Shown here: positions 1 to 64,000 of the stretch, piece after piece
Layout of the letters: each line of letters opens with the position of its first letter
Position numbering within the stretch: the stretch's first letter is position 1
Source of the DNA: TPA_inf: Saccharomyces
Lineage: Eukaryota
DNA length: 64,000 nucleotides
Assembly: GCA_000146045.2 (NCBI GenBank)
Contig: BK006936.2
Span: 480,001 to 544,000, forward strand
Direction: 5' to 3'
Position numbers and translations under genes: made by a program
The notes under the pieces: model-generated
What the model was told of the DNA's origin: nothing
Seen by the model: only the letters and a program-made list of their open reading frames with translations
The model's database searches: none

Positions 1-323
1 CCCGTAGATTGGAAAACATGAAGTCTCAGCAAGAAAATCTAAAACAATCGCAGAAACCTCTTAAGCGGGCTAAAGTGTCCAATACAATGGAAAATCCACC
101 GAACAAAGTCCTTCTTATACAAAATTTGCCAAGCGGCACTACCGAGCAATTATTGTCGCAAATACTTGGCAATGAGGCTTTAGTTGAAATCAGATTAGTT
201 AGCGTTCGTAACCTAGCTTTCGTGGAATACGAGACCGTTGCTGATGCTACGAAAATCAAGAATCAGTTAGGCTCCACTTACAAGCTACAAAACAATGACG
301 TTACCATAGGATTTGCTAAGTAG
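1..323 (+). CDS. MUD1: U1 snRNP protein A, C-terminal part including the RRM; the 5' end lies outside the window
   Basis: The ORF is open to the left edge in this frame and stops with TAG at 321-323. The translation shows a C-terminal RRM-like segment (LLIQNLPSG...LAFVEYETVADATKIKNQLG). Its position next to CBP6 and GRS1 matches YBR119W. The track's M at position 9 is a TTG, not the true start. Confidence 0.85.
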   Translation, partial: RRLENMKSQQENLKQSQKPLKRAKVSNTMENPPNKVLLIQNLPSGTTEQLLSQILGNEALVEIRLVSVRNLAFVEYETVADATKIKNQLGSTYKLQNNDVTIGFAK

Positions 324-434
324 AATTTCCTTTGCGGAAGTATACCTCGAGTAAAGAAATTCACAGATAAATTTGAATAACGTTCTCCATTATGAATAAA
401 TATGTATTTACAAGCTTAGAAAATAATGTGCTCT

Positions 435-923
435 TTATTTACCAAATAATACAGTTCTCATTGCAGTAAATAAGCTTTCCTTTTTCTTACCGTCAACGGC
501 ATTTATTAACCGTTGATAATATTGGGGATTTCCTGCAGGTTTATAGAGCTTATCGCCAATATCGTAATAGTTTCTGAATTTATTATTCATTATAGTGCTC
601 AAGGCACGAATTTGCTCGTTGATGCTTTCTTCCGTGAATTTCTCATCTACCATTTTATTTTGAATTTTGGTTAACATCTCCTTATTCAGTCCTAATGGAC
701 CGGAAGTTCTGTTAATTATACTTTTTATTTCATCTAATGAGGGTTTTTTCTCTTTTATAGATTTTCCTTTGTCATCTACATTTGGCAGACCCGCTACACG
801 TCTAAATCTTGCTATTTGTACATCCCTGAATGAGACCAAGTGGTGTATACGATCCTTTGGATATTTTTCCAGTAAATTAACTAATTTTTTGGCAGAATCC
901 CTGACGACCTGGGAAGAAGACAT
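435..923 (-). CDS. CBP6: Cytochrome b mRNA translation/processing factor, 162 aa
   Basis: The full-length 162-aa ORF matches the known Cbp6 length and sequence (MSSSQVVRDSAKKLVNLLEKYPKD...). It is convergent with MUD1, with a 3' gap of only 111 bp. Confidence 0.9.
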   Translation of the reverse strand: MSSSQVVRDSAKKLVNLLEKYPKDRIHHLVSFRDVQIARFRRVAGLPNVDDKGKSIKEKKPSLDEIKSIINRTSGPLGLNKEMLTKIQNKMVDEKFTEESINEQIRALSTIMNNKFRNYYDIGDKLYKPAGNPQYYQRLINAVDGKKKESLFTAMRTVLFGK

Positions 924-1363
924 TTTGGCACTTGCTTGTGGAATACGGAGTTTAACTTGGTAAGCTGATAGAGAGAATGTTTCAATGAAGGCTACCTTTT
1001 TTTCTTATAATGTTGCTACCACAGGAAATCTTGATATACGTTAATGTTTTGGCCCCTACAAGGCCGGAAATATTTCGCTTTTTCTTGATATCAGAATTTT
1101 TCGCATGTCCGACCATGCGCAGAGCTGCTATGAAAGTACTTTAACTATTAGTGTGAGGAATGGCTAAATAAACAGCAGATGTGATTTCCGCACTTCTTTT
1201 ATAAACTTCCAAAATAATCGTATTAGTGGACAGTACATAATCATATCTTGCAATACGTATCAATAGTAAACGAATTATTTATTCATACACACATGTATAT
1301 ACTTCTCGCTTCTTTTTTTAATTTACATGTTTGGCGATATATAGTTAAAATTAAGTCATTTAT

Positions 1364-3367
1364 TTAGTCAGTTTCAGCTTCAGCTTCAGCTTGGGCAATA
1401 AAAGGAGTCAAATCCTTGGTACCTTCTTCCCAAGAAGCACCATTGTAAGTGATATCGCGGATAGCCTTGATGACATTTTCGACGGAACCTCTAACTTGCT
1501 TGGTGGAATCTCTTTCTCTCAAAGTGACAGAATGGTCTTTGGCAGATTCAAAGTCAATGGTGACACCGAATGGAGTACCTAATTCGTCATTACGGGCATA
1601 TCTTTTACCAATGGAAACTCCAGAATCATCAATCTTAAATGGGATTTGAGACTTTCTTAAGATTTTGGCGACTTCAGTAGTAACAGGAACTAAATCTTTG
1701 TGGTTAGATAAAGGAACTAAAAGAACCTTTGTTGGAGCAACCAAAGGTGGGAAGGAAAGAACACTTCTGGCATTGTCTTCTGGTCTGTTCCAGAAAGAGT
1801 GCTCAAAAACGGAGTAGATGATACGGCCAATACCGAAAGATGGTTCAATGACACTAGGAACATATTCTCTAACGTGTTCAACCTTTGTTCTTTGTTCGAT
1901 TTTAACCAATTTATCGTCCAACTCGACTTCGCCATCAACACCATCAACCTTTATAGTAAACTTGCCATTTGCCTTCAATAACTCAGCCTTGGAAGCCAAG
2001 TCATCTTGAGACATATTCAATAGATGAGATTCAACTTTTGGTGCATCTTTTCTGAATTTTGGACCGAACAATTTTTTCGTCAAATCAATTTCCCACTTGG
2101 TGACTTCAATTGGATTATCTAATTTTTGTCTAACAACCAATTTTTCTTTGGTCTTTTTGGAATGAACGGTCAAATCATAGGCAGATCTATCAGCACATCC
2201 GACACATTCAATCCACCCGTAAGATGTCTTCAATTCACCATCCCAACAGTCAGCAGCATAATGTGCCATTTCATTAGCCATATGTTGACGGAATCTCAAT
2301 TTGGACTCATCAACACCAATTTTCATCAAAAATTGGTAAATTCTGGCAATAAAGTAACCCAAAGTTTCATTATCGACCATTCTTGAAGCAACTGCTTCAC
2401 CAACTGTCTTGACAATTGGTTCAGTAGAACCAGCTTCTTGAACATCACGAGGCAAAAAGGAAAGCTTGATGTCTTTGATTTCATTAAATTTTGGATGAGA
2501 TTTGTCCAATGGGTCAACGAAATGTTCAATCTCTGCCATCAAAAATTCACGGACTCTTAATAAACCGGCCCTTGGGGAAATCTCATTTCTAAATGATTTA
2601 CCGATAGAGGCTGAGGCAAAAGGGGTCTTACTGTTGTTAAATTCTAACAACTTGTTAAAATTCAAGAATTGACCTTGGGCAGTTTCTGGCCTCAAGTAAC
2701 CCTTTAATTGACCAGATGGGCCAATAGCCGTTTCAAACATCAGGTTAAAAGCCCTTGGAGATTCTAAAGTTTCTCCGGTGACTGGGTTACCGATATCGTA
2801 TTTTTCCATCAATTCACCTAATTCTGGGCCGGAATAACCATCTATTTTAGCCAAAATTTCTTCATATTCTTTGACAACGTCGTCATCCAATTTGACTGCT
2901 TTAATTTGTTTAACTTTTTTCTTTCTCTTCTTCTTTTCGGCATCGTCCTTAGCAGCGGCATTAGCATCCTCGACTAAACCTCTGGCTTCTTGGTCACCCT
3001 TTAAGCGAGCTTCCAAAACTTCTTCGACTAAATGGTCAGCTCTGAAAATCTCACCAGTCTTCAAATCTCTACACATCCAATCAGAAAATTTGTCAACATG
3101 ACCTGAGGTCTTCAAAACCTCATATGGAGTTAACATAGTACAATCAACTTCCAACATATCTTCTTCCAAAATAAAATGCTTTCTCCAGGCGTCAATGATG
3201 TTGTTTTGGAATGCACAACCTGGTGGACCATAGTCATATAAACCAGAAACCCCACCGTACAAGTCAAAAGCTGGGGCATAAAAAAATCTTCCTCTCAAAA
3301 CACTTTCTAGCTGTTCTCTGTTAAATGGAACAGCGGCTCTAGCCTTCTTGATATCTTCTACACTCAT
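1364..3367 (-). CDS. GRS1: Glycyl-tRNA synthetase, cytoplasmic form of 667 aa from AUG1; the mitochondrial form extends 23 codons upstream to a UUG at 3434-3436
   Basis: The protein is a class II aaRS (MSVEDIKKARAAVPFNREQLESVLRGRFFYAPAFDLYGG...). The 721-aa track ORF begins at a TTG. The first ATG is codon 55 of that ORF, which gives 667 aa. An in-frame TTG sits at codon -23 in an AAA context. Confidence 0.95.
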   Translation of the reverse strand: MSVEDIKKARAAVPFNREQLESVLRGRFFYAPAFDLYGGVSGLYDYGPPGCAFQNNIIDAWRKHFILEEDMLEVDCTMLTPYEVLKTSGHVDKFSDWMCRDLKTGEIFRADHLVEEVLEARLKGDQEARGLVEDANAAAKDDAEKKKRKKKVKQIKAVKLDDDVVKEYEEILAKIDGYSGPELGELMEKYDIGNPVTGETLESPRAFNLMFETAIGPSGQLKGYLRPETAQGQFLNFNKLLEFNNSKTPFASASIGKSFRNEISPRAGLLRVREFLMAEIEHFVDPLDKSHPKFNEIKDIKLSFLPRDVQEAGSTEPIVKTVGEAVASRMVDNETLGYFIARIYQFLMKIGVDESKLRFRQHMANEMAHYAADCWDGELKTSYGWIECVGCADRSAYDLTVHSKKTKEKLVVRQKLDNPIEVTKWEIDLTKKLFGPKFRKDAPKVESHLLNMSQDDLASKAELLKANGKFTIKVDGVDGEVELDDKLVKIEQRTKVEHVREYVPSVIEPSFGIGRIIYSVFEHSFWNRPEDNARSVLSFPPLVAPTKVLLVPLSNHKDLVPVTTEVAKILRKSQIPFKIDDSGVSIGKRYARNDELGTPFGVTIDFESAKDHSVTLRERDSTKQVRGSVENVIKAIRDITYNGASWEEGTKDLTPFIAQAEAEAETD

Positions 3368-3969
3368 TCTTTTAATCTTAACCGATTTTTTAACAATCTG
3401 AGAGTAAAATCGTCTACTGATATTGAAGAACGACAATTTTTCTTGAAAATCAACACGAATGCAAAAAGGGAAACTAAAATAAAAGAAATCCTCAAAAGTA
3501 ATTGAACAGATTTCGAGTCCTAATTGCAAGTAAAATTATGTATACAAAGTACGTGATAAGTATCGCAGCAGTGATTCAACACTCGAGAAGAGTAAAAATT
3601 TTCAATTTTTTTCCACTGCGCTGAAATATTACGAGGCGTAGAAAATGATCACTACAATGCCGTTGCTGCTTATTGCAGCGTAAGTGAGCTTCATTCACAG
3701 ACCATTTGCCTCGATAATCCATGAATCATATCTGGTTCATATTATGTTTGTAAATGTGTGTCTTGTTGCACTTAATCTATCGCGATAGCGCCAAACCAAG
3801 CGTTCGCAGAATCTTCGTTGTCAATATATACATATGTAGACGTATGTGTATATGTTGCGGTATATACAAGGCTGTTTATGTAGTCTTCAAACAGATGCGA
3901 TTGAGATCTATGTCCCAAAAGGAATATAAATTGGTTCGAGAATAGAAAAGTAAGGGGAGCAAACACTAT

Positions 3970-4569
<600 letters not shown>

Positions 4570-4741
4570 TTAGGAATAATAATGATACCCTTTCATTTTA
4601 GTTATTTGATTTTGATGCATTTTGCACGAGATAATCGCTCTTTACGGTTTGGGGACAAAACTCAGAAATATCACATACGTAGTTATGGTTTTATTGCACA
4701 TTTGGCATATTTTGATATTGAAATAAAAGAAAACCTACTTA

Positions 4742-6691
4742 TTACAGATCGACTTCATCAACAAATCCCTTGAGCTCGCTTTTCATTGTTTCCGCGGTTT
4801 TAGGATCTAGTTTAGCTATTTTATTTATGATATCTTGGAAGCTCGCTGTTTTAACATCAAAACTTTCTTGTTCTTCTTCATCTGCATCAACGTCATCCAC
4901 GTCATCGTCTATACTTGCAGGCACCTTCAAGTTCTGATCAGTGTCCATCTCTTCATTTTCCAAAGCAGCGTCGTCTGGCTCTTCAGTTATGGCGCCATTA
5001 TCATCAAAATCATCACCAGCAGCGATACCCTTATCCTCCTCTATGGCATTTGAGGACATTTGACTACCTGCATCCATATTTATGTCCCCATCAGCATCTT
5101 TATTGGTGTTAACACCCATTCCCTCTTCTGAGTTCTTGTTTTCGGGTACCATGGATTCTTTAACAAATAACATTGTCTTGAAATACTTCAACTTGTATTT
5201 ATTATACTCATAATTTCCTTGAACCATGCAACCAAGTTCGTATTTTACTATCCTTCTTATCTTGACCAAGTCTAATTCTTTGAACCATCCAGTTAGTTCA
5301 TTCGCCTTATCTAAATATTCGACGTTGTGAAAAACTTCTGCAATGTTTGGCTCACCAATTAATAAATCAATCTGCAACATCAGGTACCACGGTATTCTTT
5401 TTCCATCAAATTTGAACCTGCTGTCAATACCGCCTGGAGTGTCTGATTCGAATACCAGGGGTGGTGGCTTTGGTACATTCTTTTTCACTATGGGAGAAGA
5501 TAGTAATTTCCTTTCAATCTTAAAATATTCTGTTTGATATTGGGCGTATTCCACTGAACTTCTGGGGTCTATACCAAATTTGATATATGTATTTCTCCAA
5601 GGCCCCATTGTGAAACGATAAGATATGAGTGCCAGCGCTATCTTCATAGTATGGTGTATCTTCTTCGGGACAATCCCATCAAGATGTCTTTTAACCCAAA
5701 TTGGACGTCTAGCGAAGAGCTCTCTCAAAATTTTCAAGCATTCCTCCAGCGATTCATAAAATTTAGAGTCACTTTTAGTGCCTGGATAGACTTTTGTTTT
5801 CTTCGCGACCTCAAAATCGTACAGGACTTGTTCATGAGCTTGGGACGGTATAACTGTCTTATCACTAAGATCATGAACAAACAACTGATAGTTTTTGATA
5901 TATGTTCCCTTCACTTCTGTGACACCGTTTTTTTTTTTTTTCGCAAATGGATTAGCTTTATATTTATAAAGCAGGGGGAAACCAACCATTGATAACTTAG
6001 GAGGTGGCGGCAGTTGGAAATCTGTACTCGGAATTTTAACGCTACGGTCTAAGATCAAATTCCCGATGTTTTCCTGAGGTTGAGAGTCATTATCTGGTAC
6101 AGAATTGACAAAACTTTTGAAATTATTCCATTCCAGAGAGCCAAAGCTACTTTTGAACTCTCTTGCAGAGGGGACATTATCCAGTTTGATTTGAAAATCT
6201 GACATTTCTCTAAATTTTATAGTGTTATCTACTATGGAAACAGGAGTGACTCTCAATTTATTCGAATCTTTTAAGGATTTGATAGAATCTTTGACGCTAT
6301 TATTATTTTTACTTAAAGTTCCCTTAGGCATTGTAACCTTTAATATGACCGACTCATCTCTGAAGGGAACTCTTTTACCAATTACAGGATGCTCATTAAA
6401 ATAGCTCTTGGATCCGTCGCTATCAGTATCATCGTTTAAGTACAGTTGTAATCCGTGCTGAGATTCGATAGGTCCATGTTCTTTAAAGGCTTCTTTCACT
6501 TTTTCGATGCCCCCACACATTTTTATAGCCTTCTGTATACTAGAGTGTTTTGTGGAGACATTAAGTGGCAATTCTAAACTTGGAATTCTGGGCAGGTCTA
6601 ACGTAAATTCATCTGCTATTAACGGTGGGGCCTGGTCCGCGCTAGAATCTGGAATTGATGAAAGTGTAGCAAGAGGCTCCTCCACTGGCAT
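4742..6691 (-). CDS. TFC1: TFIIIC subunit tau95, 649 aa
   Basis: The track ORF starts with GTG. The first ATG is at codon 3 (MPVEEPLATLSS...), which gives 649 aa. A KKKK motif is encoded by a T15 run on the + strand. Confidence 0.85.
   Translation of the reverse strand: MPVEEPLATLSSIPDSSADQAPPLIADEFTLDLPRIPSLELPLNVSTKHSSIQKAIKMCGGIEKVKEAFKEHGPIESQHGLQLYLNDDTDSDGSKSYFNEHPVIGKRVPFRDESVILKVTMPKGTLSKNNNSVKDSIKSLKDSNKLRVTPVSIVDNTIKFREMSDFQIKLDNVPSAREFKSSFGSLEWNNFKSFVNSVPDNDSQPQENIGNLILDRSVKIPSTDFQLPPPPKLSMVGFPLLYKYKANPFAKKKKNGVTEVKGTYIKNYQLFVHDLSDKTVIPSQAHEQVLYDFEVAKKTKVYPGTKSDSKFYESLEECLKILRELFARRPIWVKRHLDGIVPKKIHHTMKIALALISYRFTMGPWRNTYIKFGIDPRSSVEYAQYQTEYFKIERKLLSSPIVKKNVPKPPPLVFESDTPGGIDSRFKFDGKRIPWYLMLQIDLLIGEPNIAEVFHNVEYLDKANELTGWFKELDLVKIRRIVKYELGCMVQGNYEYNKYKLKYFKTMLFVKESMVPENKNSEEGMGVNTNKDADGDINMDAGSQMSSNAIEEDKGIAAGDDFDDNGAITEEPDDAALENEEMDTDQNLKVPASIDDDVDDVDADEEEQESFDVKTASFQDIINKIAKLDPKTAETMKSELKGFVDEVDL
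5924..5942. repeat. T15 homopolymer on the + strand (A15 on the coding strand) inside TFC1, encoding KKKK(N)
   Basis: The sequence reads gacaccg tttttttttttttt cgcaaatgg. Confidence 0.85.
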
Positions 6692-6866
6692 TTTCACGAT
6701 TTGGAAGATATTTTCGCTCTTGAAAGCTATAGAGATTAATTATGTTTTTCCCTTGGTATACCTTTTCTGTGTTGTCTTTCAGTTCCTGTCTTTAGGATGT
6801 TATTTATCGATCTTTTTCAGAAAGACCAAAAGCGAAGAAGCGAAGAAGAGGACTTCTCTGTACTAA
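6507..6866 (+). CDS. Dubious ORF (YBR124W-like), 119 aa, overlapping the TFC1 5' end on the opposite strand; unlikely to be protein-coding
   Basis: An ORF is present, but it lies antisense over the TFC1 start and its sequence is hydrophobic and low in complexity. I list it only because it corresponds to a dubious ORF annotated in the yeast genome. Confidence 0.2.
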   Translation: MPPHIFIAFCILECFVETLSGNSKLGILGRSNVNSSAINGGAWSALESGIDESVARGSSTGIFTIWKIFSLLKAIEINYVFPLVYLFCVVFQFLSLGCYLSIFFRKTKSEEAKKRTSLY

Positions 6867-7198
6867 GACCAAATTATGTAAAAGGAAAACTAAACATGAA
6901 TATGTGAATTTATTTCCAAAACACAGCAGAGCTTAAAGATGGGGTAAACTCATATTCATATTCATATACACGTATGTATATAAAAATTCATTTAAAAGGA
7001 TTGCTTTGGTTTTCTACAACACTAAAAAGCACAATAAAATAATAAAGTAAAAAAAAAAATGTGATAATGAGGTCGTTTTAAGGTACTTTTGTTATTTCAT
7101 CTCCCAAGCAGTTGATCCTATACACTAATACACAGACACATTAACCACACGTTCAGATATGTATGAGAAAAAGGAAGAAGAAAAATAATTTTTTTTCC

Positions 7199-8380
7199 TT
7201 ACACTAGGCCCCTTTCTCTTTCCAAACGGGTCTTCATTTTATTAAACCAGTCTTGCAATGTTTCGCCTTTCCGGTTTAGCACTACAATGATGGCAGTCAT
7301 ATTGTCAAAGCCGACACCAGTATTGCTATTTGCCTGCGCTATCCCGTGGTCCAACAATTTTGTTATTATTGTATCCAACTTCGTCCCTGATACCAGGTGA
7401 TACTTTATAAAGTGAATTAACTGTTTGTTGTTATAAATATCCCATATACCGTCGCAAGCCAGTACTAAAAACTCATCTTTAGAATAGTCAATCTTGTGCA
7501 TCAATACGTCTGGTTCAACGGTAACTTGTGCTTCTTGTGGTGGGGTTCCATAAGTTAAATTCTGGGTAATATTTGTTAGTTTTGTCCTTCTATGTGGATA
7601 AGTGACACCTCTCTTGAATTGGAAATCACTAAATGCCCTACTGAGAGCCAGTACTCCACCCACTCTTCCAAGAGAGACAGTACCACCATTATCGTTTATA
7701 CGTATCAATTCTCCTATGTGTTGTGGCTTATGATCGAAAGACATCGTCTTTATGCCATTCGATTTGGAGGAAAGAATACATCGCGAATCACCACAGTTAG
7801 CCACATACAGTGATTCCTCGTTTATGATGCATGCTACTACTGCTGTAGATCCACACGAACTGTTGGCAAAATGTCGATATAACTCTTCATCTTGCAATAT
7901 GAAAGCGTCTTTAAAAATTTGAGAAACAAGTCCTTCCAACGTATTGAAGGATCTTTTAAATTTTGATGAGTCGTTATTAGTTGTAGATGTGTAATGGTGG
8001 TTTTCGAAACTATACGCAATCCATTTGATCAGGCCAGCGTTGGGTTCACCATTACCGTTGCTACTGCCGTTACCATCGCGATGGTGGCGGCCGCCGCTTA
8101 GAAATTTCGAACAATCATCTCCACCATGACCATCGAATACTGCGAAGACGTTCAATGACAGGGTTTCGTATTTGTCTATGAATGGGTTGAAAAATCGTAC
8201 GTACACAACAGAGTTTTCATTTCTAATTAGATGTGCATCTTCCTGAGTCAAACGATAGCCTTGCATGGACCCCACACAATTGTAAAATCGTGGAACAATA
8301 CCAGTTGACGCCTGGTTGTTTTTATATTCATTATATTCTATGGTCTTCTCCGTCAACGGATGGGAAAGCAATTGACCCAT
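7199..8380 (-). CDS. PTC4: Type 2C protein phosphatase, 393 aa
   Basis: PP2C motifs are present (AVFDGHGG, DGHGG). The track ORF starts with TTG five codons upstream. The true ATG (MGQLLSHPLTEK...) gives 393 aa. Confidence 0.9.
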   Translation of the reverse strand: MGQLLSHPLTEKTIEYNEYKNNQASTGIVPRFYNCVGSMQGYRLTQEDAHLIRNENSVVYVRFFNPFIDKYETLSLNVFAVFDGHGGDDCSKFLSGGRHHRDGNGSSNGNGEPNAGLIKWIAYSFENHHYTSTTNNDSSKFKRSFNTLEGLVSQIFKDAFILQDEELYRHFANSSCGSTAVVACIINEESLYVANCGDSRCILSSKSNGIKTMSFDHKPQHIGELIRINDNGGTVSLGRVGGVLALSRAFSDFQFKRGVTYPHRRTKLTNITQNLTYGTPPQEAQVTVEPDVLMHKIDYSKDEFLVLACDGIWDIYNNKQLIHFIKYHLVSGTKLDTIITKLLDHGIAQANSNTGVGFDNMTAIIVVLNRKGETLQDWFNKMKTRLERERGLV

Positions 8381-8904
8381 TTTTGTCTTCTTCAAATTGA
8401 AGTTACTTTCTAAAATGGCTATATAGGGGAGAATAGAGGCAAAAAGGGCGATGGGATAGAAAAGAAGACGTAAGGGCTCCGTGCTAAGAAAGAAGAAAAA
8501 GATGCAGTTGAAAACAACGTAAAACTAGAGATCCAATGTCAATTGTTTATGTAGCCAATATCTTCGTTATGCGGTGTGAACAGCGACAATAAAAAAAAAT
8601 GTGGGATAAATTATGGCTTTTTTTTCTTGATTTCCTTTTTCTTTTTATTCATGATGTTTCGAAGAAGAGATCAGCGCGGGAGAGAAAGAAAGAGAGAGAA
8701 AAAGAGGGCCTATACGGTGAAAAAACTACTTGCGCAGCTTCAGTAACAGCGCTACAGACAGGCGTTAACGAATAGGAGAGGACGTGTGGCGTTTCAGTTA
8801 TGTCATTTATATAATTTTATATAAAGTATAAAAAAAGTGAATAGAAGAGAGGGCAGAGAAAACCGGACCAGGAATAGACGATCGTCTCATTTGCATCGGG
8901 TTCA

Positions 8905-10392
8905 TCAGTTTTTGGTGGCAGAGGAGCTTGTTGAGCTTGATGATGTACTGTATAATTCATGGACGAAATTTTCACCCCAGAAGGCAGAAGTGTATTTAGA
9001 GATGTATTTGTAAAGTTTTTCCCAGTTAACTTCTTTCTTTACATCGGGCAAAGTCAAGGCCTCGTTGATGGCATCAGAAAGATCATCGGTGTTCCAAGGA
9101 TTTACAATAATAGCACCATTCAAGGATTGTGCGGCACCTGTGAACTCACTCAGGATTAAGGAACCTTTCTTTTCTTCTTGGCAAGCAATATATTCGTAGG
9201 AAACCAAGTTCATACCATCACGGGTGGACGAGACCAAACAAACATCGCTCACAGCATATAACGAAATCAGCTCTTCAAATGGTATAGACTTGTGCATGAA
9301 ATGGATGGGGACGAATTCCACAGTACCGAACTGACCGTTGATTCTACCGACCAACTCATTGACCACAGATCTTAAATATTGGTACTCTTCCACATCTCCA
9401 CGACTTGGCACTGCAACCTGTACCAGAACAACCTTGCCCCTCCATTCTGGATGCTCGTTCAGAAACACTTCCATGGCGTGCAACTTCTGAGGCACACCTT
9501 TGATGTAATCCAGCCTGTCGACACCAACTATGATCTTGCAGCCCTTGAAAGTTTCCTTCAATTGTTGGATTCTCTTTTGTACGGATTCCTTTTTCAACCC
9601 ATCGGTGAACTTGTCCACGTCGATACCGATAGGGAAGGCCCCTACGTTAACGAATCTGCCCTGGTATTCCACCCCATTAGGCAATGTGTTCACGTTAAGC
9701 ACTCTTTGCACGGAAGACAAGAAATGTCTTGCATAATCGTATGTGTGGAACCCGACTAAATCACAACTCAAAACACCCTTCAAAATCTCTTGTCTGACAG
9801 GTAAGATTCTGTAAATTTCACTCGAAGGGAATGGTGTGTGCAGGAACCACCCGACCTTAACGTTTTGCAGTTGCTTCTCGTGAATCTTGACTCTCAACAT
9901 TTCCGGAACCAACATCAAATGGTAATCATGCACCCAGATTAAATCGTTATGGTTCATAGTCTTAGCAATCTCGTTGGTGAACGTCTGGTTTGCCTCGTTG
10001 TATGCCAACCACGCATTCTCGTCGAAATTGATCTCACCAGGATGGTAATGGAATAACGGCCATAGAATAGAATTACTGAACCCGTTGTAGTGTAAGTCTG
10101 CGATTTCATCGCTCAGGAAGATGGGTACGGCATTAAACTTTTCCAGCAAGTCCTTCCTCACCTGATCCTTCTCATCGTCAGGAATCTCTAGCCCAGGCCA
10201 TCCGAACCACTTGAAAGTGTACGTCTTCTTCAACCCTTCCAACGCCGTGACCAGCCCTCCGGACGACATTGCGTACTCGTACTGTCCCGTACTGCTGTTT
10301 TTAGTGATTGTCACGGGAAGCCTGTTGGACACCACAATAATGTTACCCCCTGAAGACGAGGTCAGTTGCGCCTTAGCGTTATCCGTAGTCAT
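8905..10392 (-). CDS. TPS1: Trehalose-6-phosphate synthase, 56-kDa catalytic subunit (GT20), 495 aa
   Basis: The full 495-aa ORF reads MTTDNAKAQLTSSSGGNIIVVSNRLPV... Its length and sequence match Tps1, and its upstream region carries STRE elements. Confidence 0.95.
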   Translation of the reverse strand: MTTDNAKAQLTSSSGGNIIVVSNRLPVTITKNSSTGQYEYAMSSGGLVTALEGLKKTYTFKWFGWPGLEIPDDEKDQVRKDLLEKFNAVPIFLSDEIADLHYNGFSNSILWPLFHYHPGEINFDENAWLAYNEANQTFTNEIAKTMNHNDLIWVHDYHLMLVPEMLRVKIHEKQLQNVKVGWFLHTPFPSSEIYRILPVRQEILKGVLSCDLVGFHTYDYARHFLSSVQRVLNVNTLPNGVEYQGRFVNVGAFPIGIDVDKFTDGLKKESVQKRIQQLKETFKGCKIIVGVDRLDYIKGVPQKLHAMEVFLNEHPEWRGKVVLVQVAVPSRGDVEEYQYLRSVVNELVGRINGQFGTVEFVPIHFMHKSIPFEELISLYAVSDVCLVSSTRDGMNLVSYEYIACQEEKKGSLILSEFTGAAQSLNGAIIVNPWNTDDLSDAINEALTLPDVKKEVNWEKLYKYISKYTSAFWGENFVHELYSTSSSSTSSSATKN

Positions 10393-10562
10393 AGTTCTAT
10401 GTCTTAATAAGTCTGTATGTGAGTACCTAGTTTGTTAGCCTGCTTTGTTGCTTACTTAGCTGCGTGCTTGTTCAAGAAGAAACTGACAGAAACTCAATTG
10501 ACAAGATAAGACTACCAAGTTAATCAATCTCTACCACCCGGCTGTACGCCTTAATCTCTCTC

Positions 10563-10570
10563 TATATATA
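10563..10570. promoter_or_regulatory. TATATATA element in the TPS1/MEO1 divergent intergenic region
   Basis: A perfect TATATATA sits about 170 bp upstream of the TPS1 ATG. Confidence 0.4.
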
Positions 10571-10619
10571 CATACTCACAATAATACATGTGTCTTAGAA
10601 CCTCAGTGCAGTTTGTCCA

Positions 10620-10700
10620 TGGCGCCCCCCTGAGAGCCCCTGCCCTGACCTGCCCAGCGGGGTGACCCCTATCAGCCTGCGGATGAGGGCCCAGGGGGCT
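10620..10700. promoter_or_regulatory. Cluster of at least 4 STRE cores (CCCCT/AGGGG) in a GC-rich island about 230-305 bp upstream of TPS1
   Basis: CCCCT occurs at about 10627, 10637 and 10666, and AGGGG at about 10693. The surrounding approximately 130 bp is over 65% GC, which is unusual for yeast intergenic DNA. STRE control of TPS1 is established. Confidence 0.8.
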
Positions 10701-10849
10701 CCCTCTCCCTGGCGCGCTGGCACTCTAGGCCCGATCCCTCGTCAATCCCCTTATAAACAGCGCTGACGTGCTTGGACTTTGTTCCTTGTTCTTTTGTTCT
10801 TTGTTCTGGTGCAGATGGAACAGAACAATCGCAACAAGAGCACGAAGAT

Positions 10850-11056
10850 ATGGCTATCACCCCTGACAAACAGAAGAAAGAACAACAGCATCAACCACAG
10901 AACGGACCGCTCGACTATGCTCACATATGCAAGTGTATTGCAATGTTCTTTGTCGTTGCGGGCGTGGTGCTGATGTTCTTCGAGACCGGGTTGGACCCAG
11001 AACAAAAAGAGCAAATCAAGCGTCTCCACCAGTTGGACGGCATTCCTCACGCTTGA
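10850..11056 (+). CDS. MEO1: Small single-TM protein of unknown function, 68 aa (YBR126W-A), divergent from TPS1
   Basis: The ATG at about 10850 gives a 68-aa product (MAITPDKQKKEQQHQ...FFVVAGVVLMFF...) with one hydrophobic helix. The frame stays open upstream to an ATG at 10772, which would give 94 aa. Confidence 0.7.
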   Translation: MAITPDKQKKEQQHQPQNGPLDYAHICKCIAMFFVVAGVVLMFFETGLDPEQKEQIKRLHQLDGIPHA

Positions 11057-11268
11057 TGTGCCCAGGGTGATGTGTTCCTTGATCTTTTTCTTTTTTTTTT
11101 TTCAATTACGGATTATGCATATATAGGTGGGTATACGTACGTAAAAAAACAAAAACACACATGTAGACATCTATATACGTTTAAAAAAGCTTTAGATTCA
11201 GATCTTTGGGTTTTACAAAAAAAAAACGGACAAAATAAAAAAAGCCTTTTTCTTCAGCAACCGTCCTC

Positions 11269-12822
11269 TTAGATTAGAGATTCTTCTTGGCTGGCGTCCT
11301 TCTTCTTACCGGAGCTTCTTGTGTCGGGATCTTCTTCATCTTCGTCGGCATCGTCTCTGGCTCTATCGTAAAATTCATCAAGAATCTTTGGGGAGATTCT
11401 ATTCAACATCTCCTTAGGGTAGATTCTTAGCAAACTCCATGCCTGGTCCAAACTTTCGAAAACGGTTCTGTCCTCGTAGGCGCCTTGTGTGATAAAGGTC
11501 TTTTCGAATTTTTCCAAAAATTCCAAAGATAACTTATCTTCGATGGATAACGCCTCTTCACCGACAACGGCCTTCATAGCAGCAGCGTCCTTACCGATGG
11601 CGTACTTGGCATACAATTGGTTAGAAACGTCACCGTGGTCCTTTCTGGTCATACCTTCACCGATGGCAGATTTCATCAATCTACTCAACGAAGGCAAGAC
11701 GTTGATTGGTGGGTAGATACCCTTGTTATGTAATTGACGGTCAACGAAGATTTGACCCTCGGTAATATAACCGGTCAAATCCGGAATTGGATGCGTAATA
11801 TCATCGTTAGGCATTGTCAAGATAGGTATTTGAGTGATGGACCCGTTACGACCCTCTACTCTACCTGCTCTTTCATAAATTGTGGACAAATCTGTATACA
11901 TGTAACCAGGATAACCTCTTCTACCTGGAACTTCTTCTCTAGCAGCGGAAACTTCTCTAAGAGCATCAGCATACGATGACATATCGGTCAAGATGGTCAA
12001 CACATGACGTTCCGTTTGGTAAGCAAGGTATTCAGCGGTGGTCAAGGCCAATCTTGGAGTGATAATTCTTTCAATGGTAGGGTCATTAGCCAAGTTCAAA
12101 AATAATGAAGTTCTTTCCAAAGACCCATTTTCTTCGAAATCCTGTTTGAAAAATCTAGCGGTTTCCAAGTTGACACCCATGGCAGCAAAAACGATGGAGA
12201 AATTTTCTTCATGACCATCATGAACATCCTTGGTAGGTCTCACCAAACCAGCCTGTCTACAAATTTGTGCTGCAATTTCGTTGTGTGGTAAACCTGATGC
12301 GGAGAAAATTGGGATCTTTTGACCTCTGGCAATGGAGTTCATTGTGTCAATAGCAGAAACACCAGTAGAAATCATTTCTTCTGGATAAATACGAGCATAT
12401 GGGTTGATAGGAGAACCGTTAATGTCCAAGTAATCCTCTGCGAAAACTTTAGGACCGTTGTCAATGGGTCTACCAGAACCGTCAAAAATTCTACCCAACA
12501 TGTCTTCAGACACAGGAATTCTCAAACTCTCACCAGTGAATTCCACGGTAGTCTTCTTGACATCAATACCAGATGTACCTTCAAACACTTGCACAATGGC
12601 TCTATCTCCTCTAATTTCCAAAACTTGACCTTGTCTCACGGTTCCATCTGGCAATGTCAAATTAACAATTTCGTTGTAACGTGGGAACTTGACCTTTTCC
12701 AAAATGACTAATGGACCGTTCACACCACTGACCGTATTATAGTTCAATCTAGGCTTCACATTGAAACCTTGTTCGACGGCTTTCTTATTTATGGCAAACA
12801 ACTCCTTATCAGACAAAACCAT
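11269..12822 (-). CDS. VMA2: Vacuolar H+-ATPase V1 subunit B, 517 aa
   Basis: A full-length 517-aa match to the V-ATPase regulatory B subunit ([42 protein letters not shown]...). Confidence 0.97.
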
Positions 12823-12949
12823 TCCTGCAATATTTATTTTCGCTTGATGTACTGTCTACTCTTACAATCGCAATCCTGTCAACAATGGTTGTCTATCTGT
12901 ATTAAAATCATTTAGTCCTTTATCTCTTATCCTTTTCTTTCAACGGGGT

Positions 12950-12971
12950 GAAAAAAAAAAAAAAAAAAACA
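12950..12971. repeat. Poly(dA:dT) tract of about 19-20 bp in the VMA2 promoter, about 130 bp upstream of the ATG
   Basis: The sequence reads gtgaaaaaaaaaaaaaaaaaaacaactaaaaaa. Confidence 0.85.
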
Positions 12972-13080
12972 ACTAAAAAACTGAGTTGGTTCTTACCCGA
13001 ATGCTTATTACACTGGCTGCTATTGTTTATGACTGACTACATGCAACTTTATACACACGGCAGGAAAAAAAGTGCGCACT

Positions 13081-14115
13081 CTAGCCTACCACGTACCATC
13101 GGTCATGAGGTCCTGTGACTGTTGGAGGTGGTGCGGTCCGCCTTGCAGGATGTCCTCTTTGTGGATTATTCATGTTATCCAAAACCATCGAGTACAACAT
13201 CCCAAAAGTCCAATATAGCGAGACGGACCTACACTTCATCTTGTTCCGTTTCACCATATTATAGAACAGCCCATCCACATCGTACTGGTCCAGTAGCCAT
13301 GGGATATCCATGGGTGTTGAAGGTACGAGTTTCAAATGTCTACATATCTGTAAAATATTTATGATAAGCTTGATCAACCTTTGTACTACTGTCTGTATGC
13401 TATCGGAAAACTCAAACATGGGTTGTTCACAGATTTTATTTGTGTAGGGAAGTTTAATCATAAGAATGTCTGAGAAGAAGCTAATATACTTCCACATGAT
13501 GTTGATGGAATCGTTTGTTATAGCAAGAGGTAAAATACGGAAGTTTTTCAAAGATATTAGTGGCTGAAAAGCTATAGCGAAAGGTATTTGGAAATTATCT
13601 TGCAGCTTCTGGATCACAAACCAATTATTTAGTAGATTGAGCTTGTAATCTCTAGCCGATTCACAAATCTTCGATACTTGTGCCAGCTTATTTTTTGCAT
13701 CACTAATTTCCACTTGCTCTCTTAATTTGTCCGTACCAGTACCCACCTTATAACATTTATAATTGTCAATTTCTACTTTCAATTCGCTGATGTGATTCCT
13801 TTTACTATAAATCCGCTCATTTAGCTGTTCTATCCTGTGCCTAATCAGGTTATTATTCTTTTTCATTCGTAAAACATCTAACTTCATGAGACTATTCATC
13901 AGGGGATCTTTCTTTTTCTCCATCCTCTTGATATCTAACTGGTCATAGTTCATGGCCTCGTTTAATATTTGTTCGACTTTCCCGTTAAGTTCTTTATTCT
14001 CATCCTTTAATAAAATTAAATCTAGTTTTAGCTTCAGTAGCAGACTTGGGCTCGTATTGATACAATGTGCACAGTACACTACATGCGCTCTATGGTGGCA
14101 AATTGGGCAATGCAT
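13081..14115 (-). CDS. ATG14: Autophagy-specific PI3K complex I subunit, 344 aa
   Basis: The N-terminal cysteine repeats read MHCPICHHRAHVVYCAHC, followed by coiled-coil-rich sequence. The length matches at 344 aa. Confidence 0.9.
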   Translation of the reverse strand: MHCPICHHRAHVVYCAHCINTSPSLLLKLKLDLILLKDENKELNGKVEQILNEAMNYDQLDIKRMEKKKDPLMNSLMKLDVLRMKKNNNLIRHRIEQLNERIYSKRNHISELKVEIDNYKCYKVGTGTDKLREQVEISDAKNKLAQVSKICESARDYKLNLLNNWFVIQKLQDNFQIPFAIAFQPLISLKNFRILPLAITNDSINIMWKYISFFSDILMIKLPYTNKICEQPMFEFSDSIQTVVQRLIKLIINILQICRHLKLVPSTPMDIPWLLDQYDVDGLFYNMVKRNKMKCRSVSLYWTFGMLYSMVLDNMNNPQRGHPARRTAPPPTVTGPHDRWYVVG

Positions 14116-14352
14116 GTCATACTAGGATTCTAGTTTTTAACTTTTACTTCCCTTTTTCTCTACTCGTTATCCTTCTAATCACTTTTGTATTTGGTCCTTT
14201 CCCTTAATTTTCAGCGAGGAAAAAAGTGCTTATTATCATTAAAATACAAATAAATAAATAGTTTTTTAACTAGACGTAAGGAAAACAATTACACGTATTA
14301 TTTAATAGTACAAAGAAAAAAAAAGTCAATACATATTCATCATTGGCATTGC

Positions 14353-15339
14353 TTATATATTTTCGGCCTTTAATTTTTTTCTTATCAAAATTCCACTCTT
14401 GAAATTTATTATCCAATCCACCATATCTTGATCGTTAGCGGCTTTAAAAGATAACCTTTCATCAAATGTAATTAGCGCAAAATTAGTGTCGTCATTTTTC
14501 ATCTTCGAATTATTATCAAGTTCAATACAATCGATAATTTTATCCAATTTAATGCTTTTCTTTAACTTCCCAGTCTTGAAAGAGTATAAATTGAACGAAG
14601 TATTAGTCAATTCCACATTGAACTTTTGCCATTTAGCCCTATTGAACAGTTTCTTCTTTTTCACTTTTGTGTAAAGAATCCCAGAACAAACCTGGTGCTC
14701 TGCATTTCTTGGATCGAACATCCTATAAAATTCTTTATCTTCACGAGACAGTTGCTCATCCATCGTCAAACTGCAAGAATGCTTGCTGCTAGAAGGACCC
14801 GCCTTTTCGTCAACTACAATTAAATCATCATCATCCTCTTCTTCATCATAATCACTACCTGTAGTGACACTTTCGTTGCCACTAGGACTAGAGAGGAATT
14901 TTTCAAGGGCAATTTTCCAATTATGCATCAGTTCCATACCAACCTTCTCATTTTGCCCTCGTGGAAATTTGAATATTAAATCCTTGGATGGAGTATAAAC
15001 AGTTAATATACCATCGAGCTCGCTTATCTTAAAATTAAGTATGTCAAATCTCGGTATGACACTTATAGCCTCTCTTTCATCCCGAGTTTTGTAATAGGCA
15101 AATTGGTTTTTCCTCAAGACACACCAATATTGATGGTCTGTTGTCCGAGGCCACCATAAATGACGATGGTGATGATGGTGATGATGGTAACCCTGCGGTG
15201 CACCATCAGCAGCTCCATTGTTACCTGAACTGGATTGAGCTGTCGGCGTTTTATTTTGAGACGTTGATGGCTTCTTGATGAGATTCGATGCGATCAAAAT
15301 TTCATGCTGACTTGACGGAGCAGTCGCACCTGCTATCAT
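14353..15339 (-). CDS. OPY1: PH-domain protein that binds PI(4,5)P2, 328 aa
   Basis: The 335-aa track ORF trimmed to the ATG (MIAGATAPSSQ...) gives 328 aa. It contains a His8 tract ([10 protein letters not shown]) and two PH-like halves. Confidence 0.85.
   Translation of the reverse strand: MIAGATAPSSQHEILIASNLIKKPSTSQNKTPTAQSSSGNNGAADGAPQGYHHHHHHHRHLWWPRTTDHQYWCVLRKNQFAYYKTRDEREAISVIPRFDILNFKISELDGILTVYTPSKDLIFKFPRGQNEKVGMELMHNWKIALEKFLSSPSGNESVTTGSDYDEEEDDDDLIVVDEKAGPSSSKHSCSLTMDEQLSREDKEFYRMFDPRNAEHQVCSGILYTKVKKKKLFNRAKWQKFNVELTNTSFNLYSFKTGKLKKSIKLDKIIDCIELDNNSKMKNDDTNFALITFDERLSFKAANDQDMVDWIINFKSGILIRKKLKAENI
15160..15195 (-). repeat. (ATG/GTG)n on the + strand encoding the OPY1 His8-Arg-His tract
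   Basis: The sequence reads atgacgatggtgatgatggtgatgatggta. The protein reads [10 protein letters not shown]. Confidence 0.85.
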
Positions 15340-15591
15340 TGGTCTTATGAAATTTACCAAGGCAAAATTAGCGTAATTATTTATGGTTAATTCACCTACT
15401 GGCTACTATTGCGTACCACATTTTGGCCTGTTCGTTTAATTTCAGCCACATTATAGTAGAGAAAAAACCGTTGTGAGTGACCGAAAGTGAAAAATATGGA
15501 TTCGTGTCTATAAAACCTTAGAGGCATCTATTTACTTTTGTTCTATTATCTAAATGAATCCTATATATATACTCCCTTGTGTCGGCATATT

Positions 15592-16869
15592 CTAGGATTG
15601 GGCCCCGTGAACAACCATACTATTTCCCTTTTTCTTATGAGTGGAGGAAACAGTTCTTGTAACACCGGGAGGCACTGAGATTGTGGGAGATGTACTTGGA
15701 TCGTTATTATGCGTTACATTTGTTTTACTACTGCTCGAGCTTGGTTTTCTTACTGAGGCAGTTCTTTTAACACCAGGCAAAACCGGGGATGCAGATTTTG
15801 GAATAGAACCCGATGACAGCAAAGGCGACGCAGTATAGAAACTTCTTCTTTTATTGTTACTGCTATTACCATTGGAGGATGAATCGTTTGTGTTCGGCGT
15901 CTTTCTTAATTTGACCATCTTAATAGGAAGCATATCCTGTGCATTATTGCTACTCAAAGCGTCAGCGTTGTTGCTTTCCACCTGGGTTTGTACATTCTTC
16001 TTCAAGGTTTGTACTACCGCGCCTTTATTACTAATCTTCTCATCGTTTCTTTTCAAGACGTCTTTCAAATCCATCTTTTCAGCAAAAGTTGATATCAGAT
16101 TTTCGTTCGTCTGGTACAGATTTAGCCAGCTTTGTAGATTTAACTCATCTAAAGAGTGAGTGATTATCTTGCTTAATTTTGAATCCTTTTCTGTTTCCAG
16201 AGATTTCAAATCTTTCACAGAGTCATTGAATTTATTTAAATTCAATTCTATATCTGAATTTGAACTAGTATCTGAACCATAATTTAAATTTTGATTACTT
16301 AACTCTAACTCCAACAAACCGATTTTTTCATTTAATTTGGAAATTTCATCAGAATAGTGGTCTCTGTAAAGATTTTGTGACTCCAATAATGAATTATAGT
16401 TAACTTCCATATTTTGCAATTTTTCAGAGCAAGATTGTTCAATGGCACTAGAATTTTTCGCCAATTTACTCAATTGATCCATTTTCTCCTTTTGTTCATT
16501 GTAACGGTTACTCAATTCGCTATAATCTTTCTCTAGCTCTTTTAGCTTCTTGTTCTTTCTTTCAAATATCGAGTTGAGATTTTCGTTCTCGTTCTTCAGC
16601 AGATTTAAATTTTCCAGTAGTTTTGATTCTTTGGATTGTGCTAATTCCAATTTACTCAATAAATTTTGAGATTGCGTAGTCAATTGTAGATTTGTTTTTG
16701 TCAGCATATCAATCTGGTCATGCAGTGATTCAATGACTCTCGAAGATGAGGCATTTTGGCTGGAGGTATTTCTATCTTTTGTGGGGGAACTTTCCAAGTT
16801 TGCCATAAAAATATTATGGTGAGGTGCCAACTTGCTTGAAGAAGTCTGGGTATTATCCTGGTCCGACAT
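15592..16869 (-). CDS. SHE3: Adaptor protein for She2-Myo4 mRNA transport, 425 aa
   Basis: The track start is a TTG three codons upstream of the ATG. MSDQDNTQTSSSKLAPHHNIF... gives 425 aa, with a coiled-coil N-terminal half and an S/N-rich C terminus. Confidence 0.9.
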   Translation of the reverse strand: MSDQDNTQTSSSKLAPHHNIFMANLESSPTKDRNTSSQNASSSRVIESLHDQIDMLTKTNLQLTTQSQNLLSKLELAQSKESKLLENLNLLKNENENLNSIFERKNKKLKELEKDYSELSNRYNEQKEKMDQLSKLAKNSSAIEQSCSEKLQNMEVNYNSLLESQNLYRDHYSDEISKLNEKIGLLELELSNQNLNYGSDTSSNSDIELNLNKFNDSVKDLKSLETEKDSKLSKIITHSLDELNLQSWLNLYQTNENLISTFAEKMDLKDVLKRNDEKISNKGAVVQTLKKNVQTQVESNNADALSSNNAQDMLPIKMVKLRKTPNTNDSSSNGNSSNNKRRSFYTASPLLSSGSIPKSASPVLPGVKRTASVRKPSSSSSKTNVTHNNDPSTSPTISVPPGVTRTVSSTHKKKGNSMVVHGAQS

Positions 16870-17162
16870 CTTACACAAAAGTAGTGTCGTTGAACCTTGG
16901 CGTGCTTGATAGACGAGCTAACGTTTGGTAACCCCTTCAGACTGCTGCTACTCATGGCAACAAATCAATAAACAAAATGCAATAGTAGTTAGTAATGAAG
17001 CTCTCGCCCGAACAAAAGACGAAACGAGCGGGTAACTATTTAGCCTATTTTATTGCGATGACAATAATATGTAGTAGCAATAGGGAAATAGTTTCATTTG
17101 ACGTGGAACCAAAAATACATTCTAAATCGTACAACTATTAAATTGATATATGAAAGACGGAT

Positions 17163-19277
17163 ATGAGACTACACTATATTACGGTTTTTGATCCATCAAG
17201 ATCTACCAACGAAAATGACACTTTCAAGCAGTTGCTGCTGTTCCATTATTTTGGCACTACTGATTCAATACCCTCTTTAAACGAAAAACTGTCCATCATA
17301 GGAGTAATACAGGGCATTTGGTCACTTACGAGTTCATGCGTAAACAAGGACGGCGAAGATTTAGAGAAAATTATTGAGCTGAACAATGATATTATTTTTT
17401 GTATTAAGGTGGAATCAAGATTTTTCATCAGTCTAGCAATTTCGAATATCAGCGACGATCAGAGTGCCATACCTTTACAGTATCTCAGTGCTTACTTATG
17501 GCTTAGTTACAGGTTCTTCAAGCTACTCAATGGGTCATTCAGCGGATTTAACAAGGACTTCCGCAAACTCACGGATTTGTTGAACGAATTCGTTATTCCG
17601 TTCTGGAATGATATTTATTTGAATCTAGAAACTGTAACGAATAGATCATTTACTGTAATGTGGCCTGGTTTTTATAAAAGGGCAAATTTTCAACATTCCT
17701 CTTATAATCCTGGAGAAAAAAATAATGTCGAAGAGTCATGGGACGCTATAATCTTGCAGAATATTCTTTTAGATAAAAAGAGTTATCTAGGACTAAAGGA
17801 CATTTTGGTTTACCACCTACCAAAGCGCACCAAAGCGGCTAATAGGGAGTCTATGGGAACAAAAACTTATGGACTAGTAAGGAACTTTACCAGTGACCTG
17901 AACACATTACCAGATATCTCAAATTGGCTATATCATTTGCACTGCACCTATGGTGAAATATCAAGTCATATATTAACAGGAAATGTCCATTTTAAAGAGG
18001 AGCTACAAGTAGAAGAAGAACAAGAGCGAAGTCGTGATACAAACGGAAGAGACGAAGAGGAATCACAGGAGCAACAGCGACGGGAGCACCAAGAGACTAC
18101 GCAAAACAATACAAGCGAACTCTCTCTATCGGAAAGAGTGATACACAACGTAACACTCCCCATTTCTTTTGCATACGACGCTATACATGAAGTGAGTACC
18201 ACGACTGGTGTTTCGGGTAGCTTATCCATGATAATGGACTATGTACCGAAGCCCCATTGGCCGTTCATTTCATCCTCTAACAAAAGTGCCGACAAAAATA
18301 ATTACTCAAATAGCAATGATAACGCAAATTCGAATGCCCCACTGATGGCGCAATCAGAGGCTGTTGGAGGGACGATAGGCAACTCGAGATTTGGTTTCCT
18401 AATTTCCCCATTGAATTCAGACCTGTTGCCATCATCATACCAAGCCCTGAAACTGAATTTGAACTTTGAAAACTCCAAAGACAAGGAGGATTTTTATAAT
18501 TGCCTATTTTGGTACTTTGATGATTTTTTAATTGTAATTGTCTGTGATCCGGACTTCAACAAGATTTGTGAAAGAGACTATCTAAAGGACTTGAGCTTCC
18601 AATTGTGTCAGAGTATGGAATGCCTAAACAATGAGATTTTAAACTCTCAAAATTGCGATAACGTGGAATCCTTTGCTTATGTGATCAGAGATAACGTCAC
18701 CAAAGAAATCGACTCGTCCGTTCCATTTGGGTCTCCAAAATTTACTTCGGATGAAAGCATTTCAACTTTACAACTAGCAATTAACGGTATAGATCAGTTC
18801 ATTAACGATAATTCAAATTCCCTATCGCTTGCTAATTGGAATCCAATAACTATTATGGGTGGCTCAAATGCTATCAGCAAAAAAAATACTACAGAAGGAT
18901 TTGGAAACGGGGTAAACGATAAGACTCAAAAATTCAAAAGAAAATATCTGAATTTCTTGAATTTAATGAGCGCAGAAAAGTTATGGGACTTACAGGTTGA
19001 CGTCTTACAGTTCTTGACTAGTTTACAGAACTCAAAGAGAGACCCAGATTATTTTCAGGAGGAGAGGTTATTAAAATTGAACAATGGTGTTTTATGCTAT
19101 ATCAAAGAAAACAATTCAAACTTAATTATTATTATTAAAAACTGGTTTCAAAATAACGGCACGTCAAAGGCTGCAAAACAAAGGAACCGTTTTAGTTCAG
19201 ATTCCTCTAAGGGAAGTTCATTGTTTCAAAGTTTAGGTCGTGACGTGACTGACTGGTGGGAATCCAGGGAAATTTAA
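17163..19277 (+). CDS. CCZ1: Subunit of the Mon1-Ccz1 guanine-nucleotide exchange factor for Ypt7, 704 aa
   Basis: The full 704-aa ORF reads MRLHYITVFDPSRSTNENDTFKQLLLFHYFG... Its length and sequence match Ccz1. Confidence 0.9.
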   Translation: MRLHYITVFDPSRSTNENDTFKQLLLFHYFGTTDSIPSLNEKLSIIGVIQGIWSLTSSCVNKDGEDLEKIIELNNDIIFCIKVESRFFISLAISNISDDQSAIPLQYLSAYLWLSYRFFKLLNGSFSGFNKDFRKLTDLLNEFVIPFWNDIYLNLETVTNRSFTVMWPGFYKRANFQHSSYNPGEKNNVEESWDAIILQNILLDKKSYLGLKDILVYHLPKRTKAANRESMGTKTYGLVRNFTSDLNTLPDISNWLYHLHCTYGEISSHILTGNVHFKEELQVEEEQERSRDTNGRDEEESQEQQRREHQETTQNNTSELSLSERVIHNVTLPISFAYDAIHEVSTTTGVSGSLSMIMDYVPKPHWPFISSSNKSADKNNYSNSNDNANSNAPLMAQSEAVGGTIGNSRFGFLISPLNSDLLPSSYQALKLNLNFENSKDKEDFYNCLFWYFDDFLIVIVCDPDFNKICERDYLKDLSFQLCQSMECLNNEILNSQNCDNVESFAYVIRDNVTKEIDSSVPFGSPKFTSDESISTLQLAINGIDQFINDNSNSLSLANWNPITIMGGSNAISKKNTTEGFGNGVNDKTQKFKRKYLNFLNLMSAEKLWDLQVDVLQFLTSLQNSKRDPDYFQEERLLKLNNGVLCYIKENNSNLIIIIKNWFQNNGTSKAAKQRNRFSSDSSKGSSLFQSLGRDVTDWWESREI

Positions 19278-19533
19278 AAATGTAACGTTTAGCATTTGAT
19301 AGACATAGAATAAAAATAAGTAACTATAAAAAAAGGAAAAAAAAAATTGGGCAAAATAGGGATCATATTATAACTATTTATATACAGATTCGAAATATGA
19401 AGAAGAGACTATGAAAGGTGGGTGAATATCAATATTAAATAAAAATCAAACAATGATTGAAAAAACGGTAAAAGATCATAAAAAGCCCTCCAGGTAATAT
19501 GTCAATAAGTAAATATACTTTATCGAAGGAAAG

Positions 19534-19558
19534 ATCAAAAAAAAAAAAAAAAAAAAAT
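19534..19558. repeat. Poly(dA) tract of about 23 bp between the convergent 3' ends of CCZ1 and AGP2
   Basis: The sequence reads gatcaaaaaaaaaaaaaaaaaaaaaaatgc. Confidence 0.85.
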
Positions 19559-19651
19559 GCAAACGAACATAGCCAAAGGACCACAATATTAATCTGACAA
19601 TAAATTTGGAGGCAGTCAATGTAAATTTGTGAATATAACGACATAATTGCA

Positions 19652-21442
19652 TTATGCTTTGCTATAATATTGAAATTTTTCGAAGGAGCTTTCAATCTCA
19701 TGGTTTTCAATTTCTGTTAGCTCTTTAGAAAAGTCAATTTCATGTGGGTTTTTGAAGTGATCTTTACCACGTTTCCAAATAAATTTGTAGCCCACATATA
19801 TACCGATGTTGATAAACACCATTAAATACGAAAACAAAAAATCTTGTGTGTTCCATAATTTGGGAAAGAAAACGGTGTAGCCCTGTATTAAAATCATTGC
19901 GGAACATGAAACAAGGCCGATAATAGCAGTGTATGGTTGACCCCACGAACGGAATGGCAACTTGGGTAACGAATCTTGTTGGACGTGGTAAGCCCTTCTG
20001 AAAAATAAATAGACGATACAAAGGACGACAAAATTAATCAATTGAGAGGCAGTAATCAAGTTAATTAACCAATTCAATACGACCGCACTATTAGAATTCA
20101 GTTGCAAAAGGCTCACTAAAGCCCATACCAAAGATATGGCCACAGAGTAAATGGGCACACCATGCCTATTGCATCTAGTGAAGATTTTTGGCGCGTAGCC
20201 ATCTAATGCCATACCATAAAATGTTCTGGATGAGCAATAAGTGTAAGCGTTACCAGCAGAAAAGGCGGCTGTAATCAAAGCTATATTAACAATGTCAGGT
20301 AATATTCTAATTTTCAGATTATTCATTGCAATGACATAAGGTGAAGACCCGGCGCCAGGCCTTGCTTCATTAATTGCTGCTGTCAAGTCAGGATCATTTG
20401 GCGAACAAACAATCCCAACACACAGACAACTCCCTAAAAACAAAAATGTTAATCTCACAAACACCTGCTTAAACGCCTTGGGTAATACTTTTCTTGGTCG
20501 TTTGACCTCTCCCGCTAACATAGAAATATACTCGCCACCAGCTATGGTAAACGATGCCTGAATCAAGCAAGCGAGAAACCCCTGGAAGTAGCCCGAAGAC
20601 TTCCCCACATCATTGCCATCGGGAAAGTATTTCTTGAATGGACTTTCACCATAATTACGAAACCCGTAACGATCATGTTCAGGATTTCCACCCAACATGG
20701 TAATGAACGTGAATGTAAATAGGCCGAGTGCAAGGATAATTTTGAAAGAAGCCAACCAAAATTCCATTTCACCGTAATATTTGACTGCACAAATGGAAAT
20801 AAGCAGATACAAAACTACTTGAACGGCGAGCGGAATACCAGCTGAATAATCATCTCTCCAATAATGTATAATTGTATTAACAGAAACAATCTCGAAAGGG
20901 ATCTGTACGCATTCAAGAAACCAGAAATTCCAGCTAGCCATGACAGCCAATGAATCGTCAACGCACTTCGTTGCTAATCTCAAAAAGGGGGAACTTACAG
21001 GGAAAAAGCAGACCATTTCCGCTGTAGACACAGTAATGCAAAGTATTGGAACACACCAAAGAGCAAATGCCAATAATAAAGAGGCGGGCCCTCCACGGTA
21101 TAAAGCTTTTCCGATCGCCACGAATAGCGCCGTACCAATGACACCGGAAATAGCAATCAACTGGACGTGCCTGTTTTCTAGTTTACGTCGAGTTTCTGTG
21201 AAATATAGCAGGTAAGTCCTTGAGTCATCATCAATAGAAGACCCTCTATCCTCATGTTCATCCACGTGAACATCGCCCGCTTCGGGTATCGTGTTTATGT
21301 GACCCACTGACCCAGAAGGTTCCAACCATCCCTCACTAGGTTCGATACTCTTTATTCGAGTGGTTATTGTCTTGTATTTATTCTTATCGTACTCAAAATC
21401 ACCGTCATTTTCGTAGTCGATGGTCATACGTTCCTTTGTCAT
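19652..21442 (-). CDS. AGP2: Plasma-membrane APC-family permease and sensor for carnitine and polyamines, 596 aa
   Basis: The protein has 12 predicted TM segments and signatures of the amino-acid permease family. Trimming the track ORF to MTKERMTIDYENDGD... gives 596 aa. Confidence 0.9.
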   Translation of the reverse strand: MTKERMTIDYENDGDFEYDKNKYKTITTRIKSIEPSEGWLEPSGSVGHINTIPEAGDVHVDEHEDRGSSIDDDSRTYLLYFTETRRKLENRHVQLIAISGVIGTALFVAIGKALYRGGPASLLLAFALWCVPILCITVSTAEMVCFFPVSSPFLRLATKCVDDSLAVMASWNFWFLECVQIPFEIVSVNTIIHYWRDDYSAGIPLAVQVVLYLLISICAVKYYGEMEFWLASFKIILALGLFTFTFITMLGGNPEHDRYGFRNYGESPFKKYFPDGNDVGKSSGYFQGFLACLIQASFTIAGGEYISMLAGEVKRPRKVLPKAFKQVFVRLTFLFLGSCLCVGIVCSPNDPDLTAAINEARPGAGSSPYVIAMNNLKIRILPDIVNIALITAAFSAGNAYTYCSSRTFYGMALDGYAPKIFTRCNRHGVPIYSVAISLVWALVSLLQLNSNSAVVLNWLINLITASQLINFVVLCIVYLFFRRAYHVQQDSLPKLPFRSWGQPYTAIIGLVSCSAMILIQGYTVFFPKLWNTQDFLFSYLMVFINIGIYVGYKFIWKRGKDHFKNPHEIDFSKELTEIENHEIESSFEKFQYYSKA

Positions 21443-21803
21443 GCTTGGCAAAAGTTATGGAAGCAAAATGTAAGTGCAGCTTAGGGGGGACAAGGCTGAA
21501 GGAAAACTATTGTTTTTAATTACCACCTATTAGTATCTTAAAGCAAAGGAGCTAACCGAGATAATATCAATACGAAGTATGGTGAACTAACACTACCCTT
21601 ACTCCTGAATTACATAAATTAAAGCAGGCAACATGTCGAGATCCATTTACCATTGAAGAGTTCCAAAAAAAGGGTTCTTTTTTTATACATGTAGTTTTAC
21701 GGTGCGGCGCCGACACCCCGCTCGATCGATGACGCTGACTTGTGGTACTCAGGACGTATGGATAGTTATTTGTTGCCGCAGTATATAGTATACAATGCAG
21801 AAT

Positions 21804-24287
21804 TCACAGAGGCAGGGAAAAGGCTCTGCCACAGACATTATGTAGCGTGGAAACACTAGTCTTGACTCTGACATGAACTTCTGGAACATCTTCCTCGAGG
21901 TCTTCGTGCCTTGGCAATTCGTTAGAGGGTTCAAGCGCTTTAGTAGATTTGAGATCAAACATAGGCTTATTGATAGAATCTAAATGGTCCGGTTTGGCGG
22001 TTTCGCTGAGTCCGTGAATATCTTGTACGCTTTGCCAACCAGTTTCTAGATTGGATAGGAATCCCTGTTCTTCTTCGTTTTCAATGTCTTGGTCAAGATC
22101 AATTTGATTATCTAGCTTTTGATTGGTAGTCGCTGAATAATGTCGATTATGGGCTAAAGTTTTAGTGTCATCTGTAACTATAGACCTCGGAATAGTCATG
22201 CTTGCAGCAGTTACCGCCGAAGTGTAATTTGACAACATAAGGTATATGAAACTCTCCAAAGACCATTCATACCAAACTTTTTGTTCTGTATCGGAGTGTA
22301 TCCGAGACATCAGCACAGAAAGTTCGGAGTCATCTATAAAGGATATTGGTTGCTTCAAAGGAAAGATAATTGGAGACCACGAGGTCATATTTGGTGTATG
22401 GTCACATTTCTTGATTAGATTTTCTTCTCGTCTGGTATTCATCAACGTTTCTTCGCTAAATTTTAAACGGACTGTGCTGTCATTGGGCAAAGTTGACAAG
22501 AATATATTGTTATATAAGTTTGCCGAGAAGAATCCGATAAAGCCATGGATTTCGCCGCGGTGCTTTATCTTGAACTCATTTAATGAACTTTGAGAAAATT
22601 CAACTGTAAAATCATCTTCGTCTTGGACAGTATCTTTTTGGGCCATGGGATGCTCGAACCGCCACACTTCATTTACCCTTGAGGATAATATACAGTATGG
22701 CACTCTATGGACTATCCAGGGCGCCTCCAAAGAGCGATTTGTTTGTGAGAGTTTTTGGTAGAATAATGGTGACGAAATGGGTGCTATGTATGAAGAGTAT
22801 GACCTCGGTATGAAAATTGTGTCATTGTGGGAATGATATTTTTCAATAGACCAGAGACATTCTGGTGATAATTCATTGCAACCGAACGAACCCAGCAGTT
22901 CACTTATGCACAGATCTATCTGAATACGCTTTTCCGACGGCTCGTTGATTTGCCATTTGGTCATATCCTCCTTGATTAATTTCACTCTATTATCCCAACA
23001 GTCGAAATTTCTTTTTTGCAAGTACAGATATGCCTGTGGATTTTTTTCAATGGCAATTATAGAAACCTTACTATCCATAAACAACATTGATATTATCTTA
23101 AAAGTTCGATCCACTAAAGGTCCTCTTCCCGCACCGGCTACTAGGATCACCAACGGTCTCTTGGCACTCGCTCGAGGAGCAAGATCTTGAAGCGCCTCTA
23201 ATATGGCAGATTCGTAAAGATCGTACTTCACCAAATCTTTTTCAAAAGTCAAATATGTGGAATTTAATAAATTATCTGAATGAGGTTTCAGAGGCGGCAT
23301 TATCCGAGAGTCCTCTTGGAGCAAAAATTGGTGATTACTATTGGAATTTAATACTTTGTCGCCCTTTTTCAATAAGTAGTTTATATATTCCAAATAGGCA
23401 GATTCTCCGCCCTTAACATTATTGGCATATTTCTCCATCCCATGCAATATCACGCATAATTCATTACCCAAAATTTGTGAATCTCCATTAACCTTTTGGA
23501 ACTTTAAAATCAAATTCTGGTTAAACTTGTGTAAAACGGGATAATCGTACTGATTACTGGCAAAGATGGATGAAGATACCAAAAGACACGAGACGGGTTC
23601 GGCTAACCATCTATTCAGCACATACGAAGGAGTCCTGGTTCTTGGCAAAGCCAAAGAGATAGTCAAAGAGGGATGATATTCGCATTGTTTCCGCACGGTA
23701 TTCCACAGTTCCCAAGTGGCCAATGGATCGCTGTCTTCGTAAAGTGGCAGAGAAATGGATATGGTTAACGCAGGCGCAGCAAAGACGATGCGATTTTGCA
23801 GGAGCCTGTAAATCATCTGTCCATACAATTGCAGGTTGGACAGGTCCCGTGGAGGCGCCAATATTAGCTTATTGATTCCAACAAACCTCGCGTACTTACA
23901 TTCGTTTAGAAGGACCTTTAAGCCAAGATCTCTTACATTTGGATCGCGACTCTCCAGCTCCAGCCAAGAGGATAACAGCCCTATGTAAGACGGCGTATCG
24001 TCATTGTCTAGCTTCTTGACGTTGAACGGGGGTATACAGATATCCTGCAACTGCGGTTCAGGAATTTGAAGCGGTTTCCAGTTCTGTATGGATTGTCTTT
24101 GGAAATCTTTGAAAACTTGCCCAACTATTTCCTTATATCTTGGCGTTGTTATAGGAAGCAAAACGTAATCATAGTTACTAGGCAGTTCTGGTGAATGACT
24201 AGAGACATTTTCTAGGAAACGTGACTTTTTGCTGTGCTGTTTATGATTAAAGCCTGGTTTGACACCAACAAATACGTTGCTATGCAT
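21804..24287 (-). CDS. HSL7: PRMT5-family protein arginine methyltransferase that regulates Swe1, 827 aa
   Basis: It carries SAM-binding motif I ([14 protein letters not shown]). The true start is [22 protein letters not shown]... The track ORF extends 29 codons upstream through a (CA)n repeat, which is not real. Confidence 0.9.
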
Positions 24288-24644
24288 ATGCAAACTGAAC
24301 CCTTTGTATATATAAAAATTATATGTATAAAAGAAGAGGAACGTCCGCACAATTCCACACACACACACACACACACGCTTTCACACACGCAATTTGAAAT
24401 AGCTCCTATAGGGCTTGGGAATAGGATCACAAGTCACTCGAAATATACCATTTTTTCTATCACACATACACATTGTATAAAGCCATTTGTTTCAAAAAAA
24501 TATAAAAACACTGCGCAGCGTGCTGTTTCGGGTTCCATTTGTGATTGTTTATTTTTCTTTTGGTTTAGCTCAGTGCAAAACGAGGGCTCGAAGAATTTTC
24601 AGATAAAACAGTACTCGAGCCCTGAGATCTGTTTTAGGGTCTAA
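24234..24644 (+). CDS. Dubious ORF (YBR134W-like), 136 aa, in the HSL7/CKS1 divergent promoter and overlapping the HSL7 start; unlikely to be coding
   Basis: The ORF runs through the (CA)n microsatellite, which it translates as HTHTHTL, and shows no conserved features. Confidence 0.15.
24355..24392. repeat. (CA)n dinucleotide microsatellite of about 10 units with degenerate flanks, in the HSL7/CKS1 intergenic region
   Basis: The sequence reads cacacacacacacacacacgctttcacacacgc. Confidence 0.9.
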
Positions 24645-24853
24645 AAGGCGGGTTATAAAAATATGTCAGGTGATTTTTTTTTCTCGTGGTATGAGATAAA
24701 TAAAGAATGGAGCTTTTATGCATGAAAGGACAGCGGATGGCAGTAGAGCAGACATCAGTAGCATTCATTACAACTCTGTCGTAAGTTCTTGGAACTGCTG
24801 GCCGCGTTGGATACAACTAGATTGACACGCACTTACTCTCGTCTTACAGTACT

Positions 24854-25306
24854 ATGTACCATCACTATCACGCCTTCCAAGGCAGAAAGCTTACTGACCA
24901 AGAAAGAGCACGCGTGTTGGAGTTTCAAGATTCCATTCACTATTCTCCGCGGTACTCAGACGATAACTATGAGTACAGGCATGTGATGTTACCTAAGGCC
25001 ATGCTAAAAGTTATCCCATCTGATTACTTCAATTCGGAAGTGGGGACCCTGCGTATATTAACAGAAGACGAATGGAGAGGCCTCGGCATCACACAGTCTT
25101 TGGGGTGGGAACATTATGAATGCCATGCGCCAGAACCACACATTTTGCTATTCAAAAGGCCGCTGAACTACGAGGCCGAGCTGAGGGCAGCGACCGCTGC
25201 TGCTCAACAGCAACAGCAACAGCAGCAACAGCAGCAACAACAACAACAGCAACATCAAACACAATCGATTTCGAACGATATGCAAGTTCCACCCCAAATC
25301 TCCTAG
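24854..25306 (+). CDS. CKS1: Cdc28/CDK regulatory subunit with a C-terminal polyQ tract, 150 aa
   Basis: The Cks fold signature is present ([48 protein letters not shown]...[13 protein letters not shown]), followed by about 16 Q encoded by mixed CAA/CAG. Confidence 0.95.
25196..25262 (+). repeat. Mixed CAA/CAG trinucleotide tract encoding the CKS1 polyQ
   Basis: The sequence reads caacagcaacagcaacagcagcaacagcagcaacaacaacaacagcaa. Confidence 0.9.
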
Positions 25307-25607
25307 CTTTGATATACTCTAATTACTGAAATTGAATTCCTTTTCAAGGCTCCATAACTATATGGAGCATACTATGTACTTATCATAATAAAGAATAAAC
25401 AAACAAGCAAACAAAAAAAAAAAAAACTATGGATCATAGTTTTCACCAACAAGCATTAGAATACAAATAAAATTTATATAGTGAATATCCTTCAAATAAA
25501 TTTCTTCTTTCCCTTATAAATCAAATAGATGGAACGCACGCTCCAAAACTAGTCAACTAGAAAAAAATACCCGCCGACGGACAATTTTGAAGAGAGATGA
25601 TTAATGA

Positions 25608-32774
<7,167 letters not shown>

Positions 32775-33043
32775 CGACTTTCCACCATTTTCGGCAACAG
32801 ACGAACTTCCTCTTGATCTAACCATCACTGCAGGTGCTTTTCTCCGGCGGAGTTAATAGATACTTATCCCCGCTTCATGTCATACTATCTCTCTTAACAG
32901 GGATGTTGACACCATATAAGTTAACATAACATATACGTACGTAATAATATTAAGGACTATCTCGCATTTCAAAAGAGAAACAACCTAATCAAGCCTTATT
33001 ATAAGAGCAAATTATTCAAAAAAAGTCTACGGAGAAAATTATT

Positions 33044-33583
33044 ATGGTGGTTTTAGACAAGAAGTTATTGGAAAGATTGACTTCTCGTAAGGTTCCCTTA
33101 GAAGAGCTCGAAGATATGGAAAAACGATGCTTTTTGTCTACTTTTACATATCAAGATGCCTTTGATTTGGGGACTTACATAAGAAATGCAGTTAAAGAAA
33201 ATTTCCCCGAAAAACCAGTTGCAATTGATATCTCCTTACCAAATGGGCATTGCTTGTTTCGCACAGTGACCTACGGTGGCAGTGCATTGGACAATGATTT
33301 TTGGATCCAGAGAAAGAAGAAGACAGCGCTTCGATTTGGTCATTCAAGTTTCTATATGGGCTGCAAGAAAGGTGACAAAACACCGGAGGAAAAGTTTTTT
33401 GTGGACTCAAAAGAATACGCTTTCCATGGAGGTGCTGTCCTAATACAATCGGAGAGAAGTGACTACCCCTATGCCTGCTTAACTATAAGTGGATTGAAGC
33501 AGGAAGAAGACCATTTAATGGCAGTCAGCTCTTTAATTGCATTTGCTAATGAAAGTCTAGAAGAAGATTTGAATTTGGATTGA
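33044..33583 (+). CDS. Uncharacterised UPF0303-family cytoplasmic protein, 179 aa (YBR137W)
   Basis: The full 179-aa ORF reads MVVLDKKLLERLTSRKVPLEELEDMEKRCF... Its length and position match YBR137W. Confidence 0.8.
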   Translation: MVVLDKKLLERLTSRKVPLEELEDMEKRCFLSTFTYQDAFDLGTYIRNAVKENFPEKPVAIDISLPNGHCLFRTVTYGGSALDNDFWIQRKKKTALRFGHSSFYMGCKKGDKTPEEKFFVDSKEYAFHGGAVLIQSERSDYPYACLTISGLKQEEDHLMAVSSLIAFANESLEEDLNLD

Positions 33584-33761
33584 GAATGTAGGTAGAAGTA
33601 AAATAGAGGCTTGAACACCATAGAATATTTTTTACCCGTTACTAGTATAACTGTTATTTAGTCGTAAGCTTTTCATATATATATTGATTGTTTTGCCCTT
33701 GAAAAAATACACAGCACCAATGCAGTCCTGTTTGTTTTAGTGATCTCTTAGCAATGTATTT

Positions 33762-35336
33762 TCAAGGTTGAAAATTTAAACGATCACTATTTTGATTGCG
33801 TAAGAAATGCGGAAGTAAACCATTTATTCTCCACTTCCACTTCAATTTTCTTCTTGCTTCCAAAAACCAATTCATTGATTTAGAGCCCATTGCATCTTTA
33901 TTAAAATGATGTTTGATTGACTTATCATTTTCTAGCAATTGCAACTGCAATCGTTCTATTAGTTCCTTAGAGAAGCTGTCCTTTTTTTTTGATATTTCCT
34001 TTTTAAGGTCGATCTTGTTATCTTCTATGTGCCTATTTATTTTTTTTGGAACATCTGTCGATAAATGAAACGGTTCTGCTGAATTCTCTAGATCACTAAA
34101 AGTACCGCTGCTTAGATTTGATTCATCCATAGATGATTCGAACTCGCAGTTCTCAAAGATTTTAGCGGCTTCTTCATATCTAACTGTGCATTGCTCACAT
34201 ACAATTTCTTTATAGTATCCTGAATTTAAAAGTCTCGAGCTAATTTCATATAGGGCCTTTTCGCAGATGACACATTTCCTCAGTTGGGAATGAACATTTA
34301 ATTCCGATAGATAAAGATCATCGTAACTTTTATTGGAAGATGGAATATTAACCAAGTTAACCACCATATTTTCAATGGAATTTGGTATGGAAATATCACT
34401 TATTTCAATTTCCTCTTTGATAAAATCTAAGGGGTTGTTACTTTCGTCCCTATTTTCTTCAGTATTCCTTAATATATGGGGTATCAGTGTTAGTGAATTC
34501 GGTTCAAAGCTATTTCTATTGGTTTCCTTATTAATTTCAGAATATGAATTTTTTACTCTCAGCGGGATATGATTATCTCTTCTTTTACTTAGTTTTGATT
34601 TCAAATCTGAAATAGATACCATTTTTTTTGTTGATTTACTTTGGGTATACGGTATGTAGTCTTCAACCAGGACTAGCGGTGGTATATCCTGAGAAGTATT
34701 TTCTGTTAGCTCGTAGTTTTTTGTATCTAAACTCGGCCCATAACTGACGTACCTATTACGTTTGTTGTTATGCACTCGCAGTTCATTTACAGGATTCAAC
34801 CTGGGCCGTTTTTTATTGTTGTTGTATTCGTTGTTTCCACTGTCATCTTCATTAGTTTCGATATTGCATGGAGGCGCAATTGGCAAAGACGTAAAGCTCT
34901 TGTCATCAATTAGATCTAATTTGGAAACAGATTGGTACAATTTGGATGGAATTTTAGGCTTGGCACCTATCAATTGTGAGCGACGCTTTCTTACATTCAA
35001 TAACTGTTGGTTCTGATTTTCACTTTGACTATTGCCTTGGTATGGAGAATTTCTCTGCAATGGTTTTGCCTGCTTCGAAGGAGTGCTGTTACTATCGAAG
35101 ATAAATTCCTTCTTTTCAAATTGCCATTGTAACATGGAGTTATTCTCTATATCCTGGACGACTGGAGGAGTCAAGGGCCTGGAAAGTACGGATCCTGTAG
35201 AAATATCACTGGCAATTATACTGAGTTTATTGTTGGTGTTGCTATTCATATTTGAGCTGGTATTGGACGAAAGCAAGGATAATGAGTTTGTGTCTACTGA
35301 CTCCAACACCCTAGGCTGGATTTGATCTTTCTCCAT
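33762..35336 (-). CDS. Uncharacterised S/N-rich protein with a C-proximal CxxC...CxxC zinc-ribbon-like motif, 524 aa (YBR138C)
   Basis: The 524-aa ORF is low-complexity in its N-terminal part. The segment RKCVICEKALYEISSRLLNSGYYKEIVCEQC is encoded around 34180-34285. Confidence 0.8.
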   Translation of the reverse strand: MEKDQIQPRVLESVDTNSLSLLSSNTSSNMNSNTNNKLSIIASDISTGSVLSRPLTPPVVQDIENNSMLQWQFEKKEFIFDSNSTPSKQAKPLQRNSPYQGNSQSENQNQQLLNVRKRRSQLIGAKPKIPSKLYQSVSKLDLIDDKSFTSLPIAPPCNIETNEDDSGNNEYNNNKKRPRLNPVNELRVHNNKRNRYVSYGPSLDTKNYELTENTSQDIPPLVLVEDYIPYTQSKSTKKMVSISDLKSKLSKRRDNHIPLRVKNSYSEINKETNRNSFEPNSLTLIPHILRNTEENRDESNNPLDFIKEEIEISDISIPNSIENMVVNLVNIPSSNKSYDDLYLSELNVHSQLRKCVICEKALYEISSRLLNSGYYKEIVCEQCTVRYEEAAKIFENCEFESSMDESNLSSGTFSDLENSAEPFHLSTDVPKKINRHIEDNKIDLKKEISKKKDSFSKELIERLQLQLLENDKSIKHHFNKDAMGSKSMNWFLEARRKLKWKWRINGLLPHFLRNQNSDRLNFQP

Positions 35337-35663
35337 CCTTTAATTTTAACCTTTTAATTAGTGGTTGGATCAAGTTTTCGAGACTATTCCAATCTGTGAC
35401 TTGTTGGATAAATAGTTTTTGACTCGTTTAGTATAATCCTTTTTTCTAAAAGTGCTTAGAGTTCTCTAAGATGTTCTTGTTTACAATGTGAGCGATTTAG
35501 GAAATTTCCTAAAAATGGCCGAGGCGGCGCTAGCATTCTACGAAAGGTGAGATAACGCTTCGTTATCGAAAAATGTCAGGGGACAGGGGTTATATAAGAA
35601 CGAAAATTGTCATCCTGCATTTTTTCTTTAAAACAGCTATACAAAAAGTGATACCGACATACA

Positions 35664-37190
35664 ATGAAGTATCTAAACTTAGTTTTCGTGCTTCAGCTTC
35701 TTATTAGCATCAAATACGCCTCATTCGGCCGAGCCTTTTCTCTTTTTGAAGATGATACCACCTTTGCCAATTTGGATAAACAGCTAAAGCTTCCACAGAA
35801 TACACAGCAAACCCTTAAATTGGACCGTTTGAATCACGATGATCCGCTGTTTACAACTTTTATTTCTTCTGTGGACACAGATTACAGTTTGAGACTTAGA
35901 ACAGTAGATCCTTCTAAACTAGGAATTGACACCGTAAAACAATGGTCGGGTTACATGGACTATAAGGATTCCAAACACTTTTTTTACTGGTTTTTTGAAA
36001 GTAGGAACGATCCTGCTAACGACCCAATTATTCTTTGGTTAAATGGTGGACCTGGTTGTTCCTCGTTTACTGGGTTGCTATTTGAACTAGGCCCCTCATC
36101 AATTGGCGCCGATATGAAACCAATCCACAATCCCTATTCTTGGAATAATAACGCTTCAATGATCTTCTTAGAACAGCCACTCGGAGTCGGCTTTTCCTAT
36201 GGTGATGAAAAAGTCTCCTCTACAAAATTAGCAGGCAAAGATGCGTACATTTTCCTGGAATTGTTTTTTGAAGCTTTTCCTCATTTACGCTCCAACGATT
36301 TCCACATTGCAGGCGAATCCTATGCAGGACATTATATCCCTCAAATTGCACATGAGATCGTTGTCAAGAACCCTGAAAGAACGTTCAATTTAACTTCAGT
36401 TATGATTGGTAATGGTATCACAGACCCTTTGATTCAAGCAGATTATTATGAACCAATGGCATGCGGGAAAGGGGGCTATCACCCTGTTCTCTCATCAGAA
36501 GAATGTGAGAAAATGAGTAAAGCTGCAGGTCGTTGTCGTAGGTTGAACAAGTTATGTTATGCTTCTAAATCAAGTTTACCATGCATAGTCGCCACTGCTT
36601 ACTGTGACTCTGCACTTTTGGAACCGTACATTAACACAGGACTCAACGTCTATGACATTAGAGGGCCCTGTGAAGATAATAGTACTGATGGTATGTGTTA
36701 TACAGGTCTCCGCTATGTCGACCAGTATATGAATTTTCCTGAAGTTCAAGAAACGCTAGGGTCCGACGTGCATAATTATTCTGGCTGTGATAATGACGTG
36801 TTCACCGGATTTTTGTTTACGGGCGATGGAAGTAAACCATTTCAACAATATATTGCTGAATTATTAAATCACAACATTCCGGTATTAATATATGCGGGTG
36901 ATAAGGATTATATTTGTAATTGGCTGGGAAACCATGCTTGGTCCAATGAGTTGGAATGGATCAATAAACGTAGGTATCAGAGAAGGATGTTAAGACCATG
37001 GGTCAGTAAAGAAACAGGTGAAGAGTTGGGACAAGTCAAGAACTATGGCCCTTTCACCTTTTTGAGAATATACGATGCCGGTCATATGGTGCCCTATGAT
37101 CAACCGGAGGCAAGTTTGGAAATGGTCAACAGTTGGATTTCCGGTAATCGTGCTTTTTCGGATCTTTCCACCTTGGAAAATGCTAGTTAG
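35664..37190 (+). CDS. ATG42: Vacuolar serine carboxypeptidase (S10 family, CPY paralog), 508 aa (YBR139W)
   Basis: An N-terminal signal peptide is present. The S10 active-site motif is GESYAGHYIP and the catalytic His context is DAGHMVP. The length matches YBR139W. Confidence 0.85.
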   Translation: MKYLNLVFVLQLLISIKYASFGRAFSLFEDDTTFANLDKQLKLPQNTQQTLKLDRLNHDDPLFTTFISSVDTDYSLRLRTVDPSKLGIDTVKQWSGYMDYKDSKHFFYWFFESRNDPANDPIILWLNGGPGCSSFTGLLFELGPSSIGADMKPIHNPYSWNNNASMIFLEQPLGVGFSYGDEKVSSTKLAGKDAYIFLELFFEAFPHLRSNDFHIAGESYAGHYIPQIAHEIVVKNPERTFNLTSVMIGNGITDPLIQADYYEPMACGKGGYHPVLSSEECEKMSKAAGRCRRLNKLCYASKSSLPCIVATAYCDSALLEPYINTGLNVYDIRGPCEDNSTDGMCYTGLRYVDQYMNFPEVQETLGSDVHNYSGCDNDVFTGFLFTGDGSKPFQQYIAELLNHNIPVLIYAGDKDYICNWLGNHAWSNELEWINKRRYQRRMLRPWVSKETGEELGQVKNYGPFTFLRIYDAGHMVPYDQPEASLEMVNSWISGNRAFSDLSTLENAS

Positions 37191-37349
37191 TAGTGCTCTA
37201 AAAATGTTTCACTCTTAACCTTGCAATCATTATACTTTACACAAATCTCTACGTTTCATTTAATTTAAAATCTACAATCCAACAAATATAAAACAAAATA
37301 TAATTATAAGGAAAAACGTATATAATCACTGCAATACTCTAATTTAAAA

Positions 37350-40300
37350 TTAGGAGCACGACATTCTTGCCAGTATCATTGTTGCTAATCTTTTTCTCTC
37401 ATAAATTGCCACTTGATGTTCACCCTCTCCTTTTAACTTTTCTATATGTTCCTGATCAAAAATATCCAGAGGCTTCACAACTGACAAGCCTCTCTTTTTT
37501 AAAAGTTCGACCATTTCATCATTAAATTCCTCTAGGTAATTAAACTCACTGTGTGTAACAAGCATCCCAATCAATTCAAAAGAGACAGCAACCGCTTCAG
37601 ATGATTGTTCTAGGGTTGATAACCTCCTGAATTCCTTTCTAGTCAGCGTATAGAACCTGAATACACAAATAGGGTTGACTTTGAGCAAATACCTCATCAA
37701 TAGAGCAAAACGGAATTTACATGGTTCGTCTGACATAACACAGCTAAACAAAAGTGCTCCTTGGTATAAGACTATATTAGATTTATCTGAGTCTGAACTT
37801 AGCCAGTTGATCAAAGTAAGTGGCACTTTTAGTGTATTATTTAAAGGTACCAGTTCATCTTCGAAGCCGACTTCAAGTAACAAGGTAGAAAGTTGTTCAG
37901 GACTTAAGACCAAATGGAGTAAGAAAAGGTAACAAAGATAATCGGAGGATTTTGGGTTGGACTTTCTTTCGTAATATGTATTCTTGAAAAGGGCCTGTAG
38001 ACAATCTAATGCGGCTCCTTTTACGACAGGAATGGATAAACCGTTTGCAATGAAACCTAAAATAATATGAGGAAAATTATCTTCGTTCCATATGCATCCA
38101 TTGTATGACTCTAACTTAGCCAAAAGCGTAGCAGCAAAATTTCTAGATTCCATTAATTTTTTGGCTAGCGATTTGCCATCGAATCCAAGTTGAAGATGGA
38201 CCGTGTACAGTCGCTTCAAACAATTTACCATGAACAGGAGACCACCTTCAAAGAGTAAAGGATGAGGGGATTCAACACATATTGTAGCAAGCCAAAATAG
38301 CTCTTTCATTAATTCTGAAGAAGGATCTAACCCTTCGACAATTTTGCTGTAAGTAAAGACATGAGCTATAATGATGAACATTTGTTCATCATCCACAACT
38401 GGCTCTGCGAAGACCTTCATGGTTTCAACTAAAAGTTCTTTACAAAGGAAAAGGGACGTGTGCGACTTACTCATTATACCTAGAATCATCATAGCTCTCG
38501 CAGAGAAGAACGACCGATGGCCAAAAATCGCATCCATCAAATATTTCTTATATTTTGCCTCCCATTGTGCACCCTCTGAAATAGAACCATATTCCATCAA
38601 TAGCATAATGTTTTTAGTGAAGAGATCTAATGTTCCGAATTTACTGGAGAAGGAGGAAGCGGCAAAATTTGGTAAAACTCTACCTTTTTCTTGGCTAAAA
38701 CCGGAGATAAAGTTCAACTTTTGACGTGCGAATGTTGCACAGACGATATCCAAATTTTTCCTATTCCTTTCAGGTAAGGACTCATTGTTGGTTAAAGAAT
38801 GACAAACATTCATCAACAACTCGTACAATGAGACTCTTATTTCCGAAGGACCGACATCAATTAACAGAGACACAGCGAAAAGAATCTCCGGTAAATACAT
38901 CTGGGAAAGTAAGGGTGATTCAAAGAAAATTGACACACTAATTTTTGATAAAATAGTAAGCTCAGACCAACTGTGTGCGGAAGCCTCAACTGCTAGAGAA
39001 GGTAGAAAAGATTTGATCATATTTATTAGCTTCTCTATTACCTGACAAGCAATCTCTGTCGTTGGAAAACTGGTTAGTATTGACACAGCTTTCATCCAGT
39101 CTCTGTTTTCTGAATCTCTATCCAGCGCATGACTTACTATTTCTTCAACTATCACGTTCGTGAGACGACCATCCAATGCCAGTAAAAACCAAATCTGTTG
39201 AAGGTAAGCTGTCGTGAAATTTGGCTCTTTGACCGTCAACCTGATTAAGCTATAGATTATACGTGAAATCGCCTCTGGTCCCTCTTCGTCATTTGCCAAA
39301 TATACATGTTCATATAAGTTTGGTACCCAGTATGACAATGAACAGACAACCGTAGGAATATGTTCTTGAGGAATCACGTCGTTTTCAAGGCCATCCAGCA
39401 TATATTTCCATATATATGGAGTTAGTTCCGTTGAAGATTCTGAAAAAGCCTTGAAAATTAGGGCCAAGAACGTGGTGGTATCATCGGGTACATATGTCTC
39501 TGGGGATTTGTGAAGCCTTGTCCCAAAATCTAAATTAAATGCTTCTTGCGTTGCCACGAGAAGGTTGTATGATATGTTTTTGACGAGATCATCCTCATTG
39601 AATAAACCTACAAGGATCACCAATGACAAATGTGATATAATTTCACCAACTTCTTTAACATTGCAGTAAGAAGCATTAACTGCTGAAGAGGATGTTGAAA
39701 ATGAAATATCGTTCGAAAAATCCGTACCAAAGTCTTCTTCCATCTTTAACTGGGCATAATAAAACATTTTCACAATTTCTAGGTACTTCGGACTGCAAAA
39801 TACCAACTTTTCTTCATTATCAAGACTTAACGTAAATTCCGAGGAAACGCCTGTGGTGTTAGAGACATCGACTGAAATTAAATTTGATATCTTGTAAACA
39901 TTGTTGAATTTGATGCTGAATGTCCTGTTTGATACGGTAACCTTGTACAACTGCGGAATCTCATGTAAAACTTGGAAGTATTTGTTTCCTATCTTCAAGG
40001 ACACGGGACAAAACTTCTTTTTTTCCTTGTCATAAAGGGTAATATCATGCAAAGTAACTCTTACATCTTTCAAAACTTCCAAACTCCTACCACTCAATCC
40101 TAAGGACTTTATCAAACTTTGGTCAGTATTGCTGTTGATGAAACAACGGGGAATTGTAGTGACCAAGTACGGATTTTCTACAGTATATGATGAGGCCCAT
40201 TGGTCCATAAATGATTTGTTGACGTTGAAGTAATAACATCCCATACAATTACTTGATGCTTGCTCTGGTATCAAACTGAAAAATAGAGTAGTCAATTTTT

Positions 40301-43300
40301 GGAAATTAGCCTTACCCCCATAAAAGGTGGTACAATCGATAACTACATAATGTTTAGAGCACCACATTCTTGCATATATCTGCAGAACTTTATAGACCAG
40401 TGAGTCCATTACAAAATTATTGTACTCGCAATTGGTAAAAGTTACGACAATGATTTGTATGCCATCCAATGTCATTGCTTCATGTACAAATGGCGCATTA
40501 TCCTCTTCTTCTTCTTTCATGTCCACTTTTTTGAAGGCATAGCGACTCATGAATTCATACAATGAAGGATATTTTTCCCGATTCTCGACTACAAAAGGAG
40601 GAATTTCATTTTTTATTTCCATGCTAGGTTGTCCCAATACACCAAGAATTTTGTCGTTGAGCATAACAGTATTTTTCAAAAAGCTGAACTCCCCTGGTAA
40701 TTTGGATTCATTAATAATTTCTTTTCTTATGGTAAACTCATTGAGGTAAAAGAATTTATGCAAAAATGAGTAGTCAAAGCTTATTGGTGTCGGATCTTCT
40801 CTTACATTGACGGTGAAATTGTTAGTCGGTATCTTGCACAATTCAGACAAAAAATTGAATATTTTATCACTACAGGTTTTCAAAAACTCTTCTTTTGAAA
40901 CTAAGATATCTTTCTTGAATATATTTTCCCTGCCATTAGCTAAACTTTGAATAACTTTAGCTAGTGTAATAAAGGGCTTTCTGTCATGGGCGTGCGTAAC
41001 AATAATGATATTTTCCGAATCAGGACTAACTAAAGCAGGCCCGATAAACCTCAAGAAAACGAATGACCCAACGGCAATATATGCGTATTCTGGAAAATTT
41101 ACACTAGCAGCATTGTAAATTGTTTTACAGATATCAACTAATTCTATTGGGAAATCATCAATAGAACTTGTAATTGCGTCAATTAATCTTGTCATGTACT
41201 TCTCAAATAAGTCTAACATCTTTTCGGAGTTTTCGGATCCTGGTTTCATCTTATCAATTTCAAAAGACTCCTTGTTATCCACTATCCCTTGCAAAACGGG
41301 TCTCAAAGTTTTTATCAAATATTTGTTACCTCTAGATCTAGTGTAAAGTGACAAAGCCCTTGTTGCACAACTATTTCTTCTGAGAATATCGTCTGATCTT
41401 GCGGCCCGTTTGATTTCTTGTTTAAGGAGCTCAGTAACAAGGATATGAGACGCATTTCTAGTGTCAAAGGCGTTTAAGAATCCACCAGCATATAAATCAA
41501 CATCAGCAGGAGAACACGCTAAACTTCCGAAAAATGCTAATATTGGGTTCTTGATTATATATTTCAGGAAGTCGTCTATAGCTAGCATTTTATCCATTTC
41601 ATGTTTCTCAGGGTTAACTGGATAGTTGGTTACTATGTCGATGAAAACTCTTAAAAAGGCGATTCTGATATCTTTATTTGGAGAATAACCCATTGGTAAA
41701 GTGAATTTTAAAGAAACGTTGACATTGGCATTAGATAAGTTCGTTAGCGCTATTATTACATTTTCATTAAGTATACTGATCTTATGCCTTAATGAAACTG
41801 GAAACTGATTCAGGTCCGCGCTTTTCTCCAGACCTTTTAACAAAATAGTAAAGTGATTGCCAAATGATACTGTAGAAGATCTGTTCCAATCTTCTTTTGA
41901 GCTTGAAGGCGGTATTTCTAAAGGAACATTATGTGTTAGGTAAGCCAATGCTTTTGCAGATTCAATAGAAGTGTCGATATACAAAAAATCTTCGTCCCTT
42001 TTCTGCAAATCCATTTCCCTTAATGGTCTTGACAGGTTTTCAAAATCATAATCCTTATTAATAGATAGTTTGAACCAACCAATAACTAACTTCAACCATT
42101 TATTCTTTAAATGGAAATGATTTGAAATGCCCAGGTTCTTTTCAGAGTGCTCAAATGCTCTAAACATTTTCGACATTTGGATAATTCCCTTATAATATTT
42201 GGAGGACTTGATGGAAATTTTCTCCACTATTTCGATCAACTTATCGACCGCATCAAGCAAGTCCGTCGAAAAGAGTAGCATTATCTTTTCATCATCATCC
42301 CTCTTTAGTATAGTTCTTATTATAATTATTATCTGCTCTAGTAAAACAAACGATGAATCCTCATGTGACTTTGAAAGATCAATTGACATCAGTTCATCTA
42401 TTTTCAGTCCTAGGTTGTTAAACAATAAGTTAAAAGATAGAGGATGCAACTCAATACTTAATATATCTCTCGAATTTTCTCTTGTTAATAGATTTGGATT
42501 ATTCAACCATTGACATTGTTTTGAAATAAAGAAATTCATTTTTTTCGTTAACTCGAGTTTAAGACTTTTGTGCACCTCATAAGCGGGATTTCGTGACTCA
42601 AATGATAAGCTGTCTCCTTCATTATCTGGAGCGCTCTTGCTTTTTTCCAACTCTTGCATATCAGACAGAATACCTGACATAGAAGCTAGAATGCCTGCCA
42701 AGCTTCTAAAATCTACTAGTTCCTCTTGCGTAACTGATTTCGAACAGCTGAAGTAAAACCACTTCTTGTAAATCACGTCCATTGAATCCAAAAGGATTGA
42801 GTCGGATCCTTTGATATAAGTTAAAATATTATTTCTTAGACGCCGTTGCAAAGCCACTGATCCTGAGGCAGTGAAATTGTCCTGGGCCATAGCATCTATG
42901 AAATCAATATTGTAAATGGAATATTGATCCAAAGCGCCTACGTATTTTTGATAAAATCTCAAGGATCGTAGAAATTCACAACATGAAATTTTTATTAAGC
43001 GTGGCGTATTTCCACGACTGCAGTATAATGAAATGAAAATTCCACTTCCTACAGCACCAACTAATAATGGCAGCGTCAACCTCTCCGTCGTAATTATTGC
43101 CTGGACTAGGTTGTGTTTTTCTGCTAAATTTGATAAATAAGAACGGACTCGTTGAAATTTAACAATAATGTCTAGTAGCATCTCTCTCTTCGCATTTTCT
43201 AACTTCAAATCAAACAATGATGAAGCAAACAAAGTAACGGCATATGTACATAACAAATAATGGTCATTCAGTACTCTTGGGTCAAGATCATTATCAATGT

Positions 43301-46300
43301 CTTCAAAAGTAGCTATATAACTTAATGGGATTTCAATAAAAGCCCGCGCTGTAACTTGTAGTCTTTGATTAGAATCCAATATAGAGACAAAAAGTGGTTT
43401 TATAATATCCGTAAAAGTCTTCGGGAATTCTGTATTAGCATCTGGGCGTATAAACCAGTTGGTCATTCTTTTGAAAATGCTGAAAATGTTCATCATAATC
43501 TTTCTTGCTTCATCATTGTCACTCAGTATTACTCTTGAATAAGAAGGCTGTTTCAATTGTTTATCATCAGCAATTTTTTTTGTTTTGTTTGGTTTTGGAG
43601 ATTTGATGTTTTTCAAAATAGTTGGGGTTGCCGTAATCGAATGATTAGAAGAAAATCCTGCACTTGACGAGAGGACTGAGAGCGGAGAAGGCAAGTCACT
43701 TTGTTGCAATTGCGGCGGAGAAGAATATGGACTTTGTCGTGATCTTTCAGAGTCGTTCGGTGAAGCGTATCTCTTAGTAGTAGGAACCCCAGATAATCTA
43801 TGGGCTAACAAGTTTGCATTATTATTTTGTTGTGCCTCCAACGGATTAGTCAAAATGTTAGACAAGCTCAAATCAGAAGCACTTGATCTGTTCGATAAGG
43901 TTGGTAAGATTGATTGAATATCCCAGGTGCGCGTATTGGTGATATTGCTTCCTGAGTTAATTGATAAGGGTGATTGGGAAAGTGAAGAGACTAACGAGGC
44001 ATCCGATGAGTTATGAATAATTTCGGTTGGCTCAGTGTAAACGCTTGTGGCAGCATCAAAACTGACATGATCATCATTAGAAAGTGTTCGCGCAGCGTCA
44101 AATTGATCTAAAATATGCCCATCCAATATAGAAGCAATAATCTTGGTTACATTATCGTCAAAATAAGGCGTTGCTTTCAACAAAATATCAGCAATTATGC
44201 AGAAAAGTCTCTTTAACACAGAGGAGGTTTTTTCTGCAATATCCTCATGAAGTTTTTTGGTGCTTACTAGGTGAAAAAATACCCTAAATCCTTCAGTGTA
44301 TAACGATATTTTGGGAAGGTCTATGTGATTGAGTTCTTTTTCCAGTTGTAAATGTCTTAAAAATAAATCAGAATCCAGCTGTAAACCGCTTGCAAAAAAC
44401 TCTAATTGTAAACGCCTATGTGTAAGGGGATTCCTTTCAACACAATGAGAAATAAAAGTATTTGCAGTGGCAGAATTCCAATTGGTGCCGACCTCTAAAT
44501 TTTGACCCAACAAGTTGTAGAATCTCTTCGAAAAAATAACAGAAGCAATATTTGAATCGATTTGGGATATAGAAGACGTCATTGTCATTAAGAATAGAAT
44601 GGACCTGATAGAGTCAATCAAGGAAACATCTGAAACGAACTGTCCCCCATTCAAATTTCTAATCAAATATGTCAAAAATTTAACGTTACGTTTCCTGCCT
44701 TGCTGTAAAGTAAGTTTTTTTAAGCCATGGGTGAGGTGCCTGATACTTGGGTTTTTGGATGCTGAGCCCCAACTTGAAGTATTAGAGTCCTTCGGATTAA
44801 TATTCATTATCGGTTCCGAAATTTTTCTATACGAATTTGAGTTCATCTCATCATATACTTCACTGTCTAATAAGGTCAGAACCACCAAAAACCTTAATAT
44901 GGCAGTATGGGAGGATAGTTCTGATCCGGTATAGTTGGAATACAGCTCCATAATATTTTCCATATAGTTTAAAGAAGACTGATCGTTCTGAGACTGAGAA
45001 TTATTAACTCCTGCATGCATATTTGTATTTGTCATCGATGCATTAGAATGCTGAGAAGTATCCCAAAGAAACAAGGAGTTACTATCATCTAGATTGAGTG
45101 ATTTTCTACTCGAGTTAAAGGATGAAATGTCATCTAAGGAAAATATGCGTTGTGGAATATTATTAAGATTAGCGCTGTTGTTATTGTTATTATTGTTGTT
45201 AGTATTCATAGTAGAGGGCGTATCTGCATCTGTTTTGGTAGTTGCAGCCGTAGTCGATGTGGAAGTATTCGCCTGTCCTAGTGTTGAAGTGATTGGAGAT
45301 AACGGATACCCTAGGATGTTCGTGTTTAAGGGTGAACTCAATGATGCCATAGGGGAAGTAGGCGATGCATCATTCCCAGTAGAAAACTGAGACGGAGAAA
45401 CATTGCCAGAAGCATTCACACTCGACTGCTTTATCGACGTTTTTGATATAGAGTTTGGACTATTAGTGTTGGTCGTCTTTGATGAAGAAGATGAATGATG
45501 AAGATGGTAGTGGTGGTCATTATTGACATTTGTTAATAATGATGATACACTAAAAGTGGAATAAACGTCATCGAATAACAGTGAGACTAGTTGGGATATA
45601 GACGTTTTATCAGAATTATTCGAACCACCATTATCAGATGAAGAAGACGGACTATTATAATCTGATGATATTAGATTGTTATAAATTTTGACGTATTCTT
45701 TTGGCCTTGCCATTATCCAAAATAAAAAAGCTTTGGAAGCATAATATAACAAAAGCGAATGAAAAATGGTCCTCTTCATGTAACTTGACAGGTGTTGTAG
45801 TATGTCCAGATATGCTAGCAGATTCTTATCAGTCAAATACTCACAACCAAATAAATCCAAGTGGTTTACTACGCCCAATTCGGTTGAGGTGTGTGATATC
45901 AATAAAGGTGCAACAACTTTTGTTTTGACACACTTTGTGAATTCAACATGATTGGAAGCAGATATGAATCTCTGGATATAATCTATTGTTAAATCTATTT
46001 TCTCGGTATATGCTGGATAGTTTCTCTTTTGTAAAAATTCCTGTGAATCGGGTAAAATACTCGATTTTGAGATAGTAGCGCTGCCAGAAAGATGGTGAGA
46101 CATGTTCTGTAAAACCTTTAAAGTTCTTGTATTGAACTTCAGCTTAGAAATTTTACATAGTAACATCGTCGCCAAAGCTGGATTGATTCTCGTGTGCTTT
46201 GGCCTAGATGTATGGAAGTTTGGCCTGTGACTTGAAAATCCCGGTTTGTAATTATCGTTTCTAATTTTCTTGAAGTCATTGTTTTGATCCCAGTAATACT

Positions 46301-46628
46301 CAAAAACATCACTCAGTAATCTCAAAAGAACCAATATAGAATGGGCAATATCATCTGTAATATTGTCAGACGTAATTTCTTCATCTTGCACAATCAAGTC
46401 AATTAAACCTAATGTGTTTTCGATAATCGGGTTCAAGTCCTTAGTGATGGCTATATTCAAAATGATGGACCGACACGAATTGAAAACTGAATCTGCCTCC
46501 ACATCAGCATATGTTTTCAAATTAGATTCTATGGGAAGAACAAGTAGAAGCCTATCAAAAAAAAGATGCTTGGTCAAAGAGTATTCCATTGGGAAATTTT
46601 TTTTGTCTTGCGGATCGCTTTGATTCAT
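37350..46628 (-). CDS. IRA1: Ras GTPase-activating protein (neurofibromin homolog), 3092 aa
   Basis: A single 9.3-kb ORF carries the RasGAP signature including the arginine finger (GSFVFLRFIGPALVSPD). It also has poly-Asn and Ser/Thr-rich low-complexity segments. Confidence 0.97.
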   Translation of the reverse strand: MNQSDPQDKKNFPMEYSLTKHLFFDRLLLVLPIESNLKTYADVEADSVFNSCRSIILNIAITKDLNPIIENTLGLIDLIVQDEEITSDNITDDIAHSILVLLRLLSDVFEYYWDQNNDFKKIRNDNYKPGFSSHRPNFHTSRPKHTRINPALATMLLCKISKLKFNTRTLKVLQNMSHHLSGSATISKSSILPDSQEFLQKRNYPAYTEKIDLTIDYIQRFISASNHVEFTKCVKTKVVAPLLISHTSTELGVVNHLDLFGCEYLTDKNLLAYLDILQHLSSYMKRTIFHSLLLYYASKAFLFWIMARPKEYVKIYNNLISSDYNSPSSSSDNGGSNNSDKTSISQLVSLLFDDVYSTFSVSSLLTNVNNDHHYHLHHSSSSSKTTNTNSPNSISKTSIKQSSVNASGNVSPSQFSTGNDASPTSPMASLSSPLNTNILGYPLSPITSTLGQANTSTSTTAATTKTDADTPSTMNTNNNNNNNNSANLNNIPQRIFSLDDISSFNSSRKSLNLDDSNSLFLWDTSQHSNASMTNTNMHAGVNNSQSQNDQSSLNYMENIMELYSNYTGSELSSHTAILRFLVVLTLLDSEVYDEMNSNSYRKISEPIMNINPKDSNTSSWGSASKNPSIRHLTHGLKKLTLQQGRKRNVKFLTYLIRNLNGGQFVSDVSLIDSIRSILFLMTMTSSISQIDSNIASVIFSKRFYNLLGQNLEVGTNWNSATANTFISHCVERNPLTHRRLQLEFFASGLQLDSDLFLRHLQLEKELNHIDLPKISLYTEGFRVFFHLVSTKKLHEDIAEKTSSVLKRLFCIIADILLKATPYFDDNVTKIIASILDGHILDQFDAARTLSNDDHVSFDAATSVYTEPTEIIHNSSDASLVSSLSQSPLSINSGSNITNTRTWDIQSILPTLSNRSSASDLSLSNILTNPLEAQQNNNANLLAHRLSGVPTTKRYASPNDSERSRQSPYSSPPQLQQSDLPSPLSVLSSSAGFSSNHSITATPTILKNIKSPKPNKTKKIADDKQLKQPSYSRVILSDNDEARKIMMNIFSIFKRMTNWFIRPDANTEFPKTFTDIIKPLFVSILDSNQRLQVTARAFIEIPLSYIATFEDIDNDLDPRVLNDHYLLCTYAVTLFASSLFDLKLENAKREMLLDIIVKFQRVRSYLSNLAEKHNLVQAIITTERLTLPLLVGAVGSGIFISLYCSRGNTPRLIKISCCEFLRSLRFYQKYVGALDQYSIYNIDFIDAMAQDNFTASGSVALQRRLRNNILTYIKGSDSILLDSMDVIYKKWFYFSCSKSVTQEELVDFRSLAGILASMSGILSDMQELEKSKSAPDNEGDSLSFESRNPAYEVHKSLKLELTKKMNFFISKQCQWLNNPNLLTRENSRDILSIELHPLSFNLLFNNLGLKIDELMSIDLSKSHEDSSFVLLEQIIIIIRTILKRDDDEKIMLLFSTDLLDAVDKLIEIVEKISIKSSKYYKGIIQMSKMFRAFEHSEKNLGISNHFHLKNKWLKLVIGWFKLSINKDYDFENLSRPLREMDLQKRDEDFLYIDTSIESAKALAYLTHNVPLEIPPSSSKEDWNRSSTVSFGNHFTILLKGLEKSADLNQFPVSLRHKISILNENVIIALTNLSNANVNVSLKFTLPMGYSPNKDIRIAFLRVFIDIVTNYPVNPEKHEMDKMLAIDDFLKYIIKNPILAFFGSLACSPADVDLYAGGFLNAFDTRNASHILVTELLKQEIKRAARSDDILRRNSCATRALSLYTRSRGNKYLIKTLRPVLQGIVDNKESFEIDKMKPGSENSEKMLDLFEKYMTRLIDAITSSIDDFPIELVDICKTIYNAASVNFPEYAYIAVGSFVFLRFIGPALVSPDSENIIIVTHAHDRKPFITLAKVIQSLANGRENIFKKDILVSKEEFLKTCSDKIFNFLSELCKIPTNNFTVNVREDPTPISFDYSFLHKFFYLNEFTIRKEIINESKLPGEFSFLKNTVMLNDKILGVLGQPSMEIKNEIPPFVVENREKYPSLYEFMSRYAFKKVDMKEEEEDNAPFVHEAMTLDGIQIIVVTFTNCEYNNFVMDSLVYKVLQIYARMWCSKHYVVIDCTTFYGGKANFQKLTTLFFSLIPEQASSNCMGCYYFNVNKSFMDQWASSYTVENPYLVTTIPRCFINSNTDQSLIKSLGLSGRSLEVLKDVRVTLHDITLYDKEKKKFCPVSLKIGNKYFQVLHEIPQLYKVTVSNRTFSIKFNNVYKISNLISVDVSNTTGVSSEFTLSLDNEEKLVFCSPKYLEIVKMFYYAQLKMEEDFGTDFSNDISFSTSSSAVNASYCNVKEVGEIISHLSLVILVGLFNEDDLVKNISYNLLVATQEAFNLDFGTRLHKSPETYVPDDTTTFLALIFKAFSESSTELTPYIWKYMLDGLENDVIPQEHIPTVVCSLSYWVPNLYEHVYLANDEEGPEAISRIIYSLIRLTVKEPNFTTAYLQQIWFLLALDGRLTNVIVEEIVSHALDRDSENRDWMKAVSILTSFPTTEIACQVIEKLINMIKSFLPSLAVEASAHSWSELTILSKISVSIFFESPLLSQMYLPEILFAVSLLIDVGPSEIRVSLYELLMNVCHSLTNNESLPERNRKNLDIVCATFARQKLNFISGFSQEKGRVLPNFAASSFSSKFGTLDLFTKNIMLLMEYGSISEGAQWEAKYKKYLMDAIFGHRSFFSARAMMILGIMSKSHTSLFLCKELLVETMKVFAEPVVDDEQMFIIIAHVFTYSKIVEGLDPSSELMKELFWLATICVESPHPLLFEGGLLFMVNCLKRLYTVHLQLGFDGKSLAKKLMESRNFAATLLAKLESYNGCIWNEDNFPHIILGFIANGLSIPVVKGAALDCLQALFKNTYYERKSNPKSSDYLCYLFLLHLVLSPEQLSTLLLEVGFEDELVPLNNTLKVPLTLINWLSSDSDKSNIVLYQGALLFSCVMSDEPCKFRFALLMRYLLKVNPICVFRFYTLTRKEFRRLSTLEQSSEAVAVSFELIGMLVTHSEFNYLEEFNDEMVELLKKRGLSVVKPLDIFDQEHIEKLKGEGEHQVAIYERKRLATMILARMSCS
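45150..45205 (-). repeat. AAT/AAC-rich tract encoding the poly-Asn (N11) in IRA1
   Basis: The sequence reads ttgttattgttattattgttgttagtatt. The protein reads [16 protein letters not shown]. Confidence 0.8.
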
Positions 46629-47024
46629 TTTAGAAAGAGCCTTAATCTTGTTGTATGTTATATGCTGAAGAAGAATGTTAAGTTTGAAGCTCTATTTGCA
46701 GGGCAAAAGATGATCACTTGACTTTATACGCTTTCGTTAAATAGCTTAACCACGCGCTGAAAACTACTATGAGCCCAATGCCAATAAAATGATCAAAGGC
46801 GTAAATGAAACCGGTACTGTGTAATAAGCGGAAAAAAAAAAAACAGTTAATTGTTTCAATCGTAATACAAAGCGAAAACCTTTAGTATATTAGTTTTATA
46901 TGAGCAGTAACTCTTGTTATTCTCCTTCGAACACTGTTCATTTGCTCATCTTTTACTTAACGTTTTTACACATCTTTCTATATTGTATCCCTTTATGAAA
47001 AACTTCCAGGCGGTGTCGGCTCGC

Positions 47025-48038
47025 TTAGAGGGTAATACCAAAATTGTTCAACCCAGGGCCGTCGTTAACCTTGATTCTTTTGGAAAAGCTACTCGGCTGC
47101 GGTGGAACTACCTGCAATTGATACAAACAATAGTACAACTTATTACTTTGATGGCTATTAAGCATTATGAGCCCGATAGAGCCGAGGAGGTTTTGTAACA
47201 GTGTTTTGTCGCAGTATCTTGAGTGCGTCACACAGGCTTGTGGCAGAACAATAAAGATGTAGCCTTGCGGCTTGAGAAATTTGACCATGCGATGGCACAT
47301 TGCACCGCGATCCCTGTGATTTTTGACAAAATTTAGCACTAGAGAGCATGATATCAGGTCGAATTTGTCGTTTTCATTTCTCGGTAGCGGTCTTTCCATA
47401 AAATCCTGCTTAATAACGCCTTCATGTTCCTCTAAATCTATACGAACCACATTTCTAAAAAGTGCACAACGGGATATGCGATTTCCGGAGCTCAATGAAC
47501 CAATTTCTAATGCCACTGCTCCAGGACAATTTTCAAATGAGGACCTGATCCATTTCTCGAGCAACTTGGACGTGTCTCCTCCTCGTTCCTTCAATTGCCC
47601 GTTTTGACTGGCAATTTGGTAAGTTTCTAGTCCTCCCAATTTATTAATCTGATTCATTATGTAACCAAGTAATGTGTACATCACAGCCAAGTCAGAAGTA
47701 TCCTTTGATTTGGATTCATTTTTAATTAATGAGTGCAGCCTCAGTAGTTGTGATTCCATAGCATCATTGAAGGACTGCGATTTGCCGTCTTCATAGTACT
47801 TGCCCAGTCTTACATTACCTTTAATACTTAACCTGATAATTTTGTCATTCTTCTCCTCGTTGGAATCATCTAGGTTTTCCTTAAGGCATAAAAACTTGCA
47901 TATCGATTGACGCTTATTAATTAAATGGTGGAATCTTCTTATTATCCTTCTTGTCTTCTGTGGCTTGATTACTCTCGTCACGTTACTTCCTACTTGCTTC
48001 CTCTTGCCCGTAATACTCTTCGACTTTCTTGAATGCAT
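47025..48038 (-). CDS. BMT2: 25S rRNA m1A2142 methyltransferase, 337 aa
   Basis: The full 337-aa ORF has a Rossmann-like SAM methyltransferase core. Its position is divergent from MAK5 with a shared promoter. Confidence 0.85.
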   Translation of the reverse strand: MHSRKSKSITGKRKQVGSNVTRVIKPQKTRRIIRRFHHLINKRQSICKFLCLKENLDDSNEEKNDKIIRLSIKGNVRLGKYYEDGKSQSFNDAMESQLLRLHSLIKNESKSKDTSDLAVMYTLLGYIMNQINKLGGLETYQIASQNGQLKERGGDTSKLLEKWIRSSFENCPGAVALEIGSLSSGNRISRCALFRNVVRIDLEEHEGVIKQDFMERPLPRNENDKFDLISCSLVLNFVKNHRDRGAMCHRMVKFLKPQGYIFIVLPQACVTHSRYCDKTLLQNLLGSIGLIMLNSHQSNKLYYCLYQLQVVPPQPSSFSKRIKVNDGPGLNNFGITL

Positions 48039-48193
48039 TCCGCTGTATTAGTGGTATCGCTAAGCTGATACAAGATTGCCATCAAGGTCATGGCTAGCTC
48101 ATCGATATTATAATTGTTATATTTTTTTTCACCTCACAAACCCGCCTCAAGGTTAGTTAGTCCGTACTTTTCTTTTTCTCTGAAAAACTTTTC

Positions 48194-48207
48194 CAGCGAT
48201 GAGCTTA
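48194..48207 (+). promoter_or_regulatory. PAC element (GCGATGAGCT) in the BMT2/MAK5 divergent promoter, with an RRPE-like A/T element about 10 bp upstream (TGAAAAACTTTT)
   Basis: There is an exact GCGATGAG match about 120 bp upstream of the MAK5 ATG, and a second partial reverse copy (AGCTCATCGA) near 48098. Both flanking genes are ribosome-biogenesis factors. Confidence 0.6.
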
Positions 48208-48316
48208 TAAGAATTTCCATCTAAAAAAGTTATATTCGCCAACCTGCCCATCATTATCATCATAACCTCAGGTAGAAATTCTTTAGTCAAATACCGGCAT
48301 AATCAGTTTTTCCATC

Positions 48317-50638
48317 ATGGGTAAGAAAAGGGCTCCTCAAAAAGGAAAAACGGTCACAAAGCCACAGGAGATAATTGTAGATGAATCCAAATTGAACTGG
48401 AAACCAGTAGATATTCCGGACACTTTAGATGACTTTGGTGGATTTTATGGCTTGGAAGAAATTGACGGAGTGGACGTTAAAGTCGTGGATGGTAAAGTAA
48501 CTTTCGTCACCAAAAAAGATTCAAAAGTGTTAAAAGATAGCAATAAGGAAAAAGTCGGAGATGATCAGGAATCTGTGGAAAATGAATCAGGGTCAGATTC
48601 GGAGTCCGAGCTCCTTGAATTCAAGAACTTGGACGATATTAAAGAAGGAGAGTTGAGTGCAGCATCTTATTCATCATCCGACGAGGATGAGCAAGGTAAT
48701 ATTGAGAGTTCAAAGTTAACCGATCCCAGTGAGGATGTGGATGAGGATGTGGATGAGGATGTTTTGAAAGAAAACGTCTTTAACAAAGACATTAATATCG
48801 ATGATATTTCTCCTGTAAATTTACCTGAATGGACGAATCTTGCACCTCTCTCAATGACTATTTTGCAGAGCTTGCAGAATTTAAATTTTCTCAGACCTAC
48901 AGAAATTCAAAAAAAGTCTATTCCAGTTATTATGCAAGGCGTAGACGTCATGGGGAAAGCCTCTACAGGTTCAGGTAAAACTTTAGCCTATGGTATTCCA
49001 ATTGTAGAGAAACTGATCAGTAACTTCTCTCAGAAAAACAAGAAACCAATATCGTTAATCTTTACTCCTACAAGAGAACTGGCGCATCAAGTCACAGACC
49101 ACTTAAAAAAGATCTGTGAGCCTGTTCTAGCGAAATCTCAGTACTCGATATTATCTTTGACAGGTGGACTCTCTATCCAAAAACAACAACGTCTATTAAA
49201 GTACGATAATAGTGGCCAAATTGTCATCGCAACACCAGGTAGATTTTTGGAACTGTTGGAAAAAGACAACACTTTAATCAAAAGATTCTCGAAAGTAAAT
49301 ACGCTAATCCTTGATGAGGCTGATAGGCTGTTACAAGACGGTCATTTCGACGAGTTCGAAAAAATCATTAAACATTTATTAGTAGAAAGAAGGAAAAACA
49401 GAGAAAACTCCGAGGGCAGTAGCAAAATTTGGCAAACTTTGATCTTTTCTGCAACATTCTCCATCGACTTGTTTGATAAGCTATCTTCTTCCCGTCAAGT
49501 TAAGGATAGAAGGTTTAAAAACAACGAAGATGAGCTAAATGCCGTAATACAACACTTAATGAGCAAAATTCACTTCAACTCAAAGCCGGTTATAATAGAT
49601 ACAAATCCTGAGTCAAAAGTGAGCTCTCAAATCAAAGAATCCTTAATTGAATGTCCTCCATTAGAACGTGACCTATACTGCTATTACTTTTTAACCATGT
49701 TCCCAGGTACAACTTTGATCTTTTGTAATGCCATTGACTCCGTGAAGAAATTGACCGTATACTTAAATAACCTAGGCATCCCAGCTTTTCAAATTCATTC
49801 TTCCATGACACAAAAGAACCGTTTGAAAAGCTTAGAAAGGTTCAAGCAACAAAGCGCTAAACAGAAAACAATAAATCATTCGAATCCGGATTCCGTTCAA
49901 CTCTCAACAGTATTGATTGCAAGTGATGTTGCTGCTAGAGGTTTAGATATTCCGGGTGTTCAACACGTTATTCATTACCACTTACCAAGATCTACTGATA
50001 TTTATATTCATAGATCAGGCAGAACTGCAAGAGCAGGTTCTGAAGGTGTCTCTGCCATGATATGCTCACCTCAAGAATCTATGGGCCCATTAAGAAAGTT
50101 AAGAAAAACTCTCGCTACAAAAAATAGTGTTTCGACGGATTTGAACTCTAGATCAACTAACAGAAAACCCATCAAGTGGCAAAACACTGTGCCTTTGTTA
50201 CCAATTGAAACCGATATACTTTCACAACTCAGAGAAAGAAGTAGATTAGCAGGCGAACTGGCTGATCATGAAATTGCTTCTAATTCCCTAAGAAAAGATG
50301 ACAATTGGTTAAAAAAGGCTGCTGATGAATTAGGTATTGACGTTGATTCCGACGAAGACGATATATCAAAGAGTAATTCGGACACTTTCTTACTAAAAAA
50401 TAAAAATAAAAAAATGCAGAAGACTATAAATAAGGACAAGGTAAAAGCCATGAGAGCTACGTTGAACGAATTGTTATCAGTGCCTATACGTAAAGATAGA
50501 AGACAGAAATATTTGACAGGTGGGCTAGTGAATTTAGCTGATAACTTGGTCAAAAAAAGAGGTCATAATTCTATCATTGGTCATGAAAAGACAAACGCCT
50601 TAGAAACTTTGAAGAAAAAGAAAAAGAGAAATAATTAA
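48317..50638 (+). CDS. MAK5: Nucleolar DEAD-box RNA helicase for 60S ribosome biogenesis, 773 aa
   Basis: Walker A (ASTGSGKT), DEAD (LDEADRLL near 49309-49329), SAT and HRSGRTAR motifs are all present. There is an acidic EDVDEDVDEDV repeat near the N terminus. Confidence 0.95.
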   Translation: MGKKRAPQKGKTVTKPQEIIVDESKLNWKPVDIPDTLDDFGGFYGLEEIDGVDVKVVDGKVTFVTKKDSKVLKDSNKEKVGDDQESVENESGSDSESELLEFKNLDDIKEGELSAASYSSSDEDEQGNIESSKLTDPSEDVDEDVDEDVLKENVFNKDINIDDISPVNLPEWTNLAPLSMTILQSLQNLNFLRPTEIQKKSIPVIMQGVDVMGKASTGSGKTLAYGIPIVEKLISNFSQKNKKPISLIFTPTRELAHQVTDHLKKICEPVLAKSQYSILSLTGGLSIQKQQRLLKYDNSGQIVIATPGRFLELLEKDNTLIKRFSKVNTLILDEADRLLQDGHFDEFEKIIKHLLVERRKNRENSEGSSKIWQTLIFSATFSIDLFDKLSSSRQVKDRRFKNNEDELNAVIQHLMSKIHFNSKPVIIDTNPESKVSSQIKESLIECPPLERDLYCYYFLTMFPGTTLIFCNAIDSVKKLTVYLNNLGIPAFQIHSSMTQKNRLKSLERFKQQSAKQKTINHSNPDSVQLSTVLIASDVAARGLDIPGVQHVIHYHLPRSTDIYIHRSGRTARAGSEGVSAMICSPQESMGPLRKLRKTLATKNSVSTDLNSRSTNRKPIKWQNTVPLLPIETDILSQLRERSRLAGELADHEIASNSLRKDDNWLKKAADELGIDVDSDEDDISKSNSDTFLLKNKNKKMQKTINKDKVKAMRATLNELLSVPIRKDRRQKYLTGGLVNLADNLVKKRGHNSIIGHEKTNALETLKKKKKRNN

Positions 50639-50868
50639 TCTCGAGGCTTTTGAAGAGAAACTCTCCTTTCACTGTATTTTCTACGTAATATACACGGTCC
50701 TCTAAACCCACTATGTACTTTCAACAAAGGAATTAGCTCAATATAGAGCAAAAGGTTTACCAAGTATATATTATATTGTACAAAAAATTAAAAGCGAATT
50801 TAATTTAAATCTGGCATCTAGTGATTAAATTCTTTTTGATTCGATTTTTTTCTCCCCCTTTTATTTAT

Positions 50869-52182
50869 TTAAATGAAATCATAGTCGGATCCTTCATCTT
50901 CGTCATAATATTCATCCTCAGATTCATCAACTAGTTGTTCAAAATTAACTTTGTAACGCAGCATGGCACCAATACCACCAAAACCTGTGACAAATTGGGC
51001 ACCTTCTGAAGATTTGTCTGTGATGAATTCCAAGGTAGCACCGAAGTTTTTGTAGTTAGCTGCTAGCCATTCAATTAAAGGTTCTTCGGAGACAACGTCC
51101 ATTTCTTGGCCGGTAGCTTTGTCAATAGCAAACGACTTGTCCTTGGCTTCTGGTTCAGCGAATTTTATAACCTCATTATCCTCGGCATCTTTAAATGTAT
51201 ATCTGATAGTTTCCAAATTTTCGAAAACAATTAATTTTTCGACTGCACCTAAATCCAATGCCTTTAAAGTATCATCTATACCATAACAGAATTTACCAGT
51301 GTCCTGGGAAATTTCGTCAAAATATGCCTCCAATAATTTCTTTTCTTGAACATACTTGACATTGGCCAACGCTTCGGCAGAAAGTTCGATAGCCTGGTTG
51401 AAACCGTTTTCACCACCATAAGAAACATCCACGATGGAAATAACCTTACATGCTAGTCTTGGATCGAATAATTCAGATTTAGCCAAATCGGTCTTAAAGT
51501 CAGCAGAACCAGCTAAAATTAAACCCTTAACATTGACTTTGTCATTAGTAATAAAATTTTGAACAGCAACTTCGGCGACCTTTCTCACATAATTATGTCT
51601 TTTTTCTTCTCTTAAACGAGCAAAACGAAGCGCAGATTGACCACCTCTACCATGCTTTTTTGGCAGATCGACAGTAAATTTATGTAAAACAGTTCTCGTA
51701 TTACCGGACACAGAACCAAACAAAGTACCTTGACCGTCCATGACTATAAAACCGAACTTGTCGTCAGCTTGAAGCAATTCCGAAAGAACTTCTGTATGAA
51801 ATTTGTTATCACACAAATATAAGGATGTGTTGATAGGTTTGTAAGGTTCGATGTCAAAAGTGACCTTTTTTTCTTTACCATCTTCAGTGATGATATCACC
51901 ACAATATAAAACTAAACCGTTCTTGGGCAAAGTATTATATAGCTTCAACTTTTGTTGGGTGGAAGTGATAGCAGATAAAACGGAAAGACGATTAACCCTA
52001 GATTTAATATTCGAGGCAGTACCATATTCATCTGTTAACATTTTTTGGTACAGTGGAATTTGACCCTTAGGAGGAATAACTAAGGAAATCATAGAAGTAC
52101 CATTACCTCTAGCTTTTTCTAAAGATTGGACCAACTTCTTGACCTTCCAGATCTCAATATTTTTTTCAACCTCGTTATCCAT
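50869..52182 (-). CDS. SUP45: Translation termination factor eRF1, 437 aa
   Basis: The NIKS motif (TASNIKSR, about 52006-52017) and the GGQ motif (HGRGGQSAL, about 51635-51655) are both present. The C-terminal tail is acidic. Confidence 0.97.
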
Positions 52183-53234
52183 TATTGAAGTATTTCCTTT
52201 GTCTATTTCTGTAGTCTTAATAAGGAGACAAGCCGAAATGAATTAAGAAATAAAGGTGTCGTTAAGGCCACACCAACAGTATATCAGTTAAAAATACAGT
52301 GATGTATTTCATTGATTTGACGCTTAGCACTGGATTTCTGAAAAAATTTTTCATTCAGGGTCAACGGAATAATCCGGGTAATAAAGACGGCGCTATCAAA
52401 CGGTATTACTGAAAAATGTACAAATGATGAGAGAGCAAGTGACTTAAGTATTCTTCGTACATGCGGTAGCGACAGATTGTAGTTTATGATCTGGTTATAA
52501 TACCATGTATAAATTGGAAGGATCTAAGCTAAAGTAAATTATGAATTGAATACTGCCCTTCAAAAATTAGATTTTGACAGGATGCTTTTTAACAAGTCTG
52601 TTATCCTCTTCATGGAATCACAAATTTAACCAGATATTTGCAGCAGCTATTGGGGGAAATGATGTAGCTAAGGTCTACCTCATACTGCTCATATCCAGCT
52701 TTTTACTTACTTTTCGTTTCAAGGCTCCCATACTATCTATAATGAGTAGAAATATCAGATGACTATGTCATTTTGAAGTTGGTTAGAATTTGCTTTTTGG
52801 TTTCGACAGCATGTGCACATTCATCATTGACCTTCGCTAAAGGTAGCGCCACCAAAAAGGAGCAATGAATTGAAATAAAGTTCTCAGTCCTCTACTTGTC
52901 CAGTTCTTGGCACATTGTAGAGTCTTACGTCAAATGTTCTGTTGGCTCACATACGTGCTCTTCGTATTTTCCATGAATAACTTCAGCTATTTATGTAAAT
53001 GACGCTCATACTCTTTATAAATCTGAAAATAAATAGCACGCATATACAAAGTGGATCAAGAGGCGTTATATCCAAACATTTCAGACAGAAGATTATATAA
53101 TGTAACAGAAAAAGTTTTAAAAATTTTGGAATAAAGGAAAAGGTGGTTGGGGAAGAGAATAGAGCTACAGCAAGTAAAAAGGTGCTTTCCTCGAAGTTGC
53201 GTCGAAGATGAATGAAAGTAGTTGCTAATTCTTA

Positions 53235-53549
53235 CTAGCACATGAAAAAAAAGGATATATATAATTTTACAAGTAGTGTCTTCATGACGGATTCATAGTC
53301 TATCCAAGCGTTTGCCCAAAATTTTGCAGTAAATTTAATGTTTTCTGTATAGGATAATGGTGCGCCATTCAAGTCCCGCGAAAAATGACTGATGTCTACA
53401 GGACAGGGGCGCAATATATGTTCTCTGACATTGCACCTTTTGAATATATCATGTGTTTGTTCTGCTATCTGCTTGTAGAAGGGTACGCTAACAGAGCCGG
53501 CGGCATTGTAAAAAGTTCTCCTTTCGCGGAAGGATGAGTCAAAAAGCAT
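53235..53549 (-). CDS. Dubious ORF (YBR144C-like), 104 aa, in the ADH5 upstream region; unlikely to be coding
   Basis: The ORF lies entirely within AT-rich promoter DNA and has no recognisable domain. Confidence 0.15.
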   Translation of the reverse strand: MLFDSSFRERRTFYNAAGSVSVPFYKQIAEQTHDIFKRCNVREHILRPCPVDISHFSRDLNGAPLSYTENIKFTAKFWANAWIDYESVMKTLLVKLYISFFFMC

Positions 53550-53640
53550 GTGACAATGAAATAATCAAATTGTGACATCTGCTGACGCGGGATCGTTCCT
53601 TCGTATTGTCTAGATTGTAATCTATATAACATACTACGAA

Positions 53641-53648
53641 TATAAAAG
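53641..53648 (+). promoter_or_regulatory. TATAAAAG TATA box about 120 bp upstream of the ADH5 ATG
   Basis: A consensus TATAAAAG sits in the correct orientation and at a plausible distance from the ATG. Confidence 0.5.
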
Positions 53649-53761
53649 AGGGACTACAAGATATTTCTAGCGCAAACTACTGCTTTACTGTCTCACAATG
53701 TCTCTGATTGGAAGATACCTAAGAAAATTATTTAACTACATATCTACAAAATCAAAGCATC

Positions 53762-54817
53762 ATGCCTTCGCAAGTCATTCCTGAAAAACAAAAGGCTATT
53801 GTCTTTTATGAGACAGATGGAAAATTGGAATATAAAGACGTCACAGTTCCGGAACCTAAGCCTAACGAAATTTTAGTCCACGTTAAATATTCTGGTGTTT
53901 GTCATAGTGACTTGCACGCGTGGCACGGTGATTGGCCATTTCAATTGAAATTTCCATTAATCGGTGGTCACGAAGGTGCTGGTGTTGTTGTTAAGTTGGG
54001 ATCTAACGTTAAGGGCTGGAAAGTCGGTGATTTTGCAGGTATAAAATGGTTGAATGGGACTTGCATGTCCTGTGAATATTGTGAAGTAGGTAATGAATCT
54101 CAATGTCCTTATTTGGATGGTACTGGCTTCACACATGATGGTACTTTTCAAGAATACGCAACTGCCGATGCCGTTCAAGCTGCCCATATTCCACCAAACG
54201 TCAATCTTGCTGAAGTTGCCCCAATCTTGTGTGCAGGTATCACTGTTTATAAGGCGTTGAAAAGAGCCAATGTGATACCAGGCCAATGGGTCACTATATC
54301 CGGTGCATGCGGTGGCTTGGGTTCTCTGGCAATCCAATACGCCCTTGCTATGGGTTACAGGGTCATTGGTATCGATGGTGGTAATGCCAAGCGAAAGTTA
54401 TTTGAACAATTAGGCGGAGAAATATTCATCGATTTCACGGAAGAAAAAGACATTGTTGGTGCTATAATAAAGGCCACTAATGGCGGTTCTCATGGAGTTA
54501 TTAATGTGTCTGTTTCTGAAGCAGCTATCGAGGCTTCTACGAGGTATTGTAGGCCCAATGGTACTGTCGTCCTGGTTGGTATGCCAGCTCATGCTTACTG
54601 CAATTCCGATGTTTTCAATCAAGTTGTAAAATCAATCTCCATCGTTGGATCTTGTGTTGGAAATAGAGCTGATACAAGGGAGGCTTTAGATTTCTTCGCC
54701 AGAGGTTTGATCAAATCTCCGATCCACTTAGCTGGCCTATCGGATGTTCCTGAAATTTTTGCAAAGATGGAGAAGGGTGAAATTGTTGGTAGATATGTTG
54801 TTGAGACTTCTAAATGA
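53762..54817 (+). CDS. ADH5: Zinc-dependent alcohol dehydrogenase isozyme V, 351 aa
   Basis: MDR-family ADH motifs are present: the catalytic Zn site ([13 protein letters not shown]), the structural Zn Cys cluster ([15 protein letters not shown]) and the NAD-binding GACGGLGS. Confidence 0.95.
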
Positions 54818-55214
54818 TCTTTTGTAACGAATTTGATGAATATATTTTTACTTTTTATATAAGCTATTTTGTAGATATTGACTTTTTACGATTTATTTGT
54901 AACAATGAGAATTACTCCATTTCTGAACTTCAGTAAATAGCGAGTGATTCTGTACTTTGCGAGAACCGGTGGACATTTGGTATTTTGCCTTACAAGAACA
55001 ACCTATACAAACGTTTCAATATCTAATTCTTTGTAATCCATTGTTTTACGAGACATATAATGTGATATATAGATGAACTTTACGTATAAAATGATATATT
55101 TAAAACTAGCAACTGCGTGCGTAAGACAAACTGAAATAGGCCATTTACGGAAAAGAAATTTAATAATGTCGACTGGAAACTGAAACCAGGAGGAGTAGAA
55201 ATTGGTTAAATTGA

Positions 55215-56096
<882 letters not shown>

Positions 56097-56574
56097 TCTT
56101 AGTGCATCTTGTTACCTCAATTTCGAACGGAAGCGTGCGTGCTCTGAGTTTTTTGACACATGCCAGAAGAAACGTTATATATTTTGCATACAACGCCGCC
56201 CAGCATTAGAAGCACAACTCTCGTTCGTTATTCCTGTAAATAAAGTTATATGTATTCGAATATTGCTCAGTTAGTATTTTCTTCTACTTACTGCACATAA
56301 TACTTCATCTTTTTTTTCCTCTCACCCGCAAAGCAAAGGGGCCTTGCAGCAATGACTCAAATTCCATTGGAAAAAAGAAGGAGATGATAAGATGCAAATC
56401 AGAATAGATTTTACTATGACCGTTACATGTAAAAAGAGTCATAATATAAACCATAAATACTACAAATAACACCGGGTTCAGGCATATAAATAAACTATTC
56501 TCCTGTAATATCCCACAATATTTTGTTATAACCCAGACGTAATAGCCTCAAGCGAGCATCCCTAAATTTCTGCC

Positions 56575-57465
56575 ATGAAGCTGATCCCAATTATTTTGAA
56601 TGCTAAGAATCTCAGTGGGATGGCTGGATCCATATCAATATGCTGTTGGATTGTTGTGTTTGTACCACAGATTTATGAAAACTTCCGAAGACAGTCTGCG
56701 GAGGGATTATCACTGCTTTTCATTGTGTTGTGGCTATTAGGTGATATATTTAACGTCATGGGAGCTATGATGCAAAATTTACTCCCAACCATGATAATTT
56801 TAGCTGCTTACTATACATTGGCAGATTTAATTTTGTTAATACAGTGCATGTGGTATGACAAGGAGAAGAAGAGCATTTTACAAGAAGTCAAGAAAAATGT
56901 TGATCCTGTGCATTTGCCTCCAGCAAACCCCATAAATGAGACTGTCTTACAAGACGTTTTTAATGAATATGAGCCACTTTTGCCAAGGATAGAAGAAGAA
57001 GATAGCCAATCGTATAGCTCGCTTGAGCTTGGCAGAACAATAGTCGTAAAGGAAAGAGAGAATTTTTTCAATGACTTCTTAATTGTTTCAGGTGTACTTA
57101 TTGCCGGAATTTTGTCATGGTATATATCTTACTGTTCCGGCCTAGATAACGGTATTCCTAAAAAAAAACCTGCGTTCGAACAGATTAATTTACCTGCACA
57201 AATTTTAGGGTATTTAAGTGCGATACTGTACTTGGGCTCTAGGATCCCTCAGATTGTTCTTAACTTCAAAAGAAAATCATGCGAAGGAGTCTCATTCCTA
57301 TTCTTTTTATTTGCATGCTTAGGGAACACTTCTTTCATAATCTCAGTGCTCTCAGCATCTTGGCTTATCGGTAGCGCTGGTACGCTGTTGATGGACTTCA
57401 CAGTTTTTATTCAATTTTTCCTTTACGCCAAACCTAAATACGAGAAAATACTAATAGATAATTAA
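56575..57465 (+). CDS. RTC2: PQ-loop vacuolar cationic amino-acid transporter (YPQ3), 296 aa
   Basis: There are two PQ-loop repeats (PQIYENFRRQSAEGLS and PQIVLNFKRKSCEGVS) and 7 predicted TM segments. Confidence 0.9.
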   Translation: MKLIPIILNAKNLSGMAGSISICCWIVVFVPQIYENFRRQSAEGLSLLFIVLWLLGDIFNVMGAMMQNLLPTMIILAAYYTLADLILLIQCMWYDKEKKSILQEVKKNVDPVHLPPANPINETVLQDVFNEYEPLLPRIEEEDSQSYSSLELGRTIVVKERENFFNDFLIVSGVLIAGILSWYISYCSGLDNGIPKKKPAFEQINLPAQILGYLSAILYLGSRIPQIVLNFKRKSCEGVSFLFFLFACLGNTSFIISVLSASWLIGSAGTLLMDFTVFIQFFLYAKPKYEKILIDN

Positions 57466-57619
57466 CTAGTTGGCTTCTATTAATCTTTCCACTTAAAACT
57501 CAAACTTACTCATATGCGCATCGGCTATAGCCCAGAACTAGTATTTTCATTTTATGGAGGAAACAAAATTACTAGCGCCATCACGGCTCAGTCGTTATTT
57601 TGGCGATGCCCTTTGCTGA

Positions 57620-57657
57620 CACGCGTCTGAAAAAATACACAAAAAATAACACAAAAA
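57620..57657 (+). promoter_or_regulatory. Two MSE-like cores (ACACAAAA) plus an MluI/MCB ACGCGT about 220-255 bp upstream of YSW1
   Basis: ACGCGT is at about 57621, and ACACAAAA at about 57637 and 57649. The MSE core consensus is CRCAAAW, and YSW1 is induced in sporulation. Confidence 0.4.
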
Positions 57658-57875
57658 CGAGTAATGCCATTTCCTGGGTGGGGTCTCTATCCATAGAGGA
57701 AAAAAAGTGACAGGAAGGGGACAAATTCAACTATTCACTGTAGTCATCTAATAATTTTTTTAACTTAATCACACCAACAAAAACAAAAAAAAGCTAAAAC
57801 TAGGTTGAAGGATTTTAAGAGAAGTTATTGCACCGGTGTATTAACATATATAAGGATACGTACGAACATAACATC

Positions 57876-59705
57876 ATGTCCAGCTTAGCCGATACAGTAG
57901 AGGGTAGCGAGGCCAAACGCGGCAGATTTTCCAACAATGCATTAACCTCCGATACTGGTATTTTACAGAAAAATAGTACATTAAGAAACTGGTTTTTAAA
58001 ACCGACAGCAGACCTAAAAAATAGTTGCGAAGATAGAGTTGAAGATGACGTCAATGATGTCTACTTAAATGACAAAAACTCACAAAAATCTGTTGAAGAA
58101 AGAAAACTAGGAAGAAAAGTTAGATCTTTTTTCAAACAAACAAACTCAAATAAGGACGAGTCTGTGTTGGAAGATGAAGATGATGCGTTAGTTTGGAAGA
58201 AAACTAGCAATAAGTGTGCAAAAAAGGAAAATTCCCATGACATCCAAAAAGGAAGTTTCACAAAAAAAATCAGAAACAGTATTTTCAAGAGTGCAAATGA
58301 CGTGAAAGAATTCAGGAATGAAAATAACTTACTATTGCCCGTTGAACTTTCTTCTGATGATGAGAATGAGTCTCATTTCACTGATGCTAACTCACATGTT
58401 ATGCAATCAAAAAGTCCCGAGAAAATACCTTCCAAGGATCAATGCTTGACTAAAGGCGCTAAGAATAAAGGTCTGAAAAAGGAATATGAAAAAAGTTTTG
58501 AAGAGTATAGCGACGACAGTGACGATGAATTTTCTCCTGCTACTCCACCGGAGAATGTTCTTGAAGGTCCTTACAAATTTGTGTTTCAGACACCAAACAC
58601 ATTTACATCTCAGCCTAATATAACAGTAGAAAATGATTTTCACAAAGGTGGGAGACATGTGATTGACTATCTGAACAAAAAATTGGCTACTATGAACATT
58701 GATATTGATTTGACTTCAGGGGGGAAACAAAACGTATCTTGGGAGGAAGAGCTCGACCAATTGAGCGACCACGTTATAGAAAGTATTACTAACCACATTT
58801 CAAAGGGTAGAATGCACGCACAAGAGAAGCAAGATGAGTTGGAAAAGTTAAAATTGGAGAATTTGAACTTGTCAACATTAAAGCAAGAAAATCTCCAACA
58901 TAAGCAGGAAATTAACTCATTGAAAGACAACCTTGAATCCATTAGTAAAAAAAACAATGATCTTATATTGGAAATGAACAAATTGAAAAAAAAAAGTACG
59001 AATAATAAAACAAATGAGTACATATCTACGGATGAAAACGAAAATGAGGAGATTACCAAATCCAATATGGGTCCTGGCATTTTAGAACTGAACGTCAACG
59101 AAACTTCAAAAAAATTACAGCAATCCACATTCAAACCCTCGAAATATCTTCCAAGAGAAACGAGAAACAATGAAAATAGATTAAAACACTTGGAAAAGAG
59201 AATATTTGGCTTAGAAAAATCTCTTGAAAAAAAAAAAAAACAGGTAAGGGCTGACAGCGTTAGATTAGACTTGAATAGATATACTATCGACCAGTTTTTG
59301 ACATTACTGAAAAGCCTCAGCGAGGTTTTGCAATTCCACAATGTTTATGGCAATGATTTGAAGGAAAACGACGATAATATTATAAAGATTGAAACCTGCT
59401 GTAGTGCGCTAAACATGAAAAATTGTTTCGAAGACTCCTCATTTCGTTTACAAGAAAACAGCTTCAAGAGGCAATTGGGCCCTCTGTTCGCAAACATCAA
59501 CTTCTCCTTAATCGACCAACTGACAATGAACTTCAGGTTCTACGAGAGATCTGCCAATTTCCAGAAGGAAACAATAGGTGGGTTAAGAATGATGCTACAA
59601 GATAAGGATAACTATATCAAAACACTGATGCAACATTTGAAGAAAAAAGAGAGTACAAAGTTGATAAAAGACAGCAAGAATGGCGCCTCCACCTTAACAT
59701 CTTAA
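57876..59705 (+). CDS. YSW1: Sporulation-specific protein needed for prospore membrane formation, 609 aa
   Basis: The track ORF starts 16 codons upstream. The ATG (MSSLADTVEGSEAKRG...) gives 609 aa. The protein is K/E-rich with a coiled-coil C-terminal half. Confidence 0.85.
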   Translation: MSSLADTVEGSEAKRGRFSNNALTSDTGILQKNSTLRNWFLKPTADLKNSCEDRVEDDVNDVYLNDKNSQKSVEERKLGRKVRSFFKQTNSNKDESVLEDEDDALVWKKTSNKCAKKENSHDIQKGSFTKKIRNSIFKSANDVKEFRNENNLLLPVELSSDDENESHFTDANSHVMQSKSPEKIPSKDQCLTKGAKNKGLKKEYEKSFEEYSDDSDDEFSPATPPENVLEGPYKFVFQTPNTFTSQPNITVENDFHKGGRHVIDYLNKKLATMNIDIDLTSGGKQNVSWEEELDQLSDHVIESITNHISKGRMHAQEKQDELEKLKLENLNLSTLKQENLQHKQEINSLKDNLESISKKNNDLILEMNKLKKKSTNNKTNEYISTDENENEEITKSNMGPGILELNVNETSKKLQQSTFKPSKYLPRETRNNENRLKHLEKRIFGLEKSLEKKKKQVRADSVRLDLNRYTIDQFLTLLKSLSEVLQFHNVYGNDLKENDDNIIKIETCCSALNMKNCFEDSSFRLQENSFKRQLGPLFANINFSLIDQLTMNFRFYERSANFQKETIGGLRMMLQDKDNYIKTLMQHLKKKESTKLIKDSKNGASTLTS

Positions 59706-59986
59706 CAATTTCGTTTACTGAAAATGCTACTAGTATATAATCATTAAGTATCTAACTATCACTCAATAAAAATATTATAGATCGCTTAAAAACTCGTTTA
59801 TTGCCGATTATAAATCCACCAAAAGCCGCTCTACCCTTACCTCCGCCTGGAAAAATTATAATATATAAAGTGAGCCTCGTAATACAGGGGTAAAAAGGAA
59901 AGAGGGGGATATCAAGCATCTGGACTTATTTGCACTATCTCCGCCTTCAATTGATAAAAGCGTCTTGATTTTAATCAACTGCTATC

Positions 59987-61021
59987 ATGTCTTCTTCAGT
60001 AGCCTCAACCGAAAACATAGTCGAAAATATGTTGCATCCAAAGACTACAGAAATATACTTTTCACTCAACAATGGTGTTCGTATCCCAGCACTGGGTTTG
60101 GGGACAGCAAATCCTCACGAAAAGTTAGCTGAAACAAAACAAGCCGTAAAAGCTGCAATCAAAGCTGGATACAGGCACATTGATACTGCTTGGGCCTACG
60201 AGACAGAGCCATTCGTAGGTGAAGCCATCAAGGAGTTATTAGAAGATGGATCTATCAAAAGGGAGGATCTTTTCATAACCACAAAAGTGTGGCCGGTTCT
60301 ATGGGACGAAGTGGACAGATCATTGAATGAATCTTTGAAAGCTTTAGGCTTGGAATACGTCGACTTGCTCTTGCAACATTGGCCGCTATGTTTTGAAAAG
60401 ATTAAGGACCCTAAGGGGATCAGCGGACTGGTGAAGACTCCGGTTGATGATTCTGGAAAAACAATGTATGCTGCCGACGGTGACTATTTAGAAACTTACA
60501 AGCAATTGGAAAAAATTTACCTTGATCCTAACGATCATCGTGTGAGAGCCATTGGTGTCTCAAATTTTTCCATTGAGTATTTGGAACGTCTCATTAAGGA
60601 ATGCAGAGTTAAGCCAACGGTGAACCAAGTGGAAACTCACCCTCACTTACCACAAATGGAACTAAGAAAGTTCTGCTTTATGCACGACATTCTGTTAACA
60701 GCATACTCACCATTAGGTTCCCATGGCGCACCAAACTTGAAAATCCCACTAGTGAAAAAGCTTGCCGAAAAGTACAATGTCACAGGAAATGACTTGCTAA
60801 TTTCTTACCATATTAGACAAGGCACTATCGTAATTCCGAGATCCTTGAATCCAGTTAGGATTTCCTCGAGTATTGAATTCGCATCTTTGACAAAGGATGA
60901 ATTACAAGAGTTGAACGACTTCGGTGAAAAATACCCAGTGAGATTCATCGATGAGCCATTTGCAGCCATCCTTCCAGAGTTTACTGGTAACGGACCAAAC
61001 TTGGACAATTTAAAGTATTAA
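59987..61021 (+). CDS. ARA1: NADP+-dependent D-arabinose dehydrogenase (aldo-keto reductase), 344 aa
   Basis: It shows the AKR fold signatures ([14 protein letters not shown]) and its full length matches at 344 aa. Confidence 0.92.
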
Positions 61022-61208
61022 GACAACGACTTTATTTTCACTTTATTTAGTTCGCTTCTTAATCTTGTCAAAAACAAGATATTGTGTAATCGCCTCAAGT
61101 AAACAATATGTTTTTCATACGTGATTTGAAGTTTTTAAGTATCTGAAATACATACGCGCGCGTATGCATATGTATTAGTTAAATTACTCGAATGTCCTTT
61201 ATATAATA

Positions 61209-61458
61209 TTACATTTTTACACACACATTCTTGAAGAAGAAATCCCGATCGTAAAAAAAAACACCGTGCTCCAAATGGCCTTCAATCTTTTCGAATAATT
61301 TATTCGATTGTTCATTCTCATCTCTATAATCATTCGCCGTACGTTCAGGATATGACGCATCAAGCAGCGAAGCTAAACCTGTTGGAAATAAAGATCTGTC
61401 ATAGTCATCGTCTTCTTCATCATCATCAGCACCATTATTACTATAATCATCATCATTG

Positions 61459-61522
<64 letters not shown>

Positions 61523-61605
61523 TAATATTGTTGTCATTGTCATTATTGTTACTGTTACTGTAGTTATTGTTATTATTATTAATAGTACTACTACTATTAT
61601 TGCCA

Positions 61606-61639
<34 letters not shown>

Positions 61640-64000
61640 CGTCAGTATCATCAGCGCCAGTAGTCTCGTTATTATCAGTATTGGTACCATTACTATGATG
61701 ATATTCCTCGCCTGGCTCAAGAGTTTTATTTTCCCACAATTTCGGAATGCTTGAAAATTGCAAGAAGTTCAAATCCTGGATTGTTATTTCATTGAAAATA
61801 TTGAAGGACACTTCCATTTTTTCTTGGTCCTCTGTAACGAAACTACCAAATGCAGCCATCTTCTCTTTATTTATGAACGAAGTTTTCAAGAGCTCGACCA
61901 TATCATCTTTTGATTCTCTCGTATGCTTAACTAACCTATTGAGAACACCCTCATAATAATTTGAATCAAAGGCATAGAATTTTGCGTATTTACTTGTCAG
62001 ATTGAACTTTTCCATCGTACTCCGTAGAAAAAAAGTGTAAAAAAAAAGAGATGTTTGCCACTTCAGATTGTGTACTGAAAGACAGCGTTCTTCAGATCCA
62101 AGCATACGGGTATGTGTATCCCTCAATAATCCAATTATATAACCAGTCTCCATGGCATGTTCGTCATTAACCATAATCTCTGACAAATACAGAAACATGG
62201 AAAAAACCGTTGTGAGAGAAAAATACAGAAACTCATTCTGAACAGTAGGGTAGTATTCAAAATCTTTCAAAATATTAAGTACTTCGATGCAATTTCGCTT
62301 GAAATCCAATCTTGACCTTCTAATAATTTCAGCTATATCATGCCGGGAACTTTCCCGTTGATCTAAGTTATCTCCAATGATGGATATGACAAATAAACTC
62401 AGGGTTATCTTTTGATGGTACCATCTGAGGTGTAATAGAATAGTAGTACAACAACTCACTTCAAAATCTAACTTCGAAGAATCCAAAGATAAAATCCTCA
62501 TGTTTTCCTTGTAATTTTCTAATGATAATATGGTGGGCAAATCGTCTCGCATTCTATCTAACGCCTTTTGATTTTCCAGTACATTTTCAATGATTTCATC
62601 TAGTGTATCGTCTAAAGTTGTTCTGATGGAAAAACATGAGTAATATATTTGAGACTCTATGAGGGATAATCTCGACAAAAAATATGATTGAATGTATGGT
62701 ACATATTCAAGGTGATTCGCGAGTAAGTTTACAACGGATACAATATCTTTCACCCCTTCTAGTTTTGAATCATCGTATTTTATAGAAAGATTGGGCAGAA
62801 TTTTATCTCTGAATAGTTCAACATAGCTTTCATCTGTTAATACATCAGTGTTTTCCTCCTTGAGAAAGGGCGGTCTTGACAACACCACAGAAAAGAATTT
62901 GTCTGTTGAAAAACAATAACACCACAAGCGTCTTCTTTTAATGATTTCATCAAGTTCTAGATCCTCATAGGTGGAATGTAAATTGAGCCGTAAATCCAAA
63001 GCCACTTTGATAGCAACGGATAGTACTTTGACCGCTGATGAAGCACTTATTTTTTGTTGGGCAAACTTTGCCAGTAACAGTAATGCCTTTAATGCCGTCA
63101 TATCTGCGCGTGCTACAGACAGTTTATGGTAGTAATAGACAGAATTGAGAAAAGTGAAAGATCTGAGTCTCCATAATTCGAACTTCTCAAAATAATAGGT
63201 TTCATGATTATCTTCATCAACTAGCTCCTGCTTCTCCTCAAAATTTGTAACGGTGGCCCCAAGGCAGAGGCAGATATTTAGCAAAAATGCCTGTGATGAT
63301 GTCAATCTTCCTTTAGCAGGATCAAAGTGCACGTCGGCAAATTGCAAACATTGATCTACATCCACTATGTGGAGAAGAGAGGCTAATGATGGACATTTTA
63401 TATTTTTGAGCAAACGCTTTGCAATTGCTAAACGGGGCAGAGGATACAAAATATTATCACTAGATGGTGATGATGCGGATCGGAAAGAGAAGTCCAGGAC
63501 CAGCTTGGTCTGTAAAATAGAATATTTGAAAGTAGTAGTAAACATTTCATTAATGGGCGAAAGAAATTCTTCGTCAGTTAAATGTGATAAAACATTTTGT
63601 CGAAAATGAAACATTTTTTGTTTTGTTAACAAGGCCTTTGAATATTGCTTTCTTTTAGGCCTTTTCATGTATTCTTTATCAATGACGTCAATTTTGCTTT
63701 TTTCAGCTAGCTTCTCTATTGTTCCCTTCATGTTTTTACAAATCTCTTCCAAAACAAAAACTTTCCCAGCAACCTTCGTATGGTTGAGTTCAATTTTTTC
63801 AAGCACTGTCCTGTCAATAGGAACAAAGTCAGGCCAAGTATCTTCTTTATCGCTTGCACTTTTGCCGGCAGAAACTCCAATATATTCTTGTGATAAGTTG
63901 GTGTGTAATTTCGGCGAGCTGTCTGTAGAAGAAGTATTTCTTGATCGCACGGCGATATCAAAATTTTCATCCTTGAACTTATTCTCCTTATCCAACCTCG
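61209..64000 (-). CDS. TBS1: Putative Zn2Cys6 fungal-specific transcription factor. The C-terminal roughly 930 aa are in the window; the N terminus with the zinc cluster lies beyond it.
   Basis: The ORF is open to the right edge of the window. It contains the fungal transcription-factor middle homology region and an Asn-rich then Asp-rich C-terminal tail (N-rich, then D21-N-DDD). Its position after ARA1 matches YBR150C. Confidence 0.85.
61440..61525 (-). repeat. Perfect (GAT)n run of about 21 units encoding poly-Asp in TBS1, flanked by imperfect GAT units
   Basis: The + strand shows uninterrupted atc repeats. The protein reads D21-N-DDD. Confidence 0.9.
61555..61655 (-). repeat. AAT/ATT-rich imperfect trinucleotide repeats encoding the poly-Asn and N-rich region of TBS1
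   Basis: The sequence contains attattattattattattatt runs. The protein reads [26 protein letters not shown]. Confidence 0.85.

What the first reader, a model, noticed from the sequence alone, without database searches (positions are those of the whole stretch)
3367..3436. In-frame UUG 23 codons upstream of the GRS1 AUG: the start of the mitochondrial GlyRS isoform
Counting codons back from the first ATG of GRS1 (3365-3367, minus strand), the reading frame stays open. Codon -23 is TTG, at 3434-3436 on the minus strand, with AAA at -3 to -1. Non-AUG starts in yeast favour an A at -3. The 23 extra residues, roughly LSFFNISRRFYSQIVKKSVKIKR, are basic and hydroxylated with no acidic residues, which is how a mitochondrial presequence looks. 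It is established that the single GRS1 gene yields both the cytosolic and the mitochondrial GlyRS through alternative initiation at an upstream UUG. The sequence here fits that mechanism exactly. It is the clearest non-canonical coding feature in the window, although it is not new.
Basis: partly seen in the sequence, partly recalled or inferred. Interest (0 to 1): 0.5.

Follow-up and report, generated by a model that had tools for sequence, protein, structure and literature searches.

The report
Known UUG start of mitochondrial GlyRS

Summary
On the minus strand the ATG is at 3367-3365 and an in-frame TTG is at 3436-3434, exactly 23 codons upstream. There is no stop between them, and the context is gAAAAA-TTG-T. 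The ATG-started product (667 aa) is identical to S. cerevisiae S288C GlyRS NP_009679.2. The M-started 690-aa product is identical to UniProt P38088 "Glycine--tRNA ligase 1, mitochondrial".

The extension has 7 K/R and no D/E. It is the only extension of this kind among 27 long ORFs in the window.

In 12 orthologous yeast loci, codon-periodic conservation (3rd position most variable) begins at about codon -23 and falls to random upstream of it. A TTG or GTG with A at -3 sits at -23/-24 in 10 of the 11 orthologous loci outside the CTG clade. No ATG in any frame lies upstream of AUG1 for at least 97 nt in any locus, and for at least 158 nt in all but Y. tenuis.

Held papers report TTG(-23) mutagenesis with loss of growth on glycerol, reporter fusions, 80S and 40S ribosome profiling peaks, and an earlier cross-species comparison. 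Novelty is nil and interest is low.

The parts
3434..3436 (-). UUG (TTG) initiator at codon -23, the start of the mitochondrial GlyRS precursor
   Evidence: The sequence is. TTG(-23) mutagenesis is reported in PMC2909995 and a 40S peak in PMC8137927. A TTG or GTG is conserved at -23/-24 in orthologues.
3437..3441 (-). A-rich context (AAAAA at -5 to -1) in front of the UUG; +4 is T (3433)
   Evidence: PMC7075259 describes A at -4 to -1 and U at +4. PMC2909995 gives AAR-uug as the best context. A at -3 is present in all 12 candidate non-AUG starts (window plus 11 loci).
3368..3436 (-). 23-codon N-terminal extension, M(L)SFFNISRRFYSQIVKKSVKIKR, acting as the mitochondrial presequence
   Evidence: 7 K/R, 0 D/E. 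Codon-periodic conservation in 7 species. PMC3990555 states 'MTS of ScGlyRS1: aa 1-23'.
3365..3367 (-). AUG1, the start of the cytosolic GlyRS isoform, in context aaaagaATGa (A at -3)
   Evidence: The 667-aa product is identical to NP_009679.2.
1364..3367 (-). GRS1 (YBR121C) coding sequence shared by both isoforms, stop codon included
   Evidence: Pfam HGTP_anticodon plus tRNA-synt_2b. TIGR00389 glyS_dimeric at 918 bits, covering residues 39-662 of the 690-aa form.
3374..3421 (-). Three minor in-frame near-cognate codons inside the extension: ATC -18 (3419-3421), ATT -10 (3395-3397), ATT -3 (3374-3376)
   Evidence: PMC7075259 reports three in-frame NCCs downstream of the UUG, the last being AUU. 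Removing them lowered reporter expression only slightly.
3437..3691 (-). ATG-free upstream region (leader plus promoter); the nearest ATG in any frame is at 3694-3692, 327 nt before AUG1
   Evidence: The same ATG-free stretch is seen in all 12 orthologous loci: at least 158 nt in 11 of them and 97 nt in Y. tenuis.
3536..3538 (-). In-frame TAA that closes the frame upstream (codon -57)

Best explanation
One GRS1 mRNA is read from two in-frame start codons by leaky scanning. A minority of scanning 43S complexes initiate with Met-tRNAi at the UUG at codon -23, helped by A's at -4 to -1 and U at +4. This gives a 690-aa precursor whose 23-residue basic, acid-free N-terminus directs import into mitochondria, where it is the only GlyRS.

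Most complexes pass the UUG. They meet no other AUG and initiate at AUG1, which has A at -3, to give the 667-aa cytosolic enzyme.

Shown here:
- the anatomy;
- the identity of the gene;
- the composition of the extension;
- the ATG-free leader;
- coding-type conservation that starts at about codon -23.

Shown in the literature:
- use of the UUG;
- its requirement for respiratory growth;
- ribosome and 40S occupancy.

Inferred only: cleavage by MPP/Icp55 at the conserved R-R-F-Y|S motif (R at -3), which would leave SQIVKKSVKIKR on the mature mitochondrial enzyme.
For: - **Sequence and frame:**
- **Identity:** exact matches to NP_009679.2 and P38088.3; TIGR00389 at 918 bits.
- **Start codon in orthologues:** 10 of 11 non-CTG-clade orthologous loci have TTG or GTG at -23/-24 with A at -3. 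L. dasiensis has a GTG at -28 with A at -3. None has an in-frame ATG in the open frame upstream of AUG1.
- **Conservation by codon position (entropy at positions 1/2/3):** 0.47/0.49/0.99 in the extension, 0.40/0.21/0.90 in the first 23 CDS codons, and 1.38/1.43/1.30 in the 69 nt upstream of the start. Nucleotide identity there is about 0.3, which is random.
- **S. cerevisiae against S. paradoxus:** the extension is 99% identical and the 69 nt upstream of it 72%.
- **Composition:** all 11 extensions scored have 0 acidic and 5-8 basic residues.
- **Uniqueness:** this is the only such extension among 27 long ORFs in the window.
- **ATG-free leader:** no ATG in any frame for 327 nt upstream of AUG1.
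- **Literature:** PMC2909995, PMC7075259, PMC8137927, PMC6582344, PMC7358010, PMC3990555, PMC3306390.
Against: - Nothing contradicts the model.
- The helical hydrophobic moment of the extension (0.55-0.67) is not significantly above shuffles of the same residues (fraction at least as high 0.12-0.35). My own evidence for MTS character therefore rests on composition and conservation, not on demonstrated amphipathicity.
- No dedicated predictor (MitoFates, TargetP) was available.
- The primary paper (Chang & Wang 2004, J Biol Chem) is not in the held library, so I cite it only through papers that cite it.
- The transcription start site was not examined directly.
Confidence: 0.96

Rival explanations
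1. The mitochondrial isoform starts further upstream, at one of the other in-frame near-cognate codons in the 56-codon open frame (TTG -54, ATC -48, ATT -45, ATT -31). The UUG at -23 would then be internal.
For: The frame is open to codon -56 and contains these codons. Prokaryote-style gene callers do extend the protein that far, for example P0003 at 717 aa. PMC7075259 notes extra ribosome footprints upstream of the UUG in an eIF1 mutant.
Against: - None of the four codons has A at -3; they have t, g, t and t.
- The stretch from -54 to -24 has 5 acidic and only 2 basic residues.
- Conservation upstream of -23 is at random level with no codon periodicity.
- The upstream stop lies at -31/-30 in four species, so that part cannot be coding there.
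- Removing the UUG and the three downstream NCCs essentially abolished GRS1-FLUC expression from a reporter carrying 728 bp of native upstream sequence (PMC7075259).
Confidence: 0.01
2. The mitochondrial form is started mainly at the downstream near-cognate codons ATC -18, ATT -10 or ATT -3, not at the UUG.
For: ATC -18 has A at -3 and would still give an 18-residue basic peptide. PMC7075259 found residual, eIF1-sensitive reporter expression after the UUG was removed.
Against: - Removing the three downstream NCCs lowered expression only slightly, whereas removing the UUG reduced it (PMC7075259).
- TTG(-23)->TTA fails to support growth on glycerol (PMC2909995).
- These codons are not conserved as near-cognates. 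Position -18 is ATC, ATA or absent, and position -10 is missing in V. polyspora.
Confidence: 0.02
3. The open frame and the TTG are a chance feature of an AT-rich leader, or act only as a regulatory upstream start that dampens AUG1 use, with no functional protein extension.
For: About 15% of long ORFs in the window have at least 23 open codons upstream by chance. Amphipathicity is not statistically distinguishable from shuffles.
Against: - Substitutions in the extension show codon periodicity and many are synonymous across 7 species.
- All 11 extensions scored lack acidic residues.
- The start codon and its A at -3 are conserved.
- Genetic complementation data exist (PMC2909995).
Confidence: 0.01

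Closest known systems
S. cerevisiae GRS1 (YBR121C) UUG(-23) alternative initiation (Chang & Wang 2004, as cited in PMC2909995, PMC7075259 and PMC3306390)
   Same: It is the same locus. The protein sequences are identical, the codon position is the same (-23), and the context is the same (A at -4 to -1, U at +4).
   Different: Nothing differs. This window carries the reference allele.
S. cerevisiae ALA1 ACG(-25)/ACG(-24) initiation of mitochondrial AlaRS
   Same: One aaRS gene makes a mitochondrial isoform from an upstream in-frame near-cognate codon and a cytosolic isoform from AUG1. The extension is an MTS (PMC2909995; PMC7075259).
   Different: ALA1 uses two tandem ACG codons in a weaker context. 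GRS1 uses a single UUG in near-optimal context.
AUG/AUG dual-start aaRS genes (HTS1, VAS1) and GRS1 homologues of more distant yeasts
   Same: Two in-frame starts give an MTS-bearing form and an MTS-less form. NCBI-annotated GlyRS of Brettanomyces naardenensis, Saccharomycopsis crataegensis and Wickerhamomyces pijperi (P0111, P0101, P0106) carry long basic N-terminal extensions ahead of the conserved internal Met.
   Different: In those cases the upstream start is annotated as AUG. For HTS1 and VAS1, from my own knowledge, separate transcripts rather than leaky scanning provide the choice.

Membership tests
S. cerevisiae GRS1 / YBR121C | Protein sequence identical to the reference gene product | tested here: met
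   The 667-aa product equals NP_009679.2 (S288C). The 690-aa product equals UniProt P38088.3. The flanking genes are MRPL36 (bL31m) and CBP6, as in the S. paradoxus locus.
Alpha2-type class II glycyl-tRNA synthetase | Match above the curated cut-off to the dimeric GlyRS equivalog model, with the class II core and the HGTP anticodon-binding domain | tested here: met
   TIGR00389 scores 918 bits against a cut-off of 243.3, over residues 39-662. PF03129 and PF00587 are both above their gathering scores.
Non-AUG-initiated N-terminal extension giving dual localisation (GRS1/ALA1 type) | In-frame near-cognate codon upstream of the annotated AUG with no intervening stop | tested here: met
   TTG at 3436-3434, with 23 open codons to the ATG at 3367-3365.
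Non-AUG-initiated N-terminal extension giving dual localisation (GRS1/ALA1 type) | Favourable initiation context (A at -3; AAR before the codon) | tested here: met
   AAAAA-TTG-T. A at -3 in all 12 candidate non-AUG starts (window plus 11 loci). The preference itself is from PMC2909995.
Non-AUG-initiated N-terminal extension giving dual localisation (GRS1/ALA1 type) | No AUG in any frame between the upstream start and AUG1, or in the leader, so that leaky scanning can reach AUG1 | tested here: met
   The nearest upstream ATG is 327 nt before AUG1. The 12 orthologous loci are ATG-free for at least 97 nt, and 11 of them for at least 158 nt.
Non-AUG-initiated N-terminal extension giving dual localisation (GRS1/ALA1 type) | The extension evolves as coding sequence | tested here: met
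   Entropy by codon position is 0.47/0.49/0.99 in the extension and 1.38/1.43/1.30 upstream. Many codon differences are synonymous.
Non-AUG-initiated N-terminal extension giving dual localisation (GRS1/ALA1 type) | The extension has the properties of a mitochondrial presequence (basic, no acidic residues, amphipathic helix) | tested here: inconclusive
   The composition criterion is met: 7 K/R and 0 D/E, and 0 acidic residues in all 11 extensions scored. Amphipathicity is not above shuffles (fraction 0.12-0.35). No dedicated predictor was available. A published MTS screen recovered Grs1 (PMC6582344).
Non-AUG-initiated N-terminal extension giving dual localisation (GRS1/ALA1 type) | Ribosomes initiate at the near-cognate codon in vivo, and the isoform is needed for mitochondrial function | not testable with these tools
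   This is published. TTG(-23) mutants were tested on YPG, with lexA and lacZ fusions (PMC2909995). 80S profiling and a FLUC reporter are in PMC7075259. 40S peaks are in PMC8137927.

The most novel reading that the evidence does not exclude
The C-terminal half of the extension may do more than target. The stretch (K/R)RFY(S/A)Q-x-x-KKSVKI is nearly invariant in seven Saccharomycetaceae despite synonymous changes.

If MPP/Icp55 cleaves at R-R-F-Y|S, the lysine-rich tail SQIVKKSVKIKR would stay on the mature mitochondrial enzyme. There it could help bind mitochondrial tRNA-Gly.

My evidence neither supports nor excludes this. The presequence of the neighbouring MRPL36 is conserved to a similar degree, so the conservation is not exceptional.
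Probability: 0.1. Interest if true: 0.3.

Novelty: already known. Interest (0 to 1): 0.1.

Why it matters
GRS1 is one of the classic natural examples of non-AUG initiation in yeast, and of one gene supplying an aminoacyl-tRNA synthetase to both cytosol and mitochondria. The finding shows that the first-stage reader can recognise a real non-canonical coding feature from raw sequence, but it adds nothing to the biology. The mechanism, the context dependence, the ribosome occupancy and even the cross-species conservation of the alternative initiator (PMC3306390) are all published. The one small addition here is a codon-periodicity test showing that coding-type conservation begins at about codon -23 in seven species.

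Tried and rejected
- **RNA structure.** I tested whether a hairpin downstream of the UUG might pause the scanning complex. Folding 3340-3456 (-) gave -16.1 kcal/mol with a z-score of +0.49, and 140 of 200 shuffles folded at least as well. RNAalifold on 7 orthologues predicted no pairs at all. Rejected.
- **Amphipathicity.** I tested whether the hydrophobic moment could serve as independent evidence of MTS character. It was not significant against composition-matched shuffles, so I do not use it as evidence.
- **Exceptional conservation.** I asked whether the extension is more conserved than an ordinary presequence. The MRPL36 presequence in the same loci is conserved to a similar degree, so I dropped the idea.
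- **Start at TTG -54 or other upstream near-cognate codons.** Rejected on context, composition, conservation and reporter data.
- **Primary paper.** Chang & Wang 2004 (doi 10.1074/jbc.M311269200) is not held in the library.
- **Whole-window scans.** The tRNA scan and the Rfam scan found nothing.

Full report
**Observation**

On the minus strand the window reads ...ttcaagaaaaa TTG TCG TTC TTC AAT ATC AGT AGA CGA TTT TAC TCT CAG ATT GTT AAA AAA TCG GTT AAG ATT AAA AGA ATG AGT GTA.... The ATG is at 3367-3365 and the TTG at 3436-3434, 69 nt or 23 codons apart, in frame and with no stop. The five bases before the TTG are all A, and +4 is T.

Two refinements apply:
- The frame is open for 56 codons, back to a TAA at 3538-3536. 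It contains further in-frame near-cognate codons both upstream (TTG -54, ATC -48, ATT -45, ATT -31) and downstream (ATC -18, ATT -10, ATT -3) of the TTG.
- The first residue of the real product is Met, not Leu. The 690-aa sequence beginning with M is an exact match to UniProt P38088.3.

**Identity**

The ATG-started 667-aa product is identical to NP_009679.2, glycine--tRNA ligase of S. cerevisiae S288C. The 690-aa form is identical to P38088.3, "Glycine--tRNA ligase 1, mitochondrial". Pfam finds the HGTP anticodon-binding domain and the class II core. NCBIfam TIGR00389 (dimeric GlyRS) scores 918 bits over residues 39-662, so the 23-residue extension lies outside the conserved enzyme. The neighbours are a bL31m gene (MRPL36) upstream and a CBP6-family gene downstream, the same order as in S. 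paradoxus.

**Is it more than chance?**

An open frame of 23 codons upstream of an ATG is not unusual in this AT-rich genome. 4 of 27 ATG-ORFs of at least 150 aa in the window have one, and the median open length is 13 codons. The combination is unusual: a near-cognate codon with A at -3, an extension of 15-60 residues, net charge of at least +4 and no acidic residue. It occurs only at this gene.

The extension has 7 K/R, 0 D/E, 4 Ser and 10 bulky hydrophobic residues. The open frame further upstream (-54 to -24) has 5 acidic and 2 basic residues. The helical hydrophobic moment is 0.55-0.67, which is not significantly higher than in shuffles of the same residues (fraction at least as high 0.12-0.35). 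My own evidence for presequence character is therefore compositional.

**Comparative test**

I fetched the orthologous locus from:
- S. paradoxus, Naumovozyma castellii, Nakaseomyces bracarensis, Vanderwaltozyma polyspora and Zygosaccharomyces rouxii;
- Lachancea dasiensis and Eremothecium cymbalariae;
- Wickerhamomyces anomalus and Yamadazyma tenuis;
- three unnamed yeasts from Logan/ENA assemblies.

None of the 12 loci has an in-frame ATG in the open frame upstream of AUG1. Ten of the 11 loci outside the CTG clade have a TTG or GTG at codon -23 or -24 with A at -3, usually as AAG/AAA-TTG-TGG. The GTG cases are N. castellii and L009. In L. dasiensis the aligned TTG (-22) has a poor context, and I picked a GTG at -28 with AAG in front of it. 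That choice was made on context, so it is not independent evidence.

All 11 extensions scored (S. cerevisiae, nine of those ten loci and L. dasiensis; S. paradoxus is identical to S. cerevisiae) have 0 acidic and 5-8 basic residues and share the core (K/R)RFY(S/A)Q..KKSVKIK.

For the seven species with a gap-free 23-codon extension, column entropy by codon position was:

| Region | Position 1 | Position 2 | Position 3 |
|---|---|---|---|
| Extension (-69 to -1) | 0.47 | 0.49 | 0.99 |
| First 23 CDS codons | 0.40 | 0.21 | 0.90 |
| 69 nt upstream of the start (-138 to -70) | 1.38 | 1.43 | 1.30 |

Pairwise identity in the upstream 69 nt is about 0.3, which is random. Between S. cerevisiae and S. 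paradoxus the extension is 99% identical and the upstream 69 nt 72%. Coding-type selection therefore begins at about codon -23. This independently places the start there and argues against a start further upstream. In four species the frame is closed at -31/-30.

**Leaky scanning**

No ATG in any frame occurs for 327 nt upstream of AUG1 in the window. The same holds for at least 158 nt in 11 orthologous loci and for 97 nt in Y. tenuis. AUG1 has A at -3 in S. cerevisiae (aaaagaATGa). Neither single-sequence folding (z = +0.49) nor a consensus fold of seven orthologues (no pairs) gives any sign of an RNA structure that would aid UUG recognition. Sequence context appears to be the only cis determinant.

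**Literature**

- **PMC2909995.** The native UUG initiator of GRS1 is TTG(-23). [quoted passage not shown] In GRS1-lacZ fusions TTG gave 0.28 of the activity of ATG and TTA gave none. AAR-uug is the most favourable context.
- **PMC7075259.** Ribosome footprints cover the extension, and the context is A at -4 to -1 and U at +4. In a GRS1-FLUC reporter with 728 bp of native upstream sequence, the UUG is the major start of the extension. Three downstream in-frame near-cognates contribute little. Removing all four essentially abolishes expression.
- **PMC8137927.** 40S profiling shows two major peaks, at the UUG and at the AUG.
- **PMC6582344.** An MTS-prediction screen of non-AUG extensions recovered Grs1.
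- **PMC7358010 and PMC3990555.** These list the mitochondrial form as "GRS1 -23" and the MTS as residues 1-23.
- **PMC3306390.** This paper already compared 14 yeast species. It found an alternative initiator (AUG or non-AUG) in every GRS1 homologue, with A at -3 in all non-AUG candidates, so my comparative result largely repeats published work.
- **Chang & Wang 2004.** The primary paper is not in the held library.

**Mechanism**

A single mRNA is scanned from the 5' end. A minority of preinitiation complexes accept the UUG in its strong context and make the 690-aa precursor, which is imported into mitochondria through its basic N-terminus. The remainder continue through an AUG-free stretch to AUG1 and make the 667-aa cytosolic enzyme.

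The anatomy, the conservation and the gene identity are shown here. Initiation at the UUG and its functional requirement are shown in the cited papers. The processing site is my inference only. The most conserved motif, R-R-F-Y|S, fits the R-3 pattern for MPP followed by Icp55; that pattern is recalled from my own knowledge and was not tested here.

**Verdict**

The feature is the textbook GRS1 UUG(-23) start. Novelty is "already known" and interest is low.

Noticed in passing
window 3970-4560 (-): In the MRPL36 (bL31m) ORF the first in-frame ATG gives 196 aa. Four of the five orthologues start at the ATG 19 codons downstream ([12 protein letters not shown]...), and S. paradoxus is annotated at 177 aa. 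The extra 19 codons, [19 protein letters not shown], are not conserved. The real start is probably the downstream ATG.
   Followed up: partly
window 3590-3620 (-): The GRS1 promoter region contains gcgcagtggaaaaaaattgaaaattttt. This resembles the AAAAATTTT-type (RRPE) element of ribosome-biogenesis and translation genes. The resemblance is recalled from memory and was not tested.
   Followed up: no
L012 (Yamadazyma tenuis) about 1308-1500: In this CTG-clade yeast the frame upstream of the GlyRS AUG is open for 64 codons and is basic. It has tandem in-frame ACG ACG at -22/-21, reminiscent of ALA1, and an ATT at -18 with A at -3. There is no upstream in-frame ATG. The start of the mitochondrial form there is unclear.
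   Followed up: partly
L003 (N. castellii) 1432-1434; L009 1501-1503: At the position of the S. cerevisiae UUG these two loci carry GTG instead (gtaaaaGTGtgg and tccaccGTGtgg). This fits the published finding that GTG works well in the GRS1 context (PMC2909995).
   Followed up: partly
proteins P0003 (717 aa), P0021 (719 aa), P0042 (740 aa): Gene calls in Logan assemblies (P0003 is also held in ENA) extend GlyRS well upstream of the aligned -23 start. In the S. cerevisiae cluster the 717-aa length fits a start at TTG -54. The extra N-terminal residues are not conserved and are probably artefacts.
   Followed up: partly
window 1-64000: The whole 64-kb window has no tRNA gene (ARAGORN) and no Rfam family at gathering threshold.
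   Followed up: yes
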